From the NCBI GenBank assembly GCA_020536535.1, contig JAHLWZ010000815.1, positions 53,099 to 117,098 on the forward strand: a DNA stretch of 64,000 nucleotides. Reading direction: 5' to 3'. The notes beneath the pieces were generated by a model. It had not been told where the DNA came from. It did not search any database and was given only the letters and a program-made list of their open reading frames with translations. Below, one piece after another: positions 1-64,000 of this stretch; the first letter of the stretch is position 1, and each line of letters begins with the position of its first letter. Position numbers and translations under genes: made by a program. The DNA is from Pelomyxa schiedti (lineage: Eukaryota; Protista; Evosea).

Positions 1-904
1 AATCCATCGACATCGTCATCGTCATCATCAAAGAGTTTGTCTTTCGGTGGTGGTGACACAGACGTAGTCAATTTATTGTATGATGTTACAGCTCCTTCGT
101 CTTTAATTGAAGTTTCCACCTGGGTAGTACTTGCTGAAAGAGAACTCGTGGTGTTGCGTTTTGCGTTGCTGTGTGATATATCTGCACCAAAGAGTGGTGG
201 TGATGGTGTTAGTGTTGGTGCAACAACTGGTTTTTCAGAACTGGGACCTAAGAAAAGAAGTGAGTTGAGTACTTAAAATAGGTTAGTACTTGGTGAAGCG
301 GACTGTGTTAACCTCGATGTGCGCTTACTCCCAATAAATTTGGACAGAATCCCACCCCCATAGGAGGTAGAAGACCTCCCAGGAGATCCCGGCACAGTAA
401 TGCCAGGTGGGGATGGCGTTCTCTCCAGTATTCCCAGAGGAGTTTTCATAAATACCACAGGTTCATTCACTACAAGAGGATAGTTACTATAGAAGACGAT
501 TGACCCATTTATGATAAATTCCCATTGCAGAAAAGGAAACAAACCGACGCCACAGATGTACAGTTCAATGAAGCAAGCCTTGGGTCCCTGATTGCCCACC
601 AACTGTGGCCCAAAGTGACGCCTCAGAAGCCGCTCCCAAACATCAACCGCGTCGCACACTTCACGTAACACCTTGCTCGTCATTGATAACCTCACAACCT
701 CTTGCTTTTGTGTAAACAAATAACATCATTCGTGATATTACCACCAACAACAACAACAACAACAACAATAACAACAACAACTAGCAGACATTGCCACACA
801 CGAAACAGGAAAAACAAAAAAAAAAAGACCTTACCTTTGAAATCAAGAAATGGCACAAATGATGCCGCTACGCGCTTGACGCTTTCATCGTCAAGTGCAT
901 TCAT
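1..904 (-). CDS. F-box domain protein, multi-exon, runs off the window start
   Basis: Exon 904-835 (MNALDDESVKRVAASFVPFLDFK) splices via GT..AG to EVVRLSMTSKVLREVCDAVDVWERLLRRHF, an F-box pattern. A S/T/P-rich region follows. Confidence 0.65.
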
Positions 905-1175
905 CAAAGTTGTGTTGTTACAGTGATCTACACAGACCACCAATCAGTGTAAAAACTACTGGGGGAAAAAAAAGAACAGAAAAGACAAATAGATGAGAAG
1001 GAAATCTGTTGTCTAGTAGGGCAGAAAATTTTGATTGTGATGGCCCGATTTTTGGTGGCGAAATGGGTGTTTGGTTCGTTAGTGTTATGGATTGGTATGT
1101 GTTATGATAGTCGCGTGGTTGTGCTTTTGTTACTGGTAGCGTGATCTCAGTCTGATCAAGTCAAACCAAACCAAA

Positions 1176-4100
1176 TCAAGACTTCTTTCCAATCAGGGCA
1201 AAGAGGTCGTCAGTGTCGTCATCATCGCCACCAAATAGGCTCGTGCTCGTGTTCTTCTTTGCCGGCGCCGACGTTGTGGATTTAGTTGGTGCTGTTGTTG
1301 ATGATGATGATGATGTTGATGGTGGTGGTGTTGTCTTCTTCTGCGATGTTGATGACGAAGAAGGTGAGAGGAAGTCCGCACCATCGTCCTCATCGCCCTC
1401 GTCAAACAGTGAGGATGATGATGACTTCTTGGCGGCCTTGGTTGTTGATGATGATGAAGATGATGATGAAGAGGATGAGGTGGGGGGTGTGGCCGCGGGG
1501 GTGCGGGTGGGTTCAGGCTGGGCCTGCTTCTTGGCAGCCGGCTGTGTTGGTTGTGACGGGAGGGGGCTGTTGAGGATGGCGAAGAGGGGGTCCTCCGCCA
1601 CCGGTGTGGTTTTTGTGGATGACTTGGCCGCGGCCGCCCTCTCGGCCTTTTCCCTCTCCCTCTCCCGTTCCCTTTCCTTCTCCTTCTCGGCCGCTGCTCT
1701 CTCGGCCGCTGCCTTCTTCTCGGCCGCGAGCTTGTCCGCTGCCGCCTTCTCGGCTGCGGCTGCGGCCTTCCTTTCGGCCGCTTCGGCCGCGGCCTTCTCG
1801 GCGGCCCTCCTTTCCGCCGCGGCCAGCTTTTCGGCGGCGGCGGCTTTCTCGGCTGCCTTGGCTTTTTCAGCTGACGCAGACGCTTTGGGTTCGGGAACTG
1901 GGGGCTCTATAATCACGTCTTCGGCATCACTGCCGTCCTGTAACAGCAAGAGTTAGAGACGTGATGCTTGCGTTGGGGAGAACACACATGGCTCGGTGGT
2001 TGTGGTATTTTGTTTGTTTCTTCTTCCTCCTCCTCAGCGGCTTCTTCTTCGTCGTCCCATTTTTCTTTTCAATCTAAGAAACGCAAAAGTGGAAAAGGAA
2101 ATTTAAGGATACCTTCTGCCCCATCTTTCTCGGCTGTGTCTTCACCATCACCTTTCCCATCTTCCTCACCACCTTCCTCTGCCCCTTCCTCTCCTTCAGC
2201 TTCAGCTTCGCCTTCGGCTTCTTCTCCTTCTGCTTCTGCTTCACCTTCTTCTGCCTCACCTTCATCTCCCTCTTCTTCTCCTTCAGCTTCGGCTTCTCCT
2301 TCTGCATCGGGCTCTTTTCCTCCATCAGCCTCTGCTTCAGATCCCTCTGGATCAACTTCTGCCTCGGGTTCGTTTTCTTCAGACCCCTCTGGGTCAACTT
2401 CTGCCTCGGGCTCATTTTCTTCCGAACCCTCTGCTTCTACTTCTGACCCTTCTGCGTCAGGTTCAGGTTCTTCCTCCACTTCTGCTTCAGCATCTGCAGT
2501 ATCACCTTCTTCAGGCTCCTTTCCAGAAGCTTCACTTGCCTTAGACTTGTTTGCCTTCACATCTTCTCCTGGTGCTTTGTTTTCATCTTTCACCTCAGGT
2601 ACTTTCTTAACTGGTTCTGCACTCACCACTTTTTTACTTTTTTTACTGCTACTACTGCTGCTGCTGAGGCTCTTCTTCGAGGGTTCTGGGGCAGTTACAG
2701 TTTTGGTTGTGGGGGTGGTTGTGGTAGTTGTGGATGTGGATGTAGATATTCCCGTTGACTTGACAGGCGCTAACGATGAAGTGGTAGAGGGGGGTACTTT
2801 CATTTCCACAACCGGCTACATTTTGAACAGAAATTTTCAGTCACAAGACCTAATTAGATAATGTTTACCTTTGTTTCCTTATCATCATCCGAGGCTTCAT
2901 CCATGGTGAGAGTGAAGACAAAAAAGTATGTATGCTACCTTTATCTTCCTCTTCAGAAGAGGATGAAACCAAGAAGTCATCCAGCATGTTGGAAGATGTG
3001 TCAGAGATTTTTTCCTGGATAATGGACAATACAGTACTGCCAGTGAACGTTTCTTCCGGAGCGAACTCTGCACTGAGAACTCCATCAATTGCGTCAGTCA
3101 GCTTTGTGACACATAAATAGGACAAAATTATTTGGGGATCGTACCTCCTTAATAAAACGGCGAGTCTTAACTTTCATTCTTATCTTCATCCGGGTTTTGT
3201 CTTTCTTTGTCCTGTGATGGTCAGTACAGATATTTGAGAAGGCGGATCCTTACAGAGATGCAGAGACAGGTGGCACCGCTTTTCCAGCAACTGCTGAGAG
3301 AGAAGAAACCTTCTTCTCCAACTCGTCACGCAATGTCTTCTCTTTGGCAAGTTGCTTATCACATTCCTGGAAATGTTGAGGAAAATTTTTTGGCGGACAG
3401 ACCTACCAATTTGAGGGCTTCAAGTTTCTCCAAGTTCTCATGTGTAAGATCTTCCAACCTCTGCTTCCATTTGCGATCGTTTTCTGCAATAACTCGATCC
3501 ATATCCCCGCCCTTCTTCCTGTTGGATTTAACTAAACTTTTCTGAATCCTCACAACATACAATTTCTCAATCGTTTTTTCAAGCTTATCAATTTTTTCTT
3601 GTAGTTCATCTTTCTCTTGTTGTATAGCTTTTTCAGCCTACTCAAATTGGCGTTGGATGAAACAACAAAGACCCATACTTTTTTAATTGCTGAAGCCTGC
3701 TTTGCTTTTGTAGTTTCGAGATCTTTCTCAGCTTGAGTAAGCTTTTCGGCAGTTTCTTCATATAATTTTTCAAGGTCATCTCGTTTTCCTTTAATTTTCT
3801 TGATCATCTCAGCATCTGAACAGTGGCATTAAAACCCGACATTACAAAACTCAGTTTCACCTTCTTCCGCGTGCTGTTCAGCCCTCTGGGCTTTATATTC
3901 GAGTTTTGCCTTCTCATCAGTAAGGGATTCAATCAAACCCCTTGATGTTTTTAATTGTTCCTGAAGGGTCTGAAGTTCATCTTGCTTGGCACTCAATTCT
4001 CTTTTGTTTTGTTGGAGGAAGGAAAATAGCTTTGGAGCCATACGCTTTAATTTGTTGCATTTGTGTTCCAATTTTAGAACTAGCAAGATTAGCTGCAGCC

Positions 4101-6331
4101 ATTTCAAGTTCAACTTGGGACTTGGTTTTCTACAAGTATGTTAGACATAATGAAGAAGGGTAGCTTCCAACCTGCACAACTTCAAGTTGGTTTTGAAGTC
4201 CCTGAATTTTTTCTTGAAGCTGTGCTTCTCGATTTACCATAGTGCGGGTATTTTCTTCCAGTAATCTAAAAAGAGTAAACTATTTTTGAAGTTGCAGGGT
4301 CCCACCTCTCATTTTTATCTTGCAACTCAGCAATTTTTTTCTTTAAAACATCAATGGCTTCTGTGCGATCATTGACATCTAGCCTGTGTCTCTCGTTTTC
4401 ATCCACCAGGCGTTGTAGGGTGTGAATTATCATCTGGCCACTGACGGTTCCATCTCCACTTTTTCCAGGTGGGACTGGTAAATTGATAAGAAAAGTGAAA
4501 ATTGTAAACAGCCCAAACCTTTGAATTCTTCAACTTTACGTGAGACTTCATCTAATCTGGAGAACACAACGGCCAAGTTGCTGCGCAATTCTGTGCGGAA
4601 CTCGCTCTCTTCCATAAGAGCTTGAACAGTTTCAGTTGCAGAGGAGGTGGCCTACAATATGAAAAAATGAATTGCCAAGAAAGCCCAAGAAGGTGCATAC
4701 GATAACTGGTGCTGGAGTTGGAGTTGGAGGTGCTACAGGTTGAGGTGGAAGAACATTTTGGGGTTGGATCATTGCTGGAGCCTGCATAACCGATGGAGAT
4801 TGCAGGACTGCTGATGTTGGTTGCATTATTGGTTGCGTTGGTGTGGCCATATACATTGTTGACCCGTACATATTCTGTAGGTATAAGTACACTAATACTT
4901 GCTGGGTACCATACCTGATTTGGGGACGGCGGGGTGTACAAAGCCAAAGCATTTGAAGAAGAAGTCTACATAGCTTCATAAATAATAAAGAGAAACCTAC
5001 AGAAATTCTAACCTGCGGTAGCATACTAGCTAGAGATGGTGGACTATTCATCCCCATGTTGTTCATTCCTTGCATGCCCATATTGTTCATTCCTTGCATG
5101 TTGTTCATTCCCATATTGTTCATTCCCATAGCGTTCATGCCCATGTTGTTCATTCCCATGTTGTTCATTCCCATAGCGTTCATTCCCATGTTGTTCATTC
5201 CCATGTTGTTCATGCCCATGTTGTTCATCCCCATGTTGTTCATTCCCATGTTGTTCATCCCCATGTTGTTCATTCCCATGTTATTCATGCCCATAGGATT
5301 CATGCCCATGTTTCCCATGTTGTTCATTGGCATGCCACCAGTGTTCCCCATTCGTTGTTCTGGTACACATGAGATTGGTTAGTGGTGTTGACAATCTTAC
5401 GGTCAGACTGTAAAGCAGACTCTGCAGCCACACGCTGCATTTTTTGTAGCAATACACTTCTATCTGAATTCCCAGAATCATCGTCATCTACCCTAAAAAA
5501 TAAAAATCCAGACTCTTAACCCGATTCTTGTTTGGAAAGGAAGTGTACATTCTATTTGGCATTTGTATCGATGTTGTGGATGGAGCTGTCCCTCTCTTCA
5601 GTTTTGCAACTTCAACTTCCAGTACAAGAGGGTCCTTTTTTGATCCTCGGCCTGTGGTATAATAAACAACCAACCAACATTCTACGTTGTACCATAAACA
5701 AGATGCGACGGGATAATGCAAATTCGTTTGCCACCTTTTTTCATTCCCACAATGCCTTCTGTGTATCCAGCAGCCTGGGCAAACTTAGGAAGAAAGTACT
5801 TATAAAAACCTGTACCGAATTATCTCCCAGGGTTAGCTTAAATTCATTGTTGCTGTTTGTGTTCGTTTCGGTAACTACAAGTGTGAGAAAGTCAATCTAG
5901 GTCAGGAAAAAGAAACCAGAAACTATTTTTCCATTTTCATCAACGGACCAAATAGAGAATTTAATTGCAACAGTGTCTCCAACAAGAACTCCCTTTCAAG
6001 TGGTGACAATTAAATAGGATAGGGAAGGTCAAGATCAGATACTTTGCCTGCTTTTGGCACAAGCAAATCGAGTGTTGTCACATTAGGTGAAGTGCTCCCC
6101 CAAAATTTTGCCAGGGCAACATGCATAGCAAATCTTGTTTTGTTATTAGTCGAACGCCTAATTTTTAGCCCAAAGACTCACTTCTTGCTTTCATCATCAC
6201 TCTTGAAATGTACCGACCAATTTTGCTTTGCATTATCATAGAAGTTGGCATACCCATTGTCTTGCACCTTATTATTTATTGTGGTCAATAAAGCAATACC
6301 ACTAAAACAACAAAACCCAATTTCTACTACC

Positions 6332-6389
<58 letters not shown>

Positions 6390-6756
6390 AGAAGAAGGAA
6401 GAAGAATACCGTCCACCCAAAATTAGGAACGATGTCGGCCGTACACAAATTTTGTCTGTCGGCTCTGTATAACAACAAGTGGGCTAGTGACGTCGCCGTG
6501 ACCGTTTGCTTGGTGCCCATCACGGCCACCCCGGCCTGCCCCAAGTTGTTGAAGTTGCCTCCCTCGCTGTCAAAAAAAACCATTATGGGATGAACATTCC
6601 ACTCCGCCCCAACAACTACCTCGAACAGCAGCAACAGCAACCACCACAACCACGACCACAACAACAGAGCCAGAAACAACAAGAACACAACAAAGGAGGG
6701 AAAAAGAAGGGGTACTTTTTGTGGACCGTCACCTGGCAGAACGTGAGGTACGACAT
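1176..6756 (-). CDS. FKBP15: FKBP15/WAFL-like protein: WH1-like domain, degenerate FKBP domain, coiled coil and acidic tail; many introns
   Basis: Spliced N-terminus ...GQAGVAVMG...LLLY...VQDNGYANFYDNAKQNWSVHFKSD resembles the FKBP15 WH1-like region. EFRTELRSNLAVVFSRLDEVSRKVEE, LQRLVDENE and AEFAPEETFTGSTVLSII resemble FKBP15 coiled-coil blocks. The C-terminus has LF-acidic motifs. Joining the 1176-2809 exons to this gene is inferred. Confidence 0.75.
5056..5340 (-). repeat. Coding 15-bp tandem repeat (MGMNN)n
   Basis: Repeated ccatgttgttcattc units, translating to MGMNN/MGMNA/MQGMNN inside the FKBP15-like gene. Confidence 0.95.
6335..6387. repeat. Poly(A)/poly(T) tract of 53 nt in an intron
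   Basis: Direct reading of the sequence. Confidence 0.95.
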
Positions 6757-7049
6757 CACACCAGCCCCGTGTTTTGTTTTTTCTGTTTTTTCAGCCCCAA
6801 AAAGTGGCCAGAAACTTTTCTTTTGATGAATCTATTTTTGCCACGACGATTGATAAAGCAATGGTTGTTTCCATCACAAGAAGCCTGCGATCCGGTTTGT
6901 CATCGGTGTTTGGGTATTGCCACGATGATGTTCTGGGCACCCTCTCTCTGCCCAGCAGTTCTCAGCATCCTGATCTGATCTCCCAGTCAGAACTCCCTTT
7001 CGGGGGTATTCTGTCGAACTTGTACAAGAAAAGGAAAAGTGCATTCTTC

Positions 7050-8028
7050 ATGGCCACGGGCGGGAGCGGTGCTCTGTTCGACGTTTCTCACAGCTGCTCC
7101 GTTGCAGTTGCACTCGCGATCGCGGGCGGGTTTTGCCTCTTTGGCGGGATCGTCTCGCGTCGGCCGGCGGCGATCGCGCGCCGCGTCGTCGGCGTCGCGC
7201 TGGTGGCGAACGAGGTGACGATGCACGTGAGGAAGTACCACGAGGGCACGTGGTCCCTGACGACATGCCTGCCGTTTCATTTTTGCGATTACGCGATCTG
7301 GTGCAGCGTGTACGTTCTGCTAACCAACGGGCCATCCGTTGCGCGCCGTTTACTTTTCGGTGTGCTTTTTACTTTTGTTTTTTTTATCCCCTCTAAATAG
7401 AGCATACTTCAGTTCTTCAGTCCCAATCCGTCCTTTTATTGGGACTTGCTTTTGCGTTAAAAAAACAGGTGCTTGTGCTAATCATTTTGTTACAGAATTC
7501 GTTGCGCTTGTTGGCTCCCCTCTTGCATTCCATGGTCTTTTAACTCCCACACTACAACCTGGTCCTAGTGCCGCCTTTATGAACTTCGTCGTATGTCACG
7601 GCTTGGCTTTTGCAGCTCCGTACGTAGCGTTTTCGACAGATAGCACCCTGCACCTTACATCACGCCCGACATCAAAGCTTGCAGCTTCTCTTCGTGCAAC
7701 TGCAAGGCAAATTGGCTTTGGTAATGTTTTGCTGTTACTATCCTCAGTTGTGAACGCATTGGTTCCGGGAGCAAACTACATGTTTTCCTGTCACAAGCCC
7801 AACACCGCATCCATATTTGACCTCCTAGGACCTTGGCCCATTTACCTAGTTGTCATGGAACTAGTTCTTGTACCTCATACAGCATTTGTCCACTTTGTAT
7901 TTGTGGCACTAGGAGCCCTAAGAACCAGAGTTCAGAGGTGGTTTGTCTCCCGCCACCCAACCAACAACAACAATGGTGTTACACAAGCAACACCAAATAA
8001 GAAGAAAGCACTAAAAAAAAAGCATTAA
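7050..8028 (+). CDS. YwaF / TIGR02206 / TMEM164-family integral membrane protein, one intron (about 7361-7496)
   Basis: Motifs CLPFHFCD, LLTP, CHG and GANYMFSCHKPNTASIFDLLGPWPIY, plus several hydrophobic helices. Confidence 0.8.
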
Positions 8029-8102
8029 AAACCACACAAAACACGTGAAACAGCACTCGGCGAGGAACAGACCGAAAAAGAATTCCAAATTGCCAGCTCC
8101 GT

Positions 8103-8110
8103 ACCCACAA
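8103..8110 (+). promoter_or_regulatory. DUSE-type upstream element ACCCACAA of ncRNA-1
   Basis: Matches WCCCAYAA and starts 65 nt upstream of the first G of the terminal stem (8168). A second TCCCACA follows at 8116. Confidence 0.75.
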
Positions 8111-8167
8111 TTTAGTCCCACAGAAAACTTACGCCAAAAAAAGAACGAGTTCGGGCCCTAAAACTTT

Positions 8168-8761
8168 GAGGAGTGCTTGGCCCACTTAGGTGGAGCTCAA
8201 ATGCTGTCATGGTTCCCAAACAAATCTACTCATCAATCCTGCATTTACGTGGTCCCTTGCCCCCGCAGGATTGCTTCCACATGCCCAGAGGGTCAAACCT
8301 CTGGGACGGAGGAGATCCTCAGGGGAATAACGGGGGACTCCAGTCCAGAGGGGGGCGCCCTTTGGCCTGAACTCTACTTCCGTTTTCCCAGTGTCACAAG
8401 ACGAGGTCCAGAGACTCCGGGGGCTCCGGAGAGGGACTGGACCCCCCGGGGAGGATCAGCCGCACAGGGGGCGCCTGTGGGTCCCTCCCTGACCCCCTTG
8501 GCCAACTTTTCACTAGCCCTCAGATTCGCCGGAGACCCCCACCACAGGGCCTGCGGCGGCCCAGTCTGGGGGCTAGCCGGCCAAGGGGGGCCCCGAAAGA
8601 CACACCCCATATTCTAAAATGACTAATAGGCATGTGTGCCGCTCTTGGTCTCCCCCCAATCCCCGATGGGGTTGGGAGCGAGTCCAAAAGAAAGGGCGGC
8701 ACGCAGAGCCTAGAATCCCGTGTTGTTCAATCTCCGGTACTGGTGGGTTGGGCACTCCTCA
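8168..8761 (+). ncRNA. Unidentified structured ncRNA-1 (about 594 nt), telomerase-RNA-like candidate
   Basis: 20-bp terminal stem 8167-8186/8742-8761 with 5 G-U pairs, which is strand-specific. More than 10 further internal stems. DUSE-like element upstream and T10 downstream. Intergenic, with no credible ORF. Confidence 0.85.
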
Positions 8762-8771
8762 TTTTTTTTTT
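8762..8771 (+). terminator. Oligo-T (T10) Pol III-type terminator of ncRNA-1
   Basis: T run immediately after the 3' strand of the terminal stem. Confidence 0.7.
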
Positions 8772-8854
8772 GTTGGGTGTAGTGGTATTCCGCATTGGAA
8801 CACTAGTTGGGAGAATATGTGGATTGTGAAAGTGTTGTTGGATGTAAATACGAT

Positions 8855-10505
8855 TTAGCATTCATTGGGTTCCGTTTTTGTTGTGGGAGTGTTCTCTGTT
8901 TGTGGTGTGGAGCTCGATGAGGTTGTTGTATTTGTTGTATTGGAAATTGCCAATGGCACTGATTCTAGAGGAATTGGTGCATCAGTGGATGATTCTGCTT
9001 TTATTGGTGTGTTTGTGGATGGCTCTAAAACTGTATGGACTGGTGGTGCCTGTTTCTTTCTTTGGGGAATAACGGCCTCCAGGGCCTCTGCCCATGTATG
9101 ACCATTACATTTGAGAGCCAGTATCTCAAAAACTGTTTGTTGGCTTAATTTATGTTGCATGTGGGGATACTGTTTTCTTACCGTGGTTGATGGTCAGGAC
9201 TCGCCGGGAATTCTAAAATTCATTTAAAAGAGTAAAACTACATCAGTTACAGTACTATGGTGATATGTTCATCAATTGGAAGCCTTGCTGTACGCAGCCC
9301 AAGTTTGGTTGCTGCAGAATGAGTTATCCCTTTAAGCCTATTGTGGTCAACCAAAGCTCCTGAGATTTATGAGAGACAGGGGAGTCACAGATTGAATACC
9401 GATAACAAAAATATCCTTGGGATCAATTTCATTTAAGCAAGTTGTTGACTCAGAAGTAAGGTACACAATGTGTGCAGATTCCTGTTTAAACAGCTCAATG
9501 TCCATAAAATAGCGTTTGTCTACTACAACATCCTAGTGACTATTGAGATGTGGAGAGTGCCCAAATGTACCTTCCACTGTGATAGACCAGCCACTTTGCT
9601 CCACTGTGCTTCAAGCTTTCCCGTTGTACTTGTGAACCACAATTGAAAGCGTTTGGTCATTCTTTAAGTCGGGTTAATTTTTTAAAAAAGAAAAGTGGCT
9701 CAGACTTGTTGTTAATTCCGTAGCAGAGTCCTAGTTGGTTGACTGTTCCCCGAATTTCCTTTCTTGATTGAGTTTCAAATCAGCAAATACAGAAACTCTC
9801 AGGGGATAACCTTTTCTTGTGCTAGGTTTTCAAAGCTACCATCAAATATGATTGGGCCCATCAACGTGTAATCTGCATTCAATCTTCTCCTTTTGAAGAA
9901 ACCTGGCACTGTTGGATAAAAATAAAACCATGTTAGTTACATCATCAGTAGAAACGTCAATAAGGGATGATACAAGCCACAGTAGCTGTTTCCGCACCCG
10001 GCAAAGGAGCAGCAGAAGTTTCAGTTATAGGCTGTGGTGCACTGCAACTCGCACTTGTTGTGCTAGTGCTAGCGCTGTCACCAGTATTTTCTTGTTGTGC
10101 AACTGGGTGTCGCTGCTGCTGCTGTTGCTGTTGCTGTTGCTGTTGTTGTTGCTCGTGATACAACTTCCTTTTCTCCTTTAGCTTCGCCTTGAATTTTGCG
10201 CGCTGCTCCCTTCTGTTCTCGGCAATACGAAGTTCCTTCATCTCCTTCTTTCGCCGTTTGCGTTCCGCTCGCTCCTCCGGCGTTCGTTTCGGCTTTTCGC
10301 CCTCCGCGCTTGTTGTTGTTGTTGTAGTCGTCGTCGTCGTCGTCGGCGAAGCCGATGAGGTTGCAGTTTCGCTCACGGCCACCGCTCCCGATGTCTCGCT
10401 ATCGCGTGGTTTTTGTGTCGTTGCCGAGGCCTCGTCGATCTTGGGTGGGTCTCCACTCCCCTCGCCGCGTGCGGCCTGAGCCGCTGCAGCACCATCCCCT
10501 GACAT
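8855..10505 (-). CDS. TRM10: tRNA m1G9 methyltransferase Trm10, multi-exon
   Basis: Spliced exons give [40 protein letters not shown] and [19 protein letters not shown]. Confidence 0.92.
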
Positions 10506-10695
10506 TTTCTAAGTTTTGTTTGTTGGTGAGAGAAGTAGCACGCCAGTCAGTACTCAATGTGGTATACAATTGGGGGCAAGGGCAAGGGGTCCTCTCCTGG
10601 GTCTGTGATGAGGACTGGAAGGGAGGTATTCAGGGGCCGAATTCTTCAGAAGACATCTAACAGTTTCATTGAACTGCGTTTTGATCGGTCGGGAG

Positions 10696-11463
10696 ATGGA
10701 CAGTCACGGAATGTTGGACAAGGCGTGTGAGGACTTCTCAAAGTTCGTCGTGTTCAATGAGTTGTGGAGTGACCCATCCAGCCACTACGTCGTGCAACGT
10801 GAGGCAAATTTTGACAAAGTACGTAGCCCCAGGGAAAATCGTTACTTCTGCTTCCTTGTTATGAGAGACGTTTTTGGAGTGAAAGCTTTACCACCTAATT
10901 CTTCAAGATATTGACACGGTTGGACGAGTTTCAATCTTTTGCACAAAGCCTTAGGCAGGAATCACTAAAGACCTCTGGTACATTGATTCCAGCTCTTACT
11001 GAACAAGCTAAGAGGTTACAGGTAAAAAAAAAGTCCATTCAGACCACTTATTTTTTCACTTTTTCAAATAGGAAGTGTATGCATTCATTGACAGTTTGGT
11101 TGTACAAGTGGCCAAAATGCAACAAACTGTGACACAACTTGAGGAGAGAGCAAACTTGTTATCCAATAGTCCACAATTTCGCCAGTCAGTGTGGCCATTT
11201 GCTGCCTTTCGCAGTGCTTCCCAGACAAACACAACTGTATCTTTCCTCTTTTCATAAACCAGCTTTTTACATAATACTAACCAGCAACAAAACAAACTAA
11301 CAAGGTGGAATTCCCGCACATGGAGGTTCCAAATTCTGTGGAGGCAATTGCTCAAATGAGAGCTACTTTCAAGGCAAACACGACAGTGCAACCTCCACAG
11401 GAGGAGACCCCAGTTCAGGAACCAGTTCAGGAAGAAGTTGTATCAACAAGCGAAAATGTTTAA
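10696..11463 (+). CDS. BLOC1S4: BLOC-1 subunit 4 (Cappuccino)-like, multi-exon
   Basis: ILTRLDEFQSFAQSLRQES...IPALTEQAKRLQEVYAFIDSL...V.QLEE follows the Cappuccino helical pattern. Confidence 0.7.
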
Positions 11464-11495
11464 ATAATGTGGTTGACAAAAAAAAATCTTTTCTC

Positions 11496-13052
11496 TCAAC
11501 TTGTGTGTGATCTGATGAAGTGTTCCCCTTTTTCGATGATAACATCGTGATCAGTTGGTGGTTTGGCTGCAGCAATATATTTCAGGGTTTGTTGCACAAG
11601 GAAGGACTTGGTAGTTGGAATTTTTGGCGCTTCTGCCCAGTCTGACAGAATGGGGTTTGGAATGTTTGAGTAACACGTGGCTTTTCGATGCAGGGTCACT
11701 GTGGAATCAGTGGTAAAATAGTTGCCCCCAGATCCCACTTGTTTGATATCCTGAAGTACGAAGTCTTTCTCCTGCAGAGAGAATCCTTCACAAAATCCAC
11801 GAATCTAGCCAGAGGTAAGGCGAGGGAATTCAAAGACTTGAAAACCTGTCTTATGATATCCTGTGCCATCACAGTGGCTACTGGGGAGAATGCTTTGGAG
11901 TCAAACACAGAGCCGACGAATGGAAGTAGTCCGTCTTGAGACAGACAGGCACTGAGATGCTGCATCCAGTATATCCCAGCTGTCAACACATCCGCATTTG
12001 TGCCATCTCCCGATCCAGAGCATCTTGCATGAGGTAAGTCATAGAAGTGCATCATGTTGCTGCATGCAACGTCCAGCAGTGTACTCTGAACAGAGGTCAA
12101 GCCCATCATATTCCGCATATCAAAAGAAACTGATATAAATCCAAATATCACAGGTGCCCCCTCTTGTAAGAGTTCGCACAAGACCAAGCCGGCAAGCAGC
12201 TCAGCTATGTGTAGGGATAGAGCCCCTGCAGGAGTGATGGGTGCTGTGGCACCAAGCATGCCGTACGCTGAATAAATGAGAGGAATGCCGTGGGCTACAG
12301 CTTCGCACACCTTGTCACCAGTCTCAGAGTTTATTACCAACGGCGTAATAGGATTAACGTACAAGGCAACAGATGGGTGAGTTCTGTTTGTAGGAATGAG
12401 GTGGTCAATTAACTCAAGACAAGGAGTTGTGAGGCCATCCTCGGAAATAAGAACAATGAGAGGCTTTGATGTGTTTGCTATCATTTCCAAAGTGCAGTAC
12501 AAGTCGGCCACTGAGGGAGGCATGTCCTGCAAAACTCCAATTGTAGAAACGATATCATATCCAGGTAAACAGTGTGATAACTTCACAGATGTAGCCATAT
12601 TCTCACGATTAAACTTGGAGAGCACATCTGTCTCTGGGTCTTGATAGTACAGATTGGTTACTCCAACACCAAAATAAGTTCCACATCCAGTGCCAAGTGT
12701 GAAGGCTAACTCGGGCTGCTCAGTGCCGGGTGAATCTGCAGCAAGAACTGGCCTCTTATAAAACGAAACCTTCCTCTTTGCAACCCTCAAAGCCCAACTT
12801 ACAATATCTGCTGAAAACCTGTTGTATTACATAAGGTGAGGGAAAAAGCCAAATCAAACTGTTTCACCTAACGCAACTGCCATCAACCGTCAAGGAAGAA
12901 GGGTCAGCAGCAGCCTTGGTGGCAAACACAGACAATGCTCTGCGTGATTCGACACGCACTCCAACTTCGGACAAAATTCTCATTGCTTGTTCATGCACAA
13001 CGGCGCACTCCCGCGTCCCCATCATAGACAGATGCGGCTGGCACTGGTTCAT
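11496..13052 (-). CDS. MttB-superfamily (trimethylamine/quaternary-amine:corrinoid) methyltransferase, non-pyrrolysine, about 488 aa; exons 13052-12868, 12818-11846, 11804-11496
   Basis: Motifs VHEQAMRILSEVGV, NTSKP, VNPITPL, GATAPITPAGAL...AELLAGLVL..L...GAPVIFG, DMR, FYDLP, FSPVATVMAQDI and DIKQVGSGGNYF. Two GT-AG introns (49 and 41 nt) restore a continuous frame. Confidence 0.9.
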
Positions 13053-13197
13053 TGTTTGTTATCTTCCCCTTGAGTGGCCGGTGGACCTACACTAGTGAGG
13101 TTTTTTTAATTTATATTTTTCAGATCGTTGGGTTTTCTGCCCTTTTTCTCCGCAGGGAATGATGCCATTCAACTGCCACATGATTTTCTTTTTTTTG

Positions 13198-13293
13198 CCC
13201 CAAAGTTTCCCCTGTAGCATCTTGCCTCTTTTCAAGTTGCATAGGCGGCAATTCCGTGCCTAGAGGCAAAATGCTGCAGAGAAAACTCTGGGG
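13198..13293 (-). other. Imperfect 32-bp hairpin with a 32-nt loop upstream of the MttB-like gene
   Basis: Arms 13198-13229 and 13262-13293. On the minus strand 4 of the 5 non-Watson-Crick positions are G-U. Confidence 0.75.
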
Positions 13294-13629
13294 TGACTGT
13301 ATTGTCATAGGATTCTCATAGGTCTGCTCCAGTGAGCGGAGCGGGCCAGACCACCGTAGGCAAAAGCGTGATTTTTGTGCTTGTTTCTGCTTGACTCTTA
13401 TTTTGTGCTTTCGTCTCTTGTGTCTCGATGTTTTGTTAGGCGAATAACCCTTATTCTACACTGAGTAAGTCTCCACCAATAATGTTGTTCTTCCATGGAA
13501 ACGCCATCCTTTACTCACACTCACTTCCCGTATAGCTTACGATCAATGTTATCTAGTTCCGTGGACATTTATTGTTGCCCTCAAAGGCACAAGTACTTTC
13601 CCAATTGGCAATGTGTATTTCGTTTGATT

Positions 13630-16600
13630 TTAAATTAGTGCAGGTGCTTTTGAGAGAAGCTTGAACAAGGACAATGACGAGCTGGTGGCTTGCCCAGGGT
13701 CAAATGCCTGTTCAAGTCAGTTGATAGTGTTTTGACAAAGATAAGGGTTTGGCACACCGGTGGGGGCGATTTAGACTCGGTCGGCTGCAGAGAATCCATT
13801 TGTGATTGCCATGCCGGAATTGGTTGGGTGCCTTTGGCTGTGATTATGGACCATGGGCAGAATGAGCGGTGCGATTTGGCGGGGTCAAAACCTCCTTCAG
13901 GGACACAGAGTGAGAGGGCCCATTGAGGTTGCTGCCGCTGTGGTCGCTCTATTTGCTGAGTTGATGTTGATGTTGTCGTTGTTGTTGATGTTGTTGCTGT
14001 TGATTGTATCTTCGGTACTTCTGATTCTACTGGTGCTTCCTCGGCAGGTTGCTTTTGTGCTGTCTTTGTTGGGCTGCGTTTTCCCTTACCTCTTTTGTTT
14101 GGGGAGGTGTCTGCAGTCATACTGTGATCGTCCTTACTTGCAATTTCAGTGGATTCGGCACCTGGACCTTCCAGATTATCGTCGCTATCGACACTGAATG
14201 TGTTATCTTTTCCATCACTCTGGTCACCATTGTTCCCACTATCGTCACTCTTTGACCCATTTACTTCACCTGCATCATTACTCTCTTCACTCAGTTTTTC
14301 CTCCTTATCAATCTCTTCGCCACTTTCACTTCTGGGACTCCCTTCAACATTACACTCACCAGTCTCATTGGCTTCTGAGTGATTACTCTCAGCATTACTG
14401 CCCTCTTCACTACCCTTATCGCTCTGCTCACCATCGTCTTTGCTACTATTTTCCTCCTCGTCACTCCCTTCAATTTCGTGGGCAAGTGGGTGGCTTTCAA
14501 CTGGCATTTCCTTTAGCACTTTCCTCTTAGATCCCATGTCCTCATCCCCACTGCCAAAAGACCGCTTCCGCCTTGAGAATGCCGGCAAGTGAATTTTCCC
14601 GGCAGCACTAGAGGTGACTGCCTCCTCGTCCTTGTTGCTGTGCTCATTGTCACTAGTATCGGAGGATGTTTTCCTGCTGTCTTCAGCCTCCCAACTGCCA
14701 TCATGTTCCTGAGGCGGAGGTGAGGCGTCACATGCATTTTTCATGCTTCCCGTGGTCTCTGGAGAAGAGTCATCAGAATTCAAGCATATTACATCAGTTG
14801 CTGCATCGCGGCTTCTAGGCTCTGGGCCTGATTGACGTGACCTTTTACGGCAACTGGATTGCTGCACTTCCTCCTCGTCGTGTGCAGGGGATGCAAGCCG
14901 CTTTCGAGGGAGCACGTCATCTGAGCTCGAACCATTGCTCTCATCGGATGGTATGCTTCTGGGAAGTTCGGCTACTTGGACTGTTTCCTCATCTTTGCTT
15001 TGGTTGGTGGAGTCATTTGAGAATTCATCTTTTGGGGGTTGTTGGTCAGCATCAGGAAGGTGTTCTGTTCTATCTTGCAGGTCACTACTGGCAGCAGGTT
15101 CACTGGTTGGGGGTTCAAGGGGAGCTTCTTGGATTGTAGTACCTTCGATTAAGTCACTGCTTGGTGTGTGCGAGGAGGTCGGTTCTGGGGTCAGTGGGTG
15201 GTGTGAAATGTCAGATGCAGTTGCTTCATTTAGAGGTTCATTTGTATTTGAGTTAGTTGCTTGTTCTTTGTTAGAGTTGGGTTCTTGCTCTTTCATTTCA
15301 TTTTTATCCTCAATATGCCCTTCCACTTGGTTTGTCAATGCATTACTTGAATTCACTAAATTAACAGCTTCTGTTTGAATCGACCCCGGTTTTTCTCCCA
15401 GCTGCATATCTTGTGAAGGAATAGCATCCACAGGTTCTGGAGGGTTGGGTATTGGTTCCCTGGAAATTGATGTTGGGGAGGCTTCAGGTGGTGTGGATTG
15501 GGGGGCTACAGGAGGCTCTTGTTGAAGAGCAGCTGATGTTGTAGTATTATTTGTACTCTCATCTTGCTGAAGATGCTGAGTGGTGGGATCTTGTGTGGCA
15601 CCCGAGGAGGCACCAGTATGAATATGGCCTGGGGCATCAGATACAGGTTTCTCACCTGAACTTGATACTCCTATCAATCGGGGCATTCCATTTAAGTTGA
15701 TACTTCTCTGGCACAAATCACAGTGAAGTTCATTTGGTTTGCAAATCCAACCAAAGAGAGACAAAATTGACTCCACCTGAGGAATTCGTTTTAGTAATCA
15801 AACCTTAGTGAAAGAAAGGAACCTTCTTTGAGTTTCCTTGAGACTCGTTGGTCGGGAACTCATTCCCGATTACGGTGGTCAGAGCTTCAAGCTTGGTGAT
15901 AGACTCCTGACTTTACTGAGAAAGAAAAATAAAATTACAAAGTAGAACAACCTGTGAAAGCGTTTCAAAGAATTTTGGGCTTAACCCAGGTATGGAGCCA
16001 TGCAAATTCTGGAATGTTTCAGAACGTTTAAGAAAATCAGGTTCTATAACATATTTGTTAAACTGGCTTGCGTATAATTTTCTTCATACTTGTACATTCT
16101 GGTTTGGAAAATGAGAGAGGTGAGGGATTGATTTTCCAGGAGCACAACGGACTGTGGCATTCAGTGAGCTGGGACTTCCACTTCTCATGTAGTTCCTTTG
16201 TTTTCTGCAGTGCTTGCCAACAGTTACACATTGGAATGGTTGATATTTACAAAAGTAATACCACTGGGAGAAAGAACGGAGGACTCCTGAGACCCAAAGA
16301 AGGCGTTGCTTCCACACACATGACAATGCAGAGTATCTTTGCCAGAATTTTGCCATCCATATCTGGAATATCATCTGTGTTAAGAATAACGCTTTCAACC
16401 ACAGATAAATATAATTTGGTACGTTACCGTGCACACTCCAGAGGGGAAATACAAGCAGGCTTAGCAAACCAATTCTCTGTTAAAAAAGAAAAAACCATGT
16501 TAGTATCATTACACAGAATATAACGAAGTGCACCTAATTTAAAAGTGGAGACTCTTTTAGCAAAGTCGGCTTTATCCCATGGTCTGCACCTGCCCGTCTC

Positions 16601-16863
16601 TCGAATCGACGTCGGTGTGCTATTTATTTTCTTAGTTTGATACGGTCACACAAAGATATGTATGGGCCAGGCCCAACGCGTACACGTGCTAAATTATGGG
16701 GGGGTGGTGCCGCTCCGGTTTTGTGTTGGTGTGGTCAGGGGAGGCGAGAGGAGGGCGCAAACTTGACGAAATTCCTCAATGCACGCAGGCTGTCTTCCAT
16801 CGTTTTTTTGTGTTGGTCCAAAAATGGCACCGTGGACACACTCGCAGTGGCACCGCCGTCCAT
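13630..16863 (-). CDS. NIPA/ZC3HC1/Rsm1-like C3HC zinc-finger protein
   Basis: CRPWDKADFAKRVSTFK, WFAKP.CISPLECA, H...CPW, LSLFGW....LHCDLCQR and C-terminal FDPAKSHRSFCPW, with a long acidic insert. Confidence 0.85.
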
Positions 16864-17041
16864 CGCCGTCAGTAGAGATTGATTGCAAATTGTCCAGAGG
16901 GCCCCTCTATACCCACCTGATGGGGATAGCAGGCCCTCATTGGGCACTCGTGTGTGGGACTGCCCACCACAATGTGACAGTGCTTGCCTCTGTGAATCCT
17001 CGTTCTGATTTGCCCCATCACAGTTTATTTTCCGCGAAACA

Positions 17042-18929
17042 ATGCAGGAACGACCACGTACACACATCACACTGACGGCGACCGTGGCCGTGTTCGTCGT
17101 GGTGTGGGTGTCGGTCAACATCGTGATATGGTATGCCTACAGCCCCGACGACGGCGACGACGGCCGCTTCGGCTTCAACGACCACAACGCGTTCTTCAAG
17201 TCCCGCCGCGGCGCCCCCGCGAACACAGGGGCGCCTGCCCGGGGCAACGCCGACCTCGGCGCTGGCGGCGCCGCGGTAATTGTGGGAGGACGAGCCGACG
17301 AAGACGACGACGGCGGCGACGAAGGAGGGAGTGCGGCGAGAGAGGCGTGCGATGTGGTGGACGTGGTTTACACGTGGGTGAATGGAAGTGACCCTGCCCA
17401 CGAGAAGCTCTTGGCAAGGTACCCCAATCCCTCCCCTCCCCTGCCCCCTTTTTCTCCCCCTTTTTTTCCCCCCTGTTTTAAATTCCCGCTCTTCCATTTC
17501 ATTGTTTTGTTATGTGCACCTTTTCTTTTTTTTTTTTTTTTTTTTTCCTTTTCCTTATATTGACTCCAAGTCACAAGAACGTTGGCTCTGCTTGGAAAAT
17601 CATGTTTCGCGACTATGGAATTTTGAGGTGTGTTCCTTGTTCCTTTTGCTACCACTTAGTGTTTCATTCTTCAGGTTTTCCATGCGGTCTATTGAGAAAC
17701 ACATGCCCTGGGCAAGAAACATCATCCTAGTTACAAATGGACAGGTACCTCTCTATCCTCTGTTTGTGTTCTATGTCTGGCATTGGTCCTTTTCCCGATT
17801 AATGAAACCTCCTTATTACAGATCCCCACTTGGGCAAACATTTCTTCACCACGGTTGAGATGGGTCACACATGACCAAATTTTCCCCCACACCAAGGATT
17901 TGCCCACTTTCAATTCAAATGCAATTGAGGCACACTTGAGTAAAATCCCAGGTAGGAGAGCAGGGAATAAATCCAATTCCTGACAAACAAACAGGAATAG
18001 CACCTTGCTTCATATACATGAACGATGATTTTTTTTTGGTATGGCTTCTCAAGTCCACAGTTGTATTAATAAAATTGTCTCAATCACCTTTCCAAGATGC
18101 AAGATGTGGAAAAGTCGATGTTTGTTGACACGAAGACTGGACAACTGAAGGTTTTCCTTGTTAAATGAAGTGCTGTGTTGGAGGGGAACTAATTCTTCAA
18201 ACAGCTCTTCATGGAGAATGCCCAGTATGCACACCACCCTCAAGAACCTTGTAAATATTGAACTCAATAAAGTCAAACAACCCACATCGAATTCAAGGGC
18301 CCCTGAATATGAGAAAGGCAAGACAAATGGGTGGTTCAGGTCCATTGCATACTCCAATGATCTCATCAATCAGTACTACCACCCGGAAGTAAATGAAACC
18401 GTCAAGCACAACTATGTTGGACACTATTGCTATTTCATTGACAAGGAAATTGCGGACACAATGTACAAAAGATGGCAAGTTGGTATGTCAGACTCTCCAG
18501 AAAATTGTGCATTTCTTTACCCACTCACTGGGCAACAGAATTTGATAGGACTTCAACCAACCGGTTTAGAGCTCCAGATGACACTGCGTTCCCTTTTTTG
18601 CATGCCAATGTGGCTCTCGAGGAATTTGGTGCCACAGTATGCTGCCAGTCCCCATCTTTTCCATGTATAATTCACATTTTCCATAGAGGAACCAAGGGGT
18701 ACCCAATGGAGGTGGGGCATGGACATCAAACCACACCAAGAATGTAGCAACATGGAACCGCATCATATCACGGAAACTGGTCTGTGTTGTCTTGCAAGAC
18801 AGGATTGACCTTGCACTTACCGCCGATGAAGAAATAAAATACCTAGAACAGCTGATGTGCAGTGTCTTCCCAACCAAAAGCACAGTAGAGAGGCATGAGC
18901 AACCAAACCCCTGTTCCTCATACAAATAA
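17042..18929 (+). CDS. Stealth-family hexose-1-phosphotransferase, type II membrane protein
   Basis: N-terminal TM segment, CR1 DVVYTWVNGSDP, and CR2 RFSMRSIEKHMPW..IILVTNGQ..PTFNSNAIE..IYMNDDFF. Confidence 0.9.
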
Positions 18930-18974
18930 ATCCAGAAATAACACAAACCAAAGATTCATTCCCAAAACAAAAAC

Positions 18975-18981
18975 AAAAAAA
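18975..18981 (-). terminator. Oligo-T (T7) Pol III-type terminator of ncRNA-2
   Basis: A7 on the plus strand directly abuts the terminal stem. Confidence 0.7.
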
Positions 18982-19424
18982 GAGAAGTGGCATCAGTCAG
19001 TGATAGGACCACATAGTTGGTTTGACTGAGGTCCATAGCAGGGTTTAGGATGACCCCGGACCCCAGATGACCTCCGCAGACCCCGTCCCCCGCCCTTTTT
19101 TGTGGGCAGCCAGATGGAGGTGTTTCATTGTCTGTCCCCGCCGTTCGCCCCGAGAGGCGCCCCCCGGCCCCTGAGCCGGCGCCACGGCGAGCCAACCCTC
19201 CGCCACGCGGGCCCCCGGGAGGGCTCAATTCGCAGCGGCAAGCGGACTCGGCACGGCGCCCAGGGGGCGGGTGGCCGGCGGGGGCATGCCCCCTACGCTA
19301 CACTCGTGGACATGCCCGGACGAGGGCGGGACCCGCGGTATCATAGTTGGATGAGTAGTTCTGATGTCAGATATCGATGTAACTATGCCAGTATTGGAGC
19401 ACTGGGTGTATTGGGCCACTTCTC
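18982..19424 (-). ncRNA. Unidentified structured ncRNA-2 (443 nt), probable paralog of ncRNA-1
   Basis: Perfect 10-bp terminal stem GAGAAGTGGC/GCCACTTCTC. A 21-bp stem (19338-19318 with 19095-19074) has 5 G-U pairs on the minus strand. Several more stems, DUSE upstream and T7 downstream. Shares the 5' GAGRAGTG start and CTACTCATC with ncRNA-1. Confidence 0.85.
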
Positions 19425-19480
19425 GAGGGTCCCCGCTGCAATGGAGCGTTTTATTTCCGTGGCGTTTCTCGTGGTTGGGA

Positions 19481-19488
19481 TTATGGGA
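19481..19488 (-). promoter_or_regulatory. DUSE-type upstream element TCCCATAA of ncRNA-2
   Basis: Matches WCCCAYAA, starts 64 nt upstream of 19424, and is followed by a second TCCCA. Confidence 0.75.
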
Positions 19489-19571
19489 AGTTTTTTCTTT
19501 CGTTTGACAAAGCCGAAGGAACAAAACGACAACAAAGGAGTAAATTTGGTCAGCCTGTTTGTTGTTGTGTT

Positions 19572-21227
19572 TCATTGTGCTGCCAGATAGGAGTCCGTTC
19601 CTGTATAGAATGACCAAATCCTGAAGTTGATGGAGCCCTCGGAGAAGTCCAGCAGTCCTTGGACAAAGAGATGCAGCTGATTACTAACGAACAGCATGTT
19701 CCCCTTGTGGTCAAAAGCTAGAGTGTCTGGCCAGACCATTGATGAAGAGTCCTGTAATGAATTATGAGAAAAATGGTTGCGTGTTCTGGGTGTACTTACA
19801 CTCACTAGTGAGAGCACATCGCCATTCCAAGTATTAATACCACTGCCCTCTAAAGAACTCAGGTAGAGCGTACCAGTATCATCAAAAGCAAGGCCGTCAC
19901 TTGCAGACAATTTGTCTCCAATGTAAACGACTGCTGATTCCAGTGTTGACTCCGATGTGGTGAAATCACGTAACAGAGAAGTGGGAATAGAGTAGAAGTC
20001 ATGGCTGGTCAGTGGACACCATACAAGTGTATTCAGGTCAGTTGATAAAGCAATACCATCTATTAAAAGTGTCAAGAAAGGAATTCACATGGAAAAATAC
20101 CTGCTCCAGTTTCCATTGGTGCATCAATAAGAACTTTGTCACCATTGATTGTTATCCACAAGTCAGGATCCGCTTGGGTACTTGAGTGCTGAATCACAAT
20201 GTAAAAACCACCATATGTTAATTGGTTGTTACATTTTGCAAAACTCTTCTAACGGTATGGCTAAGTATATCAAACACTAACAGTGCCGGGAGCAGTGGCT
20301 TTGAAGAGTCTATTGGGATTCCTGAGTCTGTGATATAACTTATAGTAGTTTGACACTTTGAAGAAAGCCACACAAATGCTTACGCAAATTGGTTGTGCAG
20401 ATCAAGGACAATGTCATTTCTTGAAGAATTGATGAGAACAAAGTTTATACCTATATACACACAAGAAAGAATCTGTTAATGAAGCTTCCGCTTCAGAAAA
20501 GGTATATCTTAGTCTCTCAGCACCAGTCTTGATATCCCAAACAACGAGTTTAATGGCACCTGTTCACCTTAAGAGGCGCGTTTACTAGTTTGGTGTTGAC
20601 CTGGTAAAGCAGCAGCACTATTGACCTTCCCCTGGTCTAAAACCCAAATATGATCATAGGGGTCAATTTCAAAGCCAAGTACACTCTAATGCAAAAGCCA
20701 TGGGAATGCAAGTAGGGGAAAAGGAAAAAAAACTTGTAAAGCAGTAGAGTTTCCCTCTTCATTCATCTCCCATGAAGGGAAAGGCTGGAGCAGTGGTTGC
20801 CCGTTTTTCATAACAACTTTGCTTAAAGTGGCTGGTACATTTTCATTCCACCTGGGTACTATTGATGTCAGTTTGCCCAATTTAACATTGATTGCTCATG
20901 TAACCTGAAACAAAAACGTCACCATCAGACGAAACTTTCACGCCAGCTGGCATGCAGTTCTTTTCCCTTCAAGAAAGAAAGAAAAAAAATTAGCAGGAAC
21001 GACATTCCAAAAAACCATCACGATACCCGCTGGTTGCAATCCATTGTGCGTGTTGTTGCTCACTCTCCCACGTAAAGTCTAGGGCTCGCCACTCATACAA
21101 CACCGTAGGCGTCACTACATCGCGTTTAATAACGGTTACCACAGAACGTATAGTGAGATCCATATGGAGAGCTACCGCACACCGCAGCACCGACCAGCGA
21201 CGCAACAACAACCAACACCAACTTCAT
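19572..21227 (-). CDS. Major royal jelly protein / yellow-family secreted beta-propeller
   Basis: Signal peptide MKLVLVVVASLVGAAVC, then YEWRALDF, VPRW..NVPATL, LQPFPSWEMN, WVLDQG, DGIALS, SDGLAFD and WPDT. Confidence 0.88.
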
Positions 21228-21390
21228 GTTTCAAATAAAATTTAGAAGCACCCACCACTCCTCACAGCACAATGAGGCCTTTCTTTCTCACACCACCCAT
21301 GTACCGTTTTGTACAACCAAGACAGCTAGAGATAACAGCCACATATCTACTCCTGTTTTTGTGGCCCTCGAGGCACAATTCCATTTTTTT

Positions 21391-22441
21391 TTACAGACAG
21401 CCGAGTTTTTGTGTAGAGCGATCACGACCCAGTCTACGGCGGCGATTGTTTTCGACAGGGGCAGCGTTTGTGGTTGGTGGGGGCAGGAGCACACGAGGGG
21501 TGACCGTCCCCCTGTTGGTGCCGTTGTGGTCCCTTCTGCTGCTGCTGGTGCTGTTGATGGCGAGTGCAGGGGCGATGGCAGGGGCAGGGGTGAGGGCGGG
21601 GGAAGAGGGAGGTGGCTGGGTACGGGTCCTGTCGCGGACCCTCGCTGGGGGGGCGGAATAGACACACCATTTTCCAGGCTGTACGACGTCATGGGGTGGT
21701 TTTGCATCCGACTTTTGCGGCAGAGTCTCCTCTGTGGAAGAGTTGTCTTCTTCCTCAGAATTCTCCTGCGGCGGAAGTGAGAGGGAATTGAAGAGGGTGT
21801 GAACACCAACAACTGTGTCCCTTATCTCCGACAAATTGGGGGCCAATCCCATGCTCACCGCATCCGAACAGATTGGGGGCTGATGATGTGGAATGAGAAA
21901 GTGCAGTGCAACCAACAAGTACCTTTGGGAATGAGGTCACCCTCCAGAATGACGGGTGTGGTCACTACTGTAGCATTCTTGGTCTTCTTCTTCTGTTGGC
22001 AGTTGGGTATTTCTTGTCTGTAAACGAAGTTAAAAGTGAAAAGGGGAGGACTGTTGCTCTACACACAGCCATTTTTCCTGTGACTGGGTCCCTGCTGAGT
22101 CGCGTTCTTCTGCATTGCTGCGAACACCTCCTCACCCACCTTGTGGTATATGTGCCTCTTCTGCACAACAGGCTCGCTTCTGGCAGCAGAGCCTCCGCAC
22201 AGAGTACCAGAAGAGGCACATATACCACAAGGTGGGTGAGGAGGTGTTCGCGGCTATGCAGAAGAACGGGGAGGTGCTGGAGGGCATCCCTCGTGACAGA
22301 GTGTGGGTGCCTCTTCTGAAGAATGAAGAATCGTTCCAAGGCCCGGTACCGACGGCCTGGTAGTAAAACGGCTCGTGGGGGATGTCGAAGCATTGCCACG
22401 TTACGGGTGTCGAAGCTCCCTCCTTCCGTCGTGGATCGCAT
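21391..22441 (-). pseudogene. Rearranged gene or element remnant with spliced-looking exons, disrupted by an inverted duplication
   Basis: Exon-like blocks (QEIPNCQQKKKTK...; QENSEEEDN...) are bounded by GT/AG. The 5' part contains a 61-bp inverted repeat. No family can be assigned confidently. Confidence 0.35.
22103..22268. repeat. Inverted repeat, 61-bp arms (2 mismatches), 44-nt structured spacer
   Basis: 22103-22163 is the reverse complement of 22208-22268. Confidence 0.95.
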
Positions 22442-22723
22442 CTTTTAAGTTTGGTTAAATATTTTTTCCAAAGAAAAAAATTATAGAAGCTCCATCCAAA
22501 TGAAGATTGAGTTGAAGCGGAATCAACAAATGTAAATTAAATTTATTTACCGAAGACGGACCACGGCCGGGGTTTACCAACGAAAGAAATTGATCCGCTC
22601 TTTCCTGCGTTTTTCCCTTCGTTTCTCGCCGTCTTTTTGTGTCGGTTTGACTTTCACACTAAGGACAGACATCTTCTGACAGGATACACTTCAGTTTTTT
22701 TATCGGTTTTTTTTTTTTGTTTC

Positions 22724-22918
22724 AGTGTCGGGCCTAGCGACCTTTGGTTAACTGCCTGGCTGCTGGGACCAAGTTCGCACAAGGGAGACCTACGGGAACT
22801 AGGCTCCCTTTGTGCAGTGAGAGTGTATAGACGGACTCTCGCTGCACTTTGGGTTGGTAACTGACTTCCGCTATGACCAAAAGGCCTGGGTTGGCCGTGG
22901 TCGCTCCCGTGCCCCACT
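22724..22918 (+). ncRNA. Candidate structured small RNA (about 195 nt) ending in a T run
   Basis: Nested stems: AGCGACC/GGTCGCT, TTTGGTTA/TGACCAAA, GCACAAGGGAG/CTCCCTTTGTGC and AGTGAGAGT/ACTCTCGCT. G-U pairs favour the plus strand. Confidence 0.55.
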
Positions 22919-23528
22919 TTTTTATCGGTTTTTTTTTTCTTTTCCATCTTTCAATTACTGAAGTGTTTCTGCAAGTGTGTCTGTGAATTACTACGTGGAT
23001 TAAAACGGCTTTCACTTTTGTGAGACTTTTATTCTTACTGCTCCGGATGTGCCACTTCATTTTCTGCTGAGACTGCGCTGTATCAGGTTTGCTTTGAGTT
23101 TTACTTCACTGACGTTGTTTTGTGGCAGCTTCGTGGGGCCTCTCTTGTCACTTGTCACCACCTGAGAAGATATCACCACTCTTCATTGGCAGAGGCTGGT
23201 TGCTACCAGTAGTTCCAGTAGCACCCCTTTCACCAAAACAAAAACTCTAAACAAAAAAGCGAAGTGTATCATTAAGTATTCTTTTGGCGCGAGTGGAGCA
23301 CCGACCGTCCATAGCCACGCCGAATGTTACTCGGGCGGTATGGGTTGTTTTTTTTTGTCTCCCAAAGAATGCCAGAATTATCTCCTCGATAAATAGGATA
23401 TTCTTCTGGTCTCCTGATAGTGGACGTTACTTGAAGGTTCCTCCAATCACTTTTCGCCTAACACACTGATAATTCTGTTAACCATAAAGAAGTTTTTATT
23501 TATCGAACCCGTCGTTTGACACCCACAC

Positions 23529-24630
23529 ATGTTTCGCGAGCGTCTGCCGAATGGACCAATTGATGGTCGTCCGTGGGTGGCGAGGATGGGAGGACTCCCG
23601 CCAAAGCCCAATCCCACGCTCCGTTTGTTTTGTTTCCACCATGCTGGGGGGAACTTCAATGGTGCGCGTTTGGGCTGGTTTTGGTGGTTTTTTTTTTTTC
23701 TGTTCTTTTTTTTTTTCCCGTTGTAATTTTTTTGGGGTTGACGATGGATTGCTTGCAATCAGACTTTAGAAAATGGGAAACGTTGACACCCATGGAAGTA
23801 CAAATATGCCCTATTGTTTTGCCTGGACATACTGGTAGAATGAATGAGAAGTGTGTTACTAATGCACCGGAGCTAGGCAGGGTATGACTGCCAATTCCTC
23901 TTTCATTGCCGATTTAATTTTGAGAGTGACACCAGGCTATTGCTGCTGGTATTGAGAAATTGATTGACAGACCCTATGCTATGTTTGGGCACAGCATGGG
24001 CTCATTTATTGCCTTTGAAACAGCTAGAGCACTTATTGCAAATGGACTTCCTGCCCCAGCAGCCCTGATAATGACTAGTACACATGGACCAAAAGTGCCC
24101 ATGAGAACCATGAGGTCACATATAACAGATGACAATGTACTAAGGAGTTTAAATACCCAACTCATTCAAATTACGGTAGGAATTCATTGCCACAATGGCC
24201 CGGGACTTCAATGACACAACCCTTGTGGAGGCTGCAGCACAGTTCCCTGAAATGATAGCTGGATTCCTTTCTGGTATTATATCCCCTCCTACTATCCCCA
24301 AATTTCACAGTTATAGTTCTCCGCAGTGATATAAAGCTGGTTGAGGACTATACTTATATTCCCACGGACCTACTGAATGTACCAATCCATACATACTTGG
24401 GCAGCAACGAGAAGGTTCTCACAATAGAGGATGTTCAGGCGTGGCAGGATGTAACAACACTACCAATCATCGGACCGACTATGTATGAATCAAACTTCCC
24501 AATACGACTCCTTGAACACTAATACCATTCCACTTGAAGATTGGAGGGAGACCACTTCTGGCCCAAAAATGAACAGACAGCTCAGCAATTTGTGCAGAAA
24601 ATGACACAGATACTTCTAAGTTCTGTGTGA
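23529..24630 (+). CDS. Type II thioesterase (GrsT/RifR/OLAH-like alpha/beta hydrolase), multi-exon
   Basis: RLFCFHHAGG, LPGH.GR..E, FGHSMG..IAFETA and GDHF. Confidence 0.92.
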
Positions 24631-24689
24631 ACACCACAGAAAGAAAGAAAAAACTTGTTTTGGGTGCACAATTGTTGAATGTGTACTAC

Positions 24690-26083
24690 CTACACATTAA
24701 AAGAGTATATCACTGATGCCCAAGGGGCATTAAATTGAAGAGGGTACACCACTCTGCATGGAGTAACGCTGCCGGCGAAATGGAGTTTTATCTTTGACGG
24801 AAGTTAGAACCGTGAAGGGAGGAGGATTCAACCTTCATGTCAAATGTGCCCCATGCCCTTCCTGATAGTTGGAGAGGATGAGAAGTGAGTGTATGATTTG
24901 GTTGGGGGAAGCTCTCATGAAGTTTGACATCGGCTTTGGTGACAATTCCAGCCAAAGAACCGCCACCCGGTGCTTGAATTTTTAATGTCCAACGGTGATC
25001 AGATGAAGAAACCTGTTCAGGGTAAGCTTTGGACAAACTTTACAGTGGGGATACTCACGGCCTGGTGGTTGTTTCCGATTTCTATCTGTATGGCTGGTTT
25101 AGCTACTGGTGTGGAAGCAGAAAGGTTCACAGAGGATAACGTTGGTCGTGAAGGTGGTAGTAAAGCTGAGGAAGCTAGACTCAATGGAGAGCTCACAGTG
25201 ACGGCAGTTGAAGTAGGGCCAATAGCACCTAACGGTGTAGCTGTCAGCTGTTGAACTTGCCTCTGAAGAGCGTCCAGTTCTGTCCGCAGTGTCTTGACAT
25301 AGGCCTGGGATGTGGTTAAAAGTGTTTGTAAAAGCCATGAAGCCAACCAATAAGCCGCTGATTTGGCTATATGGGCACTTTTCCCGATGTACAGGTAGTT
25401 CTGAACGTGCAAAAGTCTGAGTGCACCCAAATTCAGCCCAAGGACATGTCGCCATTCCATACTGGCAATCGTTTTTGCAATGAGAATCCAAATTTTGCCT
25501 CTGCACGGTAGCAGTGCATCCTACAGCGATGAATACAGATAGCTCACTTACAATGATACACCTTGCCCTCTATTCCTGCAGTAAACTGGGAGTTCATTGG
25601 TCATATTGTTTATCAGTAAATCTCTTCACTGGAGTGAGAGTGGAGGGGAAAGGGGTTTTTGTTTTGGTACTTTTGCAACTGCTCAGGAACCAATGCTCCT
25701 CGGCAAACAGGGCAAGTACCCGTTTGCTTAGAAAACCAGGCTGTTGTTTGGGAATAAAAGAAAAAAAAGAAGTGAGTGGAAGTAGAACTTTATAAAAGAA
25801 TGGCAAAAGTAGACCTGTAATGCACGCACTATAAAGGGAATAAGATATTAAGGGGAAAAAAAAATAAAGGAGGGGAACTCACTAGCAAAAAACGTGAGAG
25901 CACGGTGATCTATGTGCCTACGCAAATTATTTGGGGAAAAAAAGAGAAAAAAGGGGGAAAAAAAAGGGCTCCTATGCGCACATTTACAAAAGGCTCTTGG
26001 CAAATGCCACACAACAGGTGTTTTGAGATCTGGGTCTCGTCTACATATGCGAACGGCGCTTCAGGGATTGATGTAGCTGCCAT
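24690..26083 (-). CDS. RING + TRAF zinc finger + coiled coil + C-terminal YEATS-like domain protein
   Basis: LLCGICQEPF..CPVCR; H..NDCQY..ATCPWAEFGC....R..L..H; HRWT...KLHESFPQP....HPLQLSGRAWGTF. Confidence 0.75.
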
Positions 26084-26270
26084 TTGTTCGGATTTCGCGT
26101 CTGAGATGTACCGAAAAGCCGAGATCCAGTCACCCAGGCTCAGATCTTTTTCCTAACAACCGCTCCCCTCTCTCGGTTTTCAGAGTCACATTAGTAACAC
26201 TCCAGTATCCACCACCTCTGATGGTGCAGTTCGTCTGCCCTGGGAGATCTTTCTATCAGTTCGCGGAACA

Positions 26271-29200
26271 ATGTTCAACGGGCCAGAGGAGGACGAAACG
26301 CAAGTGGGGGTGGAGTCTACGACTATTTACTGGGAGATCTACGATGTGGCCGGCGCACGTGTTGACTTTACTGTCGTGTTTTTGAACGACACTGATGTCG
26401 CTTGCGAGAAAGTGGTCTCTTTTGCTATTCCGGCGGAATCTCTCGTCAGCGGTTACGGTGCGTGCTAGTGCTAGTACTAGTTGCCCTCGCGAGAGCATGC
26501 ACTTTAGCATCGCGTAAAATTCGTATTCCTAATAATGACGCTCGTGGCAGCGGTTGACATTCGAGGAGAGATGGTGAGTGCCAGCATTGTGCAAAACTCG
26601 CTGGCACGAGACGCTTATGAGACGGATTTAAGGGAGGGCCGCAGTGGACAATCTCTTTTGGCACAATCCGCTCAGGTATTTAATTTAAACCTTTCCACTG
26701 CATGCATTTTGCTTTCCTTTGCTGAATTGGTGCAAGGGAAACTATTTTACTGTGCGGATTTCATTTGGACCAAAAAGTAGAAGAATAGCCACTCTCTCTT
26801 TGACACAACCCCCTGCACAAAATGGATGGTACAAAATTCCTTTGAGTTTTCTTCCTGTAAACCCAACCTTGAACAATACCTCTACACCACTCTCATTGAC
26901 CGTTCATGTTATTGACGCAGAAGTATCAGAATCCAAGGTTCCATCACAGATTGAAGCTCTCTCCTTTGAGCGTATGGACCAAATAAACATTCCAAACAAT
27001 TTCAAAAAATAATTCAGGGATCCAGCAATGGGAATTTTCAGCCCTGTGCTCCTCCAGTTTATGTCAACGCTCTACAACATGCCCTATGCTCGAAATATGT
27101 GTTGTTTCACCCCCCAAACTTGTATACTTTCAACAACATCTTCCAAGAAGTGTGCCTTCTAGTACCTCGCCCACCTATCAAACTTTCTTTTGGGTTCCAG
27201 TTCCATCACTGCCTGAATTAGGACCGTCAATTCCACTGAGCAACATTTACCAATCTCCAATCCCCAAATCAGGAATAGCCATAGTATGGGATTCCTCTCA
27301 CAGCCACAAGGGCTCTTCGAAGGAATTCGCCTTCCTCACGCTCCTTCTTCACAGCATTGACCTCCAGGAAGTTGAGTTTGTTGACTTGTATTTCTTTAAT
27401 GTTGTACTGCATCCACCTCGTCATTTCAACACCTCAATTGGTGACTATGAGAATCTCCTAAACTCTATAGATTCAATTGAATATACCGGCGCCACAGACT
27501 TCACGTGCTTGTCAAGGTTGCAGAATTCACACTACAAATATGCTCTTCTTTTCAGTGACGGAATTCAGACCTTCAGCAGTGATCCCATTTTCACTTTTGA
27601 ACCTTCTTTACCACAAGACCATCAATGCAAACAGTCTTTCCAGTTGTTTCCTTTCCCGCTGCACTGCTTCTGTGGTACTTCTGGTGACAATTATTTGAGA
27701 CTACAACGAATATCAGAGGAAACTGGCGGTATTTTTATGAATCTCAGTGAAAATTTTCCAAGCAACAATGAGCTTTCCACTTTACTTTCTGTTCGCAGGT
27801 CTCTGATAAAAAGTGTCAGAGTCGTCGACTTTAATGGTGACTCTGAGGTGTTCATAGCACCTGCACAATCTAGTACTCCAGCGAGTGTATATGGGCGGCT
27901 AGATGGGAAGTGGTGTGGGGTTTCATTGGCCCTGCAATTTGAGTTCCAAAGAGGCTCTGTTACTTCACCCATCACGAGGAATTTTGAAATCCCTGTTAGT
28001 GTATTCACTACCAGCAATTCCGTTCTTGCCTGTAGCTGGGCTAGACTCAAGCTCCACGAAATGCTAAAACAGTCAGGGAGAAGTGTTGTCACGCCAGCCC
28101 TCCTGGATGTGTGCCGAATGTACAACACATTGACCAATGGAGTGTCATTTTTAGTCCTTGAAACACTTGAAGAATACCTCAGGCACGGTGTAGAACCCCC
28201 ATCTTCCCAGGATCAGCTGCACCGTCTTTACTGGCTCAACATTCGCCGCCAAGAATATCAAGCGAAGTTACAACAAGAAAAACGTAAAAGTGCTATCTGT
28301 GATTGGTGGACCTCCAAAGTTCTCTCATGGGAAAATCCCCATCCCGGCCCTGGGCACATTTTTCATTCTATGACTCACCATAGCTCTAGCCGTTTCAGTG
28401 ACCTTCCCCCCACTCTTCCTGCTTGTTTGAGCCTACATCCAGACAGGCACATTTCCCTCAAAAAAAAAACTCGATCCACACACTTTGAGGACTCTCCAGC
28501 CAGTTCTGTTACAGAGGAAAGTCTGGGAGCTTCGATGCTAAAATCTATGGGCTGGATCCCTGGGCAAAGTCTCGGGAAACACCCCTCTACTTCATTACCC
28601 CCGGTTCCGTCTTTCCGATGTCGCCCACATTCATGTGGATTAGCAAGTGGTATGTCAGTCCCTTTAATTAACAGTTTGAGATGCATTTATAGTCCACAGA
28701 ACCAACCAGCACCTCTGCTGCCAAGCAAGACACCAAAGGTACTTCATACAGTTTCTGCCATCCTCCTAAACTACAACATAGGCAAAAGCTGGAAGTTTCT
28801 ACAGAAGTTCTATCACAAAGGAACTTTTTTCGAGTATTTTGTACTCTTTTTCCGTCGCATCTCAACATAAAAAACCAGAGATCTGCAGGAACCTCAACTC
28901 AATGCAGTGAGGTATGTATTCTCTAAGTAAACTGCTCATCACTGACGTATCATAAGTTATCTCAATGAAGAGTATTCCGTTTCTCATGCTGTACACAAAA
29001 GAATGAATGCTGTACGCTTAATTTCCAGTTTTCCTCCTCAAAGTGTGCCAAAACAAGATAGCCGTCTCCATGACGAAGCTGAACCCCATCTGCCTTTAAT
29101 TCGACCTGCCAAAAGATTTTTCGGTGCAGCAAGAGTTCTTGATGAGGGATATTTGGAACACGCCAGATTGAGCATCAGCACCCATCTGTTGCAATCTACT

Positions 29201-30267
29201 GAGTCAGTTGAATTCATTCCGTTCGTGGAACCAAAGCCAAAGCGGTCCAGATGCTCTGGGTTGATTGCGGATGTATACATCAATGAGAATACTATGCAAG
29301 ACAGCAGCCAAGTGAGAGACCTGCAGGAACAATTAGTTTCCAATTCTTACAGGCTTTTCTCCCAAAATCGCTCCAATGAGGCCTTTTACGCAATATCGAC
29401 CCTACTGGATATCTCACATTCTCCAAGTGCCCTCCTGTTAAAAAGAGTTGGTTATATGCTTTGGCGATGGGGAGAGTATGACAAAGCTGCTTCAGTATTG
29501 TTAGACCTTTCGGAAAACTTCCCGGAACAACCGGGAGGCCTTTTGGATCTCTCTACTGTGTTATGTTGTTCACCGGTGTCAGAAACAAATGTTTGGAATC
29601 ACCCATTCCTTAGATTTCTAAAATGATTTTAGGCCTCCCGCTTCACTAAAGCAATATCCTTTTTGCATAAACTGTTGGAAACCAAATACGATGTTGTGTA
29701 TAGTCAAATTGAACTCATTGCTATTAGTGAACTTGGGCGAGCCTTCGCCATCACAAATAGTTTTCATCTTCCAGTTCAATCACTCTCTTGGGGTATCTAA
29801 TCTTCTCTCTATTTTTCTAAGTATCCACAAGCCCCTGAACCAAGGCTACTTCCTTTGGATCTTAGGGTCACTGTAAGATATGATACAGAATGTGAACTCG
29901 AGCTCATAGTTGAAGAACCAAACGGTGGCCGGTGCACACCATTCGTCAATTCATCCGCCGTTGGTGGAATGCTTTCAAGAGAAATAAAGGTGCCTTTGAC
30001 TTTCTAAACCACCACCCTGTTTGTGCTTATAGGACCCAGGCCGGCGGACCAATAGAGTATTCCCTTAGACACGCTGTGCTGGGACACTACAACTTTCAAG
30101 TCCAAATACCAGCTTCCACATCGATACACCAGCCGGTGGTGTTTTTGTCACAAGTCACAACCTTCTTTGGTGTTTTCCCAAAGGAAACAACCCACACGAG
30201 CATTGGCGTTATCCACAACCACACCCCCGTTCCTTTTTGTGATGTTTCCTTCATAAAGAATCAGTAG
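26271..30267 (+). CDS. VIT + vWA-like + G-patch + TPR-like + DUF2135/YfaP-like multidomain protein, multi-exon
   Basis: VIT: VSGYAVDIRGEMVSASIV..SLARDAYE. vWA-like: IVWDSSHS, YTGATD, LFSDG. Also SFLVLETLEEYLRHGVEPP. G-patch: LGASMLKSMGWIPGQSLGK. C-terminus: DLRV....ELIVEEPNG..GG.LS..GPIEYSLR.A..G.Y. Confidence 0.75.
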
Positions 30268-30329
30268 TTCAATTTTTTTCACTTGCGTGGAGCATGTGGA
30301 CAAAACAAGCCAAAATGTTTCTATTCTTC

Positions 30330-40130
<9,801 letters not shown>

Positions 40131-40371
40131 ACGCTGGTTGTTGTTGCCTGGGTGTCGATTCCAAGGTCGTCGTTGATGGTGGCTGGATTATTATTTTTTT
40201 TTGTGCTTTTCGTCTTCGGCAACGAACCCTGTTTTGATGTTTTTTTTTCGGCCGGATTTGTGTTTGACAACACGGCGCGAAATGGTGGCGTTTGACACCA
40301 GTTCCCCGTTGTTGCGCCTTACAAACTTGAAGAAAAATCGAAGACGTGATTGCTTTTAAGTGGCCGTCAGT

Positions 40372-41958
40372 ATGTTCGAATCAGATGACTACAGTCGTCC
40401 TTGTAACCCCACTGAAGTGCTGCGGGAGCGCGCCCAGATCTTGCCTTTGCTTTTTGCTGTGCAGGTACCTCAACTACGGCAACAGCCAGATCCAGCGATG
40501 CTCGACACCACAATGCCAGAACGCGAGATCTTGTCGACAACTTGCCCCTCTCCGTCATCGCCACCCCCCCAACCACGCCACAAAAGGCGGCGTATGTGCA
40601 CTCCATATCGCCACGAGAATCATCCTTCTGCCAACGGCGAATGCTTCGTCAGCTTGTTGCCGGCAAGTGTGGTGGTGGAGTGCATTGGGAAAAACTGGGT
40701 GATGTGGCCTGAGAGGAGGATTTTGGTCGAGTTCAACCAGGAAATATCTGCAGTACCAACTACAACCAAGAAAGATGACAGAGAAGACTATGACGGCTGC
40801 GCAGGGCGCATACACCGCATTGACAAGGAAGAAGAAGATGATGAGGTGGAGTGCATGTTTTTCACTGTCGGTGCTACATTGGGGGTTGTTAATGGACCAG
40901 TTATGGTTTCGATGGACTTTGGATGTATTGGCTGGCTGGGTGGCACAATGTTCATGACGATAGAGGACGCACCAAGACGGAAGGGAAGCGATCTAGACAG
41001 ATTTGTGCTTCGGGGTACCAAATCCAATACAAGCGTTCACAGTTTGTGCCTGGAAGGACATATTGGATGCTGCAATCAGAAGTGGGTTGTTTTATCTACA
41101 TCTGAGGACAAGCTGTTTGCCATGAGACTTGCAACTGGTGAAAGACATGATGTGCCAATACCCCTGGAATTGCAGGAGGAGTCCACGTTGACACTTGTAT
41201 CACTCCGATTCTTTGGAACCACTGAGTATGACTTCGAGTCTGATGTTGTGGAAGCGCTATACCTTGATCAACCTCATGCCTTGTTTGTTGTTCACTTCAA
41301 TCTTTTGAGTGCTATGGGTGACAAACAGAAGTTGGTTGGGTTCTGTGACCTGCCAGATATGAGAATCAACTACTTGTCGATTATAAATCCACTGATAAGA
41401 AGGAGTGATAGCACATATTGCTTCACCGTGGAAAGAAAGAAATGCGTGGACCTTGTGGACTTGAAAGCCAACATAGTTACACTCGATCTGCACTGGGATG
41501 AACTTGGTGTCCCAGACAAGAACGGAGGCTTTACCATCGGTGCAGTTGATGAACAACATCTGTGCTTAACCAACAAGAGAACCTCAGTGACAACAATTTA
41601 TCATGTCTCTGAGTTACTTCACATGTTGGAATCAGATGAAGAGCGTCTCCGGCAACAGACTTCATGCCGCGTTCATCTCTCCGCACCTGGATCCATAATT
41701 TCAGCTGGTTGTGGCATTCTCATTTCAAGTTCTATTCTGGGGGGTGAAGTGCCAGACTCCTTGACATGCGCTACTACCTCACACCCATACTATTTCTCCA
41801 GAAATCCCCGTTATCTGCAGCTTGCATTCGAACATCAGATCATCGATGCAGCCACTGACACCATCCTTTTCAAAGTGCAACGAGCGCCACCTCGACTCCC
41901 ATACGAGATCAAGGCTGTTCCGTTCACAACGCCTTTGCCAAACGAATTGAATGAATGA
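40372..41958 (+). CDS. Intronless hypothetical protein, about 528 aa
   Basis: Long uninterrupted ORF with no recognisable domain. Confidence 0.75.
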   Translation: MFESDDYSRPCNPTEVLRERAQILPLLFAVQVPQLRQQPDPAMLDTTMPEREILSTTCPSPSSPPPQPRHKRRRMCTPYRHENHPSANGECFVSLLPASVVVECIGKNWVMWPERRILVEFNQEISAVPTTTKKDDREDYDGCAGRIHRIDKEEEDDEVECMFFTVGATLGVVNGPVMVSMDFGCIGWLGGTMFMTIEDAPRRKGSDLDRFVLRGTKSNTSVHSLCLEGHIGCCNQKWVVLSTSEDKLFAMRLATGERHDVPIPLELQEESTLTLVSLRFFGTTEYDFESDVVEALYLDQPHALFVVHFNLLSAMGDKQKLVGFCDLPDMRINYLSIINPLIRRSDSTYCFTVERKKCVDLVDLKANIVTLDLHWDELGVPDKNGGFTIGAVDEQHLCLTNKRTSVTTIYHVSELLHMLESDEERLRQQTSCRVHLSAPGSIISAGCGILISSSILGGEVPDSLTCATTSHPYYFSRNPRYLQLAFEHQIIDAATDTILFKVQRAPPRLPYEIKAVPFTTPLPNELNE

Positions 41959-42069
41959 AAGAAAAGAAAAACCAATTGCCTTGTTTTACGAGGGAGCTGC
42001 CACCGGGTTGAGTGCCCAACCAGCAAAGAAAACTTTTCTACGAACGACACCACAAACAAACATCAAACG

Positions 42070-44101
42070 ATGCAAAACGATGGTACCCAAGACAAGTCCA
42101 CGACGCAGCATACTTCTGCGTTGCCGGCCGCCCCGTGCCCCCCTGCGGCTTCCCCCTCCTCCTCCTCCTCCGCGACCTCCCCGCCCCCACCCTCACCGTT
42201 CAACCTCCGCGGGCCGGCGTGCAGTGGGCGCAAGGTTGGCACCAGCGGCCCCGCCGACGGCGCCCCGCACCGCTCCGCCCCCTCCCCCTCGGCCCCCTCC
42301 TCGGCCGCCATCCCGCCGCAGGTGTACGCCATCGCGCCCGAGTGCAACCTCCACGCGTACCTCCTGGACTTTGAGCGCCGGCTGGACATCGCGGTCTCCC
42401 GGGCCGAGTCGCGGGCCAGCGACTGTGCGCGGGCTCGCGTGGCCGCGGCGCTGGCACTGAGGGGCGCCGGCGGGTCGCCCTCCGCGTCGGGTGCAGCGGC
42501 GCGCTCCGAGTCAGGCATGTACATGTATGGCAACTCTTCCCATTTCTGTTTCACACTGTGTCTGAACTGTGAATTGTGGGTTGTGATTGTGTGGGCAAGG
42601 GGTTCGTTGTGGCAAAAAAAAAAAAATAAAATAAAAAACCACAAAATGCAACTCCTACCACTTGATTGTCTGCTCGCTCTCTTTCTACTCTATTGGGACT
42701 TCTTTCACTCATATACCTTCTGCAGCGAAATCACACCAGTCTATCTTCTCTGTTTTCCCGAATCCCCGTAGTTTTGGTGGGAATAAGCCTGTCAAGCACA
42801 ATGCATTTATACGAGTTACATATTGGTTCTCTGCATCCACGGCAGCTTCTAATACCTCTTCAACTTCAACAGACACACCCACTTGTACAGATAATCAGCA
42901 ACACCTGCAGTTTTTCGCTGATGACAAGCAACTTCCATCACTCAAAGTAATCACGGATCAGCCATCACCACTTGAGTGGACAATTCGCGTAGATACCGTT
43001 CCAGTTGACAATACACCAGCTTCACCCCGGCACACCCTTGGGAATTTGGTCCAGCAAGTGACTCTGCTGTTAGATCAAAGCTTGTTCCCTGTATTTCCTC
43101 CTCGATGAGATTGTCACTCAAATAACTCCCTCCTTATGTCACAAGATGGAAGATGCAATTGAGTGGAGTCACAGGACTGGATCCTTGAAATGTGACAGTG
43201 AGTCTGTTGGGATCACTCGGATGTGCCCAACTGTGGATCTCGAAGGTCACACACCTGCTTCATTTGATTGCCGTCTTGCTGTCCTGCCAAACCACTGCCC
43301 TGAATTGTTCAGGTTTGTGGGTACCTTCACGGACTTATTCCCTAAAACTCACATTCTGAAGACCTGACGAGCACCTTTTGCAGCTCATTCAAAACCGTGG
43401 AGAAAGTAATCTCATTGAGAGCTTTGATGCGCTCTCACAGGCTGATGTCCTGCTGTTTGTTTGGAGATATGTACGAGATCGCGGTCTTATCCCTCCAGGA
43501 GGGGAGAAGCTTGTTGTTTGCCCAGGCCAGGACAAACTAGCAGCAGCGGTCTTTGATACACCACATGAGTTCCCTCTGAGTGAAATGGCAGCTCGAGTAG
43601 CTAGGCACCTTATACCCCATTCTCCAACCCAGTTCACCTTCCGTGTGGAACCCAGTGCGAATCCGGTCACACACACATTCAACTTCACTGTTCAGGTGGA
43701 TGAGGCAAGTGCAAGTGGCCCAGCAGTGTCCGATGAAGACCAGAAATTCTGGTGGAGAAAAGGAGCCGTTGATACATCTGAGATAGACAGAAGAATCGAA
43801 GAAAAGATAGAGGTCATCCAGGAACATTTGAACCGGCGGGAGCTTCTACTGGCATTTTCCCTTGACCCCGTGAGGTTATACCCTCAATTACAATCACTAC
43901 ACCGTTTCTCACAATCCTGCAAGGTTTCTAAACCACCTTGTTGACGCACACACCAGAGACTGCATATCACCCGGTTCCGATCCTGATGCCACAAGAAGAG
44001 CTTCGTACTATACGAAGAACCCCTTGTTATCTCTAGCCATAGACACATACCTCAACCAACAGCAACAACCACACATCCAAATTCCAAGTAATTCTCTCTG
44101 A
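42070..44101 (+). CDS. SWI/SNF BAF60/SMARCD/Swp73-like protein with SWIB domain
   Basis: PECNLHAYLLDFERRLD, IEW, VLLFVWRYVRDRGL and EIDRRIEEKIEVIQEHLNRRELLLAFSLDPVRF. Confidence 0.8.
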
Positions 44102-44141
44102 TTCAAATAGCACTGCGTTTCCCAAAGACACCAGGTTTTTT

Positions 44142-44476
44142 TTAAAAAAAATCCAGAATTGTCCTGGGGAGGAATTGACTGAGACCAACGGTAAACAGTT
44201 GTACAGCCACCATCCCTGGTGTAAGTGTCCGGTCTTGGTTCGAGGGGCAATCGGCGTGTGGGACTGATTACCTTTGCAGTTGGTTGCTAAAACCGTGACT
44301 GTCTCGATCTTTTTTCGGGACTGCAGACTGCGGAGTACCGGTGGATTCGGAATTGTGGGATAGGAGAAGTGAGGCCCAGAAGCCATTGACTGAGGAATTG
44401 CCTCCCTTGGGGTAGTGGATTCTCTCAAGGATTGTTCTCGAGACAACGAAGCTCCTACCGAGAAATTCTCAGCCAT
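44142..44476 (-). CDS. Possible small hypothetical protein (about 90 aa, one intron)
   Basis: ATG at 44476 and a plausible GT..AG intron; no domain recognised. Confidence 0.25.
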
Positions 44477-44591
44477 CAAAAACAACCGACCAAACATCAA
44501 GATTGGCCCCAAGCCATCAACCAAACAAAAAACAAAGAGGAAAGGAGAAAAAAAAACAAAAACAAAGCAAAAGAACCGTAGAAACGACACG

Positions 44592-45606
44592 ATGCCAAAG
44601 AGCAGCAAAGTCACGGCTTCGCAAATAACCTCGAAGTTCGGAAGGGTGTGTTGGTTTTTACTTTTTTTTTAAAAAAGAAATGACATTTTTTTTCCCTAAG
44701 TTTCGCAATAGGCATTCCTTACTGTGAGGTGGATCACATTCGCTGCCAATGTTCTCTTGATGGTGAGTTGAGAGTAATATATGCAAAAATCGTAATTGAT
44801 AAAATCAAGTTATTGTCAGATACAATTAGATAATAACACTTACCAATATTGTTACTCCTTTACAAGATACTGGGGGTTGCCCTTCTTGGAGTAGGAATAG
44901 CAGTTTTGGCGAGTGATACAGTGGCATCATTGTTGAGCATACCAGGGTTGGATACACTGGCCATTGCCCTAGTAGCCATTGGCCTTCTGGTCGTTATCAT
45001 CGCCATTTTTGGAACCTCTGGCTTACTCTTGCATAATAGGATACTTCTTGTCCTTGTATGCTTCACTTGTTTCTATTCAGCAAAACACTTAAATAGTTTA
45101 GTTCATCGTACTTCTTTCAATTCTGGTTGTATGCCAACTTGGTGTTGGAGTTGCGGCCACAGTTGATGCCGGCCAGCTTCCCACAATGCTAGATATTGCC
45201 TGGTCTAATACCGACGCCATTCAGTTGGCTTCAATTCAGGAAGATGTAAGCTTCTTTTCTTAAAAACGCAATACCAACTCTTTTCAGCTTTCTTGCTGCG
45301 GATTCTACAATTCGACGGATCGCCAGGTAGAGCCCTGCCCAGTTGTTTCAAATGTTACTGTAACAAGAGGCTGCTATAATCCTTTAATGCACAACATTGG
45401 GGTACTTACACCGCACTCATCTGTTAATGCTAAATCCCCAAAACCAGGACGCAATGGATGAGTTGGCAATTTCAGCCATTGTTATCAGTGTCATGGAAGT
45501 GTTTGGAATAATTCTCACAATTGTGCTGGTTGCCCGCATTTCCAAGATTTACAAGCAATACAGGCACCACAAGCTAGAGGAGCAACAGCAAAACGAAGAA
45601 TTGTAG
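44592..45606 (+). CDS. Tetraspanin-family protein, multi-exon
   Basis: Four hydrophobic segments, with CCG and GC motifs in the large loop (LSCCGF...PCP...GCY). Confidence 0.88.
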
Positions 45607-45689
45607 AACAATATACACCCCAACTGTGTTGTTACCTCAGCAATAAACAAAAACCAAACCCCAACAACAAACAAAATTTTTTCTTATTC

Positions 45690-48600
45690 TCTATGTTGTT
45701 TTTTTCCCGCTGTGTTTGTGGTGGATGTTGTTCTCTTTTCCAAGGTTAGAGTAAAAATCGGCTAGTGGTAGACATACATTTTAAACAAGCCTTAAAATAT
45801 TGGCACATGCAGCCTTGAAAGAAGGCAGAGTAGCAGCCCTGGAGAAATTGAGCACAACAGTGGATGTTCCATTGGACCGCATGAACTGTGCATTACTGGC
45901 TGTTTTAATATTAGCGAGGGTGGATGAATTAGTGGGTGCGTACGGTTCTGGGATAGAAGCAGCAAAACTTTTATGGTGGCTCCTTCTAGTTGCTGATTTT
46001 TGGACTGTAGACAATCGTGTAAGAATGGAAGTAATCCATTGGCAAGGAACAGAGGCGGAGCATCGGCTGTGATAAGAGATGAGTTAAGTAGGCGAAATAT
46101 ATTCTTTGAGGATAATCGTGGAACCTTCTCTACAAGTTAATACAATTTTATTGAGAAGTGTGACTGGTATGGTATTTTCTTCCAAAGATATGGGAGCAAG
46201 CTGTGAAATAAGGGGTTTCAGAGCTCCCTGTTGATCCAGTAATGCTCTACCTTGTGCTGAGTTGCGTAGGTAAAAAAAGGTGAACCAGTGTAATAGAAGC
46301 AAAAAAAAAAAACCTGAAGATAGAAAAAGTGACAGTATCATTGAAACTTCTGTGAGTGCAGGTAAATCGAGACTAGGGCTGGGAAAGGATGGATTTAGAG
46401 ACTTTTAACCAAGGAAACAACCACCTTTCCAGTAGTTTTCCAAGCTTAGCAAGGTTCTTTCCTTGTCTCAGAAGGGCTATTACTGCTTCTTTGAAATGTG
46501 GTTGTATGGCACCAGTGGCCATTCCACTTAGAAGTTTCAAGGCAGAGAGCGAGCACACGGGCGTTGCGGACTTTGGTGAAAGAGGTTCTGTGATAATGGA
46601 GTCGGGTAGAAGATTTCTTAAGATGACATCTGGGGCAATGGGAAGTTGCAGGCGACGTCCTGTGAAGTCTTTTAAACCAATAAAACAAGGCAAGAAAGTA
46701 ACCACAGGAAGCAATATAGTACAGAGCATCAAAGGAAGCACTTTTCACTTTTTCACTTTTAGTTAAGTAGCTATGAAGCAAAGGAAAAGTCCTCCCAAAC
46801 TCAGAATCGAGTTTTTCTTTTATGCAGATGTCAGCCACACCAAGAAAGTTATTTTACCGTGTGTGTGAAGTCGAGAAATAACTATAGTGGCAGAAACAAG
46901 CAAACTGTCAGTGATGGGTGAGGTAGACACAGTGTCAATGACTTTATTCAGAATCCCAACAGAGTATAAACGTTCGGTTTTTTCTCCTTTTTGGAATTTT
47001 AGGAGGATTGATTGAAGGAAACTATGTGATCACTTGGGAAGGAGCTGAGCATGCTGGCAACTGCTAAGAAAGTGTGTTTCAGAATCTTTTTATTGGGGCT
47101 TCTCAATAATCCACATATTGAAACTATCCATTCGGCGTGGTTCAATTGCATGACAGTTTTTGCTGTCAAATATATTAGGTAAGAAGCTGAATGTATTGTA
47201 TGTACGGCTTTTAAGTAAGTGCGCTGCAGCCTTGCATGCGCGATCCACAAGCAATTCGGATTTATCAGTGAGTGTTTGTTTCACTATGAATGGGAATTGG
47301 CATGATAAGATGATTTCTCTTGCCGTGTCTTTTTCACATGTAAGCATGCACCTTATGAGAATTTTTAAACAGTGCCTTCTTGGCTAAGATATGCAAGGGA
47401 TAAAAATGCTGCCCCCATTGTAGAGGGATCTTGTCTGATCATAATCTTGCATAACATTGTTACAGCTGCTTTAGATTCAATAAACATCTGTTGCACTTTA
47501 CCTAAAAGGAGGTAAATCGCCGGGTGTAAAATCTAGAATAATAACTAGTTTTGAGTAAAATTGCACAAACTGCCACAGCTTTGCCTTGAAGGAGTGGATT
47601 TAAGGAGTGAAGAAGTTGCATCAATTTAGCTATGCAGATTGGAGTAGAAATTTTTTCCATGTAGGAAGCTGTAGAAAGCTGTTAAATCTAGATAGACTGA
47701 TAACTGTAAGATACCATTCTTGAGAAGAAGTGTTGTTAGTTGCAGTGACTGTGTAACAATTGATTCATTGTGGTGTGAAAACAGTAGTACGAGGTTCGTT
47801 ATGCCTTCACACTCCAGTAGTTTATCCAATCCTTCTTCTGCGAGAAAAAAAAAAAAAATGGAGTTACTCTCAGTAAAGCTGGAGGTCTGGGTTACTAAAA
47901 GTAACTATCTTTGACAGAGTTTGAAGACAGCTTTCTACAACCCGCTCATTCTCAGAGAGCAGACATGTGAGTATAGGAGGAATAATTCCTTCTTCAATAA
48001 ATTCAGATATCGAGTCATCTTAAAGTACATTTATTGGTAACTTCTACAGGAAAAAAACTCACGAGTTTGAAGGTATGTCTTGATGATACTAAAGGCCTTT
48101 ATTGCTTCGTCACTTGATTGGAGTAGAGCACATAACTTTTCCACCAAAATTTGCAATTTTTTCGTTTTTGCTGTGAAGAGGTATTATTTATTCCGTTCTG
48201 CTAGGTTACAAAACATAAAGAAAAAATAAGCGGTCAGCATACAATCTGCTGTGGAATCAACAATTGTTGTAAGGTCCGATATAGTCTGGGAAGAGTTACC
48301 AGAAAGGGAAAAAGGAGAGATGAGGACTTACGGCCTCGTCAAGCATTCCCACAATTTGAGAAAAAGAAGGTCGTAGGATGGGGTCACTAGCACAGCAAAT
48401 GGGAATCAGTCTGGTAAAGGCAACTGGTGTATGAGTGAAAATGAGGGAAAGAGGTTTATTCTCATGTGGTGCCGGCTTTGTATGTGGCCAACCACATTCA
48501 AACATTTCCCAGAGTAGTATCCCGTAACTATACGTATCAGCCTTTAGGGTTTTCAGTTGGAAAAATCTGAGGAGCTAAAATCATTGTACTTGGAAGGTGA

Positions 48601-51600
48601 TGGTTTTCTTTGTGAATATTTCAGGAGCAGAGTATTCTGGAGAGAAAAATTTGCTTTGGTCAATATTCTCTATCTTTAGTTTCGCGAAGCCATAATCTCT
48701 AATTTGAGGGATGAACCCGCCATCAAGCTTGGATGATTAGGTTTTTCTCGGTTAGAAAATATTAAAAAAATAGATATACCAGAATATCTGGAGACTTTAG
48801 AGACCCGTGAAGTGTGTTAGTGGAGTGGATATAGCACATTCCAGAAGCAATGCCCTTTGCAATTTTCACTCGTGTCATGATTTCCTCCTGGAAACCCTCA
48901 TTCATTATTGGCATCTTAAAGATACACATATACATTGCAATTTGGGTTCCGGACATAACTGTATAAACTCTGTCCTTCAATATACATCTGCATGAAGCAG
49001 ATGATTTCTTCAACACAGAACCCTGAAAGGGGGACAATATTTTCATTTTGTAACTTCCTGTGTAAAATCAATTAGTTGTAGTAAGTAAACAAAGACTTAC
49101 AATAATCGAAGAGCTTCAGTCTCAAAGTCATTAATGAAAATAGAATTGAACCTCTGTGGGTGAACTTTCTTTATGGAAACATTTTCCTTTCTACAGAGGC
49201 CACGGTACGTAACCCCCATAGCGCCTTCTCCGAGTTTTGATTTCACCAGAAGCTCAGCTCTCGAGACTCGTTTAGAATTGGCCATAGCTGTAGTCACTGG
49301 TGGGGGTTGATACTGTCGAAGTTGTTGTGTCTGGGCTGGTGATGGAGGATTTGTTGGTGGAAGGCCACCGACAGAAACAAAACTGGCCAGTCCACTAAGG
49401 GAAGCTTCTAGATCAGCAAGAGCCTCTGTATTTGCATCTGTCTGATGTGGGATAGTCAGAAAGTGAGTTTGTGCGTACTGGGGAGTGTCTTTGCAACAAA
49501 CAATGATTCCAATGTCTGATCAAGCTCGGCAATAGATATATCTGAAGCCATAATTAATTAAGAAAACTGTAAGACGAGAAACCTGGATGAGATCCAACAT
49601 TTGTATTCAAAGTGATGCTTGGCTGATCGAGTGATAGTACATTTGGTTGGAAAAGTGTTGACTGTGAGGTTTGTGTAGGATTCTGTGGATTGACAGGCTC
49701 TGGGGTTGTCGGTTGTGTGTGAAGTAGTGGCTGTGGTTGCGGTTGCGGTTGGGGTTGAGGTTGCGTCTGCGTTTGCGTTTGCGTTTGTGTTTGTGTTTGC
49801 GGCTGCGGCTGTGGCTGTGGGGGAGGTGCCGCTTGCAGTTGCACCAGTGGTTGAATTTGTTGTTCCGGCGGCGGTTGTTGTGCAGGTTTGTCTGGAATTG
49901 GTTCTTCTTTAACTTGAAGCTGCACTAGAGGAGGGTGGCTTTGAGGCGCAGGTGCAGGGCCATTGGTATGTGAGGGATCAGTTGGAAGTTCAGTTGCTGG
50001 GGAAGTGGCTGTGTTTTTATAATCCATAAGTTCCTTGAGTGCGGAGTCCAGTTCATCAATGGTTGTAAAGGATGGCTCTGAACATGTTTTAATGAAGTTG
50101 TGGACAGCAAAGAAAACATCTTACCTCTAGAATTGAGAAATGGGTTTACCCGGAGGGAAACTGGAGGCTTGTTTGTATCTCTAGCTGCCGGAATAATTTT
50201 AGTCATTATAATTACAGGACAGATACTTGGACTAGGCGATTTTGTAACAAGTAATGTTTCCAGAGCCGAATCCAGATCATCCACCGTTGGATCTGTTTTG
50301 ATAGTACCACCTATAACTAAAAGTTAAGCAATATCACATTTTGCAAAGCAGCACTACCAATAGGTGACTTCTTGGAATAAGTAGATACTGGTCTTGTAGG
50401 AGGAACGGATTTACCTTTTGGTGGAGGAATAGCTGGTGAACTGGAACTGAGTCGCGGTGCTTCTGAAGCTGCTGGTGAGGGGGGAGGAATGATACTATCA
50501 CTAGATTTGGTCTCTGACAGTTTTGGCTCATTTTTTATCTCGGGTGATTTTGGGGCTGGATTTGGTTTTTTGTCCCCGATTTACTACATTGGAAACAAAG
50601 AAAAGTAAAATACCAGGAGAAATGTTTCCTTCAGAAGTAGTGTTGGTTGGACTGGGTGATGGTTGTGGTATAACTGGAGTAGATGAACGCAGCGGATCTA
50701 GAGGAAAAGAATTACCAGGGTACAGCATGTATTAGATGTACCTACCTCTGTCTTCAGCTAGTAAGGAGTCCAGTGCATCATCTAAGTCATCTCGTTCTTG
50801 TGGTCGAACTAATGGAAATTATTCATGAAAAAAAAGACGGGAAATAACCATAGGTAGGGGGTGTCTTGATGATAAAGGATGAGGTGGGTCGTGTGGGTTT
50901 TGATGCTGTTCTTCTATGTAATACAGTTCGCCCGAGGGTAGTTGAGGAACTTGTAAGCTTGGCTTGGCAGAGTTTGGCTTGAGAGCCCTCTTCTTGGAGG
51001 TGTGGGGTGTGAGTTTCTGGAATTTGTGGAGATTTTGAGGATTCATCATTTGGAGGCTCTGGGTCTCTTAGTTGAGAATCAGGGGGTGGTGTTTGAATTT
51101 CAGGGCTGGGTGTCTGGGTTATGGGGGGTTGTCCATCACCCGTGATAGGAGGGGGTGCTTGTGGTTCAGGCGTGGAGGAGGGGTTTACAATCGGTGTCCC
51201 CATAAAGAGGCCATCTTTCGGTTCAATAAGAAAAAATAAGAAAGAAGGAAGTCTTACATACCAACTTTTGGTGGAGGTATCGCAAGGAGGCTCTCAATTG
51301 CGGAGTCCAGTTCATCCATAATTGGCAAATTGTACTCTGAACTTTTTATGAGAACATAAAGTAAGTGCAGTGGAATCCTAACCAGGAGGCATTGGAGGTG
51401 GCTGTTCAATGGCAAGTAAAGAAGATAATGCCAGGTCCAGTTCATCCACCAGAGGTGTAGGTTCACTCTTCTTTGGTGGATGTGGTTCTGTGTGGTAATA
51501 GTGTATTTAGTGGTAAAGTCAATCTCAAAAGACTGAAAAAAACCTGTGGGTGGAGGCTGGTCTTTTTTTTTTTTTTTTTGTTTGTGTGTGTGTATTTTCG

Positions 51601-51694
51601 CCGTAAGCAATTAACATTAATTACTGTTAACGAAAGAATGGGACAAACCATCAAGTGCTTCCATCGAAGCAAGAAGCGCACTCAACTCGTCCAT
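45690..51694 (-). CDS. TKL-type (pseudo)kinase with N-terminal LD-like motifs and C-terminal ARM repeats; 3' end approximate
   Basis: LGEGAMG, VSIKK, HGSLKSPDIL, DYG, SAPE, DTYSYG..LWE and RPSF, followed by helical ARM-like exons. The Pro-rich N-terminus carries DxLDxALxxL repeats. Confidence 0.8.
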
Positions 51695-52783
51695 GTTCAC
51701 CCTCGACTGCAACGCCACGACAGTGACAACAACAATCAAAAAGGAACAAACTTTTGTTTGTGCTCGTATGTCTGGGCTTTTTTTTTTTTACCCGTAGCCC
51801 GTGTGTTGTCACAACTTTTGAGTGGTTGTTCGCACGCGAAGGGCGATAAAAAATTCACAAAAGGAAAGAAATCAAAGGTGCACCAGATCTTGGTGGGATC
51901 TGACCTCTTCTTCTCCTACACCCAATCTACACAACAGATTCCCTTCAGTTCACTGGCCGAACGACCGCATCACTACGTGATTGAAACATTGGCAGGTTGT
52001 TTCTGTTTGAATAAGGAGGGTTGTGTCAACTGGAAGGCAGATTTAGATCATTATCAGGGTGGTGTATTAATGCTAAATGGTACCAGTAACACATGTATAG
52101 GAACCATGAGAAGACAAAAAAAACAAGACACCACTCTAACTTTGTTGTTGGATCCACTGTCTTGGCTTAGAATGTATTTCCAGGCCTCAACAAAAAGTTC
52201 ATCAAGTTGTTCCTTGCTTAAGTGAAGAGCTTGGGCATCAAAGACTGCAGTCATGGGATGATGGCCTGGTCTGCCTGTGCTAAACCAGATCTGAGATTAC
52301 TCAAACAATCAAGTTGCAAATAATGCAAACCATCTCTTATCTCCCACAATCAATCACAAGAAGTGTTTTTCACATCGTTTTTCCCCTGTAATGAGAGGCA
52401 ACTCATTTTGGAGTTATTTCCACTACAATCTCCTGTCCCCAGAAGATGGAAAAAATTCCAAAAATAAAAGAAACTATTTTTAGTTTGTGTCATTCCCAGC
52501 ATCATCATCATGATGTGGCACCATTTACTGTGTCATACACATGCCACATTGATCACATAAACATAAGGCTTATCTCAAAACACAACTACAGCAACTCACT
52601 CATACAGTCTTGGCAAAGCAACACATGGCCATCTCATATGAAACACCATGAGAGCAATGCATTCATGCCTGGTGTCCCAATGTATTCCAGTGGTATTATT
52701 GTTCTCTCTTCCTCTTTTAACTAACTAGAGAGTAGATCATCCACAACACCCAATGAGCTTGCTACTAGAAAGGCTATTGGCAT

Positions 52784-52994
52784 AATAGGTAATTATAAAA
52801 GAGAGCGGTGACCTTGAAGGTATCTGGAGTTGGCACTGCAAATATAAGAGTCTATATATTGTGCTGCTTTCGGAAAGACATGGTGATACTGGAGATCCAC
52901 CATGTCCGAAAGCAGCACAATATATAGACTCTTATATTTGCAGTGCCAACTCCAGATACCTTCAAGGTCACTGCTCTCTTTTTAATTACCTATT
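52784..52994. repeat. Long inverted repeat / foldback, arms of about 90 bp plus a 9-bp inner stem
   Basis: 52784-52874 pairs with 52905-52994 (one 1-nt indel, one G-T). Inner stem GACATGGTG/CACCATGTC. Confidence 0.95.
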
Positions 52995-53695
52995 TACCTT
53001 ACACTAGTTCAAAAAAGTTCTTATCTCTTTTGAGGGTGCACTGAAATTTGTTGGACTCATCGCTGATATTTACAAGCCCCACTGGATGAGAGTGTTTTTT
53101 ATTTCCGTAGAATTAAAAACCTGATTTTCTTTTGTGCCCCCATGCCCTTCCTTACACCACAGTCACTTCACTACTTACCAGCATACATTCTCTTGTTGTC
53201 TGGCTTTGTACGAATTCGTTGTGTCAGCTGAGCAGGTGCTCACCTCTTTTTCAACCCTTACAGTTGTTGCAGCTTGCACATTCTGCAAATATCATCAATA
53301 GGGGATAAAAATGGTGAGGTCTATTGTTTTATCAGATCCACAAAGTTCAAAGCCGATTTGTGGTTCTCAGTTTTCTCAACTCAACCTCTGTTCAGTGCCT
53401 GAAAGTGATTCTTCAACTCCTGGCAACATTCCCAAACCCACAGCACCAGAATCTTTGGAGCCCAGGTGTACACCTCAGAGTTATGACACAATGCCCATAC
53501 TGTGGCCATTTCCACAAGTGATCATATCTCGTTGGTGCTACCGGGACAATTTCACACTTAACTCCGAGTTATGGGTCGTGAACGTTTGTAACCAAAAAAT
53601 GTTTTGGGTGCTGTTTGTGTCATTTGTGAACACTTTATTTTGAGGTTTGTGTTGTGTTTTCCTTGTTTGTGGACACAAACAGTAGTCTTGAAAAC

Positions 53696-55190
53696 TACAG
53701 TTTATGTGGTTTTGAGTGCCAAACAGGGTAAGCTGTGGAGTGCCAGTGCTCCCAGCAAGACATCGTTACGGAACAATGAAGAGCCACCACATGGCAATAG
53801 TGACGAGCTTTAGATTCTATTCCATTCAGCCAGCAGTACATACATCTGTGTCCCCAAGAGAGCAACTTCAGTCAGTTCCTTTCATGGGGTATGAGAGTGC
53901 AGTATCGATGGGGGCAACGATCTGGCACTATCTGTTATGGCTGAAGTAGAAGAGTTGCCCTGCTGTTGCCCTGAGATAGTATTCTGTGTGGGTGCAACAA
54001 CAGTACCATTGGGCAGATGTACTTGGAAGTTATACAGATCAGCACCTGCATACATAATCAGATCAAAAAAGAAGTAACTACAAACATTATGCAGGAACCG
54101 TTTCATAGAAATGGAGCATTTGTGTACAGCAGAATAGAGGGCCCGTGCTTCATCAGCACCAAACTGCTCAAAAGTCCAATAACTCTTGGTTGTCCATTTG
54201 GAATGGTGATGTTGAACACCATACCGGGAGCTATACCTTTGAGAAAACAGGAAGTTCGAGACTAAGGAAATACCAATGAGAAGTAACAGAGACAAACACA
54301 ACTGATCAACAACATCCACATTGTGATAGTGCGAGCGGTACTCCCAAACCATGGAGGGCATGAGCTCTTCACCTGCCTTAAATGCCTTCTTGTTCCCACA
54401 AAACCCTGGTTTGACCATTTTCACCCAAGGGTTTGTCTTGTCAACTTTAATAGTGATTAGAAATCGACTATCAAGGTGGAATAACACATACATGCAGTAT
54501 CGGGAAATACTTGGCTAGGGTGTTTGTACATCTTATGAAAAGATGTAGCAGAAATAAAATTTGATATAAAATTCACTCGGCAGTTGTCTTCGTAAATCAA
54601 TGCAGTAATGGGGTGGTCAACCATCATACTGAAATGAAACTCGCACTTGCGCCAATTTTCCTCAACTGGCTGATGTACAAAGTTTGTGAATACCTAGAGG
54701 GTTTTAATAAAGCAAAAGAGGTGAGTGTCCGACACGCACATCACCCATTCTGTTTGTTTGGCACGTAACCACAAACTGAAAGCCCGCATTGTGGAGGTTA
54801 CATAGCATTTTTGACAAAGGAAAATATCTATCCATTGATACCCTTGTCCCAGTGCTCCAGTGCAGGGCACTTAGCAGAGAGTACACGGTTATTTCCGTCG
54901 AACACAGCTTCTCCTTTATTGCGTACATTAGGGGTTACAGTAATGTAAGAAGTACTGATACCTTTTCTAAGTGAAGATGACGGAAGAATGGGCATTTTAG
55001 AGTTTTATTTTTATCCAAGTCACCTAAAGATGTGAATAAAGAGGTAGCGGGGAAAAAAAAGTATTATGTAGATATACCATAAGAGTTTTTGCCATCATAA
55101 ACAATGAACTTGACAATGGCAGAATACTTGTCAGCCAACATAAAGACCTTCACACCTGTGGCACGCGGTTTTAAATTGCTGGTGGTGTTG
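53696..55190 (-). mobile_element. Degenerate intron-containing piggyBac-superfamily transposase; 5' part missing
   Basis: In order: KPRATGVKVFMLADK..IVKFIVYDGK; RVSMDRYF...FVVTCQTNR; PSMVWEYRSHYHNVDVVDQ; RY....SKW; C-terminal RCMYC...YCH..ALHC...CWEHWH. A stop and frame change lie near 53882. Confidence 0.8.
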
Positions 55191-55579
55191 GAAATGGGGT
55201 ATGATTTGGAGTGATGATTGGTGTCGACAACTGTGTGGAGATGTTTGAAGTAGTTCTTGCTTTTTTGGCTGGAGTTGAGCTCTTAGTTGAATCAAAGTTT
55301 GGACATTGAGGAGAATTCTTTCTATGTCCCAACTGGTGACAACTACCACATGTGGGTCGTGCTTTAGCCTAAGAGATTTCAGTCATTAGCTATAATCTGT
55401 ATTAGAAACTAGGTTACCATTGCAGGTTTAGGCATTGGTGGTGCTTGCATTTTTGTTTCTTTTGAAGAGTTAATAAATATACTTTCATTAATAAAGTATA
55501 GATTTCTAAAGTATAAATCATAAAATGAAACTATACCGTAAAGTAATCTCCTTTGTTATAATAATTTATATTATTCACC

Positions 55580-55705
55580 AAACCTCCGCCTCACAGCTCG
55601 GACCTCCGCCTCTCGAACTCTCGGACCTCCACCCTTCACTCAAACTCTTGGGCCTCCGCCTTGCACACCTCCGCCTCTCACTCAAACTCTCGGCCCTCCG
55701 CCTTC
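55580..55705. repeat. Imperfect minisatellite built on CCTCCGCCT / AACTCTCGG units
   Basis: About 6 degenerate copies visible. Confidence 0.6.
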
Positions 55706-55869
55706 CAGTCAAGGAACAATAGCTCTGTGTCAAGGAACAACAGCTCCTTTTCTGATCCCAATTGCCCACCAGCAAGAGAGAGGACTCAGGTGGAAATCGA
55801 TACCGGTGTCGATTCTCACACTTTTTCTCCCCAATTTGGAACAATACTTGATTTCCACGAACAGTTGAG

Positions 55870-56800
55870 ATGCAATCGCCAACTACGAGAGACGGCAAGT
55901 CCTTCAAGGACGCTGGCGTTTTGGCTTTGTTGGTGAAAGACGCCAATGACGGATCTGTCCACTTGCTCTACACACTGGTCAGTGGGCCACGGTGACGCAA
56001 CGATTTCCATTTCACATCCACACATGCGCGACTAACTGTCACTCCATTATGGGCACACAATCCAACAGAGAACAAAGGACGTTGGCAGCCACAAGGGCGA
56101 GGTCTCATTCCCTGGTGGCAAATTCGACATTGGTGTTGACAATTCCTTTCGTGACACCGCCCTCAGAGAAGCTGAAGAGGAGGTTCAGTTTGTTTTTTCG
56201 CTAATTACTTACTTTACAATTGCGAAATTGGCGAATTCGAAAAACAAAAACGAAATGTTAAAGTGTGCTGTAGGTTGGGCTGAGGAAAGAGAGTGTGGAT
56301 GTACTTGGTGACCTGGATCCTTATTATGTGTCAACTGGATTCTGTATTCACCCTGTAGTTGGTGTTTTGAGGCACTCTGTTGCTCTAAATGGAGTGAACC
56401 CCAATCCAAATGTGTTCCCTCCCACAGCTTGTAGCGTAACACAGCTTCCAACTGGTTTTGATCAAGCTCCTGGATTGGTTGCCTCACCTCAATCCCAAAC
56501 AACACCTACTCAGGCCCCATTCTTTCTTGCCAGTGTTGGGGAAGTTGCTAGGGTTTTCACTGTAAAAGTTTCTGATCTGGCCAATCCAAATTTGTGGCAC
56601 TGTGAACAATGGGGAGTAGGGATTCCTCTCAAGCCACCAACCTAACAGGAACACAAATACTTGGACCACTGGCAAACACAGCTTCAAGTAACACAAGCGG
56701 AACATTGTGCCCTGGATTCCCTGTATATTTCTTCAAGCACCCTTCATACAATTTATGGGGAGCAACTGCTCATATAACCCTTGATATCCTTAAAAGGTAG
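55870..56800 (+). CDS. Nudix hydrolase, CoA-pyrophosphatase type (NUDT7/NUDT8/PCD1-like); ends approximate
   Basis: AGVLALL..LLYTLR...SHKGEVSFPGGK.D....DTALREAEEEVGL, EVARVFTV and LWGATA. Confidence 0.88.
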
Positions 56801-56974
56801 GTTACATGAAGGCAAAAGCAATGTATTTAAATAAACTCGAGTTTATTTAGTGCATTAATACATTGAAGATTGTTTGGGTTTGTAATACAAACATTTGATC
56901 CCGCAGTACGGCCAACCCCAGGTTTTATTTCATTCTGTATCCTTGGTTACCCACTTGTGACAAAAAGGTTTAAT

Positions 56975-57440
56975 TTCCGCTATTCCACAAGGAATGTTGG
57001 AGGAACATAGAAGACAGGCCCACCTCCGGGACTATGTTCATATGGCTGTCTCACCCCCCCCATCCTCCAGTTGAATTGACATTCTTTAATTACACTTCTC
57101 TTTGTCAGTGTGCAATTTTCCTTGAAACACTGGGGACTTTTTTTTGCTTGAAAGGGAGTGGTCTTGAAGAAAAACAAGCTGCAGCTTCAGTTGGTCTGTT
57201 TTCTGTTATAAATCTTTGAGCACTGATAGGTGGGTTTGTGGAGACTGCTTTGTGTTGCCTTTTTGGTACCAACCACAAAACATAATACGTGTTGTGCGCT
57301 CAATACTTCTCTGTATAACATAGATGTGTGATTCTGACGAAGATGACCGAGAGATTTTGGGCAACCCCCTGACACTCGAAGAGGCTAAAAACCTGTACAT
57401 TATTGCCAAAGTGAGGGAAACTGCTTGTGTATTCAACTAA
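56975..57440 (+). pseudogene. Orphan 3' fragment of a protein kinase-like gene
   Basis: KECWRNIEDRPTS resembles kinase subdomain XI, and a later exon-like block reads MCDSDEDDREILGNPLTLEEAK. No upstream kinase exons are seen. Confidence 0.35.
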
Positions 57441-57603
57441 AGTCCACCACAGAGAAAATTGATGGACTCATTGATACCTCCATTCCCTGAGTCGGATAAA
57501 TTTTATGGCGCTGCACTCCACTGGATAAAAAAAAAAACTTGATGCTTGATTGTGGGATAATTTTGTCTTTCTTTTCCTGTGTGTCATCAACCAGTATGTT
57601 GTT

Positions 57604-58661
<1,058 letters not shown>

Positions 58662-58803
58662 TCACCGTTCTTGGCCAGTGAGGGCGAGTGCCGTGCAGCA
58701 TCATTCCTGAGCGTCGTTTCCGGGTAGCCCCAGGGCACCTTTTGAAAGGACACAGAGACGAAAAGATTAAAAAAAATTAAAACAGACCGCCGGTTTCTTT
58801 AAA

Positions 58804-59587
58804 ATGCTGGTACTATCGACTGCAATCCACAACCGTTATCTTCACAACCACCATCTGTATTTCTTGTTCGTAGCTAAATTTTTTTCTCTCTTTTTTGGGC
58901 CGTATTTTTTGTAGTATACAGTGAAGGGCTGCCTTGGTGCGCAGATCAAGACTATTGATGTGGAGCAGGGAACTCCCTTCTCCGAAGTCAAGCGAATGCT
59001 CGAGACAAAATTCCACGTTCCTCTCACCGTGTCTTGGAGAAACTCTGCTGTGTACCAGGTACTTACTTATGGGTCACTCACTCTCATCGATTGTCCTGTG
59101 TTTTCTTTGGCGATGTGTTTTGTTATTGTTATTATGCCATTTTTAAATGGCCAACAAGTAACTTTTTTCTTACTCACTCTATATCACACTCAATAGGACC
59201 AACAGTATGATATTGTCTTGAAGGATGCCATTTCCCACAAAGCAAAGTTCATTACACTTGACCTTGTTGCGCCCACAATGGGCTCACATGTGCCAGTGAA
59301 GCCAGAAGTAGTATCGTCTCCTACCCCCAAGCCTTCTCCCACCCATCAGCCCCTCGTTCGTAGTATGCAGTCCTCTATGCTTTTCTTCTATAAAGTCTTG
59401 TATTATAATATGTTGGGAAGTACAACTCATACTTACTATCTACTGTAACATGTACTTGTATTACTGAAGGCAAACCACACTAACAATTTTTCCAGAAGAT
59501 ACTGGTAGCTTTGTTTTCTGCTCCAATTGTGGAAACAAACTCCCGGCTACTGCCAAGTTCTGTGGTGGTTGTGGTAATAGGATGTAG
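58804..59587 (+). CDS. Small PB1-like + C-terminal double zinc-ribbon protein
   Basis: ML|YTVKGCLGAQIKTIDV...FSEVKRMLETKF and FCSNCGNKLPATAKFCGGCG. Confidence 0.65.
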
Positions 59588-59685
59588 TCAAAACAGACAC
59601 AACATGCAGACACAAAGACTGAACAGAGTGAAATAAAATAAATAGAGGTTTTTTTAGCAAAGTTCTTTCCTCTGTTTTTTGGTGT

Positions 59686-62600
59686 CTAAATATAAGTCTC
59701 ACGTAAAGAGGTTGTAGTGAGGTTCCCAAGAAGGTCTTCTGGATTAAAGGCAGACTTTCCATAGAATTCCACAGTGTAAATGGTTTTGGGTCTAATGAGG
59801 AATCCATTCTTGCTGAACCTGGGGTTAAAAGAGGTTGAGTTCGTACAGTTAAAAGCTCACAGTGTACCTTCCAGGAATGGATGTTTGTAAGAATACAAAT
59901 GGAGCCATAGTGGAAGAGCTTAATGTGAGTCGCGCAGAGGATTCGTCAATGGACTGGAAACAGTTTAAAAGAGAATAGGGAAAGAAACAGCACGGTCACT
60001 TACAGTCACATTTGAAACGGTGATATTCGGACTTGGCAAAGAAACATCCTGGAAGTCAGATAAGAAGAAAGTGTTTTCACTCAACAGTTCCCCCAACGAA
60101 TTTGTCCATGTAAGAACAAAAACGCACTCAGAACGCTTCCTTGCACCTTTTTTCCGCGAATTAGACGGATATTCTCAATAGGAGAGGGGAGTGTATACCA
60201 ATCATTGAAGAAATGGTATTCGAGTAGACTTTGGAACTTGTTTGTGGATTGATGGAGAAAGTTGTTGACCATTTGCCGAGAACTGAACCATCAGCCCAGG
60301 ATACAGCTTCAATAAGGAGGCTTGATGACGTAATACTATCTTCCAGATCTGATACAGCATACACTTGCAGGGTATTTACTGGCTTCTCATAACTGGATAT
60401 CAATGTGGGAGCAAAGAAGTCAACAGCATAGTTGTGCTATAATTGTTAAGCTTAGTCAATTTGTTGGTAATCCTTACTGCAAGCTTCCAACGCCCATTAT
60501 ACTCCATAGAACTCCATGTTGGTCCTTGCCATATCTAACTACAGTTTAGCTTCCTGTATTAGTTAATTGCATACATCATTTAGTTGCCAGTATATGGCTC
60601 CCATGGTTGTGTAGGCCTCTCTTCCTCGCCTGTAATGTTCTGATTCATACTTCACACAAAGGCCTTGCACAATTTGGGATACATAAACATAATACTCGAA
60701 TTGTTGAGTGGCATCAGGGTTTGCTGGGAATTTGAAGTGCAACTAATGTGTGTTAGCTAGAAACATGAAGGAGTCTTATGAGGTTACGCTAATCATGTCA
60801 TCGAGCATTTCATTCCAACTGGGAGAGTGTTGCCGGTGTTCCATCATAGGGGAGTCAATGTACCAGTCCGATGGATCAGTGGCCTCACTCCATGTGTACA
60901 TTGACGGGAAAGACTAAGCGGAAATCATTAAGGGCAATACTTGGTTGCTAATTACCTGATACCCATACTCTGATGCAAATCTTGGATTGGGGAATGTATC
61001 CACATCCCAACAATCCGAGCCGGAGTAAAAGTGGAGATCTCCAGAGGTCTCAGAATTTCCATCACCCCATCGGCCGACCTTGTTAATATTAAATCAAAAC
61101 CTGAGAAGCCACCAAAACATACCCACATCTCGTTACTGTCTACGAGAGGAGCGTTTGTTGGACTGCTGGATTGGAAATCTCTTGTCATATCCTCATTTCG
61201 TACAGAAGTCCTCTGGATAGAGTAAATACTAAGTATTGCAATTGAGATACACACAATAGTATTGATGTATAATATGGAGTAATCCACGGTATAGAGCTGC
61301 TTATTTTCGTTGGATTCTTCATACCAGCCTGCAAGGGCAACTTCATTTTCATTATTTGCACCCCAAATGACAACAGACGGGTGGGATTCCAAGCGTCTCA
61401 CCTTTTTAAGGGTAAATATTTGGGGACTCCAGTCAGAAAATACCTGTTGAGCAACCTCTTCCGCAACATTGGCCAAGAAAGTTTTATCCCTTGGGTACAG
61501 AGAGCAGGCAAACATGAATTCTTGCCACACCATAAGTCCCATCTCGTCAGCTAAATCATAAAATTCATCATTTTGATAAATGCCTGCGTAAGAGTAAGGC
61601 AGCTCCATCACCATTAACAAGCACACCTCCACCCCACACACGAACAATATTCATGTTGGCATCCACAGCAGATTGCAGCAAGGCCTGAAGAATGTCATGT
61701 GTTACCTGTAGGAGAAAGTTACTCAGTGATCAAAGCAGCGGGACAATCAAACCCGACTGTGGAAACTGTCGGCAGGGATCCAGTTTGCACCCTTAACTGA
61801 GGTTTGGATTGGAAGAAAAGTAAGAAAGGCACTACCTTAGCAAAAACTGGTACTCCATTGACAGTAAAGTAGAATGACTCTCCATCTGAAAGCTCATCTT
61901 GAACAACTTTTACATCACGGAATCCAACGTTTCGGGAGATGGAAGACTCTGATAGAAGCCCTCCTGTGAACGTCAACTGAAGTTCATATCTATAATAAGA
62001 TGAGCCCGATCAGTGAGATCAGTTGATAACATTTTTCTAGTTGAGGGCCCTAAGCCAACAGGCCACCAGAGATCGGGATTCTGGCAAGTGAGATTGACAA
62101 TAATCCAATTTGATCCTGGATGGAAGTGTCAAAGAAAAAACCAGGATTGCAGACGGAGTTGTACCCTCTTGTAGTGTGACTTGTTGCGAGGCTGACACGC
62201 CAAGATCTGGGATTGATGCAACTAGTTTCCCAGTTGCCCCAGCAGTAGCAGTTAGTTCAACTCGGGACTTAGAGATGATTAACTTCAATTGGGAATGAGT
62301 GCAGCAGTACCATGACGGTAAATATAGAAGAAGACACTGGGAAAATTTGAACGGAGCTATCTGTAATGACAGCCTCGGAGTAGCTTTGCAGCCCAATTGC
62401 CTTCCAGATTCCTTGGGGAATGAAGCAGGGCCCCCTGGATAAATGAGACTAAATAGCAGAGATGTACACAAACCAGTCCCATGCAAATGAACATTGGGAT
62501 TTCCGAATGAAATTGCGATATGGTTCCTGTGTTGGGTATGCCGTGAATGGAACAGAGTAAGGATAGGCTTGTGCTTTGTCTGCCGCATATGTGGCAGCTG

Positions 62601-63461
62601 ACTGGAACCTATTATATAAAGATGAAATGAAAGAGAAACTTAAATGAGAGAGGCTACTTGATGGAAATAGTATTGTAACCCGAAGTGATTACATTTGACA
62701 CATCCCAAGAGTACCTTGGCCGAATGAGCAAGGACCATGAACAAATGAATACCTTCTGAACTGATTATCTGTCTGACCAATCTGAACAGAATTCAGAGTG
62801 ACAGTAGCCACAGTATCCAGGCCCTGTACAGGAAGACTCACTACATAGCTTTTTTTTTACAGATTCAATAATGTGTCACACCTCACAAACAAGCATTACA
62901 ACTTTGTTCAGCAATAAGCCGCTGTCAGCAACAAACTTCATAGAATATGTCCAATCATCTAAAGCCACCCACCTTCACTGAATGTCACGGAACCGCCCAC
63001 AAAAGGCTACAAATTTAACCCAATAGTTCAAACAAACAAACAAACAAACAAACAAACAAACAAACAAACAAACAAACAAACAAACAAACAAACAAACAAA
63101 CAAACAAACAAACAAACAAACAAACAAACAAACGCGAAGCGAATGAAAGGGACCTGTAAGTTACGTCGTTGTCGCGCCAGTAGGGGTCAGGGATCAACCC
63201 GGCAGAATACAGCGCGGTGTGCACGTCGCCGGGCACCGTCGCCGCGGCGGCGATGCTGCCGTTGGCGTTGGCCACCGTCCACGCCCCGCTGCCGCCCTCG
63301 AGCGACTGGTACCACACGCCGGGCGAGGACGACGCCGCGTCCGCCCGATGCCCATGCGCACGTGGATGCACTGCAAGAAACGGGAAGGCCACGGCGAGGA
63401 CGGCGACGGCAGCAGCCCACACGGCCAACGTCGGCACAACTGTTCGCCTCATCGACACCAT
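59686..63461 (-). CDS. MANBA: Beta-mannosidase (glycoside hydrolase family 2), secreted, many introns
   Basis: Signal peptide; VPGDVHTAL...IPDPY; FSWD.GP; GANWIP; RVWGGG; WQEFMFAC; WGANNENE; YWQLND.WQ. Confidence 0.93.
63029..63133. repeat. (CAAA)n microsatellite, about 26 copies, in the first intron of beta-mannosidase
   Basis: Direct reading of the sequence. Confidence 0.97.
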
Positions 63462-63953
63462 CAAAATGACAGAAGACGTTAGAAACTTACCTCCTCAATT
63501 CGCCGGAGGCCCTCGTAACGCCGACACTTCAGACAATTTTTTCCCCAAAGTCTCAGCAAAACCCTTTTTTAACTTAAGTCGAAGAAGCACCAAAGTTTGC
63601 TACAAAAAGAAGTCTATCCTGGTTTTGGGTGCATGGGAGGGGGTGTTTCCTCACAGTACCAGGTACTTTTTCCTCCTAAATCTATTTTTAGACTTTTCCC
63701 ATTATTGTGGACACCGGTCTGGCGGGTGCATCTTTAGGCCCCCATCCCTGAAAGAATTATACTCAAATGATGTGCTAAAATAAACCCAACAACTTCCTCC
63801 AGGCATAACCTACACTGCACCCCAAACAGTTTACAAAGTCAAGATTAGCAGCCTTGCAAAAGGTGTTGTGGTACAGAAATATTGTTGATTTGTTACATGA
63901 CAATGTGGTAACACTGGTATGACAACCTTATATTGCAAGGTTGGAATCTCAGC

Positions 63954-64000
63954 CTATTATGGTGGGTTAACTTGTTGTTGTAAGCAACCCACCATAATAG
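63954..64000. repeat. Perfect 15-bp inverted repeat at the window edge
   Basis: CTATTATGGTGGGTT (63954-63968) / AACCCACCATAATAG (63986-64000). Confidence 0.85.

What the first reader, a model, noticed from the sequence alone, without database searches (positions are those of the whole stretch)
8103..8771. ncRNA-1: unannotated, roughly 594-nt, highly structured Pol III-type RNA gene
Seen: a GC-rich island between two convergent genes. Stems include the terminal 20 bp (5 G-U); CAATCCTGC/GCAGGATTG; CCCAGAGG/CCTCTGGG; long-range GGAGAT/ATCTCC and GAATAACGGGGGACTC/GAATCCCGTGTTGTTC; GGTCCAG/CTGGACC; CCCCCTTGGCC/GGCCAAGGGGG; CTAGCCCTCAGATT/AGTCTGGGGGCTAG; and TGTGTGCCGCTCTT/AAGGGCGGCACGCA. Mismatches are mostly G-U on the plus strand, the signature of selection on an RNA fold. 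It has a DUSE at -65 and T10 at the end. I could not find the RNase P/MRP CR-I and CR-V motifs, the SRP helix-8 motif, U3 boxes or Sm-snRNA hallmarks. Inference: a new or highly divergent ncRNA family.
Basis: partly seen in the sequence, partly recalled or inferred. Interest (0 to 1): 0.86.

Follow-up and report, generated by a model that had tools for sequence, protein, structure and literature searches.

The report
Giant vault-like RNA family in amoeba
The anaerobic amoeba Pelomyxa schiedti makes a folded RNA of about 600 bases from a six-gene family that matches no catalogued RNA; its joined ends copy the layout of the small RNAs of vault particles, so it may be a giant vault-type RNA, but binding to the vault is not shown.

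Summary
The RNA gene is real. All nine stems are present (fold z -6.2), Rfam has no match, and single-cell RNA-seq of Pelomyxa schiedti puts a template-switch 5' end exactly at 8168 on the + strand. Ordinary RNase P, MRP and SRP genes lie elsewhere. It is one of six genes (431-595 nt), all with DUSE at -63/-64 and a T-run. They share a 12-bp bulged end-to-end core with compensatory changes. Four genes carry 15 hairpins with one G-rich pentaloop. The core has the block layout of the Rfam vault-RNA panhandle (14-19 of 32 positions identical; slid controls 5-11), and the genome encodes TEP1 and three MVPs. Length, A/B boxes and the Rfam score fail the vault membership test, so I file it as vault-like, not as a member: about 50% a TEP1-binding scaffold, 33% an unrelated new scaffold, 7% telomerase RNA. 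The scan had already noted sister copies on other contigs as unknown RNAs; the vault link is new here. No homolog outside Pelomyxa was found.

The parts
8103..8110 (+). DUSE-type upstream promoter element (CCCACAA at -64)
   Evidence: Same CCCAYAA at -63/-64 in all six family genes and upstream of the RNase P, MRP and SRP genes
8168..8761 (+). RNA body, about 594 nt plus U tail
   Evidence: Template-switch end before 8168, RNA contigs to at least 8748; fold z -6.2
8168..8186 (+). 5' arm of the outer terminal stem (pairs with 8742-8760)
   Evidence: 14 WC + 5 G-U; 5 of 19 pairs change on both sides among four subfamily-A genes
8193..8216 (+). 5' arm of the conserved core: GAG helix, 7-nt loop CUCAAAU, 4-bp helix, 1-nt bulge, 5-bp helix CAUGG, then UUCC
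   Evidence: Pattern GWG-CUCMAAU-RCWG-K-CAYRG-UU in all six genes; recovered by RNAalifold
8213..8240 (+). G-free single-stranded linker with CUACUC (CUAYYC in all six genes); the template-like stretch
   Evidence: 25-31 nt G-free in four subfamily-A genes; the repeats it would template are absent from the assembly
8345..8365 (+). Repeated hairpin 1, loop GGGCG
   Evidence: 8-bp stem
8415..8431 (+). Repeated hairpin 2, loop GGGCU
   Evidence: 6-bp stem; a sediment variant has U8425G, which stays inside the GGGMK loop consensus
8463..8479 (+). Repeated hairpin 3, loop GGGCG
   Evidence: 6-bp stem
8718..8734 (+). 3' arm of the conserved core: CCGUG, UUGU, 5-nt loop UCAAU, CUC
   Evidence: CYRUG-UKGU-YCHRY-CWC in all six genes
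8742..8760 (+). 3' arm of the outer terminal stem
8762..8771 (+). T10 run, probable Pol III terminator
   Evidence: Sequence; T-runs end all six genes; RNA depth about zero in 8787-8897
18982..19424 (-). Paralog ncRNA-2 (443 nt, subfamily B) with the same core, DUSE at -63 and T7
   Evidence: (z -5.0)

Best explanation
A DUSE-driven, probably Pol III, multi-gene scaffold RNA that works like vault RNA and Y RNA. Shown: the gene, its 5' end and strand, the family, the conserved bulged end-to-end core and the repeated hairpins. Inferred: the core is bound by the TROVE domain of TEP1, the only TROVE protein found in this genome, which stabilises the RNA and carries it into the MVP vault shell. Also inferred: the 350-500 nt insert is a payload whose 3-4 identical G-rich pentaloop hairpins bind several copies of one unknown protein, so the RNA tethers or stores that protein at the vault. 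It would be three times longer than any described vault RNA and would use an external promoter instead of internal A/B boxes.
For: Core layout (stem, internal loop starting CU, 4-bp helix, single 5' bulge, helix ending in G, then UUAC) repeats the Rfam Vault consensus blocks (against 74, 102). With the structure fixed, 14-19 of 32 positions match the vault consensus, shuffle p 0.005 for this gene, 2e-5 or less for subfamily B, slid registers 5-11. One paralog has GGUUACUUCGA exactly at the vault position. T. brucei vtRNA primers show CGGAUAC near the 5' end and CCG near the 3' end (PMC12547018 Table S1). Genome has one TROVE gene with TEP1 architecture and three MVP genes, and no RF00006 or RF00019 match over cut-off. 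Where TEP1 is the only TROVE protein, vtRNA was found by short end similarities (PMC9326685).
Against: No binding data. Plain local alignment to the vault arms is not significant for this gene (p 0.23), only for one paralog. The comparison was chosen after recalling vault RNA, has two free register choices, and rests on two subfamilies. The 5' loop is 7 nt against 5. No A/B-box promoter at the vault positions. Length 431-595 nt against 84-190 nt. Other readers' unchecked notes name 92-255 nt vault-like RNAs elsewhere in this genome, so the vault slot may be filled. The core is not the MFE fold of this copy (3.9 kcal/mol above). No homolog outside Pelomyxa to test conservation.
Confidence: 0.5

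Rival explanations
1. A lineage-specific scaffold or protein-sponge RNA unrelated to TROVE proteins, built on the same plan as dictyostelid Class I RNAs (DUSE, joined ends, conserved motif, variable middle); the core and the G-rich loops bind other proteins.
For: No Rfam match; 15 repeated hairpins with one loop, 0 of 2000 shuffles reach 3 copies; vault membership features fail; earlier notes list further orphan DUSE RNAs in this genome (unchecked).
Against: Does not explain the block-by-block match to the vault panhandle. Class I RNAs are 42-65 nt with a 6-bp stem and are confined to Dictyostelia (PMC7919456).
Confidence: 0.33
2. Telomerase RNA paralogs: the G-free linker after the core is the template, and TEP1 binds them as it binds telomerase RNA.
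For: Type-3-like promoter, closing stem and a C/A-rich single strand with short direct repeats (periods 12, 8, 5); TR paralogs with different templates exist in plants (PMC12133305).
Against: The two 12-nt repeats tested are absent from the assembly; each paralog would template a different repeat; I saw no pseudoknot common to both subfamilies (by eye, not a formal test); RNA contig depths of about 900-4000 against 19 and 2-3 for flanking mRNAs suggest a bulk RNA (rough). The telomere repeat of Pelomyxa was not determined.
Confidence: 0.07
3. A guide RNA for rRNA or mRNA processing (U3/snR30-like) that pairs through the CUAYYC linker.
For: A short motif is kept in an unpaired region of all six genes.
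Against: No C/D, H/ACA or U3 model matches; the motif is 6-9 nt and differs between paralogs; Pelomyxa rRNA could not be fetched for a test.
Confidence: 0.06
4. A SINE-like or other selfish repeat.
For: Dispersed copies; one promoter-plus-24-nt fragment 24 kb away on the same contig.
Against: Only six full copies, each with its own upstream DUSE, which retroposition would not copy; no target-site duplication (longest shared word 4-6 nt); too diverged for BLAST yet with compensatory pairs.
Confidence: 0.04

Closest known systems
Vault RNA (Rfam RF00006; trypanosome TBsRNA-10)
   Same: T-run end, multi-gene, joined ends with internal loop, 4-bp helix, single bulge, helix ending in G and UUAC; TEP1 and MVP present in the genome.
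   Different: 431-595 nt against 84-190 nt; external DUSE, no A/B boxes at the vault positions; longer outer stem; structured payload with repeated hairpins; no score against the Rfam model.
Y RNA / stem-bulge RNA (RF00019)
   Same: External type-3-like promoter, bulged terminal stem, variable loop that carries further protein sites, UUAUC after the upper stem in three paralogs (the Y motif is recalled from memory, not tested).
   Different: No Ro60 gene found (the only TROVE locus is TEP1); no RF00019 match; five times longer.
Dictyostelid Class I RNAs
   Same: DUSE about 60 nt upstream, abundant, multi-gene, joined ends, conserved motif near the 5' stem, variable middle (PMC7919456).
   Different: 42-65 nt, 6-bp stem, 11-nt motif; reported only in Dictyostelia; no Rfam hit here.
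Type-3-promoter telomerase RNAs of plants and ciliates
   Same: Upstream element, closing stem, C/A-rich unpaired stretch.
   Different: No matching telomere repeat found, templates differ among paralogs, no common pseudoknot seen.

Membership tests
Vault RNA | 5' and 3' ends pair into a bulged terminal helix of the vault layout | tested here: met
   5' loop is 7 nt instead of 5, inner helix 5 bp instead of 4
Vault RNA | Internal box A and box B (type 2 promoter; PMC7904556) | tested here: not met
   no exact box in any member; a 1-mismatch A-like word in subfamily A at another position; a 1-mismatch B-like word near the 3' end only in this gene, about 530 nt from it
Vault RNA | Length 84-190 nt (PMC9326685) | tested here: not met
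   431-595 nt
Vault RNA | Score of 34 bits or more on RF00006 | tested here: not met
   the 99-position model cannot span a 400-nt insert, and a core-only scan could not be run
Vault RNA | Pol III transcription | tested here: inconclusive
   T-run at all six ends; DUSE serves Pol II and Pol III
Vault RNA | TEP1 and MVP encoded by the organism | tested here: met
Vault RNA | [quoted passage not shown] | not testable with these tools
   Needs immunoprecipitation or vault purification
Y RNA | Ro60 partner in the genome | tested here: not met
   One TROVE locus, TEP1-type; assembly is incomplete
Y RNA | RF00019 match | tested here: not met
RNase P / MRP RNA | P4 pseudoknot with CR-I and CR-V; Rfam match | tested here: not met
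   No match here; ordinary genes on C676 (91 bits) and C811 (81 bits)
SRP RNA | Helix 8 motif; Rfam match | tested here: not met
   No match here; six SRP genes elsewhere
Telomerase RNA | Template complementary to the organism's telomere repeat | tested here: inconclusive
   Two predicted 12-nt repeats absent; no TTAGGG template in five of six genes, a TTTAGGG-type word in a hairpin of ncRNA-2 only; true telomere repeat unknown
Telomerase RNA | Conserved pseudoknot 3' of the template | not tested
   Looked at by eye only; none common to both subfamilies
Class I RNA | 42-65 nt, 6-bp stem, 11-nt motif | tested here: not met
   Length and stem differ; no Rfam hit
SINE | High copy number, target-site duplications, internal promoter | tested here: not met

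The most novel reading that the evidence does not exclude
These are giant vault-type RNAs of an amoebozoan, a group for which I found no vault RNA described: a TEP1-binding panhandle joined to exchangeable payload domains with arrays of identical protein-binding hairpins, so that the RNA chooses what is loaded into the vault or controls the TEP1 NADase.
Probability: 0.3. Interest if true: 0.9.

Novelty: new variant of a known kind. Interest (0 to 1): 0.7.

Why it matters
The function of vaults and of vault RNA is a long-open question. Vault RNAs are described from animals and trypanosomatids; in the papers I could search I found none from Amoebozoa, although Dictyostelium is a main model for vaults (PMC13100048) and TEP1 was recently shown to be an NADase inside vaults (bioRxiv 10.64898/2026.05.01.722283). 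A long vault-type RNA with a separable core and repeated payload hairpins would give a search motif for amoebozoan vault RNAs and make the idea 'vault RNA is a cargo tether' directly testable. If the vault link fails, it is still a new, expressed, structured RNA family.

Tried and rejected
Rfam scans at gathering and E-value thresholds: nothing over the RNA. RNase P, MRP, SRP: rejected, ordinary genes elsewhere. Protein coding: the ORF from the shared ATG is 138, 77, 38 and 115 codons in four paralogs and absent in two. Telomere repeats predicted from the linker: absent; DUSE plus TTAGGG template: none; TTAGGG runs: two short internal ones, fewer than the reversed control, so uninformative. 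Homolog hunts: metagenome pattern scan gave three hits without the 3' core, DUSE or T-run, taken as chance; viral and prokaryotic collections gave none; the upstream TMEM164 exon found only itself, so synteny was a dead end (90; searched exon by exon, the joined protein was left out). Sediment-strain variants (depth about 4) gave no covariation support: about half break predicted pairs. Kolev et al. 2019 and its vtRNA alignment were not held. U3 and 7SK were not searched genome-wide.

Full report
Source. The window is G000:C815:53099-117098 of a 52,367,397-base assembly in 5337 contigs. This matches the Pelomyxa schiedti assembly of 52.4 Mb in 5337 scaffolds (PMC8887013), and the upstream protein is filed under that name.

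Observation. The 599-nt stretch folds at -298.6 kcal/mol, z -6.2 against dinucleotide shuffles; the other strand gives -4.8. ACCCACAA lies at 8103-8110 and T10 at 8762-8771. Rfam gives nothing over it. The gene sits between a TMEM164-family gene ending at 8028 and a minus-strand gene ending near 8855.

Expression. In two single-cell RNA runs of one sample, contigs cover 8168 to at least 8748. A Smart-seq template-switch oligo is attached directly before 8168, which fixes the 5' end and the + strand. The bin 8010-8120 is empty, 8787-8897 nearly so, and the flanking introns are spliced, so the signal is RNA. Single contigs on the RNA have depths of about 900-4000 against 19 and 2-3 for the flanking mRNAs; contig depth is a rough measure, so 'abundant' is likely, not measured. 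A sediment metatranscriptome holds a 90-95% variant. [quoted passage not shown]

Not a stretched housekeeping RNA. The genome has ordinary RNase P (91 bits), MRP (81 bits) and six SRP genes elsewhere, with the same CCCAYAA element upstream of those inspected.

A family. Comparing the two gave a 22-nt motif that finds six genes: this one (595 nt), three on C811, C854 and C1061 (517-531 nt; subfamily A with this one), and ncRNA-2 at 19424-18982 plus one on C721 (443 and 431 nt; subfamily B). A profile search finds the same six and one promoter-plus-24-nt fragment, nothing else below E 0.06. All six have DUSE at -63 or -64 and a T-run; the paralogs fold at z -5.0 to -9.3, always better on the sense strand where both were tested. 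Earlier agents had reported sister copies as unknown RNAs.

Conserved structure. The 5' motif GWG-CUCMAAU-RCWG-K-CAYRG pairs with the 3' motif CYRUG-UKGU-YCHRY-CWC: 71 of 72 cells form standard pairs, with changes on both sides between subfamilies (A-U to U-A, A-U to U-G, G-C to A-U, C-G to U-A). RNAalifold on subfamily A finds the same core unprompted, and the outer stem has five pairs changed on both sides (four related sequences, so modest weight). In this copy the core costs 3.9 kcal/mol over the MFE, which suggests that a protein holds it. After the core comes a G-free single strand of 25-31 nt in subfamily A. The middle is variable, but subfamily A carries 15 hairpins with the loop GGGMK closed by two G-C pairs on stems of 4-11 bp that differ in sequence; 0 of 2000 shuffles give three copies and the rest of the window has one in 125 kb.

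What it resembles. I recalled vault and Y RNA from the motif and then tested it. The Rfam vault consensus reads stem, loop CUUUA, helix GCUC, bulged A, helix GCGG, UUAC, UUCGA, and on the 3' side AC, CCGC, GGGC, loop GCUGU, stem. The family core has the same order of blocks, with a 7-nt 5' loop and one extra pair. With blocks fixed, 15 of 32 independent positions match in this gene (shuffle p 0.005), 14-15 in the other A genes and 19 in both B genes (p 2e-5 or less); slid registers give 5-11. Two register choices were free, the test was chosen after the recall, and plain alignment is significant only for the C721 gene (p 7e-4; this gene 0.23). The genome has one TROVE gene, whose exons read TROVE, DUF5920, DUF4062, STAND NTPase and WD40, that is TEP1, and three MVP genes. 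No sequence reaches the vault or Y RNA cut-off. In trypanosomatids, where TEP1 is also the only TROVE protein, vault RNA was recognised by short end similarities, and 190 nt is the longest known (PMC9326685).

Mechanism. Most likely (0.5) the core is a TEP1-binding handle and the insert a payload that binds several copies of a protein through its G-rich loops, as Y RNAs join a Ro60 handle to variable loops (PMC10498592). Size is no bar: Dictyostelium vaults enclose whole ribosomes (PMC13100048). The binding steps are inferred. Against it stand the length, the missing A/B boxes, and unchecked notes of other, smaller vault-like RNAs in this genome, which I could not fetch. The main rival (0.33) is a lineage-specific scaffold with no link to vaults. 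Telomerase RNA (0.07) is weakened because the two 12-nt repeats predicted from the linkers of this gene and ncRNA-2 are absent and each paralog would give another repeat, but the true telomere repeat is unknown.

Verdict. A real, expressed, structured RNA gene of an undescribed six-member family, known so far only from Pelomyxa. It works plausibly like a vault RNA but fails three membership features, so it is scored as a new variant of a known kind, interest 0.7.

Noticed in passing
window 8383: T is read as A in RNA contigs X3 (about half), X4 (all) and the divergent sediment RNA X10, but not in X5, which is probably DNA: an allele or the reverse-transcription signature of a modified U.
   Followed up: no
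L002:1501-1627 (G000:C815:37231-37357, minus strand): A 92% copy of this gene's promoter and first 24 nt, with a second DUSE block upstream, just behind a gene that looks like ribosomal protein S3; it lacks the core and is followed by a short hairpin and an inverted repeat of about 110 bp.
   Followed up: partly
L082:2047-9700 (G000:C807, about 26.5-34.2 kb): Full TEP1-like gene (TROVE, DUF5920, DUF4062, STAND NTPase, WD40); DUF4062 was recently reported to be an NADase. Catalytic residue not checked.
   Followed up: partly
L005:1501-1993 (G000:C811:110023-110515, minus strand): The RNase MRP RNA is unusually long, about 490 nt against a 266-position model.
   Followed up: no
L007, L008, L009 and three more places: Six SRP RNA genes; the three inspected have a near-identical S domain but diverged 5' and 3' ends.
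   Followed up: no
window 8855-9480, minus strand: The last exons of the downstream gene look like the C-terminus of a Trm10 tRNA methyltransferase with an added tail (from memory; the last exon alone had no Pfam hit).
   Followed up: no
window 18982-19424 and L019:1116-1546: Subfamily B shares further blocks that A lacks, among them a self-complementary GGGGGCAUGYCCCC and AACGGCGRGG..CAGACAAUG.
   Followed up: no
window 8168-8748: The RNA is captured almost to its 3' end although Smart-seq2 is oligo-dT primed and the gene has no 3' A-run, so part of it may be adenylated.
   Followed up: no

Follow-up and report, generated by a model that had tools for sequence, protein, structure and literature searches.

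Positions 18,975 to 19,488 of the window (the whole 64,000-nt stretch of Pelomyxa schiedti DNA that was analysed) combine a promoter-like element, a self-complementary start and end, and an oligo-T run, all on the minus strand. The question raised by this locus is whether it is a gene for a non-coding RNA, as the original prediction proposed under the name ncRNA-2, and if so, to which kind of RNA it belongs. Archamoebae are almost unexplored for non-coding RNA, and here the 5′ end of the RNA has been precisely mapped while no family model recognises it. We consider it probable, on all of the evidence, that ncRNA-2 has a gene of its own, of RNA polymerase III (Pol III) type and belonging to a two-gene family, and that its product is a stable and structured non-coding RNA of 443 nt. 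It is not RNase P RNA, RNase MRP RNA or a Class I RNA, nor is it a recognisable 7SK, Y, vault, telomerase or small nucleolar RNA (snoRNA). The features of the locus are collected in Table 1.

Table 1. Features of ncRNA-2 and location of its paralogue, in coordinates of the window (helix and loop assignments are predictions)
Feature	Position	Strand	Basis or remark
ncRNA-2 transcript, 443 nt plus a few terminator U	18982..19424	(-)	contig 18983-19424, uncovered flanks, single copy, no Rfam family
DUSE/USE-like upstream element, core CCCATAA at -63..-57, extended form CCCATAATCCCAA	19475..19488	(-)	sequence
A/T-rich box AAATAAAA at -32..-25, putatively TATA-like	19449..19456	(-)	sequence
Terminal helix P1, 5′ strand (RNA 1-10), GAGAAGTGGC	19415..19424	(-)	perfect pairing with RNA 434-443, probability 1.0
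Conserved 9-mer CUACUCAUC (RNA 67-75)	19350..19358	(-)	predicted single-stranded, in loop closed by 38-44/77-83
Helix H3, 5′ strand (RNA 87-107), contains GGUCCC and the 15-mer RNA 90-104	19318..19338	(-)	fold
Central GC-rich variable domain (RNA 108-329)	19096..19317	(-)	72-86% G+C versus 44% in the genome
15-mer RNA 260-274, contains shared GGGGGCGCC	19151..19165	(-)	perfect complement in ITS2, ~90 nt before the large-subunit 5′ end
A-rich run and H3 3′ strand (RNA 320-351), includes conserved AAAGGGCGG	19074..19105	(-)	fold, comparison
Terminal helix P1, 3′ strand (RNA 434-443), GCCACTTCTC	18982..18991	(-)	perfect complement of GAGAAGTGGC
Oligo-T run (T7) adjoining the terminal helix, Pol III-type terminator	18975..18981	(-)	sequence
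Paralogue ncRNA-1, predicted RNA of 594 nt; box CCCACAA 8104-8110, T10 8762-8771	8168..8761	(+)	sequence features, fold

Transcription and boundaries of ncRNA-2

Parts of the stretch are present in 11 public runs. The most informative is a single-cell transcriptome run (X2) with a contig of 453 nt that spans 18983-19424 and continues past 19424 for another 11 letters, CCCATGTACTC. The SMART template-switch oligo, whose 3′ end has these letters as its reverse complement, is added at the 5′ end of an RNA. Since the letters are fused to the contig at 19424, the 5′ end of ncRNA-2 lies there, on the minus strand, precisely as predicted. The length of 443 nt is the distance from this mapped end to the terminator, the 3′ end being a predicted one whose exact base the contigs cannot show. 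In a second run from the same sample there is a piece corresponding to 19000-19351, bounded by Nextera adaptor letters. Within the region examined (18300-20100) no transcriptome contig covers 19425-19531 or 18849-18982.

The neighbouring genes are transcribed as well. Upstream on the minus strand lies the mRNA of an MRJP-family protein, whose contigs end at 19532 or 19597 and have had an intron removed (19751-19798); the downstream gene, on the plus strand, is spliced too (intron 18637-18686). With spliced contigs for both neighbours and no coverage of the intergenic flanks, the signal comes from RNA and not from carry-over of genomic DNA into the RNA libraries. That ncRNA-2 might be the 3′ UTR or read-through of the MRJP-like mRNA can likewise be practically dismissed. 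The MRJP-like gene does share its strand with ncRNA-2, and the contigs of this gene stop only about 110 nt short of the ncRNA-2 start, but the template-switch junction falls exactly at 19424, the interval 19425-19531 is uncovered in both runs, and ncRNA-2 and the mRNA are found on separate contigs. The original prediction had named two findings that would speak against it, namely the lack of a minus-strand transcript or a place within the UTR of a neighbour; both were checked, and what was found is a defined 5′ end with uncovered gaps on both sides. The X2 contig, the junction and the bare flanks thus establish a discrete RNA gene on the minus strand with the predicted start. ncRNA-2 is a separately transcribed gene, neither UTR nor read-through.

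The contig of ncRNA-2 has a greater depth than those of its neighbours, a depth that can neither rank genes nor serve as an expression level.

The RNA is also found outside this sample. A freshwater metatranscriptome contains a contig of 264 nt that is identical to ncRNA-2, and a wastewater run contains 179 nt with 2 changes, one of which is U347C. Counting the X2 sample and three more, four independent studies contain ncRNA-2 in an intact or nearly intact form. A DNA search of the 52-Mb assembly found it in single copy, and Rfam has no family for either ncRNA-2 or ncRNA-1, whether at the gathering score or at E values up to 10.

The elements that had been predicted to frame the gene, a DUSE, a start that pairs with the end, and a T7 run, are all present. 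The sequence TCCCATAATC occupies 19479-19488 on the minus strand; with +1 at 19424, this places CCCATAA at -63..-57, close to the -64 given originally. The AAATAAAA box has a positional counterpart in an A7 run of ncRNA-1. The G+C content of ncRNA-2 is 64%, that of the surrounding genome about 44%. With CCCAYAA at about -60, an oligo-T end, no coding potential and a defined 5′ end, the gene falls into our working class of Pol III type-3-like genes. It is most likely transcribed by RNA polymerase III, judging by its terminator and by the similarly built RNase P and MRP genes (see section on known RNA classes).

Predicted fold and kinship with ncRNA-1

The predicted fold of the minus strand has a z-score of -4.0, and none of 100 shuffled sequences is as stable. 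Since the opposite strand gives a good fold as well (z -3.2), the strand cannot be assigned from folding, and both strand and ends come from the RNA data. The structure described here is predicted from one species, and by this model ncRNA-2 appears to be a stable structured non-coding RNA. Locked in the 10-bp helix P1, the ends of the RNA would leave a free 3′ U tail of the type bound by La or LARP7. P1 is followed by a hairpin at RNA 20-37 and by the loop that contains the conserved 9-mer.

The 21-bp stem with five G-U pairs that had been noticed in the sequence is recovered as helix H3 (RNA 87-107/330-351), which has exactly 5 G-U pairs, one bulged A and pair probabilities of 0.98-0.99, and encloses the GC-rich domain. 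Two further helices of the original prediction are borne out, GGGCATGTCC/GGGCATGCCC at RNA 108-117/134-143 and CCGCCG/CGGCGG, the latter as CGCCG/CGGCG at RNA 145-149/282-286. The pair TCAGTCA/TGACTGA is present in the sequence, but the minimum-energy fold pairs 359-372/381-399 instead, forming a 3′ hairpin within RNA 359-399. The sole informative natural variant, the U347C of the wastewater run, would convert the G91-U347 wobble of H3 into a G-C pair. The GC-rich expansions that seem to separate the conserved elements resemble those in the rRNAs and the MRP RNA of Pelomyxa schiedti.

The paralogue ncRNA-1 lies 10 kb from ncRNA-2, is also single copy by DNA search, and has a fold z-score of -6.2. 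The motifs listed as common to the two RNAs are real. Within the 64-kb window, CTACTCATC and AAAGGGCGG each occur only inside these RNAs. The 9-mer CUACUCAUC is identical in ncRNA-1 (8226-8234), and in both RNAs GGUCCC comes next, at a distance of exactly 16 nt. Nucleotides 25-44 of ncRNA-2 and 28-47 of ncRNA-1 agree at 16 of 20 positions, and CCAMAARAAAGGGCGG is also common to both. These blocks are collinear, in the order 5′ start, 16/20 block, CUACUCAUC with its 16-nt spacing and GGUCCC, and CCAMAARAAAGGGCGG; chain tests of this order gave p ~0.02, two local blocks p 0.02-0.04, and the gapped 9+6 motif alone an a posteriori estimate of ~3e-4.

The proposal that the two RNAs have the same architecture holds for the terminal helix and for a closed loop with the 9-mer. 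It does not extend further: local similarity over the whole length is at chance level, the helices that close the loop are formed by non-homologous columns, and a common secondary structure was rejected, the long-range helix of the ncRNA-2 type costing 19 kcal/mol when forced on ncRNA-1. The AAAGGGCGG strand of ncRNA-1 is predicted to pair locally instead (466-478/526-538, probability 0.98). The central GC-rich domains are differently arranged in the two RNAs, and the sequence that follows P1 in ncRNA-2 (CCAAUACAC) is absent even from ncRNA-1. By the sequence comparison, kinship is real only for the 5′ module and one A-rich motif.

The genes had also been seen as part of a multigene family. 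They are indeed related, but the family comprises only two genes and one truncated promoter copy. The latter, on the same contig but outside the window, preserves the ncRNA-1 promoter and about 25 nt of the RNA, beyond which its sequence diverges, suggesting a local duplication; the promoter-plus-start pattern otherwise matches one unrelated site in the genome. A pattern of the loop plus GGUCCC matched only the two genes and one chance site in the genome, and a scan of metagenomes with a pattern of P1, loop and GGUCCC gave no match. It is quite likely that ncRNA-1 and ncRNA-2 constitute a new, lineage-specific family of two genes, marked by the 5′ module with its CUACUCAUC loop and by a helix strand that combines an A-rich run with GGGCGG.

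Complementarity to pre-rRNA

Our best current guess as to function, a lead rather than a finding and a tentative one, is that ncRNA-2 might act in the nucleolus on pre-rRNA. The rDNA was located via the 5.8S sequence and a conserved small-subunit pattern, and 17 kb of pre-rRNA were compared (5.8S, ITS2 and large subunit on contig C544, small subunit on contig C59). Four stretches of ncRNA-2, of 15, 15, 13 and 13 nt, are perfectly complementary to parts of these 17 kb. One 15-mer (RNA 90-104) is complementary to an expansion hairpin of the small-subunit rRNA, the other is the ITS2 match of Table 1; of the 13-mers, one (RNA 326-338) has its complement in the opposite strand of the small-subunit hairpin and the second (RNA 331-343) in another small-subunit site. 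Two matches of at least 15 nt were found in 0.25% of shuffled sequences, and four of at least 13 nt in 0 of 400. The longest match of the control sequences was 12 nt (sense), 11 nt (mirror) and 13 nt (complement), and the complement control also yields two 13-mers.

A 15-mer and a 13-mer from the two strands of H3 correspond to the two strands of one hairpin, a GC-rich expansion located a little upstream of AAACTTAAAGGAATTGACGG, a conserved small-subunit sequence. There is a likeness in the sense direction as well, between the strands of this hairpin on the one side and H3 of ncRNA-2 and two ncRNA-1 motifs on the other, so the relation may be one of mimicry as much as of pairing. All three 9-mers shared by the paralogues have a complement in the pre-rRNA: CUACUCAUC in a conserved large-subunit segment (G000:C544:3952-3960, the only one in the 17 kb), AAAGGGCGG in the small-subunit hairpin, and GGGGGCGCC in ITS2. 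The background rates for their G+C classes are ~0.04, 0.10 and 0.7, giving a joint p of ~0.003 in tests that overlap one another. GC-rich 9-mers often match the GC-rich rRNA expansions, in either orientation. Gapped alignment scores against the pre-rRNA are only ~2.5 sd above those of shuffled sequences, the complementary stretches lie largely within predicted helices of ncRNA-2, and ncRNA-1 has no excess of long complementarity to the 17 kb.

A specific form of this idea, which must be regarded as rather doubtful, is that ncRNA-2, and through the conserved motifs also ncRNA-1, might be a new pre-rRNA chaperone made by Pol III and standing outside the snoRNP classes. Helix H3 would swap strands with the giant GC-rich expansion hairpin of the small subunit, and further pairing, by other elements, would involve the 3′ part of ITS2 and the conserved large-subunit segment. 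At these sites the RNA would serve as a folding or processing chaperone, or would compete for the factor that binds them, and it might owe its evolution to the need to handle the oversized rRNAs of Pelomyxa.

U3, U8 and snR30/U17 are abundant RNAs with complementarities of 9-15 nt, single-stranded or helix-opening, to several distant sites in pre-rRNA; snR30 targets expansion segments, and U8 targets ITS2 and the 5′ region of the large subunit. ncRNA-2 resembles them in its short complementarities to several pre-rRNA sites, here a statistical lead only. Unlike these box C/D or H/ACA snoRNPs, it has neither set of boxes, and its ends are paired like those of a Pol III RNA. If the complementarities are functional, ncRNA-2 would act in ribosome assembly without belonging to the snoRNPs, in connection with an extreme expansion of rRNA.

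Comparison with known RNA classes

In its layout the ncRNA-2 gene is like the RNase P and MRP genes of Pelomyxa schiedti. RNase P RNA is encoded at G000:C676:50003-50354 (91 bits with the RF00009 model) and RNase MRP RNA at G000:C811:110023-110515 (81 bits with RF00030; 493 nt against a model of 266 positions). CCCAYAA is found at equal distance (-63/-56) upstream of both of these genes and of ncRNA-1 and ncRNA-2, and all four have a GAGUG-like start, a terminal helix and an oligo-T end (T7 in ncRNA-2, T8 in RNase P, T10 in ncRNA-1, T11 in MRP). ncRNA-2 would thus have an external promoter of the snRNA type, with CCCAYAA near -60 and an A-rich box near -30, laid out as in the RNase P and MRP genes, with which it also has P1 and GC-rich expansions in common. 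In RNase P RNA a P4 strand is accompanied by CUACUC, of which UCUG/CAGA followed by ACUACUC in ncRNA-2 is reminiscent, but the CUACUC of ncRNA-2 lies near the 5′ end and not beside the 3′ strand of P1, and no CR-I/CR-V pseudoknot can be drawn. That ncRNA-1 and ncRNA-2 are themselves the RNase P/MRP pair was rejected, as the true genes lie on other contigs with strong scores and neither ncRNA matches either model.

The layout had originally been compared with that of dictyostelid Class I RNAs. These are highly expressed RNAs of 42-65 nt that start with AAG, end with CUGU, have an 11-nt motif by the 5′ stem strand and are encoded by dozens of genes (Kjellin et al. 2021, PMC7919456). The resemblance is there, in that both are amoebozoan genes with a CCCAYAA-type DUSE about 60 nt upstream, a stem joining the ends and oligo-T after the gene, but it is generic. 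The same arrangement also marks the RNase P and MRP genes, so it is the general layout of Pol III-type genes in Pelomyxa schiedti. Membership of ncRNA-2 in Class I fails on length and terminal residues: it is 443 nt long, starts with GAGAAG, ends with CUUCUC and a U tail, and has one paralogue.

Could a known class be masked by divergence and by the GC-rich insertion of 220 nt? We regard it as unlikely that ncRNA-2 is a very diverged 7SK-like regulator, a vault- or Y-type RNA or an RNA of the U3/U8 type. Pelomyxa schiedti does inflate its structural RNAs; besides the MRP RNA, the small-subunit rRNA has ~1,500 nt between two conserved motifs that in typical 18S rRNAs are only ~600 nt apart. The Rfam models nevertheless found the inflated MRP and RNase P RNAs with the scores given above, and neither ncRNA at E values up to 10. 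ncRNA-2 is too long for a Y or vault RNA, and the C/D or H/ACA boxes are missing from the places where they are required: UGAUGA is missing downstream of the P1 5′ strand, the RNA ends in CUC with a U tail, and sub-threshold snoRNA matches, at noise level, fall only outside the RNA. With 7SK, a metazoan Pol III type-3 RNA bound by LARP7 and MePCE, ncRNA-2 agrees in promoter type, size class, pairable ends and U tail. A gene for the Bin3/MePCE capping enzyme is encoded in the Pelomyxa schiedti genome, and it is plausible that ncRNA-2 is bound by La or LARP7 and carries a gamma-methyl cap. Unlike 7SK, ncRNA-2 matches neither RF00100 nor RF01052 and lacks the 5′ hairpin with GAUC repeats, GAUC occurring nowhere in the RNA. 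HEXIM went undetected in a Pfam search, which weighs little since a blank is not proof of absence, and 7SK is not known to occur beyond animals.

A telomerase RNA is a further candidate, and finding one in an amoebozoan, or a 7SK analogue, would fill a long-standing gap. The loop around CUACUCAUC would in this case be the template for telomere repeats of 12 nt, the paralogues specifying related repeats; both loops have a 4-nt redundancy at a period of 12 nt (AAUC in ncRNA-1, ACUA in ncRNA-2). A telomerase RNA must exist, since the genome encodes a telomerase RNA-binding domain. A review reports none for Amoebozoa and describes Pol III telomerase RNAs with USE promoters in plants and ciliates (PMC12133305), and LARP7, a partner of telomerase RNA elsewhere, has been reported from other amoebozoans (PMC7928011). 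Like ncRNA-2, the plant and ciliate RNAs have a USE and an A/T box, oligo-T, a helix closing 5′ and 3′ ends, and a single-stranded conserved stretch beside a small hairpin. The identification is nonetheless improbable. No telomere repeat matching ncRNA-2 was found: tandem copies of the predicted 12/13-mer repeats are missing from the 52-Mb assembly, and a match to the core in 76 metagenome contigs comes in every case from an unrelated minisatellite, whose spacers are AAT/AGT or others and which mostly lies inside the contig. ncRNA-1 and ncRNA-2 would, moreover, dictate different repeats, part of the supposed template of ncRNA-2 is in a predicted hairpin (54-57/62-65, probability 0.97), and no Rfam telomerase family matches. 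The sequence of ncRNA-2 has no U-rich tract for a triple-helix pseudoknot, and pseudoknot and triple-helix elements are also missing from it, though a predicted structure by itself carries little weight. Telomere-like repeats in the assembly are confined to short interstitial TTAGGG arrays of 3-4 units; no TTTAGGG or TTTTAGGG arrays were found in the genome, and neither RNA contains a TTAGGG/TTTAGGG template of at least 7 nt except for CCUAAACCCU, which is at chance level. Matches to (GGGATT)n were rejected as telomere repeats, being plain microsatellites.

It is also unlikely that ncRNA-2 is a fast-evolving Pol III transcript with no conserved role in trans, for example a decaying duplicate under a strong external promoter, whose rRNA-like pieces are shared GC-rich expansion modules. 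Such an origin would be in keeping with a family limited to a single contig and to two genes plus a truncated promoter copy, with whole-length similarity at chance and a GC-rich domain that is not conserved, with a GAGUG start and P1 that resemble those of RNase P RNA, and with the likeness of H3 to the small-subunit hairpin in the sense direction. Against it stands the 5′ module, which has kept the 9-mer and the 6-mer at an identical 16-nt spacing, together with the 16/20 block, amid saturated divergence. The preservation of ncRNA-2 across the four independent studies, with 2 changes in 179 nt, and the improvement of a predicted pair by the single informative change (U347C) also argue against it.

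The promoter box is not confined to these genes. In its extended form, CCCAYAATCCCA, it occurs 201 times in the genome, against 4 occurrences of the reversed control, and this number, about 200, suggests that a considerable number of Pol III-type RNAs in the lineage await description.

Surroundings of ncRNA-2 and a partial ncRNA-1 copy

The ncRNA-2 gene, together with its promoter, occupies most of the 713-bp gap between a MRJP/yellow-family gene and a gene whose protein product contains a Stealth CR1 region (see table). A further unit on the same contig carries the ncRNA-1 promoter and ~25 nt of the ncRNA-1 5' end, both nearly identical to the paralogue; beyond this point the sequence is unrelated and includes a long inverted repeat, and no terminator was found nearby. 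This unit appears to be either a duplicate that was truncated or the breakpoint of a rearrangement.

Features in the window and in the P. schiedti assembly (C, contig; L041, piece of C815)
Feature	Location	Strand	Remark
MRJP/yellow-family protein gene	window 19572-20075	minus	upstream of ncRNA-2, same strand
Stealth CR1 protein gene	window 17042-17563	plus	downstream of ncRNA-2, converging
ncRNA-1-like partial copy	C815:37247-37318 (L041:1501-1572)	minus	~16 kb before window start
Further promoter box, TCCCACAATTCC, with candidate small RNA	window 44146-44359	minus	with A-rich box
RNase P RNA	C676:50003-50354		352 nt
RNase MRP RNA	C811:110023-110515		493 nt vs 266-position model (inflated)
Bin3/MePCE-type gamma-methylphosphate capping enzyme gene	C286:29114-29472		
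Promoter box of the ncRNA gene kind	C286:29721-29732		~250 nt downstream of Bin3/MePCE gene
Telomerase (TERT) RNA-binding domain	C931:32777-33290		encoded
5.8S, first unit	C544:127-260	plus	
5.8S, second unit	C544:20822-20955	minus	

The promoter box in the window and genome

The RNase P and MRP RNA genes share their promoter box and terminal oligo-T run with ncRNA-1 and ncRNA-2. Across the whole genome there are 201 occurrences of the extended box, CCCAYAATCCCA, compared with 4 of the reversed control, which implies that this snRNA-type element may drive of the order of 200 genes. The further box in the window is followed, ~150 nt past the expected start, by a T8 run, and marks a candidate small RNA; it had no match in Rfam and gave no fold signal (z -0.6). 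Another box of this kind lies close to the capping enzyme gene.

Telomere repeats and rDNA

The genome encodes a telomerase RNA-binding domain, and the only telomere-like repeats found are interstitial TTAGGG arrays of 3-4 units. The metagenome contigs matched in the telomere-repeat scan (L050-L125, mostly JAABU* records) contain a dispersed element that recurs across many contigs of a single data set. In it, degenerate 12-nt GATGAGTAGAAT-type minisatellites adjoin a flank that is conserved; this element has no relation to the Pelomyxa amoeba.

The rDNA contig, C544 (22.5 kb), is palindromic, with two units of 5.8S and large-subunit rRNA arranged tail to tail. Its ITS2 is ~680 nt in length, and the large-subunit rRNA is GC-rich and very long.
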